A stretch of DNA of 64,000 bases from Acidobacteriota bacterium (GCA_015493585.1 WGCW01000016.1:30668-94667); one strand, 5' to 3'. Counted from the stretch's first letter, positions 1-64,000 are shown. Program-made: numbers and translations. The notes: a model not told the origin generated them from the letters alone.

Positions 1-126
1 CTCAAGATGGGTGATCAGGGTCAGGGTGTTGTCAACCTGCAATACGTTGTGTACGAGCATCCGGGCACCAAGGAAGCTGACCTGGCCCGGGAAAAGCTCC
101 GGAGTCTTGGAATTACCATTCGTTAA
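1..126 (+). CDS. 3' end of an unidentified CDS (partial; continues upstream of the window)
   Basis: Frame +1 is open from base 1 to TAA at 124-126 (...VVNLQYVVYEHPGTKEADLAREKLRSLGITIR*). No family recognised. The tracked ORF 11..535 in another frame is Arg/Pro/Gly-rich and overlaps rpsT and purC, so it is discounted. Confidence 0.3.
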   Translation, partial: LKMGDQGQGVVNLQYVVYEHPGTKEADLAREKLRSLGITIR

Positions 127-173
127 GAAGAAAAGGGGCGAATCGCCCACGAAGCTCAAGGAGACACGAAGAT

Positions 174-464
174 ATGGCAACGATCAAGGGAACCAAGAAA
201 CAGGCACGAAAACGGCACCGGCAATCGCTGGAGCGCCGCATGCGGAACCGTTCCGTCAGGACCCGGGTTCGTCATCAGATGAAGAAGATGCGCCAGGCGA
301 TCAGCGACGGCGATGCGTCCGCCGTGGCGACGCTCCTCCCGGCAACGATGTCCGTCATCGACGTGGCGTGGCGCAAGGGGGTCCTGCACCGGAACACGGC
401 ATCGCGGTACAAGTCCCGGCTGACCCGCCAGGCTCAGGCCGTCCTCAACACCCGCGAAGCCTGA
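174..464 (+). CDS. rpsT: 30S ribosomal protein S20
   Basis: 96 aa and very basic. MATIKGTKKQARKRHRQS... and ...HRNTASRYKSRL... are typical of bacterial S20. Confidence 0.9.
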   Translation: MATIKGTKKQARKRHRQSLERRMRNRSVRTRVRHQMKKMRQAISDGDASAVATLLPATMSVIDVAWRKGVLHRNTASRYKSRLTRQAQAVLNTREA

Positions 465-467
465 CGC

Positions 468-1403
468 ATGATGAAGGCCCTGCTCGCCACCGATATCCCG
501 GGGGGGCAGCTGGTAAGCCGTGGCAAGGTCCGTGACATCTACCGCGCCGGCGATGCGCTCGTGCTTGTCGCAACCGACCGGATCAGCGCTTTTGACAGTG
601 TTTTGAAGCCCGGAATCCCGGGCCGGGGGATGATCCTCACACAACTGTCGAACTTCTGGTTCCGGCGCTTTGAGCCGATCGTGGCCAACCATCTCTTGGA
701 GACGGAGCTCGCTTCCTTCCCCGCCCCATATCACGCTCACGCCGAACTTGACCGGCGAAGTGTCCTGGTGCGGCGGCTCGATCCGATCCCAGTGGAATGC
801 GTCGCACGAGGCTACCTTTCCGGCTCCGGCTGGAAGAGCTACCGGGACACGGGATCGATCTGCGGGATCGATCTGCCCGCTGGTCTGATCGAATCGCAGC
901 AACTTCCCGAGCCGATCTTCACCCCAGCAACGAAGGCGGCGAGCGGTCACGATGAGAACATTTCGTTCGACCGGATGGTCGAGATCACGGGTCCGGAGAT
1001 TGCCGAGCAGCTCAGATCGCTGACCCTCACGCTCTACCGCAAGGCTGCCGAGCACGCCGCCGAGCGGGGCATCATCGTCGCCGACACGAAATTTGAATTT
1101 GGGCTCGATACAGAGGGGCAGGTCGTCTGGATGGATGAGGCACTGACACCGGATTCCTCACGATTCTGGCCGGCCGATCTGTACGAGCCGGGCAAACCTC
1201 AGCCTTCTTTTGACAAACAGTTTGTCCGTGACTGGCTGGAGGCAAGCGGCTGGGACAAGGAGCCGCCCGCTCCCACGCTGCCTCCGGACGTCGTCCAAGG
1301 GACGCTTCAGCGGTACTTGGAGGCGTACGAGCGCCTGACCGGTCAGTCCCTGACGCTGTCTCCCACCACCAGCGAACCAATTCAACCGAACGTGGAGGAA
1401 TGA
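468..1403 (+). CDS. purC: Phosphoribosylaminoimidazole-succinocarboxamide (SAICAR) synthase
   Basis: 311 aa. Carries GKVRDIY, LVATDRISAFD and ADTKFEFG motifs of the long-form PurC. It starts 4 nt after the rpsT stop. Confidence 0.9.
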   Translation: MMKALLATDIPGGQLVSRGKVRDIYRAGDALVLVATDRISAFDSVLKPGIPGRGMILTQLSNFWFRRFEPIVANHLLETELASFPAPYHAHAELDRRSVLVRRLDPIPVECVARGYLSGSGWKSYRDTGSICGIDLPAGLIESQQLPEPIFTPATKAASGHDENISFDRMVEITGPEIAEQLRSLTLTLYRKAAEHAAERGIIVADTKFEFGLDTEGQVVWMDEALTPDSSRFWPADLYEPGKPQPSFDKQFVRDWLEASGWDKEPPAPTLPPDVVQGTLQRYLEAYERLTGQSLTLSPTTSEPIQPNVEE

Positions 1404-3496
1404 GCATGACCGCAGCATCGTTCACGACCGAGAACATCAGGAATATCGCCGTCGTCGGGCACTCCGATACGGGAAAGACATCACTCGTATCCGCCATGCT
1501 CTTCGACGGTGGCGCCGTGAACCGGTTCGCCAAAGTCGATGACGGGCACACCATCACCGACTTCGACGATGATGAGATCGAGCGAAAAATTACGATCAAT
1601 ACCGCCGTCGCTCACTTCGAGCACGATGGGAAGAAGATCAACTTAATCGACACCCCCGGATACGGGATCTACACGACCGAGGCGATGCAGGGGTTGCGGG
1701 TCGCCGATGCTGCGCTCCTGATGATCTCCGCCGTGGCCGGCATCGAAGTCCAAACTGAAAAACTCTGGAAGGCGGCCCACGACTACAACATGCCCGTCAT
1801 TCTCGCGGTTAACCTGATGGACCGCGACCGTGCATCGTTCTCCCGGACGCTCGCCATTCTCCAGAAGAAATACGGTCGGGAGGTCGTGCCCGTCACGCTC
1901 CCCATCGGTGAGGAGTCGTCATTCCGTGGCGTCGTCGATCTAATCTCCGGGAAGGCATTCACCTGGGATGGAAGCGAGGGCGTTGGGTTTGAAGAGAGCG
2001 ATCCACCGGCCGAGGTCGCAGACCAGGCGGCGAGCGCACGTGAATCGCTGATGGAGATGATCGCCGAGCAAGACGAGGAGTTGATGGAAACCTACCTCGA
2101 GAATGGTGAGCTCGATCCGGAGACCTTCCGGCAGGGCCTGGCCAAGGCGTTCCTCAACCGCGCCATCTTCCCGGTCTTTGCGCTTGCGGCCGGGAAGAAC
2201 ATCGGCGTCCAGCCGCTGATGCAGGCGATCTCTGATTTTGCTCCGGCGCCAGACTGGCGTCCGGTCGTGGCTCGCAACGCAGCCGGTGAAGAGATGGAGC
2301 TCCCCGTCTCCGATGATCAACCGGCCGCGGCCTACGTCTTCAAGACGTTTTCCGATCCGTTTGCCGGGAGAATTACGATTTTCCGCGTCTTTACCGGGAA
2401 GTTGACGGCGGACTCGACGATCAAGAATGCCAACCGGAACACATCGGAGCGTCTCGGGGGGCTCGCTGTGATGCAGGGCAAGGAGCTCATTCAGGTGCCC
2501 GAGCTGTGCGCCGGCGACATCGGCGCCGTCCCGAAGCTCAAGGAAACCAAGACCGGAGACACGCTGAGCGCCAATGGCGACATCATCATCCCCGCCGTCC
2601 CGATCCCCGAGCCCGCGATCAGCTTTGCGATCGAACCGAAATCGAAGGGGGATGAGGACAAGATTTCATCTGCACTGGTCCGGATCCAGGACGAGGATCC
2701 TACGATCAAGGTTGGCCGGGATCCGCAAACCAAGGAGCTGTTGATTTCTGGCGCTGGCCAGCTCCATGTCGAGGTCATCATCGGCCGCCTCAAGAAGCGG
2801 TACAAGGTCGACGTCACGATGAAGCCACCCAAAGTCCCGTACCGCGAGACCGTCACCAAACCGGCGGAGGCGACCGCACGGCACAAGAAACAAACCGGCG
2901 GTCACGGCCAATTTGCCGAAGCCTCGGTCAAAATGGAGCCGTTGCCCCGCGGCAGCGGATATGAGTTCGTCGATAAGATCTTCGGTGGTGCGATCTCACA
3001 GACCTACCGCCCCGCCGTCGATAAGGGCATTCAAGAAGCGGCCCAGAATGGGTACCTGGCCGGGTACCCGGTCGTCGATTTCCGCATCACGCTCGTCGAT
3101 GGCAAGGAACATCCCGTCGATTCCTCGGAAATGGCCTTCAAAATCGCCGGCCGGAAAGCCTTCAAGGCATGTATGGCCAAGGCCAATCCAACGCTCCTCG
3201 AACCGGTCATGAAGGTCGACGTCTACACGCCTGACGAATTCATGGGCGACGTCATGGGTGATCTCAACTCCCGGCGGGGCCGCGTGCAGGGGATGGACTC
3301 CGAATCCGGCACGACGATCATCCACGCTCTGGTTCCTTTAGCCGAGATGCTAACCTACGCACCCAACCTCCGGTCGATCTCGGGAGGCCGGGCCGAATAC
3401 AGCATGGAATTCAGCCACTACGACGAGGTCCCGAAGCAGCTTCAGGAAAAGATCATCGCGGCCAACGCTCGCGAGGAAGAAGAAGACGAGGACTGA
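1400..3496 (+). CDS. Elongation factor G paralog (EF-G2-like translational GTPase)
   Basis: 698 aa. It has a GTPase domain (NIAVVGHSDTGKTS, DTPGY, NLMD) followed by EF-G domains II-V (...LHVEVIIGRLKKRY..., ...GRAEYSMEFSHYDEVP). The ATGA overlap with the purC stop suggests translational coupling. It is not in an str-operon context. Confidence 0.85.
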   Translation: MSMTAASFTTENIRNIAVVGHSDTGKTSLVSAMLFDGGAVNRFAKVDDGHTITDFDDDEIERKITINTAVAHFEHDGKKINLIDTPGYGIYTTEAMQGLRVADAALLMISAVAGIEVQTEKLWKAAHDYNMPVILAVNLMDRDRASFSRTLAILQKKYGREVVPVTLPIGEESSFRGVVDLISGKAFTWDGSEGVGFEESDPPAEVADQAASARESLMEMIAEQDEELMETYLENGELDPETFRQGLAKAFLNRAIFPVFALAAGKNIGVQPLMQAISDFAPAPDWRPVVARNAAGEEMELPVSDDQPAAAYVFKTFSDPFAGRITIFRVFTGKLTADSTIKNANRNTSERLGGLAVMQGKELIQVPELCAGDIGAVPKLKETKTGDTLSANGDIIIPAVPIPEPAISFAIEPKSKGDEDKISSALVRIQDEDPTIKVGRDPQTKELLISGAGQLHVEVIIGRLKKRYKVDVTMKPPKVPYRETVTKPAEATARHKKQTGGHGQFAEASVKMEPLPRGSGYEFVDKIFGGAISQTYRPAVDKGIQEAAQNGYLAGYPVVDFRITLVDGKEHPVDSSEMAFKIAGRKAFKACMAKANPTLLEPVMKVDVYTPDEFMGDVMGDLNSRRGRVQGMDSESGTTIIHALVPLAEMLTYAPNLRSISGGRAEYSMEFSHYDEVPKQLQEKIIAANAREEEEDED

Positions 3497-3652
3497 ACCG
3501 GCTGTGGCCCACGCTGGCCACGCGCTTGATCCACCCAGCATCAACGACCTGCCCCAGCGGCAGGCCGTTCCTCTTGGCTGACCGCGGGTGGACGAAACCG
3601 TCGCACGCACCGTTTGCGGCGCGCCGGATCAGCCCCCGGTGAGGCCGGGCGC

Positions 3653-3937
3653 CTATCCGAGCTCCATGCCAATTGAGAAGAGACGTTCCAGATCGTGCTT
3701 GGACAGCACACGAAACGCGATCAGCGTCTCCGAGCTGACGATCCCCTCGATCTTGAGAAGGTGGCCGGTCACGACATCGGCGAGCTGCTCGTCATCGGAT
3801 GTCCTGAGAATCGCGACCAGATCAAACTGGCCCGCCACCGAATAGACCTCCGACACACCCTCGACTTCGACGAGCTCCTCCGCAACATCGTTGATCCGCT
3901 CACGTTTGACCCGCAAAAGGACGATTGCATTGACCAT
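3653..3937 (-). CDS. Stand-alone Lrp/AsnC-type ligand-binding (RAM) domain protein
   Basis: 94 aa. MVNAIVLLRV...VSEVYSVAGQFDLVAIL...IEGIVSSETLIAF matches the AsnC-family C-terminal domain. No HTH domain is present. Confidence 0.7.
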   Translation of the reverse strand: MVNAIVLLRVKRERINDVAEELVEVEGVSEVYSVAGQFDLVAILRTSDDEQLADVVTGHLLKIEGIVSSETLIAFRVLSKHDLERLFSIGMELG

Positions 3938-4012
3938 CGTGCCACCTCCGCTCCGGCCGTGCGCCTATCATACATCCTCGCACGCTCTCCATGACTGCAT
4001 CCTCGAATCACA

Positions 4013-5488
4013 TCAACGGCCTGGTAACCGCCTGCGTGCAGGCCTGACGGCGGCCCCTGGCACCACCGTGACACTGTCATACACCGTTGGCTCAACCCGG
4101 ATGAGGAGCGGGACGCGGCAGGAGAACACCTCGGGCGATCCCCCGCCACCAATGAACTTGTCCTGATGATCGGTGTAGATCGCCACGCTCTCCCAAGGCG
4201 GTGGCACTCCCCTCGAGCCGCCGAGCTCAACGTCATACGTGATCCGTCCGTCCGCCCGGCCACTCAACTGCCGGTAGACCTCGAACGGCTCCATATTGAA
4301 GTCGGCCACCATTACCCAGCGATGTTCCTCCGCCAAACGCTCTGCAGCTCGCATCGCTCTCAGCGGAGGCGAAACCGCATGACGCATCAGCGAGAGTTGA
4401 GGGATCACGACCACGGTAGAAACACTCACGGCTACCGCAACGATGGTCAGAGACCATGCACGCATGATCGAGGCCAGACCAACCACAGCCAGGCCACAGC
4501 CCAAAGCCAATACCGGCAACCAGTACCTTGTGATGGTTCCATCGACGAGAAACAACACGACGCCTACGGCCGGCAACAAAGTTGCGATGAGCAGGATGCC
4601 GCCCCCAGGCAGGTGGGCGCGCCAGAACACCACGCCCCCATATACGGCACCTGCAACCCATATCAGGGCAAGACCCGGAAGGATCATGGCGCGCGCCGGA
4701 CCGAGCTCGGCAAAGGCGTGCGCAGCCGTCACCGCATGGGCGCCCTGGTAGGCCGCCTGTAACCGGAATGCCTTCCAGAGGGTGCCGAGCGGCGCACCAA
4801 ATATCAGGAGACCGGCTGCTCCGGCGCCAAGACACCCGGCCAGCGGAGCCAAAAGCGCAGTCCGGTGCTTCCCCCTCCCAAAGAGCACGGCTACGGGAAT
4901 GGCCAGAATGAGCACATGCTGAGGCCGCACCAGAATTGTCAGCGCAGCCAGGATAGCCCCCAAAATCGTCCTTCGTGTGCCGCCTCCCGGGTCGAGCAAG
5001 AGCGCCAGCGAGGCGGCCAGAAAAGCCATCGCAGGCGTATCAGAAAATGCACGGCCCGAGAGCATCCACACCCCGGGCATAAAAAGAAAGAGAAGGCTTG
5101 CCGCCAGTGCCAGCTCCTTCCGCAACCAGAGGGCCCACAGAAAGAACAGCGCGGGGAGCGTCAGCAATGAGAGCCCAGCGCTGAGCATCTGCAGGGAACG
5201 CGCCGCCGGGATCCCAGTGGCGTCGAGCCCCTTTCCGAGAAAAATCCAGAGTGGAAACCAGGGAGGATGAGGCCGTCCCGACTCGATGTTGAAGCTGAGC
5301 ACGGATGACGCAAACACCGCCTCATCCTGATGCCAGATCGATCTGGGAACGGCTGCAATCCGGCTCGCCCCAACCGCCAATGTCACGATGATGAGCAGTA
5401 CAACCCACCACCGCGGGAGGGCCTCACGCGTCCGGCATGCCCACCACGGCGCAGCCACCGTTCGCCTGTGCTTTGACCGGGTGCTCAT
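4013..5488 (-). CDS. Polytopic membrane protein, GT-C (GT39/ArnT-like) glycosyltransferase family candidate
   Basis: 491 aa with more than 10 predicted hydrophobic helices. The N-terminal ...IWHQDEAVFA... acidic loop after TM1 is typical of GT-C enzymes that use polyprenyl-phosphate sugars. The family call is by pattern only. Confidence 0.55.
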   Translation of the reverse strand: MSTRSKHRRTVAAPWWACRTREALPRWWVVLLIIVTLAVGASRIAAVPRSIWHQDEAVFASSVLSFNIESGRPHPPWFPLWIFLGKGLDATGIPAARSLQMLSAGLSLLTLPALFFLWALWLRKELALAASLLFLFMPGVWMLSGRAFSDTPAMAFLAASLALLLDPGGGTRRTILGAILAALTILVRPQHVLILAIPVAVLFGRGKHRTALLAPLAGCLGAGAAGLLIFGAPLGTLWKAFRLQAAYQGAHAVTAAHAFAELGPARAMILPGLALIWVAGAVYGGVVFWRAHLPGGGILLIATLLPAVGVVLFLVDGTITRYWLPVLALGCGLAVVGLASIMRAWSLTIVAVAVSVSTVVVIPQLSLMRHAVSPPLRAMRAAERLAEEHRWVMVADFNMEPFEVYRQLSGRADGRITYDVELGGSRGVPPPWESVAIYTDHQDKFIGGGGSPEVFSCRVPLLIRVEPTVYDSVTVVPGAAVRPARRRLPGR

Positions 5489-5722
5489 CCGAGTATCATA
5501 CTCTCAACCCTCAGGTGAATATCACATCCACGGGACCGGCCTTCACCCGATCCCGGAATCCAGGAGCTCCCTGGGTTCCGGATCAAGCTCCGCGCTGGTG
5601 TGCTGAAAAAACCGTTGCCGGCGCCTTGCATCGCAATCGGGGTTCTGCAATGATGCCGGGGCGGGCCACGCCGGTCCGCCCCCGTCTGAGAAGATGAGTC
5701 CCGACACGTGTGAAAGGGGGTT

Positions 5723-7309
5723 GTGATCATGAAGCGAGAGATCTTGCTGGGTGACGAGGCGGTTGGTCTTGGGGCCGTCCATGCCGGCATCAGCGGCGTC
5801 TACGGCTATCCCGGCACGCCTTCGACCGAGATCTTTGAGTTCGTCGAGAGCATCGCCAAGAAAACCGGTGATATCCACGCCTTCTGGAGCACCAATGAAA
5901 AGGTCGCATACGAGGAGGCACTGGGGATGAGTTGGGCCGGCAAACGGGCCCTCGTCACCATGAAACACGTCGGCCTCAACGTGGCGGCCGACGCCTTCAT
6001 GAACTCCGCCATCACCGGCACCAACGGCGGTCTCGTCCTGGCCGTAGCCGATGACCCGGGGATGCACTCCAGCCAGAATGAGCAGGACAGCCGGTACTTC
6101 GCCAAATTTGCGCAGATTCCGTGCTTCGAGCCTGGCACACAACAGGAATGCTACGACATGGTTGCCGAAGCGCTCGATCTGTCTGAGGAACTGACCGTCC
6201 CGGTGATGCTGCGCCTCGTCACGCGGATCGCCCACAGCCGCTCGGCAGTCGAGGTCACATCCACGCCGCGGAAGCAGAACCCGCTGCACCCCACGCGTGA
6301 GATCCACAAGTGGACGTTGCTGCCGTCGAACGCGCGTGTCCAGTATAAGCTCCTGACGGAGAAGCAGCCCGAGCTCCTCAGGCGCGCCGAGGCCAGCCGT
6401 CACAACCGGCTCGAGCTCCGGGGCAAGCACGGAGTCATCGCGTGCGGCATCACCTGGAACTACCTGTTGGAAAACCTTCCGGACAACCACGACTTTTCGA
6501 TCCTGCGTATCGGACAGTATCCGATCCCCGCGGGCAAGGTCCGGGAGCTGGTCGATCATGTCGATGACGTGCTGGTGCTCGAGGATGGCTATCCGTTCGT
6601 CGAAGAGATGCTCCGCGGGCCGTTCGGCCTCGAGCGGGCGGTGGTCAAAGGCCGGCTCTCCGGCGAGTTGCCACGCACCGGCGAGCTCAACCCGGATCTC
6701 GTCCGGGATGCGATGGGGCTGGAGCCGCAGGGCGGCCTTGAGCTGCCCACAGCGCCGGCAAACAGGCCGCCGACACTGTGCCCCGGATGTCCGCACCACG
6801 ACACCTATCTCGCCCTCAACGAGGCCGTGGCGGAGTATGACAAGCCCCAAGTCTTCTCCGACATTGGCTGCTACACTCTGGGTGCGCTCCCCCCGCTCGA
6901 GGCGATCCACAGCTGCGTCGATATGGGGGCGAGCATCGGCATGGCCTCGGGAGCCGCTCATGCGGGCTACCACCCGGCGATCGCCGTCATCGGAGACAGC
7001 ACCTTCGCACACGGCGGCATGACCTCGCTGCTCTCCGCCGTCCAGCAACACGTCGATGTCAATGTCGTCATCCTTGACAACGAAACCGTCGCCATGACCG
7101 GAACCCAGCACTCCATGGCAACCGATGAAACGCTGGACCGGATTGTCTTGGGGCTTGGCGTCGAGGCCGATCATCTGCGGGTCATCACGCCTTTGCCAAA
7201 GCACCATGATGAAAACGTTCAGGTGTTCCGTGAGGAGCTCGCCCACAAAGGGCCAAGCGTCATCATCGCGCGCCGGGCATGCGTCGAGAAGGTCAAGAGG
7301 CACAGGTAG
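5723..7309 (+). CDS. iorA: Indolepyruvate:ferredoxin oxidoreductase, alpha subunit (TPP enzyme)
   Basis: 528 aa. N-terminus ...LLGDEAVGLGAVHAGISGVYGYPGTPSTEI..., a CPGCPHH motif, and a TPP-binding GDSTFAHGG motif. It is followed by iorB. Confidence 0.8.
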   Translation: MIMKREILLGDEAVGLGAVHAGISGVYGYPGTPSTEIFEFVESIAKKTGDIHAFWSTNEKVAYEEALGMSWAGKRALVTMKHVGLNVAADAFMNSAITGTNGGLVLAVADDPGMHSSQNEQDSRYFAKFAQIPCFEPGTQQECYDMVAEALDLSEELTVPVMLRLVTRIAHSRSAVEVTSTPRKQNPLHPTREIHKWTLLPSNARVQYKLLTEKQPELLRRAEASRHNRLELRGKHGVIACGITWNYLLENLPDNHDFSILRIGQYPIPAGKVRELVDHVDDVLVLEDGYPFVEEMLRGPFGLERAVVKGRLSGELPRTGELNPDLVRDAMGLEPQGGLELPTAPANRPPTLCPGCPHHDTYLALNEAVAEYDKPQVFSDIGCYTLGALPPLEAIHSCVDMGASIGMASGAAHAGYHPAIAVIGDSTFAHGGMTSLLSAVQQHVDVNVVILDNETVAMTGTQHSMATDETLDRIVLGLGVEADHLRVITPLPKHHDENVQVFREELAHKGPSVIIARRACVEKVKRHR

Positions 7310-7326
7310 AGGACAAGGAGGCCACG

Positions 7327-8085
7327 ATGGAAAAGAACCTCATTCTGGCTGGTGTCGGAGGCCAAGGTATTCTGTCGATCGCATTCGTGCTCGACAACGC
7401 AGCCGTTCGCGCCGGCTACACCTTCAAGCAGGCGGAGGTCCACGGCATGTCCCAACGGGGCGGGGCCGTTCAGTCCAACCTGCGGTACGCGGATCATGAA
7501 ATCTATTCCGATCTCATTCCGGGCGGACGGGTGGATGTCGTGCTTTCTGTGGAGCCGCTCGAAGTTGAACGATACTGGAAGATGCTGGCGCCGGATGGGT
7601 GGGTCGTCAGCAGCGTCACGCCGTACGTCAACATTCCGGACTATCCTCCGGAGGACGAGCTCCTTGCGCAACTGACGTCGTACTCAAACACAATCCTCGT
7701 CGATGCGGGGAAGATCGCCAAGGCCGCCGGCACACTCAAGGCCCAGAACATGGCCGTCCTCGGCGCGGCGTCGCCGCTCTTGGACTTTACCGACGACCAG
7801 CTGCTCGAGTTTGTCAACGTGCTGTTCTCCCGCAAGGGCGAGCGGGTCGTTCAGCTCAACGAGCGCGCCTACCGGTTTGGAAAGGCGGCAGGGCTCTTCT
7901 TCCGCGGTCTGATCGACGCAGGCATCGAGCCCCGGCTCGCGCTCGATCTGAGCCGCAAGATGGACCCATCGACCGTAGATCCCGGGCTTGCGCCCCGCTG
8001 GGCCAAACGTCTCAAGGGCGAGCCGGACGCAGTGCGGGCGCTGCTGGCACAGGAGGGCGACATCGCCTGCGGCCAGGAGCAGTAA
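7327..8085 (+). CDS. iorB: Indolepyruvate:ferredoxin oxidoreductase, beta subunit
   Basis: MEKNLILAGVGGQGILS... is the typical 2-oxoacid:ferredoxin oxidoreductase gamma/IorB start. An AGGAG lies 8 nt upstream of the ATG at 7327. The tracked ORF starts earlier (7279) inside iorA. Confidence 0.8.
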   Translation: MEKNLILAGVGGQGILSIAFVLDNAAVRAGYTFKQAEVHGMSQRGGAVQSNLRYADHEIYSDLIPGGRVDVVLSVEPLEVERYWKMLAPDGWVVSSVTPYVNIPDYPPEDELLAQLTSYSNTILVDAGKIAKAAGTLKAQNMAVLGAASPLLDFTDDQLLEFVNVLFSRKGERVVQLNERAYRFGKAAGLFFRGLIDAGIEPRLALDLSRKMDPSTVDPGLAPRWAKRLKGEPDAVRALLAQEGDIACGQEQ

Positions 8086-8127
8086 CTGACCACCGGTCCA
8101 AGCGGGGCTCCCCCACCTCGCAAGGGA

Positions 8128-8161
8128 TGAGAAAACGGCCCGCCGGAACCGGCGGGCCGTT
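8128..8161 (-). terminator. Rho-independent terminator-like hairpin between convergent genes
   Basis: Perfect 13-bp stem AACGGCCCGCCGG-AA-CCGGCGGGCCGTT at 8134-8161. On the minus strand it is followed by TTTTC, which fits termination of the outer-membrane protein gene. It may also stop iorB read-through. Confidence 0.55.
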
Positions 8162-8186
8162 CGAGTCTCACGAAGGATGGAGGCCT

Positions 8187-8756
8187 TTACCTGCTCCCGA
8201 TCCCAAAACCAAACCCAACAACAACCTGGATCGAGTTGATGTTTGGCTCGGCGAACGTCATCCAACGAACCTGTCCCAGGGCAAACGAGCCGCGGGAGAG
8301 CTCATAGTGGATCCCAGCGCCGAGGGTCAGCCCCCAGCCGATCCCGTCGGGATGCGGGTAGTAGACAGGGTTGTTGTAATCGAGATCGATCCACGAGATC
8401 CCGGCCGAAACGTACGGCGTCCAGTGGGTCCCCTTGATCGGAAAGAACCGTACGGCACTCCCAGAGATCTGCAACAGGTCTGTTGTCTCGAGACTCCCGG
8501 GGATCAGAATCGCATCAGTTCCATACGGCCTTTCAGGCTCAGGGTTCGAGGTCGTGCCCTCGATCTGGAACGCCCAGTTCTTCATGAAGTTGTACCCCAG
8601 CTGGAAACCGATCGTGCTGTCGCCATCGAGATGCCCCCCGGAGTTCCACTGCGCACCTCCCAAGACTGCAGCCGTAAAACGGCTCTGCTGAGCAGCGGCC
8701 GGGATCGCGCCGAGAATCAAGATCGCACTCAACACCAGGAATGCTGTCCGTTTCAT
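8187..8756 (-). CDS. Outer-membrane beta-barrel protein (OmpW/OmpA-barrel-like)
   Basis: Signal peptide MKRTAFLVLSAILILGAIPAAAQ, alternating beta-strand pattern, and aromatic-rich C-terminal end ...VVVGFGFGIGSR. AGGAGGAGG precedes the ATG at 8756. Confidence 0.7.
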   Translation of the reverse strand: MKRTAFLVLSAILILGAIPAAAQQSRFTAAVLGGAQWNSGGHLDGDSTIGFQLGYNFMKNWAFQIEGTTSNPEPERPYGTDAILIPGSLETTDLLQISGSAVRFFPIKGTHWTPYVSAGISWIDLDYNNPVYYPHPDGIGWGLTLGAGIHYELSRGSFALGQVRWMTFAEPNINSIQVVVGFGFGIGSR

Positions 8757-8857
8757 TTCGAGCCTCCTCCTTTCATCTTGACAGAACTCTAGTGCCCAAA
8801 CCATCGTCTGTCAATTCCCCGTTTCCGATCGCCGCCAACCCACAATCACGGCCCATT

Positions 8858-8887
8858 CCAAGAAATGGCCGGGAAAATCCCGGCCAT
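8858..8887 (-). terminator. Rho-independent terminator-like hairpin after the sdh operon
   Basis: 10-bp stem ATGGCCGGGA-AAA-TCCCGGCCAT at 8865-8887, followed on the minus strand by TTCTTGG. It lies 22 nt downstream of the sdhB stop. Confidence 0.5.
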
Positions 8888-8908
8888 CGGTCATCTTTCG
8901 ATCGTGGC

Positions 8909-9685
8909 TCACGCCACGTGCTTCCCGCCGCCAACGACCTTGCCGGGCCAGAAGGCCTTGAGGTAGTCATGATTCATACGTGCAATGGCGGAAATGGAGA
9001 TCTCTTTCGGGCAGGCCACCTCGCATTCCGCGTAGTTCGTGCATGCGCCGAAAGCCTCTTGCTGCATCTGCTGCACCATCGATTTGACCCGCCTGTCCGC
9101 CTCGACCTGTCCCTGAGGCAGGAGGCTGAAGTGCGCGATCTTGGCGCTCATGAACAACATAGCCGCACCGTTGGGACACGCCGCAACGCACGCGCCACAG
9201 CCGATGCACTCCGCATAGTCCATGGCGAGCTCCGCGGTATCCCGCGAGATCAGGGTCGAGTTGGCATCGGGGGCGTTCCCAGTATTGACGGAGATATACC
9301 CGCCGGCCTGGATGATCCTGTCGAATGCGCTCCGGTCGACGATGAGATCTTTCAGGACGGGGAACGCCTTTGAGCGCCACGGCTCGATCGTGAGCTCTGC
9401 TCCATCCTTGAAGTACCGGAGCGGCAGCTGACACGTCGTGGAGCCCTTCATGCCGCCGTGCGCGAGACCGTTGATCATCATCCCACACATCCCGCAAATT
9501 CCCTCGCGGCAATCGTTCTCGAAGGCCACTGGTTCCTCACCCTTCTCGATGAGTTGCTGGTTGAGGACATCGAGCATCTCGAGAAAGGACATGTCCCTGT
9601 TCAAATTGTCCACGTGGTAGGTTTTAAACCCGCCCTTGTCGTCAGGGCTCTTTTGACGCCAGATATGGAGTGTCAGTTTCATCAC
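8909..9685 (-). CDS. sdhB: Succinate dehydrogenase/fumarate reductase iron-sulfur subunit
   Basis: 258 aa. Cys clusters [22 protein letters not shown] and [12 protein letters not shown] correspond to the 2Fe-2S, 4Fe-4S and 3Fe-4S sites. Confidence 0.9.
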
Positions 9686-11595
9686 TTATAACTCCTCTGG
9701 GTCGGAGTGACCCGTTCAAACTCCAGCGGCTCGATATGACGAACCGGCTCAGAATCCTCACCGGTGAATTCCCACACGGCCACATGCTGGAAGTGTTCAT
9801 CGTCACGGAGCGCCTCACCACCCTCGGTCTGGTGCTCCTCACGGAAGTGCCCGCCAGCGGACTCATCCCGGGCCAGAGCATCACGAGCGATCAGCTCGCC
9901 CAGCTCCAGGAAATCGGCCACGCGGCCAGCTTTTTCGAGCTCCTGGTTGATGTTGTGCTGGTCGCCCGGCACCCGGACGTTGTCCCAAAACTCGGCCCGA
10001 AGCTCCTGAATCTGTTTGATCGCATCCTTAAGCCCGGCTTCGTTGCGGGACATCCCCACTTTGTCCCACATAATCTTTCCGAGCTCACGATGGAACGTGT
10101 CGACGGTCTTCGTTCCCTTGACCGCCATAATCTTGTCTAGCCTCTTCTGAACGGCGTCCTCGGCTTCCTTAAATTCATCGGCATCGGTCGTCACGTCTCC
10201 GGACTTGATCCCGGCGAGGTACTGGCCAATCGTGTTTGGAATGATGAAGTACCCATCGGCCAAACCCTGCATCAGAGCACTGGCACCGAGCCGGTTTGCG
10301 CCGTGATCAGAGAAGTTCGCCTCGCCGAGCACGAAGAGCCCGGGGATCGTGCTCATCAGCTCGTAGTCGACCCAGAGGCCGCCCATCGAGTAATGCGGCG
10401 CCGGATAGATCCGCATGGGGGTTTCATACGCGTTCTCACCGGTGATGCGCTCGTACATATCGAACAGGTTTCCGTACCGTTCAACAATCACATCCTTGCC
10501 GAGCCGCTTGATCGCATCGCGCAAATCCAGATATACGCCGCGGCCGGTCGGGCCGACGCCGTACCCCTCATCGCACATGTACTTCGCATTGCGCGACGCC
10601 ACGTCGCGCGGAACCATATTCCCGTATGCCGGATACTTCTCCTCGAGGTAGTAGTACCGCTCGGATTCCGGAATCGAGTTTGGATCCCGCGTGTCGTGTT
10701 TCTTGCGTGGCACCCAGATCCGGCCGTCGTTTCGTAGCGACTCTGACATCAGGGTCAGCTTCGACTGGTAGTCGCCGGTGTGCGGGATGCACGTCGGGTG
10801 GATCTGCATGTAACAGGGATTCGCAAAGCCAGCGCCGCGCCGGTACGCCCGCCAGGCGGCGGTCGCATTGGACCCCATCGCATTGGTCGAGAGGTAGTAG
10901 ACGTTGACGTAGCCACCGGTCGCGAGAATCACCGCATCGGCCGCGTACGCCTCGAGCTCACCGGTCAGCATGTTGCGGACGATGATGCCGCGGGCCTTGC
11001 CGTCGACGACGACCAGATCCTGCATGTCCGTGCGCGGATGCAGCTCAATCTTTCCGGCAGCCACCTGGCGGGACAGCGCGGAGTACGCACCCAAAAGGAG
11101 CTGTTGACCGGTCGCCCCTCGGGCGTAGAACGTCCGGGAGACGAGCGCGCCACCGAACGACCGGTTCCTGAGGTAGCCGGAGTACTCCCGCGCGAACGGC
11201 ACACCCTGGGCGACGCACTGATCGATGATATTGGAGCTCAGCTCGGCCAGCCGGTAGGTGTTCGCTTCACGACCGCGGAAATCACCACCTTTGATCGTGT
11301 CGTAGAACAGGCGCCAGACGGAATCACCGTCATTCTGGTAGTTTTTGGTAGCGTTGATACCGCCCTGAGCCGCGATGCTGTGGGCCCGCCGTGCGCTGTC
11401 CTGATAGCAAAAAGATTTAACGTTGTACCCGAGCTCGGCCATCGTCGCAGCAGCCGACGCACCGGCGAGGCCGGTGCCGACGATGATGACCGTGTGCTTG
11501 CGCTTGTTGGCCGGACTCAGGAGCTTGACGTGTTCCACGTAATTGGTCCACTTCTGCTCCAGTGGACCGGACGGGATATGAGCGTCTAACTTCAT
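9682..11595 (-). CDS. sdhA: Succinate dehydrogenase/fumarate reductase flavoprotein subunit
   Basis: 637 aa. FAD-binding [14 protein letters not shown], the [11 protein letters not shown] covalent-FAD histidine context, and [10 protein letters not shown]. It has a 4-nt overlap with sdhB. Confidence 0.9.
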
Positions 11596-11604
11596 CGGTC
11601 CCTC

Positions 11605-12339
11605 CTAGTGCACCCATCCCGCCCACACGGAGACGGGAATGGAGATGTTGCCGATAGCAATGGCGTACGCGAAGATGATGGCAAAGATGCGCCGCCAGTG
11701 ATTGAACCTCGGGTGGCTCCAACCCAGGGTCTGGAAGAGACTCCACAACCCATGGTAGAGGTGGAATCCAAGCAGCAGGTTCGCGACGATATAGATGATG
11801 GCGATCCCAGGATGCTGGAATCCGCTGACCACGTTACGGTACACATCGATCTGCCCGTTCGCCGTGTAGTGGAGCTGGTAGACGGAACCAAGGGTCAGAT
11901 GCATCAGGTGGAAGATGATGAAGAGCAGGATAATCGGTCCGCTCCAGACCATCGTCCGGGCCGCATAATCAACCGCAGGATCCTTCTTGATCTTGTAGTT
12001 GACCGGGCCGCGCGCACCGTAGCTCTGGTACCAGACCTGCACCGCTGCGACAATGTGCACGAGCACACATGCCAGGAGAATGATCCGCACCGGCCAGAGA
12101 ATTTCCGGCACACTGTGCAGGAAGTGCCCGTAGCGGTTCAGCGCTTCCGGCCCGATGTAGATCTGCAGGTTACCGATCATGTGGACGAAGACGAACAGGA
12201 ACATAATGATTCCTGTAACCGCCATCCACATCTTCTTGCCGATGGACGAGCCGTAAAACCCAAGACTTGTGTCCATAGCCCTTCGAAGACCTCCCCCCGA
12301 ATAATTCCGACCTGCCATTATGGACCGGCCAGTGCGCAT
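11605..12339 (-). CDS. sdhC: Succinate dehydrogenase cytochrome b subunit (single-subunit b558 type)
   Basis: Five hydrophobic helices with conserved His residues (..FVFVHMIGNLQIY.., ..CVLVHIVAA.., ..FHLYHGLWS..), directly upstream of sdhA. The start is uncertain; ATG at 12339, 12318 or 12276 are all possible. Confidence 0.75.
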   Translation of the reverse strand: MRTGRSIMAGRNYSGGGLRRAMDTSLGFYGSSIGKKMWMAVTGIIMFLFVFVHMIGNLQIYIGPEALNRYGHFLHSVPEILWPVRIILLACVLVHIVAAVQVWYQSYGARGPVNYKIKKDPAVDYAARTMVWSGPIILLFIIFHLMHLTLGSVYQLHYTANGQIDVYRNVVSGFQHPGIAIIYIVANLLLGFHLYHGLWSLFQTLGWSHPRFNHWRRIFAIIFAYAIAIGNISIPVSVWAGWVH

Positions 12340-12453
12340 ATCGTATTCCTTTGAGAAAATTTTCTCAAGCGCTCATCTCCCCCCTCGTGATGAGCGCCGC
12401 AGGCTGCAACCGTCAGCGCCGCCTCCCACATCTCCCGAGCACGCGTGATCCGA

Positions 12454-12672
12454 GGTTGTTGCGCTACGCCCGGTCGCCCGGAAGCAGCCTTGCAGCGCGG
12501 ACTTGAATCCGCATCTTCTTGTACTACAACGCGTCGAGCGTACGATGCGGACTGAAGTCTGCGCTCCCGCCGGCGCTCTCCCCGCGATCGATCGCCTTGG
12601 CGTTGGGATGAGTATGCTTCGATCGCGGTCGTATCCACTGGAATCAGCCGGGTTCCGCACAGCGCAACAGCC
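12454..12672. repeat. Structured intergenic repeat, copy A (terminal inverted repeats; related to 42579..42764)
   Basis: Aligns along its whole length with 42579..42764, apart from a roughly 31-33 nt insertion. The ends GGTTGTTGCGCT... and ...AGCGCAACAGCC are reverse complements. Internal hairpins include GCGGAC-TGAA-GTCTGC. Confidence 0.6.
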
Positions 12673-12716
12673 GCCATCCCAACCCCCCTTTCCCCCTCCC
12701 ATGCTACTGTGAACCC

Positions 12717-13394
12717 GTGCTGATCGCCGAGACGTACGTCAGCCTTCAGGGCGAGGGGATCCTGGCTGGGACCCCATCGTTCTTGATCCGCACGTCGGGA
12801 TGCAACCTCCGGTGCCGGTGGTGCGATACGCCATATGCATCCTGGTTCCCGATGGGCCGGCGCAGGCGCGTCCCGGAGCTCGTCGAGGAAGCCCGCCAGG
12901 CGGGACCGCATCACGTCGTCCTGACCGGGGGAGAGCCACTGCTCCAACGTGAGGCTGGCGAGCTGACACGCGCACTCCGGAGCGCAGGTTTCCACCTGAC
13001 CGTCGAGACATCGGGGACCGTCTCCCCGGAATTTGAGTGTGATCTCCTCTCGGTCTCGCCGAAGACCTCTTCCTCCGATCCGGAGGGACCATGGCGGGAG
13101 CGGCACCGTGCCACACGACAGAACGTGGCGCCGCTGATCGATCTCCTTGCCAGGTTCCCTGCATTTCAGCTCAAGTTTGTTATCGACAGCGAACGCGATC
13201 TCCCCGAAATCGTACATTTGCTCCATCGCCTCGGCGACCCGGACCCGGGGCGTGTGCTCCTGATGCCGCAGGGGCGAACCCCGCAGGAGGCCGCGCGCCG
13301 GGCGCCGATGGTGGCGGCCTTGTGTCTCGAGCACGGCTTTCGGTACACTCCACGCCTCCAGCTGGATCTCTTCGGCGGAGGAAGAGGAGTGTGA
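12717..13394 (+). CDS. queE: 7-carboxy-7-deazaguanine synthase (radical SAM)
   Basis: 225 aa, GTG start. N-terminus ...ETYVSLQGEGILAGTPSFLIRTSGCNLRCRWCDTPYASW carries the QueE CX3CX2C-type cluster motif. Confidence 0.85.
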   Translation: MLIAETYVSLQGEGILAGTPSFLIRTSGCNLRCRWCDTPYASWFPMGRRRRVPELVEEARQAGPHHVVLTGGEPLLQREAGELTRALRSAGFHLTVETSGTVSPEFECDLLSVSPKTSSSDPEGPWRERHRATRQNVAPLIDLLARFPAFQLKFVIDSERDLPEIVHLLHRLGDPDPGRVLLMPQGRTPQEAARRAPMVAALCLEHGFRYTPRLQLDLFGGGRGV

Positions 13395-13867
13395 TGGGCA
13401 CGTTTCGAGTCGCCAAGACATTCGAGGTCGAGTACGCACACCGGCTCACAAAGCACCCGGAAAGGTGCCGTTTCCCGCACGGTCACAGGATGAAGATCGA
13501 GATCGTGGTTCGCAGCGGCAGTCTGGATGCGCACGACATGGTCTGTGATTACAAAGCGCTCAAGGGGCTGGTCGAAGACCTGATCGATGGGCTCGATCAT
13601 GCGTTGACGCTGAACGCCGCCGACCCTCACCGCGCCCAGCTCGAAGCGATGAGCTCGCGCGTGATCGCCTTCGAGGGGCAGGATCCGACGGCTGAGGCTC
13701 TCGCGCACCGGCTCTTCGAACAGATTGCATCGCGTTTGGAATCGAATCGTGAGATCGTCAGTTCGAGCGGTGCCACCTATGCGGTGCCGGCTGGCGTTCG
13801 CCTCGAACGGGTGCGCGTGTGGGAAACGGCGACGTCATGGGCGGAGTACTCCGGCGATGCAACCTGA
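13394..13867 (+). CDS. queD: 6-carboxy-5,6,7,8-tetrahydropterin synthase
   Basis: MGTFRVAKTFEVEYAHRL...CRFPHGHRMKIEIVV...MVCDYKALK is a PTPS/QueD signature. The ATG overlaps the queE TGA by 1 nt. The tracked ORF 13091..13867 has a spurious N-terminal extension. Confidence 0.85.
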   Translation: MGTFRVAKTFEVEYAHRLTKHPERCRFPHGHRMKIEIVVRSGSLDAHDMVCDYKALKGLVEDLIDGLDHALTLNAADPHRAQLEAMSSRVIAFEGQDPTAEALAHRLFEQIASRLESNREIVSSSGATYAVPAGVRLERVRVWETATSWAEYSGDAT

Positions 13868-13917
13868 TCAGCCCGGCACCCTTCTCGTGACGACGAATCG
13901 TTGCGCCCGGAGGTGCC

Positions 13918-14955
13918 ATGCGGGATGAGGCTTTAGTCAGACCGGACGCCGCCAGGGCCTGGCTTGACAGGCTCGCCCGTCCTATCGCCATCACCGGCGG
14001 CACCGGCTTCGTCGGCTCGCACCTCGTGGAAACGCTCGTGGCTGCACGAATCCGGCCGCGGGTGCTCGTCCGCAACCCGGAAAAGCCACGGTGGATCGCC
14101 GGTCTCGGTGTGACGTGGGTTCCCGGGTCACTCGACGATCTGGAGGCCCTCCGCACACTGGTCTCCGGCGCTGGAACCGTCATTCACCTGGCTGGCGTCG
14201 TCCGCGCCCCGTCAGCATCCGGCTTCGACCGTGGCAACCGGGCCGGGACGGCCAACGTCGTCCGCGCCATCGAGGATGCGGCACCGGAGGCACGCCTGGT
14301 CCATGTCTCATCGCTAGCGGCCGTTGGCCCGTCAGAGACGATCGAAGGTGTCGCCCCCGGCACCGAGCCACACCCGATCTCCGCCTATGGGAGATCGAAG
14401 CTGGCCGCCGAGCAGGAGGTCCGGAAGCTGGGATCTGGCGTGAGCTGGATCATCCTGAGACCGCCCGCGATCTACGGCCCACGCGACACGGACGTTTTCC
14501 AGTTCTTCCGGCTGGCCGCGGATCATTTCGTCCCAGTCCCCAAGGGCGAACGCTGGATCACGGTTGCCTACGTAGCCGATGTCGTACGGGCCGTGCTTGC
14601 CGCTGCGGCGGGCGCGGGAGGCGCCGGGCAGATCATGCACCTCGGAGAACCCGATCCGTACCGTTTGCAAGCTTTGATTCGCCTGCTGGCCGATGCCGGC
14701 GGGGTTCGCGCGGCGATTGTGCCGGTACCCGCCGCAATTCTGAAAACCGCGGGCGTCCTGGGCAGCGGGCTCCACAGGCTCGGTTTTCATCGAGTTGCGA
14801 TGACCCGCGACAAGGCGCGGGAGCTCCTCGCCCGGCACTGGACGTCGGACACCACAGAATCGCTCCAAGCGCTCGAGCTTGGGACATGGACCGCTTTCCC
14901 GGAGGGAGCCCGCGAGGCCTGGACGTGGTACCGGAAACACAGGTGGTTGAGGTAA
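13918..14955 (+). CDS. NAD-dependent epimerase/dehydratase-family (extended SDR) protein
   Basis: 345 aa. Rossmann motif ITGGTGFVGSHLV and catalytic YGRSK. Substrate unknown (see findings). Confidence 0.75.
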   Translation: MRDEALVRPDAARAWLDRLARPIAITGGTGFVGSHLVETLVAARIRPRVLVRNPEKPRWIAGLGVTWVPGSLDDLEALRTLVSGAGTVIHLAGVVRAPSASGFDRGNRAGTANVVRAIEDAAPEARLVHVSSLAAVGPSETIEGVAPGTEPHPISAYGRSKLAAEQEVRKLGSGVSWIILRPPAIYGPRDTDVFQFFRLAADHFVPVPKGERWITVAYVADVVRAVLAAAAGAGGAGQIMHLGEPDPYRLQALIRLLADAGGVRAAIVPVPAAILKTAGVLGSGLHRLGFHRVAMTRDKARELLARHWTSDTTESLQALELGTWTAFPEGAREAWTWYRKHRWLR

Positions 14956-15002
14956 GATGCGTTCAGCGTTGAAGTCGCTGTGAAGACCTTCAAGGAGGAG
15001 AC

Positions 15003-16187
15003 GTGGACGTATTCCAGAAATGTTTTGATTTCCGTGCGGCGAATGCAATCCGTGAGATCGGGCTCTATCCCTATTTCCGCGTGATCTCGTCGGCTCAGGA
15101 TCCGGTGGTCACGATCGACGGCCATGAGCTCGTCATGCTCGGCTCGAACAACTATCTCGGCTTGACCAACCACCCCGAGGTCAAAGAGGCGGCCGTTCAG
15201 GCGGTCCGCGAGTACGGCAGCGGGGCGGCAGGATCACGATTCCTCAACGGAACACTCAAGATCCACATCGAGCTCGAGAAGATGTTGGCCGAATTCATCG
15301 GGCGCGAGGCCGCGCTGGTCTTTTCAACCGGCTTTCAAGTCAACCTTGGCACGATCTCGTGCCTCCTGGACCGCCGGGACCTGGTCTTCTTAGACGCGCT
15401 CGATCATGCCTGCATCATCGACGGCGCCCGGCTTGGGTTTGGGCGGACGGTCAAGTACAAGCATAACGACATGAAAGACCTCGAAGAACGTCTCGCCGCT
15501 GCAGATGACGAAAAGGGCAAGCTGATCGTCACCGATGGCGTCTTTTCGATGGAGGGCGACCTCGCCGACCTGCCCGGCCTTGTCGAGCTCAAAGAAAAGT
15601 ACGGCGCCCGGTTGATGGTCGATGATGCGCACGCCGTTGGTGTCTTCGGCGCTCACGGCCGGGGTACTGCCGAACATTTTGGTGTCGAGGAACGGGTCGA
15701 CCTGATGATGGGAACGTTCTCGAAATCGCTGGCGGCGGTCGGTGGCTACATCGCCGGGGACGCCACCATCATCGACTACATCAAACACAGCGCCCGGAGC
15801 TTGATCTTCTCGGCCTCACCGCCCCCAGCGTCCGTGGCCTCCGTGCTCAAGGCGATCGAGATTCTCAAGCGCGAGCCGGAACGGCGCGAGCGCCTATGGG
15901 AAAACACTGCGTACATGAAGAAGGAGTTCGTCAACCTTGGCTTCGATACCGGCAACTCCGACTCGCCGGTCATTCCGCTCGTCGTTGGCGAGGACCTCAC
16001 CGCCTTCCAAATGACCAAACGTCTCCAGGAGGAGGGTGTGTTCGCCAATCCGGTGGTCTCACCGGCCGTTCCCCCGGGACGCGCCATGATGCGGACGTCG
16101 TACATGGCGACCCACACACGGGAGCACCTCGACCGTTCCCTCGAAGCCTTTGCCAAGGTCGGACGGGAGATGGGAGTGATTTCCTGA
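15003..16187 (+). CDS. Alpha-oxoamine synthase, serine-palmitoyltransferase-like (PLP-dependent acyltransferase)
   Basis: 394 aa, GTG start preceded by AAGGAGGAG. Motifs: LGSNNYLGL, GSGAAGSRFLNGT, DDAHAVG, and PLP-lysine context GTFSKSLAAVGGY. The family is certain; the SPT subfamily assignment rests on my recollection of motifs. Confidence 0.8.
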   Translation: MDVFQKCFDFRAANAIREIGLYPYFRVISSAQDPVVTIDGHELVMLGSNNYLGLTNHPEVKEAAVQAVREYGSGAAGSRFLNGTLKIHIELEKMLAEFIGREAALVFSTGFQVNLGTISCLLDRRDLVFLDALDHACIIDGARLGFGRTVKYKHNDMKDLEERLAAADDEKGKLIVTDGVFSMEGDLADLPGLVELKEKYGARLMVDDAHAVGVFGAHGRGTAEHFGVEERVDLMMGTFSKSLAAVGGYIAGDATIIDYIKHSARSLIFSASPPPASVASVLKAIEILKREPERRERLWENTAYMKKEFVNLGFDTGNSDSPVIPLVVGEDLTAFQMTKRLQEEGVFANPVVSPAVPPGRAMMRTSYMATHTREHLDRSLEAFAKVGREMGVIS

Positions 16188-16188
16188 C

Positions 16189-17355
16189 ATGGCACAGATC
16201 GAGGTCCGCACGGTCACATCCCGCTCAGATCTTGCCTCGTTCGTCGATCTCCCGTGGCAGTTGTACCGGACCGATCCCAACTGGGTCCCGCCGCTCAAGT
16301 CCGCCGTCCGTGAGATTCTCGATACCTCACGCCATCCCTTCTACGGCGGCGGTGCGGATGCAGAGCGGGAGCTGTTTCTGGCGCTCGAAGACGGGCGCCC
16401 CGTTGGCCGCATCGCCGCCATCCTCAACCACGCCCACAACCGCTTCCACGACGAGAACATCGCCTTTTTTGGCTTCTTTGAAGCGATCGACAGCGAGGCG
16501 GTGACGCGGGCGTTGTTCCAAGCGGCCGAAGCGTGGGCTGCCGGCCGGGGTGCGAGCGCGCTCCGCGGACCCGCCAACCCGTCGACAAACTATGAATGCG
16601 GCCTCCTGGTCAAGGGGTTCGACGGCCCCCCCGTCCTAATGATGACGTATAACCCGCCGTACTACGCCGATCTGATCGAGGACGCGGGCTACGCCAAGGT
16701 CAAGGATCTCTACGCCTACATCTCGCCCGTTCACGGAAGGCATCTCGATCGCTTGATCCGGCTCGCGGAGAAAACCCGGAAGAAGTATCCGGAGCTGACG
16801 ACCCGCAAGGTCAACCTCAAGGACTTCAAGCACGAGGTCGAGCTCGTCCAGGAGATCTACAACGCCGCCTGGGAAAAGAACTGGGGATTCATCCCAATGT
16901 CGGACGCCGAGATCACGTGGATGGCGCGAGAGCTCAAGCCGCTCGTGCAGCAGGACCTTCTCCGCTTTGCGTTCATCGAGGACGAAGCGGCGGGATTCAT
17001 CCTCGCCATCCCCGACTGGAATCCCGTCTTGAAAGACCTCGGAGGTTCCCCCTGGAAACACCCCTTCAAGACCGTCAAGCACCTCCTGACGGCTAAACCG
17101 GAGAAGATGGAAGGCCTCCGGGTGATCACGATGGGTGTCAAGGCCAAGTTCCGCAAACGTGGGGCCGAGGGATTGCTCTTTGCCGAAGGCCTGGAGAACG
17201 CACTGAAGATTGGCTACAAGTGGTGCGAATATTCGTGGATTCTGGAGGACAACGAGCTGGCCAAGCGCACCGTCCGCCTGATGGACGCGGAGCTCTACAG
17301 GATCTATCGTTTCTATGAAAAACCGCTTACCGGCGGCGAAGGGCAGAAAACGTAG
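16189..17355 (+). CDS. GNAT-like acyltransferase-fold protein of unknown specificity
   Basis: 388 aa. Conserved-looking blocks are DPNWVPPL, GFFGFFEA, NPPYY and ...FRKRGAEGLL...SWILEDN (an acyl-CoA-binding-type segment). It starts 1 nt after the upstream stop. Confidence 0.5.
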   Translation: MAQIEVRTVTSRSDLASFVDLPWQLYRTDPNWVPPLKSAVREILDTSRHPFYGGGADAERELFLALEDGRPVGRIAAILNHAHNRFHDENIAFFGFFEAIDSEAVTRALFQAAEAWAAGRGASALRGPANPSTNYECGLLVKGFDGPPVLMMTYNPPYYADLIEDAGYAKVKDLYAYISPVHGRHLDRLIRLAEKTRKKYPELTTRKVNLKDFKHEVELVQEIYNAAWEKNWGFIPMSDAEITWMARELKPLVQQDLLRFAFIEDEAAGFILAIPDWNPVLKDLGGSPWKHPFKTVKHLLTAKPEKMEGLRVITMGVKAKFRKRGAEGLLFAEGLENALKIGYKWCEYSWILEDNELAKRTVRLMDAELYRIYRFYEKPLTGGEGQKT

Positions 17356-17364
17356 GGGTCACAG

Positions 17365-18204
17365 ATGCAACACATCAGCTTCGGAACACTGCTCTGGATC
17401 TTTTTCATTCTCCTGGCGTTCCAGCCGATGCTGCAGCAGAAGATGCTCGGCTCAGCGCGGCTCCGGCTAATCCGCGCCTTGGAACGGCGCCGTTCGAGCC
17501 GCGTGATCGCGATGATCCACCGCCAGGAGACGATGAACCTTCTCGGCTTTCCGCTGATCAAGTACATCGACATCCAGGATTCCGAGGAGATTCTGCGCGC
17601 GATCAAGCTAACCGGCCCATCCGTTCCGATCGACCTCGTCTTGCACACGCCCGGAGGCCTGGTGCTCGCGGCCGAGCAGATCGCCCATGCGATCAAGCAC
17701 CACCCGGCCAAGACAACAGTCTTCGTGCCCCACTACGCGATGTCGGGTGGCACGCTCCTGGCGCTCGCCGCTGACGAGATCGTCATGGATTCCAACGCCG
17801 TGCTGGGACCGGTCGATCCACAGCTCGGAACCCGGCCCGCCGCGGCGATCGTCCGGACGCTCGAGGCTAAGGGCGTCGCCAACTGTGACGACGAAACGGT
17901 GATCCTCGCCGACACGGCGAACATGGCGCTCTCCCAGGTCAGGAAGACTGTTGTCTCGCTGCTCGAAGACAAGATGAGCCCGGAGGCGGCCGATGCGCTC
18001 GCCGAGCAGATCTCCCAGGGTTGCTACACGCACGATCATTCATTCACGGTGGATGACATCAAGGCGTTCGGGCTCAACGTCTCGACCGACATGCCCGCCG
18101 AAATCTATCAGTTGATGGAGCTCCACCCCCAGCCGAAGCGGCAACTGCCAACCGTCGAGTACATCCCCGTCCCCTACCGGGCAAACCACGGCAAGCAGGG
18201 GTAA
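17365..18204 (+). CDS. Membrane-anchored ClpP-fold serine protease (SDH/SppA-like family)
   Basis: 279 aa. N-terminal TM helix, then ...VIAMIHRQE...DLVLHTPGGLVLAAEQIA...YAMSGGTLLALAADEIVM..., typical of the serine dehydrogenase proteinase family. Confidence 0.65.
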   Translation: MQHISFGTLLWIFFILLAFQPMLQQKMLGSARLRLIRALERRRSSRVIAMIHRQETMNLLGFPLIKYIDIQDSEEILRAIKLTGPSVPIDLVLHTPGGLVLAAEQIAHAIKHHPAKTTVFVPHYAMSGGTLLALAADEIVMDSNAVLGPVDPQLGTRPAAAIVRTLEAKGVANCDDETVILADTANMALSQVRKTVVSLLEDKMSPEAADALAEQISQGCYTHDHSFTVDDIKAFGLNVSTDMPAEIYQLMELHPQPKRQLPTVEYIPVPYRANHGKQG

Positions 18205-18274
18205 GCCCTGCCGGTCGACCGGGAAGACGGGCCAAAGGCGCAGCGTGCCCCGCGGTGAATCAGTGCGCCCCTTC

Positions 18275-19345
18275 TCACGCGGACTCAGGTGGTGGGACAG
18301 GCGCACAGAGCGGTTCTTCCGGTGCTCCAAACCCGCCCGTCGCCTTGAGGAACCGGGTGATGATCCCCGCGATGAGGCGTTCCTGACCGGGCCCGGACTG
18401 CTGAGACGGCGCTAACGGAATCTGGGCGCCCGCCAGCGCCTGGTGACCGCCCCCGTGCCCTCGTCTTCCCGCAAGACGCCGGGCAACGGTGCCGGCAGCG
18501 GGCTCTCCATCGGAGGTGCGCAGGCTGAGATGCAGCCACGCGCCAATCACCCCGTAACACAGCACCCAGCTCACTCCGTCAACCCTGAGGAGGAGATCAG
18601 CCGCCTCGGCCAGCATTTCGGGCGTGTCCAGCGGGTTGACCGACGCGACAATACTCGAGCCGTGGACAACGGCGTTTTCGAGCACCCACCGCAGTCGCGC
18701 AAAGTACGTTCTCGGCAGGGGCGCGGCAACGATCCGGCCCAGAGCACGCGGGTTCGCCTTCGGATACAGCGCGAGGAACGCCTCGATGTCAGCCCGGGTG
18801 GTTTCGCGCCCAAGATCCTGGGTGTCCGAGCGAATCCCGTAGACAAGCGCCGTGGCCAGCCGCGGCTCGATCGTAATCCCGGCGGCTTCGAGATACTCCC
18901 ACAGGATGGTCGAGGTTGCCCCGTAACGCCGGCGGATATCGGTAAAAGCTGCGGAGCGGGTCTCGGGCCGAATCGGGTGATGGTCGATCACGATGTCCGG
19001 ACGGACCGACGGATCGAGGCTGATGTTCCCCGCCCCGGGCTGGGCATCGACCACCGCGATCCGGCTGAAGCGTGCCCAATCCAGCGTGTCGATCGGCCGT
19101 GGATGGAGGCCGAGATAGCGGAGCAGTGCCAGGTTCTCGGCCCGTCCAACAACGCCGCCATGAGTCAGCGAGCATGCAATCCCTGCACGCTCGTTCGCGA
19201 TCTCCCGCAGTGCTGCTGCAGCCGCGATCGCATCGGGATCGGGGCTGTTCTGCATGACGATCAGCATCGTCGATGCCCCTTCCAGCACCGAATAGAGCTT
19301 CGCGAGCCGCTGCTGCGATCGTGTCGGTGACGCCACAGTCCTCAT
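18275..19345 (-). CDS. DHH-family phosphoesterase (NrnA-like)
   Basis: Motifs ...NSPDPDAIAAA..., VVDAQPG and DIVIDHHP (the DHH motif). AAGGAGGG precedes the ATG at 19345. The tracked ORF extends to 19417. Confidence 0.75.
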   Translation of the reverse strand: MRTVASPTRSQQRLAKLYSVLEGASTMLIVMQNSPDPDAIAAAAALREIANERAGIACSLTHGGVVGRAENLALLRYLGLHPRPIDTLDWARFSRIAVVDAQPGAGNISLDPSVRPDIVIDHHPIRPETRSAAFTDIRRRYGATSTILWEYLEAAGITIEPRLATALVYGIRSDTQDLGRETTRADIEAFLALYPKANPRALGRIVAAPLPRTYFARLRWVLENAVVHGSSIVASVNPLDTPEMLAEAADLLLRVDGVSWVLCYGVIGAWLHLSLRTSDGEPAAGTVARRLAGRRGHGGGHQALAGAQIPLAPSQQSGPGQERLIAGIITRFLKATGGFGAPEEPLCAPVPPPESA

Positions 19346-19427
19346 ACCCTCCTTCCCAGCAGCCGAACCGGCACCTACCCGGCCAGTCCATCCGCCGCAA
19401 CTGCCCCTATCGTACACTGCCGGCGCG

Positions 19428-22400
19428 TCAGCCCCGATTGAGACGGCTCAGAAACCCGGTCAGCTCTTCGAGCACGGGCTGTACCGCGCCAAGCTCGATC
19501 TCGCCGGCGGGCGTGATGCGGGAGCCCGGCCAGGCATCGAGCGCTTGGGCCAAACCAGGCGGTGGTTCCCTCGATGGATCAAGCTTGATCCGCCAGATCC
19601 CCGGACGCCGGATCACCGTCCGGATGCCGGCCCGCGACGCGGCGATCCGGACCCGTTGGGCGCGCGCCAGGTTTTCGAGCTGCACCGGCGGCGGTCCATA
19701 GCGGTCGCGAACCTCTTCAAGGAGCGCCTCGAGCTCTTCTGCGGACGCGCAAGCACCGAGACGCTTGTAAAACGAGAGGCGCAGGGCGGGCTCGGCCATG
19801 TACTCGGCCGGAATCTGAAGATCGAGGCCCAAACGAAGCTCGACCTCGCGGCGGATCTCCTCCGGCTTGCCCTCGAGCTCGGCAACGGCCTCGTCGAGAA
19901 GCTGGCAGTAGGTCTCGAAGCCGACTGCTTCGAGAAAACCGTGCTGCTCGGCCCCGAGCAGATTTCCGGCGCCGCGAATTTCCAGATCCCGGGCTGCAAT
20001 CCGGAAACCGGCACCGAGCTCGCAGAACTCCTGGATCGCGGCAAGCCGCGCCCTGGCGACCGCCGAGAGCCGGCGGCCGGGCGGTACGAGGAAGTACGCG
20101 AACGCCAACCTCTCGGAACGGCCAACCCGTCCACGAAGCTGATAGAGCTGGGCCAAACCGAACCGGTCCGCCCGGTTGACGAGCAAGGTATTTGCGTTGG
20201 GGATATCGAGGCCATTTTCAATGATGGCCGTCGCGAGCAGCACATCGGCTTCGCCGTCGAGAAAGGTTCGCATCGCCCTTTCGAGGTGACGTTCTGGCAT
20301 CTGACCGTGGGCAACGGTGATCCGCGCTTCGGGAACGATCCGTTCCAGCCATTGGGCCAAGGCACCGATCGAGCGCACACGGTTGTGGACGAAGAACACC
20401 TGGCCCCCGCGCTCCATTTCGTACAGGATTGCCTCGCGCACAACCTCCCCGGAAAACTCGAGCACCGAAGTCTCGACGGCCTGCCGGTTCCGGGGAGGCG
20501 TCTCGATCAACGAGACATCGCGCAGACCTGACAACGCCATGTTGAGCGTCCGGGGGATCGGTGTCGCAGACATCGAGAGCACATCGACCTCAGTCCTCAG
20601 CTTCTTCAGCCGCTCCTTCTGGGCCACCCCGAACCTCTGCTCTTCGTCAACGATGATCAGCCCAAGATCCCGGAAGACGACGTCCGGAGCGAGCAGCCGG
20701 TGGGTGCCGATCAGAATATCCACCGTGCCACGGGCCACCCCTTCGAGCGCCTCCTTCGTCTGTGCCAGGGACACAAACCGGGAGACCATACGGATTTCGA
20801 TCGGGAACCCCCGCATCCGGCGCCGGAACGTCTCGAGGTGCTGCTCGGCCAGGATCGTCGTCGGCGCGAGAACCGCAACCTGCTTTCCGTCAAGCACGGC
20901 CTTGAACGCGGCCCGCATCGCCACTTCTGTCTTGCCGTAGCCGACGTCGCCGACCAGGAGGCGATCCATCGGGCGGACCGATTCCATATCCTGCTTGATC
21001 TCGGAAGCGGCCTGCTCCTGATCAGCCGTCAGCTGAAATTCGAACGCATCCTCAAACTCCCGCTGCCACGGAGAATCGGGGGAAAACGCGTGCCCGCGCG
21101 CCGCCCGCCTGACCGCGGCCAAACGCAGCAGGGCAGCCGCCATCTCGCGAACGGCCTTCTTCACGCGTGCCTTTCGCCGTCTCCACGTGCCACCTCCAAG
21201 CCGGTCGAGACGCGGGCTGACGCCGGTATCGCCGGCCGCATACCGCTGGAGCAGGTCTGCCCGTTCGACGGGGACCAGCAAGCTGTCACCACCGTGGTAG
21301 GTCAGCACCAGCATCTCGAGCGTCCGGCCTTCCACATCGACTCTCCGGAACCCGGTGAAGCGTCCAATCCCGTGATCGGCGTGGACCACGAGATCGCCCG
21401 GCTTGAGATCGCGCAGATCGGAGGCGAAGGCCCGTACGGCGCCCCGGCGCCGCCGCGGGCGCGGCGTCACCGTCAGATCCCGGCGGCCATACACGGCCAG
21501 CCCACCATCCCAAACGAAGCCGTGCTCAAGCCGGCCAACAACCACGCTGACTCCGCCCGGCCCTGGAGGCGGCGCGACAGGGACGACCCCACCTTCCTTC
21601 AGAAGCTCAGCAAACCGCCGCTCCTCTCGCGGGGAGGCGACGACGAGGACCTGAGCCATCTCTCTCGCCCGCCGTTCCCGCAGCGTTGGCACGAGATCCG
21701 GCAGCCGGTGGACGAAGCTCTCCTGAGGATGGCTGACCAGGCGCCACCAGCGGGTCGTCCCGTCGGCAATCTCCAGACGCTCGATCCTCAGTGCGCTCCG
21801 GCCGATCGACTCCTTGATCCGTTCGATCCCAACCAGCAGCAGATCTGGTGGGGGCAAGGCCGTGTGGCGCCGTGAAAGCGCTTCCCACTCCCGTGTCTGG
21901 AGCCGCAGCCATCGTCCGAGGTCTCCAACAACCTCGTCGGCGTCGCAGACGACGAGCGGATCCGTCACATCGAACCAGCTCAGATTCTCGCGTGCGAGCG
22001 GCAGTGCCGCCCACCAGAGGTTTCGTTCCGCGCCCTCCCGGATCAAGCCAGCCAGGACGGGCACATCCCCTTCGAGCTCAGCGGCAAGCCGCGTGCGCGT
22101 TTCCACGCCGCTCGGGAAGAGATCGAGCGGCAAGAGCTCCGCGGATGCGAGTGACGTCCCTTGCACCGAGCGTTGGGTCGCCGGATCGAAGATGCGGATC
22201 GTGTCGATCAAGATGTCGTCGAGCTCGATCCTGTAGGCGCTCTCCCCGCCAGGATGACAGTCAATGACCGAGCCACGAACGGCGAACTCACCCGCAGCTT
22301 CAACGAGATCGGTCCGGTGGTAGCCGAGCTCGACGAGGTGCCGGGCAAGCTCGGAAGGATCAACTTCATCTCCGGGATGGAGCACGATCGTCCGGCCAGC

Positions 22401-22817
22401 GAGCGTCGCGGGATCGGGGATCCGTTCGAGCAGGGCCCGGGCCGGGGCGATCACGAGATCGAGATCGCCGGACGCCAGGCGTGTCAGCAGCCGGGCCGCG
22501 GCGAGACGGGACGCCAGAGGAGGCTCCGTTCCAAGATACGGGGCGGCCAGCTCCACGGGGACGACGGCGGCCCTCAGCTCCGGTGCCAGTAGCTCGAGCC
22601 CGGCCGCCAGCTCCTCGGCGTCGCTCGCGCGTGGAACGACCACCAGCGTGCATCCGGAGGGCCACTGCTCATGAGCCAGGGACGCCAGTACGAGCGACCG
22701 GGCGGCTGGAACGACGCCGCCGACGGCCAAAAACCTGCCGCCGCCCGCAAGGGCGGCGGCAAGCCCAGGAAACACAGGAAGAAGTCGCGTCACTCGCAGC
22801 TCTTCCAAAGGAGTCAC
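19428..22817 (-). CDS. mfd: Transcription-repair coupling factor
   Basis: 1129 aa. It has a UvrB-homology N-terminus, an RNAP-interacting region, a superfamily-2 helicase core (LLVGDVGYGKTEVAMRAA, DEEQRFGV, SATPIPRT) and a TRCF C-terminal domain. The GTG start overlaps the ribBA stop (GTGA). Confidence 0.92.
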   Translation of the reverse strand: MTPLEELRVTRLLPVFPGLAAALAGGGRFLAVGGVVPAARSLVLASLAHEQWPSGCTLVVVPRASDAEELAAGLELLAPELRAAVVPVELAAPYLGTEPPLASRLAAARLLTRLASGDLDLVIAPARALLERIPDPATLAGRTIVLHPGDEVDPSELARHLVELGYHRTDLVEAAGEFAVRGSVIDCHPGGESAYRIELDDILIDTIRIFDPATQRSVQGTSLASAELLPLDLFPSGVETRTRLAAELEGDVPVLAGLIREGAERNLWWAALPLARENLSWFDVTDPLVVCDADEVVGDLGRWLRLQTREWEALSRRHTALPPPDLLLVGIERIKESIGRSALRIERLEIADGTTRWWRLVSHPQESFVHRLPDLVPTLRERRAREMAQVLVVASPREERRFAELLKEGGVVPVAPPPGPGGVSVVVGRLEHGFVWDGGLAVYGRRDLTVTPRPRRRRGAVRAFASDLRDLKPGDLVVHADHGIGRFTGFRRVDVEGRTLEMLVLTYHGGDSLLVPVERADLLQRYAAGDTGVSPRLDRLGGGTWRRRKARVKKAVREMAAALLRLAAVRRAARGHAFSPDSPWQREFEDAFEFQLTADQEQAASEIKQDMESVRPMDRLLVGDVGYGKTEVAMRAAFKAVLDGKQVAVLAPTTILAEQHLETFRRRMRGFPIEIRMVSRFVSLAQTKEALEGVARGTVDILIGTHRLLAPDVVFRDLGLIIVDEEQRFGVAQKERLKKLRTEVDVLSMSATPIPRTLNMALSGLRDVSLIETPPRNRQAVETSVLEFSGEVVREAILYEMERGGQVFFVHNRVRSIGALAQWLERIVPEARITVAHGQMPERHLERAMRTFLDGEADVLLATAIIENGLDIPNANTLLVNRADRFGLAQLYQLRGRVGRSERLAFAYFLVPPGRRLSAVARARLAAIQEFCELGAGFRIAARDLEIRGAGNLLGAEQHGFLEAVGFETYCQLLDEAVAELEGKPEEIRREVELRLGLDLQIPAEYMAEPALRLSFYKRLGACASAEELEALLEEVRDRYGPPPVQLENLARAQRVRIAASRAGIRTVIRRPGIWRIKLDPSREPPPGLAQALDAWPGSRITPAGEIELGAVQPVLEELTGFLSRLNRG

Positions 22818-24049
22818 ACCATCTTGAGCAGATGCCCCAGCTTCTGTTTTTTCGTCCTCAAGTACGCCCGTGTGTCATCGGTCGGCGGAATCTCCAACGG
22901 CACCCGCTCGACGATCTGAAGCCCGAAACCGGCCAGGGCGGCATACTTGCGCGGATTGTTCGTCATCAGGCGCATCTTCCGGACGCCGAGGTCCATCAGG
23001 ATCTGCGCGCCCGTCCCATAGTCCCGCGGATCTGGGGGGAAACCGAGGTGAACGTTGGCTTCGACCGTGTCGTCGCCCGCGTCTTGTAGCTCGTACGCCC
23101 GCAGCTTGTTGAGCAATCCGATCCCGCGTCCCTCTTGCAACAGGTAAAGAAGGACACCTCGCCCCTCCTCCGCGATCCGCCGCAACGCCTGATCAAGTTG
23201 AATGCCACAGTCACACCGCGCCGAGTGGAAGACGTCCCCCGTCAGGCACTGCGAATGGACGCGGACGAGCACAGGTTCTTCGGGATCGATCTCGCCCATC
23301 ACCAGTGCCACGTGCTCTTCCCCCGTGACGCGGTTGCGATACCCATAGATTCTGAACGTCCCGTATGCGGTCGGCAAACGCGGCGACGCCACCCGTTCGA
23401 CGAGCTTCTCGGAACGGAGGCGGTAGGCAATCACTGAAGCAACGGTCAGCACGCCGAGGCCGTGCTCACGCGCCAGCTCCATCAGCCTGGGCAATCGCGC
23501 CATGTGGCCATCGTCATCCATCACCTCGCAGAGGACTGCGGCGGGAGTCAAGCCGGCGATCCGCGCGAGGTCCACGGTCGCTTCCGTGTGACCCGCCCGT
23601 TTGAGGACCCCACCCTCCCGCGCCCGCAAGGGGAACATATGCCCGGGTTTCCGAAGGTCGTCCGGCCTCGTCCGTGGATCGACGAGGGCCCTGACCGTCG
23701 CCGCCCGGTCGTGAGCGGAGATACCGGTCGTCGTTCCTTGGCGAGCCTCAACCGACACGCAGAACGCCGTCTCATGGTTCGAGGTGTTGTGCTCGGGATC
23801 CACCATCAACGGCAACCCAAGCTCGTCGCAACGCTCACCGGTCAGCGACACACAGATCAGGCCGCGTCCGTGGCGCGCCATAAAGTTGATCGCTTCCGGC
23901 GTCACCCGGTCGGCCGCGACGACCAGATCGCCCTCGTTTTCCCGCTGCTTGTCATCAACAATGATCAGGATTTCACCTGCCGCGAGACGGCGCGCAGCGT
24001 CCTCAACGCTGAGAAATTGCTCGCTCCCTTCAGGAGCCGTGGTGGTCAA
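22814..24049 (-). CDS. ribBA: Bifunctional 3,4-dihydroxy-2-butanone-4-phosphate synthase / GTP cyclohydrolase II
   Basis: 411 aa, TTG start. DHBP synthase half (...DDKQRENEGDLV...HTEATVDLA...) and GCH-II half (...VRVHSQCLTGDVFHSARCDCG...). Confidence 0.92.
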   Translation of the reverse strand: MTTTAPEGSEQFLSVEDAARRLAAGEILIIVDDKQRENEGDLVVAADRVTPEAINFMARHGRGLICVSLTGERCDELGLPLMVDPEHNTSNHETAFCVSVEARQGTTTGISAHDRAATVRALVDPRTRPDDLRKPGHMFPLRAREGGVLKRAGHTEATVDLARIAGLTPAAVLCEVMDDDGHMARLPRLMELAREHGLGVLTVASVIAYRLRSEKLVERVASPRLPTAYGTFRIYGYRNRVTGEEHVALVMGEIDPEEPVLVRVHSQCLTGDVFHSARCDCGIQLDQALRRIAEEGRGVLLYLLQEGRGIGLLNKLRAYELQDAGDDTVEANVHLGFPPDPRDYGTGAQILMDLGVRKMRLMTNNPRKYAALAGFGLQIVERVPLEIPPTDDTRAYLRTKKQKLGHLLKMV

Positions 24050-24062
24050 GCTCCCTCCCCGC

Positions 24063-25577
24063 TCACTTCTTCGGCGGCATAATGATTGGGATCATCGTCG
24101 TCCGCGACACACCCTTAATGAAGTCCTTGACCGTCGTCTTGAGCGTGTACGTACCACCCTTTGGCAGAATCGACAGCGGGAGCGAAGACCCAAACATGTA
24201 CACGTTGTCTTCGACCTTGGACAGCTGCAGGGACCTGTACGGAGCGTTGGAGATGGGCTGCTTTCCGAGGTAGAGTTTCATGCGCATCTTGACGTCCGGC
24301 TGTCCCTTGTCGTTGAGCCCAGGATGGACGATCAAACAGAAGTAGTTGAGCGTGTCGGTAAAGGCGAAGTGGCCATCGGGGCGCGGAACAACATGGTGTC
24401 CACCGTAGATGAACGGCGTCCCGGCCACGAACTTCGTCACGTCGATGACCTGCTGACCGGCTACCATCGGCGTGATATAGGTCGCACCCGCAGGCACATC
24501 CTCCATCGTGATATCGAGCTTCCGGACCGCCACGGGCGAACCCTGCGCCGCAAGGGCCAGCTCCAACGTCGACGAGCCGGCCGGCGCTGGGACGGACACT
24601 TCGTACAGCCGTCCGCTCTGCGTTTCCAGGCCGGTGACGCTCTTTTGGAACGTTCCGATCAGTTTTCCATCAGCACCCGTCAAACGGCCCACCATCGTAT
24701 CGGCCGGTGCGACCTTGTCGGGCAAGATAATGAACGCCCACGCCGGATAAATATCGGCCTCTTCGACACCGGGGCTGACGCCAGCCCTCGCGCCTTCCGG
24801 CCACGGAGCCGGGTTGATGGCGAGCCAGGCCAGCTGGGCCGGGGTCGCCGCGGTCGTCCCGGGCAACAAGGGGTAAACCGGCATCTTGGTCATATTGGGA
24901 TGCGCGAGGTCTTTCTGCGGCATGGCATCGAGGCATTCTATCGCCCATTTCGCATCACGAATATTCCGTTGAAGCTCGTAATGACCGGTACCGTCCGTAT
25001 CGAAGAATGCAAACATGACGGTCTTGAACCGTTTTGGAATACGGACCGTCGCTGGAAGCTGGTCCCGGGTGTAGAGCCAGATCTCAGCCACACCTTTGGC
25101 GCGGTTGAACGCAATTCCGTACATCACCGTCGAAACGTCCAGCCCCGTTCCACCCAGTGCAGCATGGGTATCCTGACGGCCCCGCCCGTAGAGACTGATG
25201 AGGAACTTTTCGATCGGTTCCTTGCCGCGGTTCGCCGGAGGCCCCATCAGGATGAAGACCTTGCCGCGGTCCGTCATGGAGCCGCGGACGTTTTTTTCGG
25301 CGAACATCTTGTCAGCAGCGGCAACCCGCGCCTGGAAATCACGTTTGAACTCGTTGATCCGCGTCGACAGGTTCGGATCGCGCTTGGCCCAGAAGAGATC
25401 GATGAACTGCTTGGCTTGCTCATCGGTCGTCAGCTGCTTGTACGCCGCACGTTCCTGCTGTGTCATCAGGTACCCGGCCGGTCCGTTCGGCCAGTCGGCA
25501 TACTTTTGAGAAAGAGCGGCCCACGCCGTCATCGAGCCGAGGAACAGCGCGCACAGAACGATAAGTGTCTTTTTCAT
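24063..25577 (-). CDS. Secreted GWxTD-domain protein
   Basis: Signal peptide MKKTLIVLCALFLGSMTAWA, then ...FIDLFWAKRDP...RGSMTDRGKVFILMGPP..., which resembles the GWxTD domain. AGGGGGA precedes the ATG at 25577. Confidence 0.65.
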   Translation of the reverse strand: MKKTLIVLCALFLGSMTAWAALSQKYADWPNGPAGYLMTQQERAAYKQLTTDEQAKQFIDLFWAKRDPNLSTRINEFKRDFQARVAAADKMFAEKNVRGSMTDRGKVFILMGPPANRGKEPIEKFLISLYGRGRQDTHAALGGTGLDVSTVMYGIAFNRAKGVAEIWLYTRDQLPATVRIPKRFKTVMFAFFDTDGTGHYELQRNIRDAKWAIECLDAMPQKDLAHPNMTKMPVYPLLPGTTAATPAQLAWLAINPAPWPEGARAGVSPGVEEADIYPAWAFIILPDKVAPADTMVGRLTGADGKLIGTFQKSVTGLETQSGRLYEVSVPAPAGSSTLELALAAQGSPVAVRKLDITMEDVPAGATYITPMVAGQQVIDVTKFVAGTPFIYGGHHVVPRPDGHFAFTDTLNYFCLIVHPGLNDKGQPDVKMRMKLYLGKQPISNAPYRSLQLSKVEDNVYMFGSSLPLSILPKGGTYTLKTTVKDFIKGVSRTTMIPIIMPPKK

Positions 25578-25655
25578 GCATTTCCCCCTTTGCACGGACG
25601 CGCCGCGCGCGGGCATCTTAACCTGCTCTCCAAAAACCCGCAAGCTGCGCCTCAC

Positions 25656-27536
25656 TCACCCCAGCATGACGGCCACGCCAAGCGTCCCGGGGCCGGCGTG
25701 CAGGCCGAGCGCAGGCGCGGCATCTCCAACGAAGCGGGGTCTCAGACCGATAATCCGCTCGACCCGCACCGCCAGAGAGGCTGCCGCTGAAGGAGCGTGC
25801 GCGTGGACGAGCGCCCATCCCCACACATCCGCGTTGGCGGCCCACTTCTCGATCTGTCCGGTGATGAGCTCCAGCGCTCCACTCTGGAACCGGGCCATCC
25901 CTGCACGGGCCAAGTCGCCAGCGTCATCAATCGTCACCACCGGGATCACGTTGAGCATCTTCGCAATGAACCCCTTCGCGCCGTGGAGCCGGCCGCTTCG
26001 CCACAGGGTATCGAGCCTCTCCGGTGCGACCAGCATGCGCGTCTTCGGGATCCAGTCTTCCAGGGCCGAGACGATGTCGCCAAGAGCCATGCCACTCCGG
26101 ATCGCTTCGGCCGCGCGCAAAACGAGCAGGCCCAGCGCAGCCGAGACGCGCCGTGAATCGACAACCTGCACTGTTCCCCCGGCCCTCCTCGCGGCGGTGC
26201 GGGCGGCGTTACACGTCCCGCTGAGCCGGGAGGCCAGCGGGAGCGACAGGATCCCGGAGTAGTACCGGCTGAGGAAACGGAACGTCCGTTCGAACTCGGC
26301 CGCCGGTGGTTGGGAGGTCGTCGGCGTACCGTCCCTCTCCCTCTGCCGGCGGTAGAAGGTGCCTGGCGTGATCGTCAGGCGGTCGAGGTGGGACGATCCC
26401 CCAACCTGGACCGGGATCGGCACGACATGAATCTGGTGCTCGTCGAGGAGCTCGCGGGGAAGATCACAGGTCGAATCGGTCACGAGCGCAATCGAGGCCT
26501 GGCGAGCGTGCGCCGCCTCGTACTGGCGCCGCATGTCATCGACCTTGGGAACTTCGACCTGACCCAGCTGCTCAAGCAGCTCGAAGAGGGCTGGAGGATC
26601 GTCGGTATGGGCGTGGAGATGAAGAACCCCCTCACCGCCGGCAACGACGATCGAGCTCGCCACGGCAGCGGCCATCGTCCTCAGCTCGGCCGCTTCGATT
26701 TGACTCCCCGTGACGATTGCCTCGGCACAGAACCTCGGGCCGTCCACCCCCGACGGAACCGTCTCCTCGATGACCGGTGCACGAGCAGCCCACAACGGGT
26801 TCTTCCAGGCGTCATCTCCGCGCTCAATCAGCTGTTCGATCCCCTCGAGCAACGTGATAAACCCCTTGGCACCCGCATCGACGACCCCCGCCCGGGTCAA
26901 AGCTTCGAGTTGCCGCTGCGTGCGCTCCAACGACCTCCGCGCCGAGGCGAGCGCAGAGGGGAACAGTTGGGCGATATCGCCCGCGCGCCGCCCCGACTTG
27001 ACCTCGTGCGCCCAGTCGCGAATGACCGTCAGAATTGTGCCCTCCACCGGATGTCCGACCGCTTGCCGTGCCCACCGCACAGCCCGGACGAGCGGCTCGC
27101 CGAACGCACTGCCGGCGATCCGCGTCTTCCCCGTAAGCTCGCGTGCAAGGCCATAGAGGTACTGCGCAAAGATCAGGCCCGAATTGCCCCGGGCCCCCGA
27201 CACCGCAGCGGCCGCGATCGACGCAACGGTGGAACCCAGCTCGGACGAGACAACCGTGCCGGCGAGAGCAGCCCGCACCGTGGCAACCATATTGGTGCCG
27301 GTATCCGCATCGGCGACTGGGAACACGTTGATGCGATCGATCTCATCCCGTGCTGCAGCGAGCGCGGCAGCACCCGCCGCAAAGGCACGGTAAAAGCGCG
27401 GCCCATCGATATACCCAATCTGCAACGTTCGCCTCGTAGCTACCTCGCCCGCGAGCTGCGGCTCAGCTCGCCTCCCGCTCTCTGAGCACGCGGCGGAGGA
27501 TCTTGCCAGACGCCGACTTTGGAATCGCGTCGACAA
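25656..27536 (-). CDS. DAK2 (FakA-like) - DegV (FakB-like) fusion protein
   Basis: 626 aa, TTG start as tracked. The N-terminus is DAK2/DhaL-like (INVFPVADADTGTNM). The middle is FakA-like (GVVDAGAKGF; LHLHAHTDDP). The C-terminal roughly 290 aa is DegV-like (LVTDSTCDLP, TSQPPAAEF, SRLSGTCNAA, GLHAGPGTLG). The tracked start overlaps the upstream ligase gene by 74 nt, so the real start is probably further in. Confidence 0.75.
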   Translation of the reverse strand: MSTRFQSRRLARSSAACSESGRRAEPQLAGEVATRRTLQIGYIDGPRFYRAFAAGAAALAAARDEIDRINVFPVADADTGTNMVATVRAALAGTVVSSELGSTVASIAAAAVSGARGNSGLIFAQYLYGLARELTGKTRIAGSAFGEPLVRAVRWARQAVGHPVEGTILTVIRDWAHEVKSGRRAGDIAQLFPSALASARRSLERTQRQLEALTRAGVVDAGAKGFITLLEGIEQLIERGDDAWKNPLWAARAPVIEETVPSGVDGPRFCAEAIVTGSQIEAAELRTMAAAVASSIVVAGGEGVLHLHAHTDDPPALFELLEQLGQVEVPKVDDMRRQYEAAHARQASIALVTDSTCDLPRELLDEHQIHVVPIPVQVGGSSHLDRLTITPGTFYRRQRERDGTPTTSQPPAAEFERTFRFLSRYYSGILSLPLASRLSGTCNAARTAARRAGGTVQVVDSRRVSAALGLLVLRAAEAIRSGMALGDIVSALEDWIPKTRMLVAPERLDTLWRSGRLHGAKGFIAKMLNVIPVVTIDDAGDLARAGMARFQSGALELITGQIEKWAANADVWGWALVHAHAPSAAASLAVRVERIIGLRPRFVGDAAPALGLHAGPGTLGVAVMLG

Positions 27537-29025
27537 ACTCGATCGCCCGCACCTTCTTGTACGATGCGACCCGCTCGGCGACGTAGCCCATCAGTTCATC
27601 TTCGGTCACGTCGCCCCGCCTGACGACGAACGCCTTCGGAATTTCGCCCGCCTCCGGATCCGGGAGGGGGATCACCGCGGCGTCTGCCACAGCAGGATGG
27701 CTCAACAGGACGCCTTCGAGCTCGGCCGGTGCGACCTGGAACGCCTTGTACTTGATCAGCTCCTTGAGCCGGTCAACGATGCTGAGGTACCCGTCCTCAT
27801 CGATCATGGCCAGATCACCGGTGTGCATCCAGCCATCCTCCGTCAACGTTCGCGCGGTCGCGGCGGGGTTGTTGAGATAACCAAGCATCATCTGAGGGCC
27901 ACGCAGGACCAGCTCCCCACGCTCACCAGGACCGAGATCTGCACCAGTAGCGGGATCCACGATCCTGGCCTCGGTGTTGGGGACGATCAGGCCGCACGTC
28001 TCGAGCCGGATCCGCTCCGGATCGTCCGGATTGACTGACACGACGGGCCCGCTCTCCGTCATCCCGAAGCCCTGCTTGACGAGACAGCCGATCCGTTGTT
28101 GGACGGCCCGGCCAAGCTCAGGATCAAGCGGCGCTGCGGCGCTGACCAGCATCCGGAGTGACGAAAGATCGTAGTTGTCGATCAGCGGATGCTTCGCGAG
28201 GGCGAGGAGGATCGGCGGCACGACATGTATTCTCGTAACCTTGTGCTCCTCGATCGCCTGGAGGAACTGCTCGAGATCGAACCTCGGCATCGTGACGATC
28301 GACGCTCCCCGGTAGAGGCTGTAGGTCATGATGACCGTGAAGCCGTAGATGTGGAAGAAGGGCAGCACCCCGAGGAGCACATCATCTGGGCTCACCGGCT
28401 CGACGGGCTCCGATTGCCGCATATTGGCACAGACGTTACCGTGGGAGACCATCACACCCTTGGGGAGACCGGTCGTCCCGCTGGAGTACGGCAGTGCGAA
28501 CAGATCCGTTGCAGGATCGATCTTCGGGTGCGGTTCCGGCGCCTCCGTGGCGAGCAACGCTTCGAGCGGCGTCGTGCCAGGCACCTCGCCAATGACGATG
28601 ATTTCATCAACGCCGGTCCCCTCGATCGCCTCCCGGGCGCGTTCGGCAAACGGCGGAACGGTGACGAGCAGCCGCGCACCTGAATCGTTGAGCTGATGCC
28701 GGATCTCCCGCGGGGTGTACAACGGATTGATTGGGGTCGTGATGCCGCCTGCAAGCGCGGTCCCCTGCAGCACGATGGCGTATTCCGGCAGGTTTGGGCT
28801 CAAGATCGCCAGAACATCACCCTTGGCGAACCCACGTTGGGCCAGGCCGGCGGACAAACGCCGTGCCAGCGTCTCCAGCGCCGCAAATGTCAGCGTGCGG
28901 CCCGTCGGCCCGTCGATCAGCGCCGGTTTCTCCCCAAGATGCCGTGTGTGCTCAAAGAGAAACTCGGGAACCGGCTCGTTTGGGATTTCGATATCGGGAA
29001 ACGTGCTTTGAAAGATCATCGGCAT
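27463..29025 (-). CDS. AMP-dependent acyl-CoA synthetase/ligase (4-coumarate/long-chain fatty-acid CoA ligase family)
   Basis: 520 aa. AMP-binding motif YSSGTTGLPKGVMVSH, then GYGMTE-like FGMTES, ...TGDLA...DGYLSIVDR.KELIK..., and C-terminal SGKILRR. Confidence 0.85.
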   Translation of the reverse strand: MPMIFQSTFPDIEIPNEPVPEFLFEHTRHLGEKPALIDGPTGRTLTFAALETLARRLSAGLAQRGFAKGDVLAILSPNLPEYAIVLQGTALAGGITTPINPLYTPREIRHQLNDSGARLLVTVPPFAERAREAIEGTGVDEIIVIGEVPGTTPLEALLATEAPEPHPKIDPATDLFALPYSSGTTGLPKGVMVSHGNVCANMRQSEPVEPVSPDDVLLGVLPFFHIYGFTVIMTYSLYRGASIVTMPRFDLEQFLQAIEEHKVTRIHVVPPILLALAKHPLIDNYDLSSLRMLVSAAAPLDPELGRAVQQRIGCLVKQGFGMTESGPVVSVNPDDPERIRLETCGLIVPNTEARIVDPATGADLGPGERGELVLRGPQMMLGYLNNPAATARTLTEDGWMHTGDLAMIDEDGYLSIVDRLKELIKYKAFQVAPAELEGVLLSHPAVADAAVIPLPDPEAGEIPKAFVVRRGDVTEDELMGYVAERVASYKKVRAIEFVDAIPKSASGKILRRVLREREAS

Positions 29026-29354
29026 CCCCTCCCCCGTGATGTCATACCGTGATCATACCCTGCCGGCCAGCTCCCGGCCAATATTCGGCTGCCAGCAGCG
29101 CATTCTGCTCCACGTGGATGGATGCCAAAACCGGCCGCCAAGAAATGACGGCCCTGGCAGGTTGGTTTCGCCTCTGCCACACAACTCAGGATCACAAGGC
29201 ACGGATGGTTCTACCTCCTCTCAACGAACAGCGATCGCATCACGTGGAAGCGAGTAGCGTAACCTACTGACACCGAGCTACTTCGAGAAACAGTAGAAAC
29301 TGCACCCGAATGCCTGTTCGTCCACCGTCCCGGTGCCGCCTCCGAGGCATGTGG

Positions 29355-29845
29355 GTGCTCAGAATGACCTCCTCCCCCTGTCATCCTGAGCCGCTCTACC
29401 CTCCCGCTGTCATCCTGAGCCGCTCTACCCTCCCGCTGTCATCCTGAGCCGAAGGCGAAGGAGCTGGGCGGGGGGCCCAAAAGGCTTCGGGGTATGAACG
29501 GCGGCCACATGAGTAGGGGACGGTGTTGAGCTTATCTCAGTCTTCCTCTGCGAACCTCTGCAACCTCCGCGGTTGCCTTTTCTTCGCGGTCGTCCCCCCG
29601 CCCAGATTCTTCGTCGGCTTCGCCTCCTCAGAATGACAGTGGGGGGGAAGGCATCGCCTCCTCAGAATGACAGTGGGGGGGAAGGCATTGCCTCCTCGGA
29701 ATGATAGGGGAAGGAAAGGCTTCGCCTCCGGCACACAAGTCAGGATGACAGGGGAGGGCTGACCGCACCTCCGCCTCGTTGCGCCTCTGCGTTTCATTCC
29801 TCTTCCCACCGGTCTCCGAAAGAAGCGGCGCTCGGCGCAACAACC
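29355..29845. repeat. Mosaic intergenic repeat cluster 1 (tandem plus inverted GTCATCCTGAG-type units)
   Basis: Two perfect 29-bp tandem units at 29378-29435 plus a diverged third. Two 34-bp tandem units of opposite polarity at 29621-29688 plus degenerate copies. 29438-29845 is colinear with 44842-45362. Confidence 0.75.
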
Positions 29846-29851
29846 TGGGTG

Positions 29852-30154
29852 CTACATGCCCCTCCAGCCGGACTGTTCCATCTCGAGGAAATGCTGACGT
29901 TCCTCGTCGTTCATGACCGTCAGCTCGAACTCGGGCTGCGCTCCGATCCCGATCAGCGGCTGGCGGACGAGATCGATCAGCATGTCCTTGATCGGAACCT
30001 CGGGAAAGGGCATCGCCATGACAACGTTGACCACCTTCCCCGTGACGGTGAAATCCTTGACGATACCGAGGTCCAGGAGCGAATGGTCGATCGCCGGGTG
30101 CATGACGTTCTTCAACACAAACCGGACATCCTCAGGGGTCAGTTGATCGCTCAT
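29852..30154 (-). CDS. DUF59/MIP18-family (SufT/PaaD-like) Fe-S assembly protein
   Basis: 100 aa from MSDQLTPEDVRFVLKNVMHPAIDHSLLDLGIV... GGGAGGAG precedes the ATG at 30154. The tracked ORF is longer (to 30220). Confidence 0.6.
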   Translation of the reverse strand: MSDQLTPEDVRFVLKNVMHPAIDHSLLDLGIVKDFTVTGKVVNVVMAMPFPEVPIKDMLIDLVRQPLIGIGAQPEFELTVMNDEERQHFLEMEQSGWRGM

Positions 30155-30275
30155 TGTGATTCTCCTCCCTCTCGAGTGCCTGCGAAGAGAAGATCCTTCG
30201 CCACATCCATGATGCCACACTCAGATGACGCGTGTCAGGCGCCGCATGACCCCCGTCGCAGCCCTACTGCCACGC

Positions 30276-31136
30276 TCAGGGTTTGGAGCTTCGGATCCGG
30301 CGGAGGGCGCACTCGGGGTACCCGGCACACTTGCGGCACACCGGATCCTGGGCAAATCCGAACTCCTCGGGCGCGCAGATTGTCACGGACCGGTCCTTCG
30401 CCGCTTCGAGCTCTGCCAGGAACGCCTCGTCATCCTTCGTCAACGCTTCTCCAGCATCCACCCGTGCGGCGAGCTCCCGAACGCGGCGGTCCCACCCGAG
30501 ATTCCGCCGTTCGATGACGGTCTCCTTGGCCGCCGCCGTCAGTTCTACACGCGCCTTCTTGACCTTGTATGCCACTGTCCTGCGTGATGGCAGCTTCCGG
30601 GTCGCCAGAAAGAAAATAAACCCCGAAGACATCCCGGCCGCATTGGCCAGCCCCCCGGCGGGACCGTACGAAGAGAAGGCGGAAAACAGCAGGAACCCGC
30701 CACCGAGGATGGCGAGCCATTTGACCTTGACCGGCAGGATGAAGAAGAGCAGAAACTCCGTGTCAGGCGAGACGAACGCGTAGGTGAAGAGCAGGGATGT
30801 GTCGAGGAAGATGTCCCCGGCCAGCGGCTGGCCAAAGAGGATGGCCGTGACGGCGGCGCCGGCCACCGAGATCGCCCAGAAAATGAGAAAGTGCAACGAG
30901 CCCCATTCCTCTTCGAGCGGGCGCGCCATGAACCAGAGGATCAGCATCGAGAAGAAGAAGCCAATCATCCCGCCGTGCAGGAACTGAAATGTGACGACGG
31001 TCCATGGCCGCTGCGCAACCATCCCGGGAATCAGCGCGAGAAGCACCCGTTTCGCCGGAGCCGTCGTCGTCATGAAGTAGAACGCGAAGTGCAGGAAGAG
31101 CAACGCCTCCGTCACGTGCCACTGTTCTCGTCGCAT
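30276..31136 (-). CDS. Rhomboid-like polytopic membrane protein with cytoplasmic Cys-rich tail
   Basis: 286 aa. ...PWTVVTFQFLHGGMIGFFFSMLILWFMARPLEEEWGS... resembles rhomboid TM2/L1. I could not find the GxSG serine or the TM6 histidine (see findings). The tail ends ...CAPEEFGFAQDPVCRKCAGYPEC... Confidence 0.55.
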   Translation of the reverse strand: MRREQWHVTEALLFLHFAFYFMTTTAPAKRVLLALIPGMVAQRPWTVVTFQFLHGGMIGFFFSMLILWFMARPLEEEWGSLHFLIFWAISVAGAAVTAILFGQPLAGDIFLDTSLLFTYAFVSPDTEFLLFFILPVKVKWLAILGGGFLLFSAFSSYGPAGGLANAAGMSSGFIFFLATRKLPSRRTVAYKVKKARVELTAAAKETVIERRNLGWDRRVRELAARVDAGEALTKDDEAFLAELEAAKDRSVTICAPEEFGFAQDPVCRKCAGYPECALRRIRSSKP

Positions 31137-32923
31137 CAGCGTCTCCCAAGCCTGCGCTCGATCTCCGCCTCGGACAGGCGCAGGATGATCGGCCGCCCGT
31201 GGGGGCAGCGGTACGGATCTTCGCTCGCCGCGAGATCCCGGAGCAACGCCATCTGCTCGGCTGGCGTCAGCGGATGATTGACCTTGATCGCCGCCCTGCA
31301 GGAGAGCGAGGCCGCCAGCTCCTCCTCGAGCTCCGCGGTCACCCGTTCCGGAACACCGTCGAGATCGGTCGCCCGTTCCAGCAGCCGCTCGACCGTTTCC
31401 TGCGCCGCTTCGGGTGAGCAGTCCGGAGGCACCGCCGAGATCCGGACGGTGTCCTGCGCGAAGCGGTCGGCCTCAATCCCGGTGCGAACGAGCAACGGTG
31501 CCACCCGGCCGATCGCCCCCGCTCTGGCCTCGTCGAGCGTGATCAGCACCGGTGTCAATAACCGCTGAGCGGGTGCTGCTGAGCCGGCCAGCCGTTTCCG
31601 GATCCGGTCGTAGAGAACCCGCTCATGGGCGACGTGCTGATCGACGATGACCAGCCCCTCTTCATCTTCCAACAGGAGGAACGAGCGCCGGTACTGCCCG
31701 ATCAGCCGTCCGAACGGCGTGTCCGGAGCACAGGGGCGCGCCCCGGAGCGCGGCGCGGAAGCAGGAGCAGGCTCGGCCCAATCGTCAGCCGCCGGCGCCG
31801 GAGCGCTGCCCCGGCCGTACACGGGATGCTCAAAGAGCGGCACCTCGGCAATCCCTGGGTCGGGCGTGCTCGTACCGCCATAGGGCCACGCCGCCCGCTC
31901 CGGCATTGGCGCCAGCGGTTCGAGCCGGGTCACGCCGACATGCCCATGGCTCGCCGTCACGCCCTGCCGGACGGCACGTTCCACGGCTGCAAAGACCTGT
32001 CCCGACCGGGCAAACCGTACTTCCGCCTTGGCCGGATGGACGTTGACATCGACTTCCTCTGGAGGAACTTCGACGAAGACGGCGGCCCGGGCGCCCCCAA
32101 AGCCACCACCCCCCTCGCGCAGCACCCGCATCACGGCGCCGACGAGCAGCCGGTCCCGGACCGGACGTCCGTTGACGAGAAAGGTCAACGCGGGCCGGCC
32201 GCTGCCACGGCCCGGCGCGATGAAGCCCCAGACCCGAACCTGGCCGCTCCGTTCTTCAAAACGTGCGGGTGCAACGTTTCCCCGGCCCAACGCCGCGAAC
32301 CGCCCCGCAGGATCCGTTGCGGGTGTCAGCTCGATCAGCGTCCGGGGTCCGTGACGCAACTCGAAACCGACATCCGGCCGGGCCAGTGATGCTGCCGCAA
32401 CGGTCTCCTGGGCGTGACGGAGCTCCGTCTCCGGGGAACGCAGGAACTTCCGCCGCGCAGGCACGTTGAAGAAGAGGTCCCGCACCGTGACTGTCGTCCC
32501 TTGAGGCCGTGCCACACCCTCGACGCCGAGAATCCGGCCGCCCTCGACCGTCACCCGGGTTCCGCCCTCGGCGGGATCGGCGCAACTGATGAGCTCAAAC
32601 CTGGAGACAGCGGCGATCGAGGGGATTGCCTCGCCACGGAACCCGAGCGTCGCAATGTGTCCGAGGTCTTCCGGCCGTGCAATCTTGGAGGTTGCATGCC
32701 GTTCGAGGGCCAGAAGCACATCGTCCGCATCCATTCCAGAACCGTCATCGCTGACACGGATCAGCGACCGGCCACCCGCGGCCAGCTCGATCCGGATCCG
32801 CCTGGCCCCGGCATCGAGGCTGTTTTCAACGAGCTCCTTGACGACTGATGCCGGACGTTCGACCACCTCTCCCGCAGCGATGCGGTTGACGAGCTGGTCG
32901 GGGAGCACTCGAATCTGCGGCAC
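31136..32923 (-). CDS. mutL: DNA mismatch repair protein MutL
   Basis: 595 aa. GHKL ATPase N-terminus MPQIRVLPDQLVNRIAAGEVVERPASVVKELVENSLDAG, and a C-terminal dimerisation/endonuclease region with ...CPHGRP... Confidence 0.92.
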   Translation of the reverse strand: MPQIRVLPDQLVNRIAAGEVVERPASVVKELVENSLDAGARRIRIELAAGGRSLIRVSDDGSGMDADDVLLALERHATSKIARPEDLGHIATLGFRGEAIPSIAAVSRFELISCADPAEGGTRVTVEGGRILGVEGVARPQGTTVTVRDLFFNVPARRKFLRSPETELRHAQETVAAASLARPDVGFELRHGPRTLIELTPATDPAGRFAALGRGNVAPARFEERSGQVRVWGFIAPGRGSGRPALTFLVNGRPVRDRLLVGAVMRVLREGGGGFGGARAAVFVEVPPEEVDVNVHPAKAEVRFARSGQVFAAVERAVRQGVTASHGHVGVTRLEPLAPMPERAAWPYGGTSTPDPGIAEVPLFEHPVYGRGSAPAPAADDWAEPAPASAPRSGARPCAPDTPFGRLIGQYRRSFLLLEDEEGLVIVDQHVAHERVLYDRIRKRLAGSAAPAQRLLTPVLITLDEARAGAIGRVAPLLVRTGIEADRFAQDTVRISAVPPDCSPEAAQETVERLLERATDLDGVPERVTAELEEELAASLSCRAAIKVNHPLTPAEQMALLRDLAASEDPYRCPHGRPIILRLSEAEIERRLGRR

Positions 32924-32952
32924 CCGCCCATGATAGCGTTATCATCATCCCG

Positions 32953-33738
32953 ATGCTGAGGCTGTCTGCCGCCGTCGTCCAAGCTCCAGCCGTTCGGGGC
33001 CGCCCCGAACGGTCACGGGCACGGTACGGCCGCCTGCTCGACACCTTGTGCGCCGATGTCGTGCTGCTCCCCGAGCTGGCGCTGACGGGGTATGACCCGG
33101 CGCTGGACTATGCCGCACTCGCCGAGCCGGACGGCGGCGAAACCGAGGAGTGGACACGGGAATGGGCCCGCCGCCTCGATGCGCTCGTCGCCGTAGGGCT
33201 GCCACATCGAAGACCGGATGGCGTCATCGAGAACGCGCTCCTGCTCGTCCAACCGGATGGCACACGGCATCTGTACGTCAAGCAGCACCTGTGGACCGGT
33301 GAGGCGGCCTCGTTTTCCGCTGGCAGCACGCCACCGCACATCCTGTCATTTCGCGGCGCCCGCATCGCGCCCCTCATCTGCTACGACATGACGTTTGCAG
33401 GTGAGGCCGCACATCTCGAGGGACGGGTCGACATCCTGCTTGCCGCCTCGGCCTGGCCGTGGCTCAGCCCGCAGCACGCCGCGGCGGGGCGGGATCTCGC
33501 CCGGGCGCTCGCCACACAACTCGGTGCCGCCGTCGTATGGGCAAACCAGGTGGGAGCGTGCCGCGTTGGAACGCCGCATCGCTCACAGGCTGACCGGGGC
33601 GCTGGCCGTTCATTGATCACACTTCCATACCGGATGGCGGAAGCACGTTGCCCCGCCCGCGGACGCCACGCCGCCGTGCTTAAAATCGATCTCGGCCGGC
33701 TGCGCCAGGCACAGTTTGCAAAGTTTGTAACGCGCTAG
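32953..33738 (+). CDS. Carbon-nitrogen hydrolase (nitrilase superfamily)
   Basis: 261 aa. ...VVLLPELALTGY... (Glu), ...LYVKQHLW... (Lys) and ...IAPLICYDMTF... (catalytic Cys) form the E-K-C triad context. Confidence 0.75.
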   Translation: MLRLSAAVVQAPAVRGRPERSRARYGRLLDTLCADVVLLPELALTGYDPALDYAALAEPDGGETEEWTREWARRLDALVAVGLPHRRPDGVIENALLLVQPDGTRHLYVKQHLWTGEAASFSAGSTPPHILSFRGARIAPLICYDMTFAGEAAHLEGRVDILLAASAWPWLSPQHAAAGRDLARALATQLGAAVVWANQVGACRVGTPHRSQADRGAGRSLITLPYRMAEARCPARGRHAAVLKIDLGRLRQAQFAKFVTR

Positions 33739-34052
33739 CGGTCTTCCTCGAACACCGAGAGATCCGGCTTCGAATCGGGTGTCACAATCCGATCGGGATC
33801 AGCAAGATCTTCTTGAATCAACAGATCGATCAGCAGGTCGCGGACCCCGGCCCTGCCGCGCTGCTTGAACCGCCGTCTGACGACTGATGGCTTGAGCTCG
33901 ATCCCCGTCATCGTCTTGAGATATTCGCAGAACACGCGCGGACGCGACATGATGCTGACAACGAAGATCACGAGGAGAATGGCAATACCAAACGCCCCAA
34001 CGACGCTCACGAGCCCAAGGCCAGCCAGATTCGTCAAAATGTCGCTCATCAT
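33735..34052 (-). CDS. Small membrane-anchored hypothetical protein
   Basis: 105 aa with one N-terminal TM helix (LAGLGLVSVVGAFGIAILLVIFVV) and a charged tail. The ATG overlaps the ftsK stop (ATGA). No family recognised. Confidence 0.45.
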   Translation of the reverse strand: MMSDILTNLAGLGLVSVVGAFGIAILLVIFVVSIMSRPRVFCEYLKTMTGIELKPSVVRRRFKQRGRAGVRDLLIDLLIQEDLADPDRIVTPDSKPDLSVFEEDR

Positions 34053-36460
34053 CTGTCCTCCTGACCATCGTCGACGGGTCCATTGAGGGCATGGGTCGCA
34101 TCGACCTCGTCGAAATAATTCTTCGGCACCAGAACCTCACGTCCCTTGGCGCCGTTGAGTGGCCCCACGAGCCCCTCCGCCTCCATCATATCGAGTAAAC
34201 GTGCCGAACGCGTGTATCCGAGCCGCAGCCGTCGTTGGATGAAGCTCGCCGACGCCTTGCCCGTGCTGATGACGAGCCGCGCGGCCTCTTCGTACATCGG
34301 ATCATCCGCTGGGCCCGGCGCCTCTGAAGACGTTTGGCGCCCGCCGCGTTTCTTCCCGCCGAGCGCCTTGTGAGTCAGAACATCGCGCTGGTACTCGGGG
34401 GAGCCGAACCGCTTGATGTACCGCACGACCGTCGCGATCTCCTTGACCGTCACGAGCGGACCGTGCAACCGTTTCATCGCCGGACTGGCCGGTGCCAGGA
34501 AAAGCATGTCCCCCTTGCCCAACAGGTGTTCCGCACCGATCGCATCCAGGATTGTCCGCGAGTCGAACTTACTGCGAACCTGGTAGGAAATCCGGCATGT
34601 GAAGTTCGCCTTGATGATGCCGGTCAGAATATCGACCGAGGGACGCTGGGTCGCGCAAATCAGGTGAACGCCGACCGCCCGGGCCTTCTGCGCAAGCCGG
34701 GTGATCGATTCCTCCACCGCCCGGGAGCTCGTCAACATCAGGTCCGCGAGCTCATCGATGATGATCACAATGTAGGGAAGTGGCGTCAGCTCTTCGCCGG
34801 CCACGAGCTCATCACCGAGCCGGTCCTGGACCTTGCGCATCTGGGCCGGATCGGCCACGAGCCGGTTGTACTGCTCGAGGTTGCGGACTCCAAGACCGGC
34901 GAGAAGCTTGTACCGGCCGTCCATCTCGGCGACCGCCCACCCCAGCGCATTGGCCGCCTTCTTCGCGTCGGTGATGATCGGAGCCAAGAGATGGGGGATA
35001 TCAGCGTAGACGCCGAGCTCGACCATCTTCGGATCGACCATGATGAACTTGACCTCATCGGGCTTTGCTTTGTACAGGATCGACATGATCATGGCGTTGA
35101 TCCCGACCGACTTCCCCGCGCCCGTCGTGCCCCCGATCAACAGGTGTGGCATCCGCTGCAGATCGGCAAAGTACGGCTTGCCCAGGATGTCGACCCCAAG
35201 GCTCAGCGTCAGTTTGGACGGTGCGCGCTGGAACGCATCACTTTCAAGCAACGCTCGTAACCGGATCGTTTTCGGCTGACGGTTGGGAACCTCAATCCCA
35301 ACAGTCGCCCTTCCGGGAATCCGTGCGATTCGAACCGACGTCGTTCCAAGAGCAAGCGCGAGATCTTCTGAAAGATTCTGGAGCGCTGCAATCTTGATCC
35401 CGGAATCGAGCTGAAACTCGTAGGTCGTGATGACCGGTCCAGTCCGGATGTTGACGACCTCGCCTCCAACCCTGAACTCCCGGCATTTTTCCGTCAGAAG
35501 CTTCCCGGTCGCGAGCAGCCTGTCCGAGTCCTCCGGCTCCTCCGGATCAGCTGGCTCCAGGAAGGAAAGGCTCGGCAGGTTATACCCCTCCAACTCTTCG
35601 ACAAAATCAAACTCTTCTTGAACGACGGGCTCGGCCACTGGCTCCTTGGTCCGGGTGGAACGCTTCCCCTTCCGGCGCTTCCTGCCGGATGCCGTCTTTG
35701 AATCGCCATCCACCACGGCGGGTCCCGCCGGACCGGTTACGACCTTCCGCCGGATCCGGAACTTCCCCTTCCCTTCGAGCTCTTTGACGGTCAGCCCCGC
35801 CGGTCCGTTCGCGTCGCTCTCACCGATTCGGCTCAACTGCCGCTGGAGCACGCGCCTTTGAGCCTTGCTCCGTGCCTTTTCCTCGCGGCGCTGCCGCCTC
35901 CGCGCGATCCTCACATCCCGTGCATGCCTCCATCGTTCGATCCACCTGTCCACCGGCCTCGCCACCGACTTACCGGAAACGAAGAGCGCACCGGCAATGA
36001 CGAGGAAGACCAACAGGACGAGCCGGCCGGCAGGCCCGGCGATCCCGGCGAAGAGATCGTCCACGGCCCTGCCCAGCAACCCGCCACACGACATCGACCC
36101 GCCCCGGAAAACCAGATCGGTGCACGCTAAATTGATGAACCCCGGCAAGCCGGCCAGGAGCATCGCCCAGCCGAGCACGGTCAGACGCGGGCTCCGGAGC
36201 TTGGTCCCGTGAAGCACCCTCCACCCGCCGATGGCCGCCAGCACGGGCGTGATGACCGCTGCGATCCCGATCAGGCCAAGCAGTCCCGCGGCGAGAGTCG
36301 CCCCCAGCCAGCCCGCAAGGTTGGCAGGGTGCTCGCGCAGCGTCGACACATGGAACGGGCTTGGATCCATCGGGCTGTAGGACGCGAGCGCTACCGCCAG
36401 GAGCACGGCCGTCAGAAGCAGTCCGACGGCGATCGTCTCCCGGACGATCCGTTCGTTCAC
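34049..36460 (-). CDS. ftsK: DNA translocase FtsK
   Basis: N-terminal TM helices, a basic linker, a motor domain (HLLIGGTTGAGKSVGINAMI, IIIDELADLM) and a gamma domain (...ASASFIQRRLRLGYTRSARLLD...). The preferred start is the GTG at 36460, which overlaps the uppP stop (GTGA) and has GAGG upstream. The tracked ORF runs to 36841 inside uppP. Confidence 0.9.
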   Translation of the reverse strand: MNERIVRETIAVGLLLTAVLLAVALASYSPMDPSPFHVSTLREHPANLAGWLGATLAAGLLGLIGIAAVITPVLAAIGGWRVLHGTKLRSPRLTVLGWAMLLAGLPGFINLACTDLVFRGGSMSCGGLLGRAVDDLFAGIAGPAGRLVLLVFLVIAGALFVSGKSVARPVDRWIERWRHARDVRIARRRQRREEKARSKAQRRVLQRQLSRIGESDANGPAGLTVKELEGKGKFRIRRKVVTGPAGPAVVDGDSKTASGRKRRKGKRSTRTKEPVAEPVVQEEFDFVEELEGYNLPSLSFLEPADPEEPEDSDRLLATGKLLTEKCREFRVGGEVVNIRTGPVITTYEFQLDSGIKIAALQNLSEDLALALGTTSVRIARIPGRATVGIEVPNRQPKTIRLRALLESDAFQRAPSKLTLSLGVDILGKPYFADLQRMPHLLIGGTTGAGKSVGINAMIMSILYKAKPDEVKFIMVDPKMVELGVYADIPHLLAPIITDAKKAANALGWAVAEMDGRYKLLAGLGVRNLEQYNRLVADPAQMRKVQDRLGDELVAGEELTPLPYIVIIIDELADLMLTSSRAVEESITRLAQKARAVGVHLICATQRPSVDILTGIIKANFTCRISYQVRSKFDSRTILDAIGAEHLLGKGDMLFLAPASPAMKRLHGPLVTVKEIATVVRYIKRFGSPEYQRDVLTHKALGGKKRGGRQTSSEAPGPADDPMYEEAARLVISTGKASASFIQRRLRLGYTRSARLLDMMEAEGLVGPLNGAKGREVLVPKNYFDEVDATHALNGPVDDGQEDR

Positions 36461-37248
36461 AGGAGACCTCCCAAACCCAGCACGATGACGAGCAGACCCA
36501 CGGGAAGACAGTACCACGCAAAGCGGTGAAAACTGCGGGATGTCACGGTCCGGATGACGAGACCCAACGCCACGTACCCGGAGATTCCGGCCGTCACAGC
36601 GCCGGCGAAACACGCAATCCAGAAAGCGTGTCCACTGGCCGCCAGCTGCCCGCGGTTCCCAACGACCTCGACCAGAGTCGCCCCGGCGATCGCAGGCACA
36701 CTGAGAAGAAACGAGAATCTCGCCGCCCAACTCCGGTCGAGGCCGATACCGAGCCCCGCAGCGATCGTCGTTCCCGATCTCGAAAGACCCGGGAAGACAG
36801 CAAGCCCCTGCGCCAGGCCGATCCCCGCAGCCTGTTTCCACGTCATGTTCGTTTCGGTGCTCCCCCGGCCCGTCAAGAAGCGGGTGCTCAGGACAATGGC
36901 ACCGGTGATGAGGAGGAAAATGCCCACCTCCTCAGCATGGCCGAAACCCGCCTCGGCGACGTGACGCAACGGCAGGCCAAACACCCCGGTGGCCACGGTT
37001 CCCAGGGCAAGAAACCAGATCAGCCGCCACCCGGAGGCCGTCGTCAGCCACCGGAGAATGAGCCGCCGCTCGGCCCACACGACAGCGGCGGCCGTGCCAA
37101 CGTGGAGCATCGCATCGAACACGACGCCCGGCTGATGAAAACCGGGGATCAGCATTTGGGCCAGCGCCAGGTGACCTGAGGAGGATACCGGGAGAAACTC
37201 CGTCAATCCCTGGATCAATCCAAGGATCATTGCCTGCCATACGCTCAT
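36457..37248 (-). CDS. uppP: Undecaprenyl-diphosphate phosphatase
   Basis: MSVWQAMILGLIQGLTEFLPVSSSGHLAL... and ...PGLSRSGTTI... are BacA/UppP signature motifs. The ATG at 37248 sits 6 nt after GGGAGG; the tracked ORF starts at 37284. Confidence 0.88.
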   Translation of the reverse strand: MSVWQAMILGLIQGLTEFLPVSSSGHLALAQMLIPGFHQPGVVFDAMLHVGTAAAVVWAERRLILRWLTTASGWRLIWFLALGTVATGVFGLPLRHVAEAGFGHAEEVGIFLLITGAIVLSTRFLTGRGSTETNMTWKQAAGIGLAQGLAVFPGLSRSGTTIAAGLGIGLDRSWAARFSFLLSVPAIAGATLVEVVGNRGQLAASGHAFWIACFAGAVTAGISGYVALGLVIRTVTSRSFHRFAWYCLPVGLLVIVLGLGGLL

Positions 37249-37500
37249 CAGCATCCTCCCAGCGGTCATGACTTCCGTGCCCATCCGTCGCCCACGGAGT
37301 GTACGAACGAGGGGGCCGTTGACCCCGCCTCACCACACGAGGCCGAAGACGGCAGAGGCCCCAACGCTCCCGCGCTCTTCGCCCGCGAACGTGCCGCATC
37401 TCACCCCACAACGGACGAATGAGCCATCATCCGCCTCTGATGTTACCACCGAGCCGGGCTGAAACCCGGAGCTCTCCGGCCGTTGCGACGGCACGCGCCG

Positions 37501-39075
37501 TCACGATGATCCCTTTCGCGCGGGCTGACCCGCTGGATCGAGCGGGAACGCTTCGATGATCCGGACGCGGATCCCGCGGGCCCGCATGCTCCGGACGCGC
37601 TCTTTCAGCTTCGACACCGGATGGCCGAGCCAGCGGAAGCGATCCGGAAGGTGGAAGAGCACGCGGCCCTGCGCTCCGGTTGGGACCTCATCGAGAGTCA
37701 GACGCCTGACAATCACATCGTCGCGGTCCAGGACCCAATCGAAGAGCGCTCCCGCATCGATCAGGCCGTCTGGGTCGGAGCCACGGACAAAGAACGGTTT
37801 CCCCACGCCTAAGAGATGCCGTGCGATGTTGGCCAACGGCGTGTTGGACTCCATCCGAACGACGAGAACCGGTTCACGAAGCGGCAAGGTTGGGGTCACG
37901 GCTTCCGCCTCGGCCAGCAGGCGCGCGTGGGCGTCAGAGACCCGCCTCCAATCGGCGAGATCGGCACGTGTTGTCCTGATGCTGGCCGCGCCAGTCAGGA
38001 CGACGACACACACGATCACGGCGGTGACGGGACGAACGGCCCGTTCGGGAAGCCGGCCCGACATCTCGTTGGCAACTCCCGCGATGAGCAGCAAAAATCC
38101 AGCATACGGGATTGCCGTGTACCGCTGAGGCTGGAACGGTACGAAGAGCGTCGGAAGCAGCGGAATGAAAAGAAAGGCGGAGCCCACGACAGCCGCCCTG
38201 GAACGGTTCCGCCACCCGATGGCCATGAGGGCCCCAACGGCACAGGAGGCCAGCACACCGGTCCAGTGCAGCCGGAACGCCATCGGCGCGAGCTCCTCCA
38301 TCCACAGAAACGACGCCAGCATGTTCGGGACCTTGAGGAGCGGATGCCATGAGAAGCTGAAATATCCACCCGTCGTTGGGATCAGGAGAAAGCGGAGGAC
38401 CGTGTACATGACGGCGGGAACGGCAAGGATCGCTGCGGGTTTCAAAGATTTCTTCCAACGCCACCCTCCGGCCGCGAGATCGATGACAAAGACGAGCGCA
38501 GGGGTCACGACCCAGCTCTCCTTGGTCAGCAGGAGCGCCACGACGAGCACCGCCACCCCGGCCTGCCTCCAGGCCGTCCATCGCTCGCTCCGCTCCGTCG
38601 ATGGCCAGACGAGCACCAGCGCCATCCAGAAGATCAGCAAGAAGTTCTGGTGCCGGATCGCGGCCGAGACCGCGTTTTCATCGGTAAACGGCGCCACAGA
38701 CCACAGCAGGGCGATGACCGTCGCCGCCAGCGGTGAGAGGCTGAGCCTCCTCGCGCCCAGAAGCAACAGAGCCGCTGCCACAATGTGGATCAGCAGTGTC
38801 GTCGCATGGGAGCCGGCGGGATGCGTTCCCCACAGGAGTCTGTCGAGCATGAAGCTCCAGTTTGTCAACGGCCGGAAGAACTGCCCCAGCGGGGCGAGCA
38901 GCAGCCGGGCATTGTGCAGCGTCTCGTGGGCAAACTGGGCCATCTGGTAGTCATCCCCAGTCAATTGAAACCCAAACACCGGCAGGTACACCAGGACAAT
39001 GACGCACGCCGCGAGCCCGATCCCCGCTGCAACCACCCACCGTTGCGCCCTCCAAGAGGCAAAACGCTCGTTCAT
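37501..39075 (-). CDS. Polytopic membrane protein, GT-C-like (PMT_2/TMTC-like) glycosyltransferase candidate
   Basis: About 524 aa from MNERFASW... It has many TM helices and an early ...FQLTGDDYQM... acidic loop motif. The ATG at 39075 overlaps the rsmA stop (ATGA). Confidence 0.55.
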   Translation of the reverse strand: MNERFASWRAQRWVVAAGIGLAACVIVLVYLPVFGFQLTGDDYQMAQFAHETLHNARLLLAPLGQFFRPLTNWSFMLDRLLWGTHPAGSHATTLLIHIVAAALLLLGARRLSLSPLAATVIALLWSVAPFTDENAVSAAIRHQNFLLIFWMALVLVWPSTERSERWTAWRQAGVAVLVVALLLTKESWVVTPALVFVIDLAAGGWRWKKSLKPAAILAVPAVMYTVLRFLLIPTTGGYFSFSWHPLLKVPNMLASFLWMEELAPMAFRLHWTGVLASCAVGALMAIGWRNRSRAAVVGSAFLFIPLLPTLFVPFQPQRYTAIPYAGFLLLIAGVANEMSGRLPERAVRPVTAVIVCVVVLTGAASIRTTRADLADWRRVSDAHARLLAEAEAVTPTLPLREPVLVVRMESNTPLANIARHLLGVGKPFFVRGSDPDGLIDAGALFDWVLDRDDVIVRRLTLDEVPTGAQGRVLFHLPDRFRWLGHPVSKLKERVRSMRARGIRVRIIEAFPLDPAGQPARKGSS

Positions 39076-39854
39076 CCGTCCCCTCCGGCGCGGTACGTTT
39101 TGGCGAGCCGCACCCAGCCGTCGAGATCGACGTCCCCCGGCCGGCACGACGGTGTCAGGCCGGCCGCGAGGAGATCACCGGACGGCACGGCCGGCCGTAC
39201 AGCGTTCGACAGCATCTTCCGGGGTGTCGTCAAGGCGTGTGCAGCGAGCGCCAACGCCCGGTTGAGGGTTTCGGCATCGTACCGGGACGGGTGCAGATCG
39301 ATGACCAGGACTGCCGACATCACGCGTGGACGCGGCCGGAACGCCTGTGGCGGCACGGAAAACGCGATGCGCGCGTCCGCCCAAGCTGCCCGCTCCAGGG
39401 CCAGCAGACCATGGGCCTTCTCGCCAGGTTGTGCGACGATCCGCCGGGCCACCTCGAGTTGCAGCATGACGGCCAGGCGGGAGATGACGCCGTGCAACGG
39501 AAGAAGCCTCCGGAGGATCGCGGTCCCGACGGAGTACGGCAGGTTGGCCGCGACCTGCCACGGCGCCTCTTCTTTGAGTAAGGTGGCAAACGGCACCGTC
39601 AGCGCGTCGTTATGGAGAATTTCGACGTGCTGATCGGCAAACCGCTCTTCAAGCCCCGGGATGAGATGTTCGTCAAGCTCCAGCGCGAGCACGCGCTCGA
39701 ACCGCTGCGCCAGCACCCCGGTCAACGCGCCACGGCCAGGGCCGATTTCGAGGACCCTTGGCGGATCGTCTTCGAGGAGGCCAGCGATCCGGCCAATCAC
39801 CCGGCGATCGGTCAGAAAGTGTTGCCCAAGCCTCTTGCGCCGTGGCCTGCCCAT
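39072..39854 (-). CDS. rsmA: 16S rRNA (adenine1518/1519-N6)-dimethyltransferase
   Basis: 260 aa. ...KRLGQHFLTD... and VLEIGPGRGALT (SAM-binding) are KsgA signatures. Confidence 0.9.
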   Translation of the reverse strand: MGRPRRKRLGQHFLTDRRVIGRIAGLLEDDPPRVLEIGPGRGALTGVLAQRFERVLALELDEHLIPGLEERFADQHVEILHNDALTVPFATLLKEEAPWQVAANLPYSVGTAILRRLLPLHGVISRLAVMLQLEVARRIVAQPGEKAHGLLALERAAWADARIAFSVPPQAFRPRPRVMSAVLVIDLHPSRYDAETLNRALALAAHALTTPRKMLSNAVRPAVPSGDLLAAGLTPSCRPGDVDLDGWVRLAKTYRAGGDG

Positions 39855-39892
39855 CCGCCCCCCCTACGCCGGGCCGTGCTCCACGCTGCGCC

Positions 39893-40696
39893 CTACCTGC
39901 GGCGGCACGCTTCGGCCAGCGGCGTGACGAACCGCTGGATGGTGTCTGCTAGCGCATCGTTCGCGCCGATCCGGGCGATCTGGTCGACGATCGCCGAGCC
40001 AACAACGACACCGTCTGCAAGACGGGCGGCCTCAGCCACCTGCCGCGGCGAGGAGATGCCAAATCCAACGGCGACCGGCAGCTTGCTGAGTTTCTTGACG
40101 GCGCGCAGCTCTGTGTCAAGCGACCGTCCGAGATGCGTCTGAACCCCGGTCACGCCCGTCCTGGACACGTAGTAGAGAAACCCCCTGCTGAGCCGCGCGG
40201 CCGCCCGGATGCGCTCCTTGGTCGATGTCGGCGTCACCAGGAGCACCGGATCGAGCCCAGCCGCGGTGAACGCCGGCCGGAACCGTTCCATCTCCTCCAC
40301 CGGAACGTCGGTCAGCAACACCCCGTCCGCCCCTGCGGACGCGGCGTCCTCAGCGAAGCGCCGCACCCCGTACTGCACAACGGGATTGGCGTAGGTGAAG
40401 AGCACAACCGGCAGATCCTCTCCAGCCGACCGGATGGCGGCAACGGTCTCGATGACACCCCGGGGTGTCATCCCCGCCTCAAGCGCGCGCTCCGCAGCCC
40501 GCTGGTTGGTTGGACCGTCCGCGATCGGGTCGGAGAACGGGATGCCGAGCTCCACAACGTCCGCGCCGCCACGCCTGAGCGCACGCACAATCCCGACGGT
40601 GTGATCGGGCGCCGGATCCCCAGCTGTCACGTACGCCACGAACGCCGCTCGCCGTTCCTTCCGCGCCGCCTGAAAAACATCGGCAAGGCGGCTCAT
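39893..40696 (-). CDS. trpA: Tryptophan synthase alpha chain
   Basis: 267 aa. ...[11 protein letters not shown]..., [17 protein letters not shown] and ...GFGISSP... It has a 4-nt overlap with trpB. Confidence 0.92.
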
Positions 40697-41889
40697 ACGC
40701 TCCCCCCTTCGAGACGGCCGACCTCGTCGAGATCCTTGTCGCCCCTCCCGGAGAGGTTGACGAGGATGTTGGCCTTCAGCGGCATTGCAGGTGCCACCTT
40801 GATCGCGTACGCGATCGCGTGTGCCGATTCCAGCGCCGGAATGATGCCCTCCGTTTCGGACAGGAGATGAAACGATCCGAGCGCCTCACGGTCCCCGATC
40901 CGCGTGTAGCTGACGCGGCCGGTATCGTGCCACATCGCGTGCTCGGGTCCGATCGCCGGGTAGTCGAGCCCCGCGGAGACCGAGTGGGTTGGCTCGACCT
41001 GACCGTCGGCGTCCTGGAGGAGCCAGGTATAGGTCCCGTGGATGACGCCAGGCCTCCCCGAGCCCGCAAAGCGCGCGGCGTGCTCGCCGGCACCAGTTCC
41101 GCGCCCCCCCGCTTCGACGGCGACCAGCCGCACCCGTTCGTGGGGGATGAACGCCGAGAAGATCCCCGCTGCGTTCGATCCACCGCCGACGCAGGCGACC
41201 ACGAGATCCGGCAGGCCTCGCGTGGCCTTGCGGAACTGTCCAAACGCCTCACGGCCGATCACCGACTGGAAGTCGCGCACGATCATCGGGTACGGGTGCG
41301 GTCCCAGGACGGATCCGAGGATGTAGTGGGTCGTCCGCACGTTGGTCACCCAGTCGCGCAGCGCCTCGTTGATCGCGTCCTTGAGCGTCCGCGACCCGGA
41401 CTCGACCGGCACCACCTCGGCCCCGAGAAGCCGCATCCGCCGCACGTTCGGGGCCTGGCGCCGCATATCCTCTGAGCCCATGTACACCCGGCACATCAAA
41501 CCGAGCAGCGCGGCTGCCGTTGCCACCGCCACCCCGTGCTGGCCAGCGCCAGTCTCGGCGATCACCCGCTCCTTCCCCATCTTCCGGGCCAGCAGCGCCT
41601 GACCGAGCGCATTGTTGATCTTGTGAGCCCCGGTATGGCAGAGATCTTCGCGCTTCAGCCAGATCCGCGCGCCCCCCATGCGGGCCGATAACCGGTTCGC
41701 CAGGTAGAGCGGTGTCGGCCGCCCAACGTAGGATGCCAGAAGCTCATCGAGCCGCCCCTGAAATTCCCGGTCGCGGCGCGCCCGCTGGTACGCCTTGCTC
41801 AGCTCTGCGAGCGGCGCCATCAACGTCTCCGGCACGAAGCTGCCGCCGTAGACGCCAAAATATCCCTTCTCGTCAGGTCCAGCTTTCAT
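40693..41889 (-). CDS. trpB: Tryptophan synthase beta chain
   Basis: [24 protein letters not shown]..., HTGAHKINN (PLP lysine) and GGGSNAAG. The ATG at 41889 is preceded by GGGGGA. The tracked ORF extends to 42012 inside trpF. Confidence 0.92.
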
Positions 41890-42526
41890 CGTTCCCCCGA
41901 TCCGTCCCCGATTGTATCGCACCGCTCCCGGCCGCTCGAACCGCCTCAACGAACGCCTTGATCCGGGCCGGATCTTTGAGCCCGGGCGCACGCTCGACGC
42001 CGGAGGAAACATCGACGAGCGCCGGCTGGATCTGTCGGATCACCTCACCCACCGTCTCCGGACGCAATCCGCCAGCCACGCCGAAACGCAGGCCCGCCGG
42101 ACGATCCGTCAAGAGCGCACGATCGAAGGCGATCCCATCTCCGGCGCCCGGGTCGAGCAGAGGGAGACACCGCCCGGCGAGCTCACCGACCCGCCGCCAA
42201 TCGACGGTGCCCGCCAGCGGCACGCGCCGGAGCACATGCGGCCCGAGACGGTCGAGGTACCAGCCGGGCTCAGAGCCGTGCAGTTGAATCCAGTCGAGCC
42301 CCAGCTCACGCCGGATCGCCACGATGAGCTCGAGCGGCTGATCCCGGAAGACACCGGCCTTCGCGGCACCCCGGAGACCGCGAATCCAGCGAGCCTGCGC
42401 CGGATCAAGCGCCCGCGGGGTCCCGGGCACGAAGACAAAGCCAACGAGGTCCGCACCGGCCTCAATGGCCGCACCGGCGTCTTCTGGCCGCGTCAGCCCG
42501 CAGATCTTGACGAGCACCCGTTCCAC
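41873..42526 (-). CDS. trpF: Phosphoribosylanthranilate isomerase
   Basis: 217 aa, GTG start. ...[12 protein letters not shown]...GADLVGFVF... and ...IQLHG... are PRAI motifs. Confidence 0.88.
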
Positions 42527-42578
42527 GACGTCACCCTAGCAGACTCCCGGGCAAGGGCGCTGGTCCAGCTCAGTTGGA

Positions 42579-42764
42579 GGTTGTTGTGCTGTGCGGCGTC
42601 GGCCGGAGACAGCCTTGGAGCGCGGACGAGCGTCCGATGCGGACTGAAGTCCGCGCTCCCTCGGGGGCTCTCCCCGCGACCGGTCGCCTTGGCGTGGGCG
42701 CGAGCGAGCTTCGATCGTGGCCGTATCCACTGGAATCACGCGGGCTCCGCACAGCGCAACAACC
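42579..42764. repeat. Structured intergenic repeat, copy B (related to 12454..12672)
   Basis: An 18-bp terminal inverted repeat (GGTTGTTGTGCTGTGCGG / CCGCACAGCGCAACAACC, one G-T position) encloses hairpins CGGAC-GAGC-GTCCG and GCGGAC-TGAA-GTCCGC. Its 3' end abuts the stop codon of the 42765..44393 gene. Confidence 0.6.
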
Positions 42765-44393
42765 TCACTTGGGATGAGGCAGAGGGATCACTGTGCCGCC
42801 CCAGATGTCGGTCGCCGCCTCGCTCACGACGACGGCGAGGTTTTTCGCCTTGACCGGCCACCGGAGCAGGCAGCTGCCGACCCAGTCTCCCTGGCTGTCG
42901 ACGAGGCGCAGCGGCTGCGGCTTCCACTGGGTCATAAACGGCGTCAACGCCCCGAAATCGGCGGCGATCGTCAACCGGATCTTCGGCGCTCCCGTTTCGT
43001 GGAACAGCTCGAGGAACCGGGACATGTTCGTCCTGACCACCAGCCGTCCACGGTATCCCTTCCTCTTGCTGCCGGACAGCCCGGTCAGTTGGGCGGTGAC
43101 ATGAAGGTCGCCGTTCACCCGCCGGTGGTCGAGCAGACTCAACGCCCAGTTGCGGTCGATGCCGGCCTTCGTAACGCTACGGACAAGCCGTGGTGCGTAG
43201 ATGACGATCCCGTGCCGCCGCGGCGTGATCTCGACGTGGTGCAGTTTGCCGTCGGGCGGCCGCGTGACCGTGTAGGTGAGCTCGTACGCTTTAACATACG
43301 TGTGCAGCGTCTTGGTCAATGCCTTCGGCGAGGCGGCGACAGAACCACCCGAGACGCCCGCCGTAATGCGCAGCGGTTCGTTCGGGTGGAGCAGCATCGT
43401 GCCCTGGTTGGGCGTCATCCCCACTGCATACGGGCTTTCGGCCGTCTCGAAGCGGGTATTCCCCGAGACATCGGCCGTCGAAGTCGTGTCGGTCTGAGCG
43501 ACGCCGCCGGTAAACGAGACCACCGTCCACCCCATCCCGGCCAGCTCCTGGCTGACCTGCTCGAAAAGGGCAGCAACGGAAGTCTCGTTGACCACATCGT
43601 GCTCCGGCAAAGTCTTGCGGCCCGGCAGCGCGCCCCCGCTGGCCCACTGCACGTAGGTCGAGTAGTACTCCCACGGGTTGAGATCGAACCCGCCGGAAAT
43701 GACCAGCAGGATCCGGTCCTGGAGCCGGGGCTGGGAGACGGCCCAGATCTGCATCCGTTCGATCTCCCGGCGGATCACGGCCTCCTCCTGCCGGTAGTTC
43801 ATGGCGGCTAAACGGCTCGTCAAGCCCATGGAGCCGTTGAGATCGCGGTTGAACTGCCTCCGTAACCTCGAAATCTTTTGATGTGGAGGGTACTTCCGGG
43901 GCAGCACACCGAGAATGCGCATCAGAGCTCCTGGAGCCGTCACGCCATCTGCCACGACGCGCGGCGCCGGATCGGCCACGACGATGCGGACAGGCCCGAG
44001 CGCCGTTAGTTGAGCCGCGTCTTTTATAAGTCCCTTGATCGCCGAGCGCATCCGGCCACGGTCGAGGAGCTCGTTCTGAAAGTAGAGCGTGACGGCCGGG
44101 GCGCGCGTCCTGCCTGCAGCATGGGCCGTGAGAAACGGGACAACCGTCACGCGCCCGACCGGCTTGCCGTCTTCGAGCACGCGGATGTCCTTTGGCGTCA
44201 GGTCGCTGACCGGGTTGCCGTGCGCATCGACCGCCCGGACGAGCATCCGGATCGACGTGACGGACAACGATCCCGAGAACGTACCCCTCGTCTGCGGCCT
44301 GCCAGCCAGCGCCGGCCCTGCCAGAAGGACACACCCAACGAAAAGGCACACCAAAAGGAAGCGCCACGAGCTCGGTCTTTGTGAGGCTGCCAT
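42765..44393 (-). CDS. Secreted VWFA-related 'acidobacterial domain' protein
   Basis: Signal/TM segment ...WRFLLVCLFVGCVLLAGPALA, then ...VRAVDAHGNPVSDLTPKDIRVLEDGKPVGRVTVVPF..., the pattern I associate with the VWFA-related acidobacterial domain. A strong purine-rich RBS precedes the ATG at 44393; the tracked ORF starts at 44477. Confidence 0.55.
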   Translation of the reverse strand: MAASQRPSSWRFLLVCLFVGCVLLAGPALAGRPQTRGTFSGSLSVTSIRMLVRAVDAHGNPVSDLTPKDIRVLEDGKPVGRVTVVPFLTAHAAGRTRAPAVTLYFQNELLDRGRMRSAIKGLIKDAAQLTALGPVRIVVADPAPRVVADGVTAPGALMRILGVLPRKYPPHQKISRLRRQFNRDLNGSMGLTSRLAAMNYRQEEAVIRREIERMQIWAVSQPRLQDRILLVISGGFDLNPWEYYSTYVQWASGGALPGRKTLPEHDVVNETSVAALFEQVSQELAGMGWTVVSFTGGVAQTDTTSTADVSGNTRFETAESPYAVGMTPNQGTMLLHPNEPLRITAGVSGGSVAASPKALTKTLHTYVKAYELTYTVTRPPDGKLHHVEITPRRHGIVIYAPRLVRSVTKAGIDRNWALSLLDHRRVNGDLHVTAQLTGLSGSKRKGYRGRLVVRTNMSRFLELFHETGAPKIRLTIAADFGALTPFMTQWKPQPLRLVDSQGDWVGSCLLRWPVKAKNLAVVVSEAATDIWGGTVIPLPHPK

Positions 44394-44520
44394 CTCTTCT
44401 CCTCCTCTCCTCCCTCCGCCTGGTCCCCCCCGACACAACATTTCTGATACCACCCATCGCTTCCCGCACATCCGCATCGCTACTCCCAGTATACGCTTGA
44501 CGGGGAAAAAGTTCTGGCGT

Positions 44521-45385
44521 TGTCATCCAGGAGGTTGCTGCGCTGCTCTGCTCTCTGCGAACCTTTGCGCCCTCTGCGGTTGCGTTCTCCAGATGGATCT
44601 TCAGGAGGTGGGGACAGTGTTGAATATGCCCGCCGCCCAGATCCTTCGAGGCTCGCCTCCGGCACGCCGCTCAGGACGACAAGTGAGGAGCGTCTGCGGC
44701 TCCTCTCGACGACGAACAAGAGTTGCCTAGCACCAGAGAGGCCTGAGAAGGGGACAGTGTTGAATAATCCCGAACGCCGCCGAATGTCATCCTGGGCCGC
44801 CAGACCCCCGCCGCTGTCATCCTGAGCCATGCCCCTTCCCTTGTCATCCTGAGCCGAAGGCGAAGGATCTGGGCGGGGGGCCCAAAAGGCTTCGTGGTGG
44901 GAACGGCGACCACATGAGTAAGGGACAGTGTTGATCTTATCTAGGCCTTCCTCTGCGACCCTCTGCGTTCTCTGCGGTTGGGTTCTCCCGATGGCTCATG
45001 GCGAGCTGGGGACGGTGTTGAATAACTGCTACAGACGTGGAAACAGAAACGCCCTCTTCCCCCCGTCCAGGAGGTTTCTCGCGGGGAACGCCGGGGGCGC
45101 AGAGGAAATCCCGGTGCGTGAGCGATCGTGGCAGCCTTCGGGGAGCTAGCCGGGTGGAAGGCGTCATACTTGCCCGCCTCCCGGCCAGATCCTTCGCGGT
45201 GCGCCTTTGGCGCACCACTCAGGATGACAAGGGAAGGAAAGCGTTCGCCTCCTCAGGATTGCAAGGGAGGGATGGCTGTGGCTCCACCCCCTGATGCTTC
45301 TGCGTTTCGTTCCTCTTCCCACCGGTCTCGCAAAGAAGCGGCGCACAGCGCAGCAACCTCTCCAGATGGCTCCTCCGTCCGCATC
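44521..45385. repeat. Mosaic intergenic repeat cluster 2 (nested copies of the same modules as cluster 1)
   Basis: Four GGGACRGTGTTGA sites (44611, 44751, 44922, 45009). There are three forward and three reverse GTCATCCTGAG-type arms and three CTCTGCG..CTGCGGTTG modules. The terminal 60 bp are near-identical to 29787-29845. Confidence 0.75.
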
Positions 45386-45406
45386 CGGTCCGTGTACCAT
45401 GCCTGT

Positions 45407-45814
45407 ATGGAGATGAGCCGTGATGCGTTCGAGGAGGTCGTGGCCGAGGCGATGGACCTCGTGCCGTTTGCCTTCGCCCAGCTGATGGACAACGTCGTGA
45501 TTCAGGTTCGTGATGTGCCAACCCCGGACATGATTGAATCGGTCGGCCTCGATCCCGCCCGCAGCACGCTTTTCGGGCTTTACAGCGGTGTCTCACTCGA
45601 CCGCCGCGGCGGTGGCTACGGCAACGTCCTCCCCGATGCGATCTTCATCTTCCGCAGGCCGCTCCTGGCCGCCTGCCGGACACGCCCGGAGCTGATCCGT
45701 CAGATCCAGCTCACCCTGCTTCATGAGATCGGCCACCATCTGGGCTTCTCCGACGCCCAGATGCGCGCATGGGAAGATGCCTTCTCGATGATCGATTCCG
45801 GCCCGGTGGTATGA
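45407..45814 (+). CDS. Small zinc metallopeptidase-like protein (zincin fold, HExxH)
   Basis: 135 aa from MEMSRDAFEEVV... It carries LLHEIGHHLGFSD (an HExxH motif) and an overall pattern like the 'possibl zinc metallo-peptidase' family. The upstream 93 codons of the tracked ORF 45128..45814 lie in the repeat cluster and are discounted. Confidence 0.65.
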   Translation: MEMSRDAFEEVVAEAMDLVPFAFAQLMDNVVIQVRDVPTPDMIESVGLDPARSTLFGLYSGVSLDRRGGGYGNVLPDAIFIFRRPLLAACRTRPELIRQIQLTLLHEIGHHLGFSDAQMRAWEDAFSMIDSGPVV

Positions 45815-45821
45815 TCCGCTC

Positions 45822-47201
45822 ATGGCACTGAGCATCTTCGACATCTTCAAGATCGGGATCGGGCCGTCCAGCTCTCACACGGTCGGACCGATGCGGGCGG
45901 CCGGATTCCTCCTGGACAAGCTCCGCAAACACGGCCTCTTCGAACGCACCGGACATCTCACGGTTGAGCTGTTCGGATCCCTGGCCTCCACCGGCCGGGG
46001 ACACAACACCGACAAGGCGATCGTCTGGGGTCTGCTGGGCGAAAAGCCAGATACGATCGATCCCGGCCAGGAAGATGTGCTCTACCAGACCGTTGCCAAG
46101 AACGGCTCGTTGAGCCTCGGTGGTACGCGGCAGATCCGGTTCTCCCCCGCCGAGGACATCCTCTTCCGGGAGGACGAGCAGCTTCCCTTCCATCCCAACG
46201 GCATGCGCTTTACCATTGATGATGGCGCTGGCAACGAGCTCTACCGCAAGGTCTTCTACTCGATCGGCGGTGGCTTCATCGTCGGGCACAAGACGGCGCG
46301 AGATGACCAATTGAAGAAGTCGAGTCCCTCCTTGCCGTACGGTTTCAACTCCGGGCGGGAGATGCTCGAGATGGCCCACGCCTCTGGCCTCGCCATCTCC
46401 GGGATGGTCTTTGAGAACGAGAAAACCTGGCGGAGCCCCGAGCAGATCGAGGCCGGCCTCGACCGGATCAACGACACCATGCAGCGGTGCGTCGAGCGCG
46501 GGTTCACCATCCGCGGCGTCTTACCGGGCCGACTCAAGGTCAGGCGCCGTGCTCCCGATCTCTACGAACGGCTCTCACGTCAGAACGAGGGGGCGTTCGG
46601 CGATCCGCTGGCTGTGCTCGACTGGGTTAGCCTCTACGCCCTCGCCGTCAACGAGGAGAACGCCGCCGGCGGCCGTGTCGTCACCGCGCCAACCAACGGC
46701 GCCGCGGGCATCATCCCGGCGGTGATGCGGTACACCGAGAAGTTCCTCCCATCGTGCATCGGCCCACGCCACCGGCCCTTCCTTCTGACCGCTGGCGCCA
46801 TCGGCATCCTGTACAAGGAGCGGGCCTCCATCTCCGGCGCCGAGGTTGGGTGCCAAGGTGAGGTCGGCGTCGCCTGTTCCATGGCGGCCGCCGGTCTGAC
46901 CGAGGTTCTCGGAGGCACCCCTGAGCAGGTGGAGAACGCCGCCGAGATCGGCATGGAACACAACCTTGGCCTGACCTGCGATCCCGTTGACGGCCTCGTC
47001 CAGATCCCCTGTATCGAGCGCAACGCCATGGCCGCGGTCAAGGCGCTCAACGCTGCGCGGATCGCCCTTTCCGGGAGCGGCCACCACGTCGTCTCCCTCG
47101 ACGAGGTCATGGCGACGATGAAGCAGACCGGCCTCGACATGAGCTCCCGCTACAAGGAAACCTCCAAGGGCGGCCTGGCCATCAACATCACCGAGTGCTG
47201 A
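45822..47201 (+). CDS. sdaA: L-serine ammonia-lyase (iron-sulfur dependent, single-chain)
   Basis: 459 aa. [24 protein letters not shown]... N-terminus, and the C-terminal alpha-domain Cys context ...[19 protein letters not shown]... Confidence 0.9.
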
Positions 47202-47419
47202 TCCGGGCCGAGCCATCCCGGCACGAGAGACGCGCCCTCAGCGTCCAGCCTCTCCCGCCCTTCGCGCCCTTTGCCGAGTCCAGCCACGAACCCCTCGGCG
47301 ATCGCCGCGCCCGCCTCCAGGAGCCCTCCTGTAAACACATCGACGACCCGGCCTCCGTTGATCACCAAGCCGACGGCTTCATCTCCCCACGTCACGGTCA
47401 GAGAGTGCCGGCGCTCCAT
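47150..47419 (-). pseudogene. N-terminal remnant of an amidohydrolase (adenine deaminase/dihydroorotase-like)
   Basis: MERRHSLTV..DEAVGLVINGGRVVDVFTGGLLEAGAAIAEGFVAGLG....LDAEGASLVPGW matches the N-terminal beta-sandwich of metal-dependent amidohydrolases. Similarity stops where the ORF runs into the 3' end of sdaA (47201). No HxH motif or catalytic barrel follows. Confidence 0.4.
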
Positions 47420-47536
47420 CGAGTCCCCCCCTTCACTTTCGCATGCTCCCATTCACAACCCAGACGCGGCAGCCCCGTGTAGAATGGGGTGATGTTTCTC
47501 AATACGTACCGTTCGCATTCTGGAGGAGGACAACCG

Positions 47537-48739
47537 ATGAAACGTGTCTTGTTCGTGACAGCTCTACTGGCCTTCGTTTTCGGCCTGACACCCGGCGGAT
47601 ATGCGCTCAACCTCGGCACCGATCTGTACGTGCCGGCAGCGGCCCGGGTGACCGGATCGAACGTCGATTGGAAATCCGATCTCAACATTTTTAACCCTGG
47701 GAATCAGGGGGCGAGCGTCGAGATCTACTGGCTCCCCCGTGCCACGGACAACTCGGCGGCGCAGCCGGTCAGCTTCACGATCGGTCCTCAGCAGACGCTG
47801 TCCTTGCCGAATGTGATCGAAACGACGTTCGGAACCACCGGCGGAGGCGCGTTCCGGATCGTCTCTTCGGCCCAGGTTCTCGTTCAGGCGCGGATCTACA
47901 ACACGATCGCCGATGGCTCGACCTTCGGCCAGGGGCTTGAAGGTGTGCCGGCCGATGCCGCGACGAAAGCAGGAAACGGAACCGATATCACCGGCCTTGC
48001 CAATACCGGTACTGCTGGACACCCCGGAACCTTCCGGTCCAATATCTTTGCGGTCAATACGAGCACCTCGGCAACGACCCTAACGTTCACGCTCCTCGAT
48101 ACGCAGGGCGCGACGCTCGCCACGCAGCAAAAGACGCTTCCCCCCCGCGCCTCCTTCTATGAAAATGTCGGCGCGTTCTACGGCGGCTCGTTCGACGACG
48201 CAACCCTTCACGTCGATGTAACGTCGGGATCGGCCATCATCATTGCTTCGAAGAACGACAACGGGTATTCCGATGGCACGACCCTGGAAAGCTGGTGGCC
48301 GCTCGGGGCATCCTCCGGACCTTCCGACGGCACGTATCAGGCCGGACTCTACGATTCGCTCGGCTTCGCCACCGGTGGAGCCCTGACGATCAGTGGCGGC
48401 CAGGTCACCGCTCTCGACATGAGCTACCTCAACTTTGACAAGGACGAGGACGGCGACGGCCAACCGGACTGCACCTGGACGTTCTCCTTTGGCAGCGGGA
48501 TGCCCTCACCGCTCCCGCTGAGCGCATTCACGTCTGGAGAAACCTTCTCCGAGTCGTATCCCGCCGATGCTTCCTCCGGCTTTTCAGGCGGAACGATCCA
48601 GTGGACGGTGACCTTCACCTCAAACGGGCGTCAAGGCTTCAACGGTACCGTCGCGGCGACCGGTTCTGGCTTCTCCGGCGACGATGCTGGTTGTAACGGA
48701 ACCTTCCCCGTGCAGAGCTTCCGCGCAGGGGTTCAGTAA
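47537..48739 (+). CDS. Secreted hypothetical protein
   Basis: Signal peptide MKRVLFVTALLAFVFGLTPGGYA after GGAGGAGGA. The sequence is Thr/Gly/Ser-rich and beta-rich, with one Ca-binding-like DKDEDGDGQPD motif. No family recognised. Confidence 0.55.
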   Translation: MKRVLFVTALLAFVFGLTPGGYALNLGTDLYVPAAARVTGSNVDWKSDLNIFNPGNQGASVEIYWLPRATDNSAAQPVSFTIGPQQTLSLPNVIETTFGTTGGGAFRIVSSAQVLVQARIYNTIADGSTFGQGLEGVPADAATKAGNGTDITGLANTGTAGHPGTFRSNIFAVNTSTSATTLTFTLLDTQGATLATQQKTLPPRASFYENVGAFYGGSFDDATLHVDVTSGSAIIIASKNDNGYSDGTTLESWWPLGASSGPSDGTYQAGLYDSLGFATGGALTISGGQVTALDMSYLNFDKDEDGDGQPDCTWTFSFGSGMPSPLPLSAFTSGETFSESYPADASSGFSGGTIQWTVTFTSNGRQGFNGTVAATGSGFSGDDAGCNGTFPVQSFRAGVQ

Positions 48740-50325
48740 GCGGCGCGGCTCGCTCCAACGTGGGGTGGAGCGAGCCTGATGCGCGTCAGCACAAACGGGT
48801 GCATGATGACCACGCCATCGGGTTTGAGGACCACGCGCTGGACCGGAACCAGTCGCCGGACCGTTGCACGCCAGGTGGCCGGATCGATGCCCAGCCGGGA
48901 GACCATCGCGGCCGCCGCTGGGCTTGAAACATCGCCGATCACCCACAGTTGGTGTGCCTGGGAGGCCTCACTCAGCCAGGGCCGCAACGCTGCTGCCGGA
49001 GGGAGCGACTGGCGGCGCGCAGCCTGAACCAGGAGCGTCAAGTCCATGATCCGCCGTCCGCTGAGGTAGGGAAGGCCGAGCCGCTCCCGGCCCTCGCCGC
49101 CAGTAGTCAGCAGGATCGCGTCAGGATCCGTGTGAGAACGGATGAAGGACGCCTCGATCCAAACCCTGCCGTTCTCGGGTCTCGACTGAGGGATCGCCGA
49201 CCCCACGGCGTTCGTCAGGCCAAGCACGACAACCGCCGTACCCAGGAGGATCGGTCCAAAGCGCGCGGGAAGCCGTTCGGTTCCCAGCGCGGTCAGAACC
49301 GCCAGGAACGGGACAGCAACGACCGCATGCTCGACGTTCCCCACGTCCCAGACGAGCCAGAGGGGTACGAACGCACCCAAGCCGAGCAACGCCATCGTGC
49401 CGAGGCGGGATCTCCGGGCAAGCGACGTCGTGGCACCGAGCAGGATCAGGCCGAGAAGAATCAGCGCAGCAGCTCCTCCGGCCACTGTCAGGATCCGGGG
49501 CCACGGCGGATGCAAGAGCCTCACGCTCTCGTACCACCGCCACGCGCCGAGCGCTGCAACGGCGTGAACGGCGCCACGTACCGACGGAGCGCTCAGGTAC
49601 GACCCGCCCGATGCCGGGATGAGCCGCGCGAGACGTTGGGACAGCGGCAGTCCCGGAGAGCCGGCGATCAGTGCTGCAACGATGACACCCCCGGTGCCGG
49701 CGAGGCCTGCGCCGGCGGTGCGTATCGCCCATTTCGGCCTCCGCCAGAACCGGATGCCCGTTGGGATGACGAGGAGAGAGGCCACCAGATGGGACAGCCC
49801 GGCGAAGGTCAACGACCCCGCAACCGCTGCCGTTCTGGGCTTTGGACTCGAGACGACCGCCAGCCACACCAACGCGGCCAGCGCTTCAATCGTGTAGACC
49901 TCCATCTGGGTCGAAAATCCCCACAGCCCCGCCGACACCGCGGCTCCCACGGCTGCGAGGAGCGCCACCCCCTCACGAACACCGTGCGTGCGCAGGAGGA
50001 CGACGAGGCCCCCAACGACGGTGGCCCCGGCCAGCGCGCTGAGGACGGCACCCCCGTCGAGGGCGAGGATCTTGATCCCGGCGAACCGGAGGACGGCAAC
50101 GAGCGCGGCGGCGAGCGGGTTGTAAAGAACGTGGTAAGGATGGAAGAACTGCCAGGAAGGACGATGTCCTTCGAGCACCCGTTCGACGGCCAGAGCGAAC
50201 ACCGTCCCGTCGCCCCCAACGTCTCGCGTGCGCGTCAGCACATAGACCGCGAACGCCGCCAGCCCCAGAACGGCGCCTTCCTGCGCCGGCGTCGCCGCCC
50301 GCGGCCGGCCTTTCCCCTGGCTCAC
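48733..50325 (-). CDS. Polytopic membrane protein (GT-C-like candidate), start uncertain
   Basis: More than 10 hydrophobic helices. The tracked ORF (to 50526) overlaps the upstream gene by 143 nt. A GTG at 50325 (VSQGKGRPRAAT...) avoids the overlap. The function call is weak. Confidence 0.5.
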   Translation of the reverse strand: MSQGKGRPRAATPAQEGAVLGLAAFAVYVLTRTRDVGGDGTVFALAVERVLEGHRPSWQFFHPYHVLYNPLAAALVAVLRFAGIKILALDGGAVLSALAGATVVGGLVVLLRTHGVREGVALLAAVGAAVSAGLWGFSTQMEVYTIEALAALVWLAVVSSPKPRTAAVAGSLTFAGLSHLVASLLVIPTGIRFWRRPKWAIRTAGAGLAGTGGVIVAALIAGSPGLPLSQRLARLIPASGGSYLSAPSVRGAVHAVAALGAWRWYESVRLLHPPWPRILTVAGGAAALILLGLILLGATTSLARRSRLGTMALLGLGAFVPLWLVWDVGNVEHAVVAVPFLAVLTALGTERLPARFGPILLGTAVVVLGLTNAVGSAIPQSRPENGRVWIEASFIRSHTDPDAILLTTGGEGRERLGLPYLSGRRIMDLTLLVQAARRQSLPPAAALRPWLSEASQAHQLWVIGDVSSPAAAAMVSRLGIDPATWRATVRRLVPVQRVVLKPDGVVIMHPFVLTRIRLAPPHVGASRAAY

Positions 50326-50383
50326 CCCACGCTCGCCCCGTCGGGCTCCGGACGGCGCTCGTCCAACGCCGGTGCTCCGAAAC

Positions 50384-51718
50384 CTACTCGTTCCGCGGAC
50401 GCCACTGATCGACGGGAATCGGCGCCCCCAGCGAGCCGTCCTTATGCCATCGAGCGACCTCGATGTTTTGATCAAGTTCCACCGGCGTGTAGCGAGGCAA
50501 GCAGAAGAACATCCAGTGCCCATCACGCGTCGGGTTAGCCTCGGTCAGAACCTGGCGGAACTTTCCAGGCAAACGAAGCGGGTGAACAGCACCCTTCGTG
50601 TACTCGAGCTGACGGTCCGCCCTGCAAAAGAACAGCTGGTTGACCGGGCCCACGCGCGGGCACCACTCAGGGCTCGGCGTGTTAATCCGCGGATCGAGCG
50701 GCATGGCCTTCCCCCGTTTTGGCATGAACAGGTAGAGATCAGAGTTTTTCCCGGAGGACGTGCGCGAAAAGCTGATCATCGAGGTGCTCCCCGCGAGGTA
50801 CACCGCATCCTCCGTGTCACCCTTGCCGAGCTGGTCAAGCCGTTCGATCGGCCCCCATAGCTTTGATGCAGAACGCCTCGACGACCTGCCGGCCCAGGCC
50901 GGATGACCCGGTTCTTTTACCGTCACCAGGCAGAGCGTCTCAGCCTCGTTCATCCACGACACCCGCACGACGCTGTCCTTGTCCATCCCTGGGAATACCA
51001 CCAGTTTGGGCGGCGTCCATCCTTTCGGGGTGAGCTCCGTCCGGTAGGTCCGCTCGGCAAGACCAAGCGGCCCTCCAGGCTTTGGAAGCCCCGGACGTAG
51101 TGCCCCAAACGGTTTCCCCTTCGCCGTCCACGGAGCACGGAGATGCGCGGCAAAGTAGAGCACACGGCCGCCCTTCAGAGGAACCGGGCTGTGCTCGACG
51201 CCAGAGCTGTTGATCCGTGCCGGATCATCTTGTGCGGCTACCGGGCTTGCTTCTCCCAACTTTGGAAGGCGCCACTGACGGTAGGTCGTAAAATCAACGA
51301 GGTAGGATGCATCACACAGCACCCGCTTGCTCCCGATCATCCGCGTCGTTCCACTAACAGGCAACGCCACCATTTCCGTTCCAACTGGAAACGCGGACAG
51401 CGAGGGAGCCGCCTCGCCCTTCCTCAACACGACGGTATCGGGTCCAACGGCCACCTCAGCCGTAATACCTTCCGCGATCGATGGTGTAGGCCGCGCCTTG
51501 GTCATTGTCTCCTTACCAAGCTCCCTGGGCGCCTGAACGCGCAGCCGGACGACGACCGTGTTGGGGCGTTTCGCGTCGGGAGTTGTCGCGATCAATGTGC
51601 CATAGACGATCGTATCCGGTTGAGGCTGCGGACGGTCGGGATTGACCATGTTGCAACCGGCAGCGGCCACAAGTCCAGCCAGCACGCCCATCCGAACGGC
51701 TTTCCATGCGTGAGTCAT
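50384..51718 (-). CDS. Lipoprotein with TolB-like (PD40) beta-propeller repeats
   Basis: Lipobox-like ...LVAAAGC after an N-terminal hydrophobic segment. Repeated INSSGVEHSPV...VLYF / INTPSPEWCPRV...LFF / ...SDLYLF blocks resemble PD40 repeats. Confidence 0.55.
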   Translation of the reverse strand: MTHAWKAVRMGVLAGLVAAAGCNMVNPDRPQPQPDTIVYGTLIATTPDAKRPNTVVVRLRVQAPRELGKETMTKARPTPSIAEGITAEVAVGPDTVVLRKGEAAPSLSAFPVGTEMVALPVSGTTRMIGSKRVLCDASYLVDFTTYRQWRLPKLGEASPVAAQDDPARINSSGVEHSPVPLKGGRVLYFAAHLRAPWTAKGKPFGALRPGLPKPGGPLGLAERTYRTELTPKGWTPPKLVVFPGMDKDSVVRVSWMNEAETLCLVTVKEPGHPAWAGRSSRRSASKLWGPIERLDQLGKGDTEDAVYLAGSTSMISFSRTSSGKNSDLYLFMPKRGKAMPLDPRINTPSPEWCPRVGPVNQLFFCRADRQLEYTKGAVHPLRLPGKFRQVLTEANPTRDGHWMFFCLPRYTPVELDQNIEVARWHKDGSLGAPIPVDQWRPRNE

Positions 51719-51824
51719 CAGATACCTCCTGCAATCTCGGCCGAGCCGCTCTCCACCACCCGGCAGTTCGCTTCAGCAAAGAGAATCGTGGAAAATCTCA
51801 AATGGCAGCATTGCCCGGCACGGC

Positions 51825-53453
51825 TCATAGTAACATCCCAGCAATCGTCGCCGTCATCCACGACGCAAGCGCGCCGGCGAACATCGCCTTGAGCCCCAAC
51901 TTTGCGAGATCTTTTCGCCGGTGCGGCGCCAGGGCCGAAATCCCACCGATCTGAATGCCAATCGAGGAGAAGTTCGCAAAGCCGCACAGTGCGTACGTCG
52001 AGATGATCATCGCCCGGTGGCCGATGGCACCGGCGTGCAGGTAGGTCGCCAGCTCACCGTAGGCGACGAACTCATTGAGCGACAGCTTGATCCCAAGCAG
52101 GTTTCCAACCTTCGCCGCATCGGCCCATGGCACCCCCATCAGGAAGGCGAGCGGACGGAGGATCGTACCGAAGAGCGTCCTCAGTGATCCCGGGAATATG
52201 CCACGAAACTCTCCGGTCACCGGCGACAATCCACCTGACGCATACTTGACATAGGTTCCGCCGAGCAGCATCCCGTCGATCAGTTTGTCCGCCCAGTTCA
52301 GGAGCACATCTGCAACGGCGATCAGAGCGATGAACCCGATCAGCATGGCGCCGACGTTGACCGCCAGTTTGAGGCCATCCGTGATTCCAGCGGTTGCTGC
52401 CTCGATGACGTTGTCACCCGTCTTGATCTCCGGAAATTCGGTATCGCCCGCGGTCACGGAATGCTCGAGCTCAGGGAAAACGAGCTTCCCCATGACGAGG
52501 GCAGCCGGTGCCGACATCACGCTCGCCGCGATCAGGTGGCCGGCCGGGATCCCCATTGCGATGTATCCAGCCAACACGCCGCCGGCGATCGTGGCAAACC
52601 CTCCAACCATCACCGTGAGCAGCTCCGAATTGGTCATGTCTTCGAGAAACGGTTTGATCAACAGCGGCGCTTCCGTCTGACCAACGAAGATATTCGCGGT
52701 ACAGGAGAGCGTCTCGGCCCCGCTCGTCCCCAGCGTCCACCGCATGAATTTTGCCATCGCCTCAATAATCCTCTGCATGATGCCCAAGTGATAGAGAATC
52801 CCCATGGCGCCGCCGAAGAAAATGATCGTTGGCAGCACTTTGAAGGCAAACAGAAAACCGAAACCGGGCCATGTGGCATGGGGGCCAGGAAAGAAGTATT
52901 TCGGATCGGCAAGGTTACCGAAGAGAAACTTCGCCCCGTAATCGGAGAGGTTGAGGAAGGCCGCCACCTCATCGGAAAAGACCTTGAACACGATCCGGCC
53001 GTGGAGATTGTGTACGACGAGGTCGGCGATGCCGAAAACGATCAGGAGGGAGGCCCCCCAGCGCTGCGCCCACTGAGCGAGACGGAGCCATGGATTGATG
53101 AGGAGAAACGCGAGCAAAAGCAGGAGAATGACGCCAAGAGCGGGGGCGGCAAACCGGGCAGCCAGGTAGCCGGCAGCAGCGCAGCCGATCCCCAGCCCAA
53201 TGACCGGCGGCCACCCCCCACCGAAACGAATCTGATCCTTCTGCAGGAGGAAGAGGATCACGAGGATCCCGAGGATCCCCATTCCCACAAAGCTCCATGC
53301 ATCGCTGCGAAGGATAATCAATGCGAATACGAGCTGGAGCGCGGTACCCCAGATCACGACCCTCCAAGGGATGTTGCGGCGGTGGTATGACATCGCCCAC
53401 GCGATCCCTAAGAGAGCGAAGAGCCCAACGACACTGATCACGTTCATGCTCAT
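51825..53453 (-). CDS. Concentrative nucleoside transporter (NupC/CNT family)
   Basis: ...GAETLSCTANIFVGQTEAPLLIKPF... and the C-terminal ...CGFANFSSIGIQIGG... are CNT-family motifs. GGGAGGGG precedes the ATG at 53453. It is longer than typical NupC proteins (see findings). Confidence 0.8.
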   Translation of the reverse strand: MSMNVISVVGLFALLGIAWAMSYHRRNIPWRVVIWGTALQLVFALIILRSDAWSFVGMGILGILVILFLLQKDQIRFGGGWPPVIGLGIGCAAAGYLAARFAAPALGVILLLLLAFLLINPWLRLAQWAQRWGASLLIVFGIADLVVHNLHGRIVFKVFSDEVAAFLNLSDYGAKFLFGNLADPKYFFPGPHATWPGFGFLFAFKVLPTIIFFGGAMGILYHLGIMQRIIEAMAKFMRWTLGTSGAETLSCTANIFVGQTEAPLLIKPFLEDMTNSELLTVMVGGFATIAGGVLAGYIAMGIPAGHLIAASVMSAPAALVMGKLVFPELEHSVTAGDTEFPEIKTGDNVIEAATAGITDGLKLAVNVGAMLIGFIALIAVADVLLNWADKLIDGMLLGGTYVKYASGGLSPVTGEFRGIFPGSLRTLFGTILRPLAFLMGVPWADAAKVGNLLGIKLSLNEFVAYGELATYLHAGAIGHRAMIISTYALCGFANFSSIGIQIGGISALAPHRRKDLAKLGLKAMFAGALASWMTATIAGMLL

Positions 53454-53567
53454 CGGCACCCCTCCCATCCGGTCCGAAGTACTTTACCCCGGAACCGGTA
53501 GCGGTGGTAGCGGGCCGCTTACCGTCCCGATGGGACCGTACAATCAGGCCGACGGCTTGCCACCGCG

Positions 53568-55766
53568 TCAGAATCGCAGCACCATGCCGCAGAAATATTC
53601 CTGGCGCGGTCCCGGCTGATAGGAGTTGCCATCCGGGTCAGGTTCCGTAAAGGCAATGTACTTCTTCCCGCCGATGTTTCGTGCAGACACGAGGAGATCA
53701 CCGCGCGCACCAAAGAGCCGGAGGTGCCAGGCGACGCGTGCTCCCCACAAGGTGTAGCCCCCGATCCAGGTTGTGTTGGTCGCGTCGATGTACGCCCGGC
53801 TCTCAAGCTCGCTGGAGAGACCAACCGAAATGGCGGGTGAAAGAGCGTAGCGGGCATCGAAGCCAAGCTGATGCCTGGGCGAGTTAGGAAGATGCGTGCC
53901 GGTGTACAGCGTATCTCCCATCAAGACTGCGTCGTAGGTGAAGTCGGAATAGGTATAGGCGAGCTGGAGCCGGAGCGGATCAACCGGGAACCACACGACC
54001 GAGGTCTCCAGTCCCCACCGGGTGCTGTCGCCCGCATTCCGGTAGAAAGTCTCGAGTGGCCGCGAGGGAATCCTGTACCGGCCAAAATCATTTTTCGTCG
54101 TCAGGTGGAAGACTGACGTGTCGACGTTGAGCCGGCCAGCGATGACCGCCCGCACACCGAGCTCTTCCCCCTGCGAGGTTGCCGGGGTCAGATGACGGTT
54201 GAACCCTCCCATGTGGTCGGGGTTATTCGCGAGCTCCTCCGTGGCTGGCGGAAGAAACCCCTGGCCCCAGCTGGCGTAAAAGCCGAGGGTTTCCGTCGGA
54301 TTCCACGACACGCCGGCCCGAGCCGTAGTCTTTGAGAAATCGTGTCCACCGGACAGATCAATGCCGCCCGCCTGGAAGTTATCGTTGAGATCGTTGGAGA
54401 TGCTGTCGTAGCGGACACCGGCCATCACACTCCAGGCCGGCGACAGCTCCAGGCGGTTGAGGATGAACACACCGGTGCCACTCTGATGGATCGTGTCGTC
54501 GGAGAGCTTGTTCGGGCCCTCCACCCCGAGACCGAGGTTAGGGTTCCTGAAATCGTTGATGTGTTGCCAGCCAAGATCGGTTCCCAGGCTGAGCTCGTCT
54601 CTCAATCCCCCGAGCGTCATCGTCCGCGTGTACTGCAGATAGCCGCCAAAATTGACATATGTCCGGTGATCAATTGAGGAGGGAACGGACTCCTTCCAGT
54701 CGGTGCTCCGCAGGTAACCCGCGAAATGGATCGTCCCATGCTCGCCAGCGGCGAGATCGCCGGTCACCCCGCCCGTCCCCCGCCGCGTGAGCTGGTACTC
54801 GTTGAATGTCAATGAATCTGGATTCGCCTGCCGCGGGTTTTGGAAAACCTGCTCGATGTTGAGCCCCTCTGCATTCTCATTGAAAAACCGGGTCCCCGCC
54901 GCAATCAGCGTGACGTGGGCGCCGGGATGGTCGATGATCTTGACCTTGCTGTACAGGTTCGCCGCTGAGAACTTCGTGTGGTCGCGGTATCCGTCGCCCC
55001 ACATCCGGGAAGCGCTGACACGGTACGTCATCCCATCCGAGGTTCCCCCGCCTTCGAGCAATGTCTTGCGAAAGCCGTGTGAGCCGCTGATCAACCGGAC
55101 ACGCCCGCCGGCCGGCTCGTGCCCGCCATCTCGCGTGATAATGTTGATGATACCTCCAGAGGCGCTCCCACCGTACAACGCGGATGCCGGCCCGCGCAGC
55201 ACCTCAATCTTCCTGACCGTCGCCCAATCAACGTCGAAAAGGTCTGGCACAAATCCGGTTGGATCGTTCAATGGAATGCCGTCGAGCAGAACCTCAATCC
55301 CGCGGATTCCACGTTCGGTCAGGATGCCCTGACCTCGGATCGAGAGGTGGACCCGCTCACCATCGGCCTGGTTATCGACCTTAACGCCGGGCACGAGCGC
55401 CAGAGCTTCCTCTGCGCCTGCTGTCCGGGGCTGGGCTGCGAGGACCGAGGGGCCAACCACTGTCGTCGCAGCTGGATTCTCCCGAAGCGGGATCTGAACC
55501 CGTGCCGCCGTGACGACGACCTCACCACCCTGAATCTGCCGGAGGGTTGCAGTCGCCGCCTCTTTCTGAGCGGGCTTGGATTTCTTGGATTTCTTCACAT
55601 CAGTCGAGGTCCCAGCCGTGCGGTTCGCAGCCGTACGAGCTACAGCGGCCGGAGCACCACCTGGCGCCCGCTCGGATGCCAGCGCTGGCGTCAGGCTGAG
55701 AAGCAATATCCAACCACCGGCTAGGATTCCAGCCGGCGAAAAACGGGTCTGTCTTCGCATCATCAT
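53568..55766 (-). CDS. TonB-dependent outer-membrane receptor
   Basis: 732 aa. Signal peptide, plug domain (...VVVTAARVQIPLRENPAATTVV...LALVPGVKVD...SIRGQG...), a long beta-barrel, and a C-terminal aromatic end ...MVLRF. Confidence 0.85.
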   Translation of the reverse strand: MMMRRQTRFSPAGILAGGWILLLSLTPALASERAPGGAPAAVARTAANRTAGTSTDVKKSKKSKPAQKEAATATLRQIQGGEVVVTAARVQIPLRENPAATTVVGPSVLAAQPRTAGAEEALALVPGVKVDNQADGERVHLSIRGQGILTERGIRGIEVLLDGIPLNDPTGFVPDLFDVDWATVRKIEVLRGPASALYGGSASGGIINIITRDGGHEPAGGRVRLISGSHGFRKTLLEGGGTSDGMTYRVSASRMWGDGYRDHTKFSAANLYSKVKIIDHPGAHVTLIAAGTRFFNENAEGLNIEQVFQNPRQANPDSLTFNEYQLTRRGTGGVTGDLAAGEHGTIHFAGYLRSTDWKESVPSSIDHRTYVNFGGYLQYTRTMTLGGLRDELSLGTDLGWQHINDFRNPNLGLGVEGPNKLSDDTIHQSGTGVFILNRLELSPAWSVMAGVRYDSISNDLNDNFQAGGIDLSGGHDFSKTTARAGVSWNPTETLGFYASWGQGFLPPATEELANNPDHMGGFNRHLTPATSQGEELGVRAVIAGRLNVDTSVFHLTTKNDFGRYRIPSRPLETFYRNAGDSTRWGLETSVVWFPVDPLRLQLAYTYSDFTYDAVLMGDTLYTGTHLPNSPRHQLGFDARYALSPAISVGLSSELESRAYIDATNTTWIGGYTLWGARVAWHLRLFGARGDLLVSARNIGGKKYIAFTEPDPDGNSYQPGPRQEYFCGMVLRF

Positions 55767-55910
55767 CTCGATCTCCTTTGCGCATTTCCGCAGACTGCTG
55801 CGGAGGTTCGAGGCCGCTGGACGCGGTTTCCCTCGTCCTTGAAGGCCCGTCGATCTGTGTCATGGGAGCGTGCAGCCCGAATCCTGTCCGGGCCGCCAAG
55901 ATGATGAGGA

Positions 55911-56711
55911 CTATTCCCGCTGGCAGATGATGCGTGGACCGTTGCGAACAACGACCCCCCTGATCGAGCCGTGCACCGCGGACAATCCAAGCGGGCTGTT
56001 GGGCCGGCCCGCCTTCTGGCGAAGCTGAGAACCATCCTGACCGTGCTCCGGCGCAAGGGCGAGCACGAAACCAGCTGGGAAATCGGTATGACCGATCCGC
56101 TCGAGGGCGCGGATCAACGGGTTAGTCCCCAGGCCGGTTCCCTTGAGCCACCATTCGCCGTCGATGAGCCGAGCCCGCGGCCGGGGCGCCGATGTTAGAT
56201 CGATGATATGAAACGGAGCCCCTGACGCAGCGATCTCCTCCCCATGGCCCCGGTTGAAGCGAACCAACAGAAACGCTTGGGACGTTGGAATGTCGGGTAC
56301 CGTCCAGCTGTAATACGTGATGTTCGGGTCAAGCTCATCTGTCAGACGCAGCGTCAACCCGTCAGCGACCAGCAGCAGCTCGAGCTCTCCGGTCCCCGCA
56401 GGTGGCCGTGACCAACGCACCTTGACTGTTTGCCCCGCCAGAAGCACCGCGCCCCCGGCAGGCTGGAAGACCTGGCCTCCCGCTCGCACAGCTCCGTTGC
56501 GCAAGGTTGAGCATTCATTGGCACCGTGGCTCCTTGCCGCAGCCCAGCCGGAGCGTACCGGAGAAGAGAAGATCGCCGCCCCAACGATGATGGTAGCGAC
56601 GGCCACATCTCTCATGGGGAGGAAACCTGTCCGGGCCGCTCCATCGTGCCTGTCAACACGCTGGAACCATCGCATTGTGGTACCAATAACACCACGCCGC
56701 CGCCACGTCAA
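55911..56711 (-). CDS. Hypothetical exported protein
   Basis: 266 aa as tracked (TTG start). An internal ATG at 56615 (MRDVAVATIIVGAAIF...) gives a signal-anchor-like start. No family recognised. It lies directly upstream of the TonB receptor gene. Confidence 0.4.
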   Translation of the reverse strand: MTWRRRGVIGTTMRWFQRVDRHDGAARTGFLPMRDVAVATIIVGAAIFSSPVRSGWAAARSHGANECSTLRNGAVRAGGQVFQPAGGAVLLAGQTVKVRWSRPPAGTGELELLLVADGLTLRLTDELDPNITYYSWTVPDIPTSQAFLLVRFNRGHGEEIAASGAPFHIIDLTSAPRPRARLIDGEWWLKGTGLGTNPLIRALERIGHTDFPAGFVLALAPEHGQDGSQLRQKAGRPNSPLGLSAVHGSIRGVVVRNGPRIICQRE

Positions 56712-56926
56712 CCTCGCCGGAACGCTGAGTTACATGAGGAACCAACGAACACACGACGTCATCCTCTTCGAGAGTCCAACGGAGCAATCGGGGAGTGATA
56801 GTCCGACCTGCGCATGGGAAGCGGCCTGCGCACAGGGCAAAGCATCCAGCCTACCTTCATCACCATCCGATCCGCCGGACTTGGGATCAACGTGGGAATT
56901 GAGACACAGCTCGTAGACAAGAACTT

Positions 56927-58560
56927 CGGAGGATACGTACCGCGTCTTTCTTGCCGAATAAGAGCAACGGTGTTGTCTTTGGTTGACAATTTTGGTTCTG
57001 AGGGAGGTCGTAGGAGGTTGTGTGGCGTGATGTGGGGGCGGGTATTTTGGGGTGCGGAGGGGGGTATGAAGATGTGTCTAGGAGACGATGCAGGATGCTT
57101 GCTGGGCCAAGGAGAGGCAATTTGCAGGCGAGGGGGGCAAAATTTTTGACTCGCCGTAAGTGATTGTATTGGTTGGGGTTACACTTGTTTTCGGGGGCTT
57201 ATTTTGGTAGCATAAGTCCATGGAAACACACACCGATATCACCGTTTTCGATCAGTTCATTGCTCCTGTACGGAACGCCCTCAAGGATGCTCGCCATCGG
57301 AGGGAGAGTCGAAAGTTCTCCGACGAGGCATACCTGTTCGCCGGCATCAGAAGGGTCCTCGACCAACCCCGCAGTGGACGTGAATGGGTCCAGCGGCTGC
57401 AATCGGTCTTTCATCTGCCGGTGACCGTGACGTCGTTCTTCAAGGCCCTGCGAAGCTCCCGCCGTGCAGCGCTGACCTGGGAGGTTGCTGAGAGCATCCG
57501 GAGCAAGGTCGATTGTGAGTGCGGCGCGGTGTTCGACCCTCTGGCCGGACACTCAGAGCTGAATGGTTTTGACCTATACGCCAGCGATGCCACCTACGAA
57601 ATTGCGGCCACCCACACCCAGCCTATCGATGGGAAGATCTATGCCCCGGGGTACTTCTTCAGCTTGAACCTGCGCAGTCACAGCCTCAGTCTGCTTGACA
57701 TAGCACGACCTCAAAAGAAGCGAGAGCACGACATGACGGCGCTCAAAAGGCTCGGTGGACGCAAGCTCCGCATGGGCGCGCCTCAAGGCCGGCGGGTAAT
57801 CCACGTCTATGACCGCGCGGGAATTGATTACCGCCAGTGGACCAAGTGGAAAACGAGGGGGGTCTACTTCATCAGCCGCGAGAAAGTGAACTCACGCGCT
57901 CAGGTGCTCGGGAACCTGGAGTTCGATTCCTCTGATCCCAACAACACCGGCGTCCTTGCCGATCAGCAGATCGGGGTCTTCGCAGGGGTTCTGATCCGCA
58001 GGGTACGGTATCAGGATCCAGCCACCGGGAAGGTTTTTGACTTCATCACCAACGAGTTCACCCTTCCCCCGGGACTCATCGCCTTTCTCTACAAACGCCG
58101 CTGGGATATCGAAAAATCGTTCGATGAGAAAAAGAACAAACTGGGCGTCACCAAAGCCTGGGCGATCACGGAGCTTGCCAAAACACAACAGGCTCTCTTC
58201 CTCTGCATGGTCCACAACCTCCTCCTTCTCCTCGAGCGCAAGCTCGATCTGGAGGAAGACATCAGGGAAGAGAAGCTCATCGCCAAAAAACGCCGCCGGC
58301 TCCAACACCTCGAACGAACCATCCGAAACGCCGGCAGAACCCCAAACCCGCTCGTCCAAAACTGCCTCAGAATCACCCAGAGAAGCCTCCAATTCATCCG
58401 CTGGGTCAGAGACGCTCTCCACGCTAAAACGCCCTGGAGACCCGCCGTCGAGCAACTCAGACCCCTCATGACAGCCTACCTCCAATGAAATTGGCAACAC
58501 CGTTGCCGGAGATCCATCTGGAGAATCTCACCGCGGAGAACGCGGGGTACGCAGAGAGGA
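56927..58560 (+). mobile_element. IS4-family insertion sequence (boundaries approximate)
   Basis: A single DDE transposase gene. A 12/12 inverted match GCAACGGTGTTG (56964-56975) / CAACACCGTTGC (58495-58506), with looser flanking similarity (CGTACC.CGCGT.T.TC), extends the candidate limits to about 56927 and 58560. The segment is visibly more AT-rich than its flanks. Confidence 0.6.
57220..58488 (+). CDS. IS4-family DDE transposase
   Basis: 422 aa. The C-terminal [15 protein letters not shown] fits the IS4 Y-(2)-R-(3)-E-(6)-K signature. DDE_Tnp_1-like blocks (...VIHVYDRAG..., ...FITNEF...) are present. Confidence 0.85.
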
Positions 58561-58769
58561 GGCCAGCACAGAGGCGCAAGGGGGTAGAGACGGTCTGCCA
58601 GAGGGCCGATCGCGCGGTTTTCCCCGCGTGGTTTTGCCGTTTCGCCTGCTTTCGGGGGAGAAAGCTGCGATTGCGGACATTTTTCGGATCAAGCCGAACC
58701 TGGCGCCTTCGGATCTCAAGATCCTCATTGGCGTTCCCGACAGCGCAACGCCCTCTCATCATCGAGGGG

Positions 58770-58798
58770 TTGACGGAGATGGTTCGCGGCCCTACGAT
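58770..58798 (+). promoter_or_regulatory. Candidate sigma70-type promoter of recA
   Basis: TTGACG (58770-58775), a 17-nt spacer, then TACGAT (58793-58798), 43 nt upstream of the recA ATG. A small inverted repeat CTGCGG-TTC-CCGCAG (58816-58830) overlaps the AGGAGG Shine-Dalgarno sequence. Confidence 0.4.
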
Positions 58799-58840
58799 GG
58801 TAAAGCCCCACCATGCTGCGGTTCCCGCAGGAGGAGTGTC

Positions 58841-59875
58841 ATGAGTTCGAATCCACAGAAAATGAAGGCATTGGAAACAGCGATTGGCCAGATCGAGCGG
58901 CAGTTCGGCAAGGGCTCGATCATGCGTCTTGGAGAGCAACCGTCAATCCGGGTCAATGTGATTCCGACCGGTTCGATCACGCTGGATGCGGCTTTGGGAG
59001 TGGGTGGTGTGCCGCGCGGCCGGGTCGTCGAGATCTTCGGTCCTGAGTCATCCGGCAAAACCACACTGGCCTTGCACCTCATTGCGAACGCACAGGCGGC
59101 CGGAGGTCTCGCGGCATTCATCGACGCCGAGCATGCGCTCGATCCGGAGTACGCGGAGAATCTCGGCGTCAACCTGGACGATCTGCTGGTCTCGCAACCG
59201 GACTTCGGTGAGCAAGCGCTCGAAATTGCTGAGACCCTGATCCGTTCCGGTTCGGTCGACATCATCGTGGTCGATTCCGTTGCCGCGCTCGTTCCACGGG
59301 CGGAGCTCGAAGGCGACATGGGTGACGCCCAGATGGGGTTGCAGGCTCGTTTGATGTCCCAAGCGCTGCGGAAACTCGCAGGGATCGTTTCCAAGTCGAA
59401 TACGTCCCTCGTCTTCATCAACCAGGTTCGGATGAAGATCGGTGTCATGTTTGGAAACCCGGAGACCACGACCGGCGGAAGGGCCCTCAAGTTCTACTCA
59501 AGCGTGCGCGTCGATATCCGCAGGATTGCGTCAATCAAGCAGGGCGACCAGGTGATCGGGAACCGGACGAAAGTCAAGGTTGTCAAGAACAAAGTTGCCG
59601 CTCCGTTCAAGATTGCCGAATTCGACATCATGTACGGTCAGGGAATTTCAAAGACCGGTGAGCTGCTCGACCTTGGGGTTGAGCATCGTCTCGTTCAGAA
59701 ATCGGGGTCCTGGTATTCGTACGGTGACATCCGGCTCGGACAGGGGCGCGAGGCGGCCAGAGCATTCCTTGCCGAAAATGGGGAGACCGCTCAGGAGCTG
59801 GAGATGGCGATCCGGGAGAAGCTCGGGCTGATTCCCCTTCCAGGAGATCAGGTCACTGACGAACCTGGAACCTGA
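58841..59875 (+). CDS. recA: Recombinase A
   Basis: [32 protein letters not shown]..., Walker [13 protein letters not shown], ...IDAEHALDP... and ...VVDSVAAL... AGGAGG precedes the ATG at 58841. The tracked ORF 58628..59875 has a spurious N-terminal extension. Confidence 0.95.
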
Positions 59876-59919
59876 ACGCCGGCTTTTTGTCGTGCATCAT
59901 CTGCGGAGGGAGGAGGCGT

Positions 59920-61050
59920 ATGCGTAGGATGACTGTCAGTCTCAAGGTGAGCGTGGCCATCATGGCGGTGTGCGGATCTGCGCTGGCAGGTGTGACGGCG
60001 CCCCAGCCGAAGCTGCCGGCGCAGGACCCTCTCGTGCTTCACTTCGTCCAAAGGGCGGCACCGTGGTATCCGGATTCGACGTTTACGATCGTCAACGACA
60101 AGCGGGTCATCACCGCTTCAGGCTCCTACCGGCTCATCGCCGTCAAGCGCACATGCGCCAACCGCTACCTGACCGGCGTCCGCGGATGGGTGATCGATGA
60201 GGTCAGCAAGACGATGTGGGCCGGGGTCGTGGGTACCTTACCGGCTGTGCCCCAGGCTTCCTCGGATCTCGAAGGGTTTCTCAAGTCATTCCTTCCGGGA
60301 GCGCTTCAGCGCAGTCTGAGGATGACGGCGACCGTCGTCTGGAAAACGGGCGGGCGTCCGTCGGGCGCCCTGATCCCATTTCTCCTCAAGATCGACTCCG
60401 GCTATGGCACGTACTTCAAGCCGGCCGCTGTGACGGCCGACGGCCGCCGGATCATCCTTGGCTCGCCGTATCCGCTTGGGACCGATCCCGTTGCGTACCG
60501 GAAGAAGCTCCTCGACAAGAGCCCACTCGTCATGTGGGATCATCCTGGCCACCATGCCAAGGTTGAGATCGTCGAGTTTTCCGATTTTGAATGTCCCGCG
60601 TGTAAAGCCAGGTGGCCGTTGATCGCCGATACGCTGAAGAAGTTCGATGGGACCATTCGCCACGGGATGGTGACGTTTCCGCTGACATTGATCCATCCGT
60701 GGGCGTTCCGGGCAGCCTCGGCGGCGTGGTGCGTGGCGAGACAGAATCCTGCCGAGCTGATTCCCCTCAAGGAACAGTTCTACTCAATGCAACGTGAGAT
60801 GGACGTCTCGCAGGTTGGGCCCGTGGCGAAAGACTTCGTCGCGGGACACGGTTTGAACGAAAAAGCGTTTACATCGTGTTTCCTGGAAAAGCCGTCGCTA
60901 GACGCGGTCAACGGCCAGATTGGGCTCGCCCAGGATCTCGGCGTGTTGGCGACGCCGACCTACTTCATCAACGGCTGGCAGATTCAGATGCCCGCGAAGG
61001 ACTGGTTCCTCCCGCTCATCCAGCGCCTCATCGCCGGTCAGGAGCCCTAG
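59920..61050 (+). CDS. Secreted DsbA-like thiol:disulfide oxidoreductase with N-terminal extra domain
   Basis: Signal peptide ...SLKVSVAIMAVCGSALAG. The C-terminal thioredoxin fold has EFSDFECPACK (CxxC) and ...LGVLATPTYFINGWQI. The N-terminal roughly 190 aa are unassigned. The start could be 59920 or 59929. Confidence 0.7.
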   Translation: MRRMTVSLKVSVAIMAVCGSALAGVTAPQPKLPAQDPLVLHFVQRAAPWYPDSTFTIVNDKRVITASGSYRLIAVKRTCANRYLTGVRGWVIDEVSKTMWAGVVGTLPAVPQASSDLEGFLKSFLPGALQRSLRMTATVVWKTGGRPSGALIPFLLKIDSGYGTYFKPAAVTADGRRIILGSPYPLGTDPVAYRKKLLDKSPLVMWDHPGHHAKVEIVEFSDFECPACKARWPLIADTLKKFDGTIRHGMVTFPLTLIHPWAFRAASAAWCVARQNPAELIPLKEQFYSMQREMDVSQVGPVAKDFVAGHGLNEKAFTSCFLEKPSLDAVNGQIGLAQDLGVLATPTYFINGWQIQMPAKDWFLPLIQRLIAGQEP

Positions 61051-61209
61051 GCCGCTCGATTCCCTCGCGATCATCATGGAAGCTGAGCCCGGTCAGCCCG
61101 GGAAGGGCTCCGGTGGTGGACCTCACGGCGGTTACGGCCGATCGCGTGTGAAAGATGCGGGCGGAGGCAGTATCCCGTCGGGACACGCCTGCTCCTGCGG
61201 TACACTTAC

Positions 61210-61812
61210 ATGTGGAGGCCACAGGTGGGTCGAAGCACGCAGCGGTGGGCCGGTCAGAGCCGGCCGGACAGTGGGACGTCCGGGCTGGCGTTTCTGTTTC
61301 GCCTCGACGGTTCGTGGTACGCCATTCCGCTCGCGACTGTTGAACGAGTCGCACGCATGGTGGCCATCACTCGCGTTCCAGACGCTCCGGAGACCGTGTT
61401 AGGCGTTGTGAACGTGAGCGGCTCGGTGGTCCCAGTGCTCGACCTGCGGCGTCGACTCGGGCACGGTTCGAAACCTCTTGATGTTGATGACCGCCTTGTT
61501 CTGCTTCAGGCTGGCGGTTCGCGCTTCGCCGTTGCCGTGGATGAGGTGGGAGATCTCACGACCCTCGGAGATGCCGAGCCGCCTCCAGCACCGCTGGCGG
61601 AAGGAGGCTTGGTAACATCGACGCTGCGTCATGAAGGCAAGCTGGTCTTGATCCTTGACCCGGGCGAGCTTGATATCGAACGGTGGCGTCCGCCCTCTGA
61701 AGAGGGGGACAGAGCTCAGCACAGCGCGCCGCGCCAGGATAGGAAGCACACGGGCGGGAGGAAGGGGCGGTCCGGCGGCAGCAGGAAGAAGGTGCCTGGC
61801 CATGATGGGTGA
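61210..61812 (+). CDS. cheW: CheW-like coupling protein
   Basis: ...LAFLFRLDGSWYAIPLATVERV......VLGVVNVSGSVVPVLDLRRRLG... is the CheW domain pattern. It has a basic C-terminal tail. The exact start is uncertain. Confidence 0.75.
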   Translation: MWRPQVGRSTQRWAGQSRPDSGTSGLAFLFRLDGSWYAIPLATVERVARMVAITRVPDAPETVLGVVNVSGSVVPVLDLRRRLGHGSKPLDVDDRLVLLQAGGSRFAVAVDEVGDLTTLGDAEPPPAPLAEGGLVTSTLRHEGKLVLILDPGELDIERWRPPSEEGDRAQHSAPRQDRKHTGGRKGRSGGSRKKVPGHDG

Positions 61813-63256
61813 GCTCGAAGCGGGCGAGAAGCTCCTCGATCAGGTGGAGTCGTTGCTGCTCGAGCGTGTCGGCTTCGACGTTGGAAGCCGTTTGCAGTCG
61901 CGCCTTCAGAGCGCTGTCGAGGCGGTCGCGCGGGAGCTGAAACGCACGCCCGGCAAGCTGGTACGGGATCTGCGCAGGACAGATCTTGATCATCCCGTGT
62001 GGCGGGCGCTCCTTGCCCGTGTCATGATCGGCGAGACCTACTTTTTTCGCGATGCGCGACAGTTTGCTGCATTGCAGCAGGTCATCCTGCCGGCCCTGCT
62101 TCATGAGCGGGAGAAGGTCCGTTCGCTGACGGTCTGGAGTGCAGGATGCGCCTCGGGGGAAGAGCCGTACTCCGTCGCAATGATGCTCCGCGAGCTGCTT
62201 GAGAAACCGGAGAGATGGAAGCTGACGATCGTTGGAACCGATGTCAACGACGAAGCGCTGCGGCGCGCCCGGGAGGCACTGTACCGGCGGTGGTCGTTCA
62301 GGCGGACGCCGCACGAGTTCATGGCTCGCTATTTCCACAACGAACATGGCCTCTGGCGGCTGCACGAAGATGTCCGGGCGATGGTTTCATTTCGCCATCT
62401 CAATCTTGCAGATCCCAATCTTGCCGATGTGACAGGGGTGTTGGGGACGTTTGACCTCGTCCTGTGCCGGAACGTTCTCATGTACATGCCGCCCCGGACA
62501 CGGGCCACGGTTGCTCAGCGCTTGACGTCCGCAGTTGTGCCCGGTGGCAGGCTCATGGTTGCAGCGGCCGAGCTCGACCGTTCTCTTTTTCCACAGCTGA
62601 TCCAGGAGCGTGAAGGTGGCGTGACGGTGTACCGCCGGCCCCTCGTTGGAGAGGAGGCTCCGCGACCGGGTCGAAGCCACTCCGCCGGCACAAGGAGACC
62701 GGTCTTTCAGGCAGAGTCGAGGTCTCGCAGGCTGCCCGGGCGGCGGCGTGCAGCGGCCAAGGAGATTTCGCGAGCCGTTTCCCCGTCACGGCGCCCGAAA
62801 GAGGCTGCGGCCGAAAAATCTGAGAGTGTCCTGGAAACGGCTGACAAGCTGGTTCTCGAAGCCCGGCGTGCCGCAGATCTCAAGCGATCGGATGAGGCGG
62901 CGGTCAAGGCCGAGCGGGCTCTTGCCCTGGATCCCCTGTGCGCCGGGGCCTACCACGTGCTCGGCCTGCTCGCACTGGAAAGAGGGGATCTGGACGGTGC
63001 AATGGGAGCGCTCCGGCGCGCCTTGTACATCGACCCTCGCCTGGCACCTGCCCACTTGGTGCTGGCAGCCGTTGCGGCACGGAAGGGGCAAACGGATACG
63101 GCGAAGCGCCACCGGGCTCTGGCCATGGATCTCTTGAAGGGAATGCCTGAAGACGCGGAGGTGCCGGGTGAGCCGGGAGTGACGGCGAAAGAGTTGCTGA
63201 CATCGCTGGGCGACGCTGATGCGTCTGGTGTGGCCCGCCCGCGGAGGATTTCATGA
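61802..63256 (+). CDS. cheR: CheR-type protein-glutamate O-methyltransferase with C-terminal TPR domain
   Basis: ...IGETYFFRD..., ...VWSAGCASGEEPYSVAMM..., ...GTDVNDEALRRAR... and ...LCRNVLMYM... mark the CheR domain. The C-terminal ...ALALDPLCAGAYHVLGLLALERGDLDGAMGALRRALYIDP... is TPR. The ATG at 61802 overlaps the upstream CheW by 11 nt. Confidence 0.85.
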   Translation: MMGELEAGEKLLDQVESLLLERVGFDVGSRLQSRLQSAVEAVARELKRTPGKLVRDLRRTDLDHPVWRALLARVMIGETYFFRDARQFAALQQVILPALLHEREKVRSLTVWSAGCASGEEPYSVAMMLRELLEKPERWKLTIVGTDVNDEALRRAREALYRRWSFRRTPHEFMARYFHNEHGLWRLHEDVRAMVSFRHLNLADPNLADVTGVLGTFDLVLCRNVLMYMPPRTRATVAQRLTSAVVPGGRLMVAAAELDRSLFPQLIQEREGGVTVYRRPLVGEEAPRPGRSHSAGTRRPVFQAESRSRRLPGRRRAAAKEISRAVSPSRRPKEAAAEKSESVLETADKLVLEARRAADLKRSDEAAVKAERALALDPLCAGAYHVLGLLALERGDLDGAMGALRRALYIDPRLAPAHLVLAAVAARKGQTDTAKRHRALAMDLLKGMPEDAEVPGEPGVTAKELLTSLGDADASGVARPRRIS

Positions 63257-63825
63257 GCTCAAAGCTTGATGACGAGGTGCTCCAGCAGCGTGCGGAAGAG
63301 TTGGCGCGTCCGAGGCAGGAAGCGGGGGCTCTGCGGGTTGGTACACACCTCGTGCTTCCGGCCGGGCAAGAGCGGCTGGCCGTTCGTCTCGTTCTCGTCG
63401 AACGGGTCATTCCGCTGGGACGAAGCTGGGCACGGCTGCCTGGAGCTCCCTCGCACCTCGTAGGTGTCGTCAATGTTCGCGGCCGCTTGCTGCCACTGAC
63501 CGATCTCCTTCCGCTTCTAGGTCTTGCGCCGCAGCAAGCCGGTCGCGGAACATACTGTGTGGTCGTCAACGTGGAAGCATCGAACGTGTGTGTCCCGCGT
63601 ACGGCTTTGCTCTGTCAAGGCCGTCCATGGGAGATCGATGTCGATCCCGGCAGCCTGGCTGATCCCCCGGAGACCGTACCGGTTTCCGCGAGACGTTTTA
63701 TTCTGGGGGTCGCTCCAGGTTTGGTGACGGTGCTTGAGCTCGAACGGGTGTTGGCCGATCGGGCTATCCTTGCGACCCCATCCGGTGGAGAACAGACAAG
63801 TCGCGGAGGCAACCGGCGTTGTTAG
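63253..63825 (+). CDS. cheW: CheW-like coupling protein (second copy)
   Basis: ...ERLAVRLVLVERVIPL...LVGVVNVRGRLLPLTDLLPLLG... is the CheW domain pattern. It has an ATGA overlap with the cheR stop. Confidence 0.7.
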   Translation: MSSKLDDEVLQQRAEELARPRQEAGALRVGTHLVLPAGQERLAVRLVLVERVIPLGRSWARLPGAPSHLVGVVNVRGRLLPLTDLLPLLGLAPQQAGRGTYCVVVNVEASNVCVPRTALLCQGRPWEIDVDPGSLADPPETVPVSARRFILGVAPGLVTVLELERVLADRAILATPSGGEQTSRGGNRRC

Positions 63826-63836
63826 AGGAGGTTTAG

Positions 63837-64000
63837 ATGTGGAAGAAACTCAATATCCGATCGAAGATTCTCCTTGGGTTTTTCTTTTTGGCCGTGCTGA
63901 TTATTGTTGCGGCGGTGTGGGTTGGCTCCCTGTCGGCGAGAGCGGAGCGGCGGGCCTCGGAAACCGGGCATTGGGGAGTGATGGTCCACGATCTCATGGA
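63837..64000 (+). CDS. 5' end of a membrane sensor, probably a methyl-accepting chemotaxis protein (partial)
   Basis: GAGGAGG is followed 6 nt later by an ATG. MWKKLNIRSKILLGFFFLAVLIIVAAVWVGSL... is the usual MCP/HAMP-sensor N-terminus (basic residues plus a TM helix). It runs off the window, so the identity is inferred from context. Confidence 0.45.
   Translation, partial: MWKKLNIRSKILLGFFFLAVLIIVAAVWVGSLSARAERRASETGHWGVMVHDLM

Follow-up and report, generated by a model that had tools for sequence, protein, structure and literature searches.

Bacterial MITEs are non-coding elements of 70-300 bp with terminal inverted repeats (TIRs) of 15-30 bp, which reside beside genes and have a robust secondary structure (PMC3733652). 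The direct repeats at their sides wane with age (PMC10969869). In Coxiella burnetii, QMITE2 elements carry 7-9 bp direct repeats and 23-29 bp TIRs around a core of 113-145 bp, for which a ΔG of -113.09 has been given (PMC10969869). MITEAba12 is 113 bp long and 78% AT; its identity to the IS is confined to the TIRs, 9-bp TSDs are associated with MITEAba12 and ISAba12-like ends, and duplications have been retained in 40% of the copies (PMC6382973). A REPIN is a doublet of REPs that folds into a hairpin (PMC3116915). The two REP superfamilies described in the literature are defined by a GTAG or a CGTC tag (PMC3733652).

Two copies of the repeat analysed here, A and B, were found in a stretch of 64,000 nucleotides of Acidobacteriota DNA, which is called the window throughout. 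They are probably old, diverged copies of a non-autonomous DNA transposon of ~219 bp, a MITE, hosted by an uncultured Acidobacteriota species. Like QMITE2, the Correia/NEMIS elements of Neisseria, ERIC and RUP (PMC10969869, PMC3733652), the element is small and non-coding, has TIRs and decaying flanking repeats, occupies intergenic positions near gene starts, and is predicted to form a highly stable stem-loop as a transcript or as ssDNA. It differs from bacterial MITEs in being GC-rich (63-70%, the window being 63%) rather than AT-rich, which counts against the assignment, and in the length of its TIRs, which at 12-18 bp lie towards the lower limit of the range. It has no sequence similarity to the named MITEs, no parent IS was found in the sequence examined, and its core is a REPIN-like doublet.

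Copies A and B and their relatives

The two copies in the window are the following.

12454..12672, plus strand: copy A, 219 nt, located in the spacer that separates the divergent genes sdhC (minus strand) and queE (plus strand)
42579..42764, plus strand: copy B, 186 nt, with an internal 33-nt deletion

Copies A (12454-12672, 219 nt) and B (42579-42764, 186 nt) align over their full length, as claimed in an earlier note on this DNA, and differ by 30 substitutions and one 33-nt gap, with an identity of 83.9% over 186 columns; copy A is 91.5% identical to the family consensus. The hairpin GCGGAC-TGAA-GTCYGC, which the same note had assigned to both copies, was indeed found in A and B. The gap must be interpreted in the opposite direction. 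What had been described as an insertion of 31-33 nt in A is a 33-nt segment present in A, in the L076, L096, P0121 and P0124 copies described below, and begins also in the truncated L100 copy. Being found in all copies except B, the segment is ancestral, and B carries a deletion.

The spacer hosting copy A is 377 nt long, and separates a Sdh_cyt gene (11605-12339, minus strand) from queE (12717 onward, plus strand), a divergently oriented radical-SAM gene with a GTG start at 12717, next to which lies a PTPS/queD gene. The distance between the 3' end of copy A and the queE GTG, previously given as about 45 nt, is 44 nt. The neighbours of copy B, both encoded on the minus strand, are a 570-aa ORF, whose stop codon marks one side, and trpF, whose start marks the other; trpF is the first gene of trpF-trpB-trpA, and the plus strand of the repeat is antisense to both adjacent genes. 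The 570-aa ORF (42765-44477, minus strand) has no Pfam hit, and is called as a 542-aa protein in ENA and NCBI. The best relatives of TrpF are named 'Acidobacteria bacterium' or Thermoanaerobaculales, and the population is one of uncultured Acidobacteriota. The sequence of the window is also found in ENA ERZ23495730 scaffold_98, in NCBI GCA_027039845.1 and in a Logan assembly. The spacer of copy A is identical at 376 of 377 positions across the ENA, NCBI and Logan assemblies, and an identical copy B resides in L071, a contig of a MAG of the same species.

Three reading frames are open through both copies. The substitutions distinguishing A from B are evenly spread over codon positions (9/10/11; 16 transitions vs 14 transversions), so that none of the three frames is coding and the hypothesis of a coding region was ruled out. 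No gene has been placed in A or B by gene callers.

Additional copies were sought by protein searches with the translations of spurious ORFs present on the element. The plus-strand frame retrieved from NCBI P0121, which is 67% identical over the whole translated element, is distinct from every other copy, and represents the sixth distinct copy. Minus-strand frame 0 retrieved P0124, which led to copy G, in addition to two irrelevant repetitive proteins; the query with minus-strand frame 1 found no match. Copy G (L096:8277-8491) resides on another contig of the same-species MAG GCA_027039845.1, flanked by a NOV_C-domain gene and by an RHH antitoxin/ParE pair. Copy H (L100:14100-14152) is located past the right end of the window, 100 nt upstream of a HEAT/T2SSE gene; it matches the consensus at 52 of 53 positions, and ends with the contig. 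Copies A, B and H are found within about 82 kb of contiguous sequence. A metagenome scan with ATGCGGACTGAAGTCYGCGCTCCC identified copy F (L076:628-846, JGI metagenome), which adjoins an ArsR-family gene and has GGGTGTTGCGCTGTG...CACAGCGCAACACCC as termini.

The family consequently includes at least six distinct copies, distributed over several contigs and a second metagenome. Their neighbours (sdhC/queE, trpF, the ArsR-family gene, the RHH antitoxin/NOV_C gene, the HEAT/T2SSE gene) are mutually unrelated. Single copies are 87-94% identical to the consensus, vs 77-84% to each other, and a star-like divergence of this sort would be expected from a burst of copying followed by independent decay. 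The finding of just two copies within the 64-kb window could suggest a one-off local duplication or a chance resemblance with no family behind it, akin to the chance duplication mentioned in the earlier note. This is ruled out by the additional copies; the enrichment of the terminal motif and the flank statistics reported in the next section are likewise far from chance, and the probability left to such a reading is next to nil.

All four assemblies of the population carry copy A, which is fixed in them, and a search through SdhC revealed no empty site, a point against a MITE. Upstream of trpF, the element is absent in the closest relatives, in which TrpF is 76%, 73% and 70% identical, and the contigs of these relatives contain no trace of it. 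Gene order upstream of trpF differs as well in these microorganisms, and the absence of the element is therefore no proof of an empty site. A scan of species-representative genomes with the 17-nt block CGTATCCACTGGAATCA, which is altered in copy P0121, gave 65 matches, approximately the number expected by chance, and none was homologous beyond the seed.

In all 5 copies with known context, the left end of the element is the one that lies 50-115 nt away from a gene start, a number of cases too small for significance. Copy G is located 75 nt upstream of the RHH-antitoxin/ParE-toxin pair (L096:8567-9029).

Termini and flanking direct repeats

The termini are reverse complementary over 12 bp in copy A and 18 bp in copy B, just as the earlier note had stated, and the family consensus of the TIRs is GGTTGTTGCGCTGTGCGG. 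The 13-nt terminal motif GGTTGYTGYGCTG occurs 7 times in the window, vs 0.36 expected. Inward-facing pairs of this motif are found at 12454/12672, 42579/42764 and 44533/45358, in addition to one solo end at 29833-29845. Both ends of copy G (L096) carry a perfect 13-mer, and copy F (L076) has a 15-bp end pair. Two features of the window share the ends of copies A and B.

44533..45358, no strand assigned: element C, 826 bp, with the ends GGTTGCTGCGCTG ... CAGCGCAGCAACC
29833..29845, minus strand: solo terminal motif, GGTTGTTGCGCCG on the minus strand, closing a repeat cluster

The interior of element C is not the A/B core, but a mosaic of other repeat modules. The same end variant is found on both sides (GGTTGCTG...CAGCAACC), which indicates that the two ends belong together. 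The repeat cluster closed by the solo end and the right ~580 bp of element C are collinear; a left terminus matching the motif at 29833-29845 was searched for, and none was found. Both termini were also scanned against viral contigs, and gave chance matches only.

The regions 29371-29846 and 44533-45359 are two collinear mosaic clusters of repeats. They feature tandem 29-nt units (CCTCCCGCTGTCATCCTGAGCCGCTCTAC), a long inverted pair formed by TGTCATCCTGAGCCGAAGGCGAAGGA.CTGGGCGGGG and its complement (29396-29475 vs 29594-29684; 44834-44881 vs 45176-45237), and CTCTGCGAACC..CTGCGGTTGC modules. The clusters look like a second, nested family of inverted-repeat elements. The module GGGGACAGTGTTGAATA is repeated at 44605-44632, 44745-44772 and 45003-45030, as well as at about 29515 and 44920. 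Its GTTGAATAA part resembles the ends of IS903-type elements. Two copies of the module (44610, 44750) fit the motif GGGGWSAS, reported in the TIRs which flank TIRYT tyrosine transposase genes, a class including an Acidobacteria-specific clade (PMC3733652).

Three independent assemblies of the population stop at or next to the repeats. NCBI JALUMN010000283.1 stops inside element C (at about 44855 in the window), ENA scaffold_98 about 120 nt past it (at about 45480), and ENA scaffold_2343 inside copy H (L100:14152). Breaks in or beside repeats are consistent with the presence of multi-copy repeats in the genome, and the element accounts for the interruption of the assemblies of this population at these loci.

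Short direct repeats are found immediately outside the TIRs of A and B.

12445..12453, no strand assigned: left direct repeat of copy A, GTGATCCGA, 6/9 identical to the right flank
12673..12681, no strand assigned: right direct repeat of copy A, GCCATCCCA
42570..42578, no strand assigned: left direct repeat of copy B, TCAGTTGGA, 7/9 identical to the right flank
42765..42773, no strand assigned: right direct repeat of copy B, TCACTTGGG, holding the stop and the last codons of the 570-aa ORF

The stop region of the 570-aa ORF is duplicated imperfectly at the far side of copy B. The stop codon itself falls inside the right direct repeat, directly abutting the element. The flanks of element C (CATCCAGGA / TCTCCAGAT) are 5/9 identical, and have the core TCCAG in common. 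Those of copy F are similarly 5/9 identical; those of copy G match at 2/9 positions, and represent no duplication. Taken together, the flanks of A, B and C are identical at 18 of 27 positions, vs 7.5 ± 2.4 for random positions at the same spacing (P=4e-5), and the figure is 25 of 45, vs 12.5 ± 3.1 (P=1e-4), when F and G are added. The signal peaks only at k=9, other lengths giving chance values, and the flanks match as direct, not as inverted, repeats. The search for target-site duplications advised in the earlier note has thus revealed imperfect 9-bp direct repeats. The register of the flanks can also be read as a 5-bp duplication, with GA/TC counted within the ends of the element (17/25 identities, P=4.5e-5). 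A duplication of fixed length, around elements which have common ends but different content, is a signature of transposition.

Measuring 186-219 nt, within the range of about 50-600 bp of MITEs, A and B are devoid of coding capacity, share TIRs, are flanked by 9-bp repeats and belong to a set of dispersed copies. The lack of a flanking duplication in copy G (2/9), and the imperfection of the duplications in the other four elements (5-7/9), count against a MITE. On the whole, the repeat family is real, and is probably a new family of MITEs with a REPIN-like doublet core.

In the process envisaged for the MITE, a transposase encoded elsewhere in the genome would bind the two ends of the element, excise or copy it, and insert it into a target cut with a 9-bp stagger. 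Once repaired, the target would bear 9-bp direct repeats, which would decay later. The same ends may also mobilise other cargo, as the 826-bp element C. The transposase would most likely be of the DDE type, and an IS5-family, ISAba12/IS903-like enzyme is the best candidate lead, because the IS ends GGCTTTGTTGC[A/G]CAAA resemble the ends of the element and 9-bp duplications are found in both cases. MITEAba12 and its ISAba12-like parents belong to the IS903 group of the IS5 family. MITEAba12 and ISAba12-like elements have in common with the repeat the 9-bp duplication, and ends starting with GG..TTGTTGC; the IRL of ISNov2 is GGCTTTGTTGCGCAAAT, the corresponding end here GGTTGTTGCGCTGTG. The similarity of GGCTTTGTTGC[A/G]CAAA to GGTTGTTGCGCTG, the end found here, requires a 2-nt gap, is lost after position 13, and was noticed post hoc, and may serve as a lead only to the transposase family. 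No ISAba12-like transposase was found in the sequence examined. The window and the loci L001, L071 and L096-L103 contained no autonomous element, no transposase and no pair of TIRs separated by about 1 kb, which counts against a MITE. The ends GGTTGTTGCGCTG, along with the 9-bp duplication, provide a handle to find the enzyme responsible.

The hairpin core and possible movement as a single strand

Each copy is non-coding and consists almost entirely of nested palindromes, namely a terminal stem, a long doublet hairpin and two small hairpins. Both A and B fold better than dinucleotide shuffles, on the plus (z = -4.3, -5.2) as on the minus strand (z = -3.7, -5.8), and the predicted ΔG of the RNA folds ranges from -102 to -108 kcal/mol. 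On either strand, the consensus fold includes a 16-bp terminal stem, a long imperfect palindrome (columns 20-135) and the small hairpins at columns 136-178 and 187-203. In the middle of the long palindrome, a 24-nt unit, itself a hairpin (GGAGCGCGGACTTSAGTCCGCATC), is present as an inverted doublet with a variable spacer of about 28 nt, and columns 39-62 pair with columns 91-114.

12492..12515, plus strand: arm 1 of the doublet in copy A, ..AGCGCGGACTTGAATCCGCATC, with the hairpin at 12497-12512
12544..12567, plus strand: arm 2 of the doublet in copy A, GATGCGGACTGAAGTCTGCGCTCC, near-identical to the 24-mer ATGCGGACTGAAGTCCGCGCTCCC
L074:1340-1391, L075:13908-13971, L079:159-197, L081:5108-5151: examples of the 24-mer module in JGI contigs (L072-L083)

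The 24-mer ATGCGGACTGAAGTCCGCGCTCCC, which forms the hairpin GCGGAC-NNNN-GTCCGC, is found exact in 11 metagenome contigs otherwise unrelated to the element, where the module is arranged as a single unit, in tandem or as an inverted doublet. Neither a GTAG nor a CGTC tag lies beside the stem, in the module of the element and in the flanks across 12 contigs. No paper with the sequence of the 24-mer was found, and literature searches for the hairpin and the terminal sequence gave nothing relevant. The 24-mer is a widespread REP-like module lacking a GTAG or CGTC tag, and may merit a study of its own.

The organization of the core resembles that of REPINs, in which two inverted palindromic units and a poorly conserved spacer form a long hairpin, stems are steadier than loops, and some changes are compensatory (PMC3116915). 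As in REPINs, the short unit is found alone or in doublets in many genomes, here in 11 unrelated contigs. A RAYT/TIRYT enzyme, which is a tyrosine (HUH) transposase, might accordingly have moved the palindromic unit in the form of single-stranded DNA, the element being REPIN-like or a 'TIR repeat'. Hairpins would then be recognition structures, and the similarity of the flanks would denote a target preference rather than a duplication. A distinct clade of TIRYT transposases, with associated families of TIR repeats, has been described in Acidobacteria, and the modules found nearby at 44610 and 44750 fit the TIR motif GGGGWSAS (PMC3733652). Yet, outer TIRs and a 9-bp flanking duplication are absent in REPINs, and the 9-bp register of the direct repeats is significant here. 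Mobilisation of the IS200/IS605 or RAYT type is not known to make target-site duplications. Neither tag of the two published superfamilies, GTAG or CGTC, is present in the short module (PMC3733652). REPs are mostly found downstream of genes (PMC3733652), whereas the 5 copies with a known context are all 50-115 nt upstream of a gene start. No RAYT or other tyrosine transposase gene is found near any of the copies in the gene tables of the fetched loci. Transfer as a single strand, the main rival of the MITE, is accordingly unlikely, and the element is better regarded as a MITE in which a doublet of this type makes up the core.

The stems of the element are nonetheless steadier than its loops, as 38 of 138 paired columns are variable, vs 38 of 81 unpaired columns. 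Since paired columns vary less, the palindromic shape is under some constraint, as is the case for published MITEs and REPINs. Within the initial 13 bp of the terminal stem, every change found among five elements keeps pairing: double changes occur at position 3 in copy F (L076) and at position 6 in element C, and two G·U pairs are formed on the plus strand. Steady stems and changes which keep pairing are not required by a plain DDE model, and count against it. Base pairing itself could be under selection, either because the element moves or acts as a folded single strand, or because some copies have been exapted as RNA modules of 5' regions, though we rate this as improbable. In the former case, for example, an outer TIR element with a REPIN-like core may be recognised by a tyrosine transposase.

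The RNA alternative and the adjacent genes

The earlier note wavered between a small mobile element and a structured RNA. According to the second view, A and B would belong to a family of structured ncRNA genes, or represent a cis-regulatory leader, as that of queE; several paralogues would exist, and the plus strand would be the one read. The strong folds predicted for the plus strand (z = -4.3 and -5.2), and the location of copy A 44 nt upstream of queE, fit this view. The minus strand, however, folds equally well. In the alignment of four sequences, the share of paired cells is 93.9%, vs 91.8% in shuffles (2/500 reach this value), and pairs changed on both sides are 6, vs 3.0 expected (8/500); the structure was derived from the same four sequences, and in trials of the tool such values occur in 5-25% of unstructured related alignments. 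The covariation signal in favour of an RNA is consequently weak and comes from four sequences, and RNAalifold assigns a covariation penalty to either strand.

G·U pairs outnumber A·C pairs by 25 to 6 in the plus-strand structure, an excess biased by the prediction of the structure on that same strand. The assignment of a strand by G·U vs A·C counts was dropped for this reason. Helices found on both strands include 8 G·U, 4 A·C and 5 other mismatches, and thus have no clear strand preference. The two differences formerly reported in the first 12 bp of the terminal stem, U-G vs U-A and C-G vs U-G, were confirmed. The notion that pairing is kept on the plus strand only rests on these two positions, and does not hold when more of the stem and more copies are considered. 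Positions 13 and 14 of the stem of copy A read A·C and C·A on the plus strand; on the minus strand, these would be G·U.

The search against Rfam proposed in the earlier note, which had mentioned the Acido-1 and Acido-Lenti-1 motifs, matched no family. At the gathering score, Rfam 15 gave 0 matches across the entire window, and likewise for L076, L096 and L100, and at E<=10 only noise was found around A and B (E>=0.47; miRNA and lncRNA models). The implied link to queE is not shared by the other copies, which adjoin trpF, ArsR-family, RHH antitoxin and HEAT/T2SSE genes, unrelated to each other, and copy B does not point towards any plus-strand gene. Considered as a riboswitch or a leader, either preQ1-type for queE, or a trp leader or T-box for trpF, the repeat has no consistent position, orientation or conservation. 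Relatives whose TrpF is 70-76% identical lack the repeat upstream of the trpF gene, and none of the exact matches to the 17-nt block in species-representative genomes falls within a homologous element. No promoter or terminator is found at the boundaries of the element. Scans detected a promoter-like site for sdhC outside of it, and a weak terminator-like hairpin in copy A only, which is not conserved. Flanking direct repeats, and common termini around unrelated cargo, would not be expected of an RNA gene. An RNA gene or leader is therefore unlikely, and the first of the two initial views is the one favoured, being supported by shared termini, 9-bp repeats, dispersed copies, star-like divergence and the breaks of assemblies at the repeats. 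Integron attC sites and CRISPR were also considered, and dropped on inspection of the sequence, as there are no R''/R' core sites and no regular array.

The repeat is unlikely to have a regulatory-RNA role for queE, and is best explained as a mobile element of a well-known kind. A false lead is thereby removed, since neither a queE riboswitch nor a new regulatory RNA is indicated. What emerges is a probable, undescribed family of MITEs, GC-rich and highly structured, in a poorly studied lineage of uncultured Acidobacteriota. In annotation, hairpin-rich intergenic blocks of about 200 bp, along with adjacent mosaic clusters, can be flagged as mobile repeats. Stable hairpins near promoters might alter the expression of sdhC, queE or trpF. 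Any such effect of the MITE would be a by-product of its insertion near a promoter or in a UTR, where its RNA would form a very stable hairpin of about -100 kcal/mol, rather than the work of a designed regulator.

In copy A, ATCTTCTTGT follows the first hairpin arm (12497-12522), and the region is flagged as terminator-like on the plus strand. At the same site copy G has ATCTTTTTGT, copy F lacks a T-run, and copy B has lost the region. Read-through in the direction of queE could be attenuated by the hairpin in some copies. Between copy A and the start of sdhC, TTGAGA-17-TACGAT (12340-12368, minus strand) matches a sigma-70-like promoter; a genuine promoter at this site would place copy A outside the sdhC transcript.
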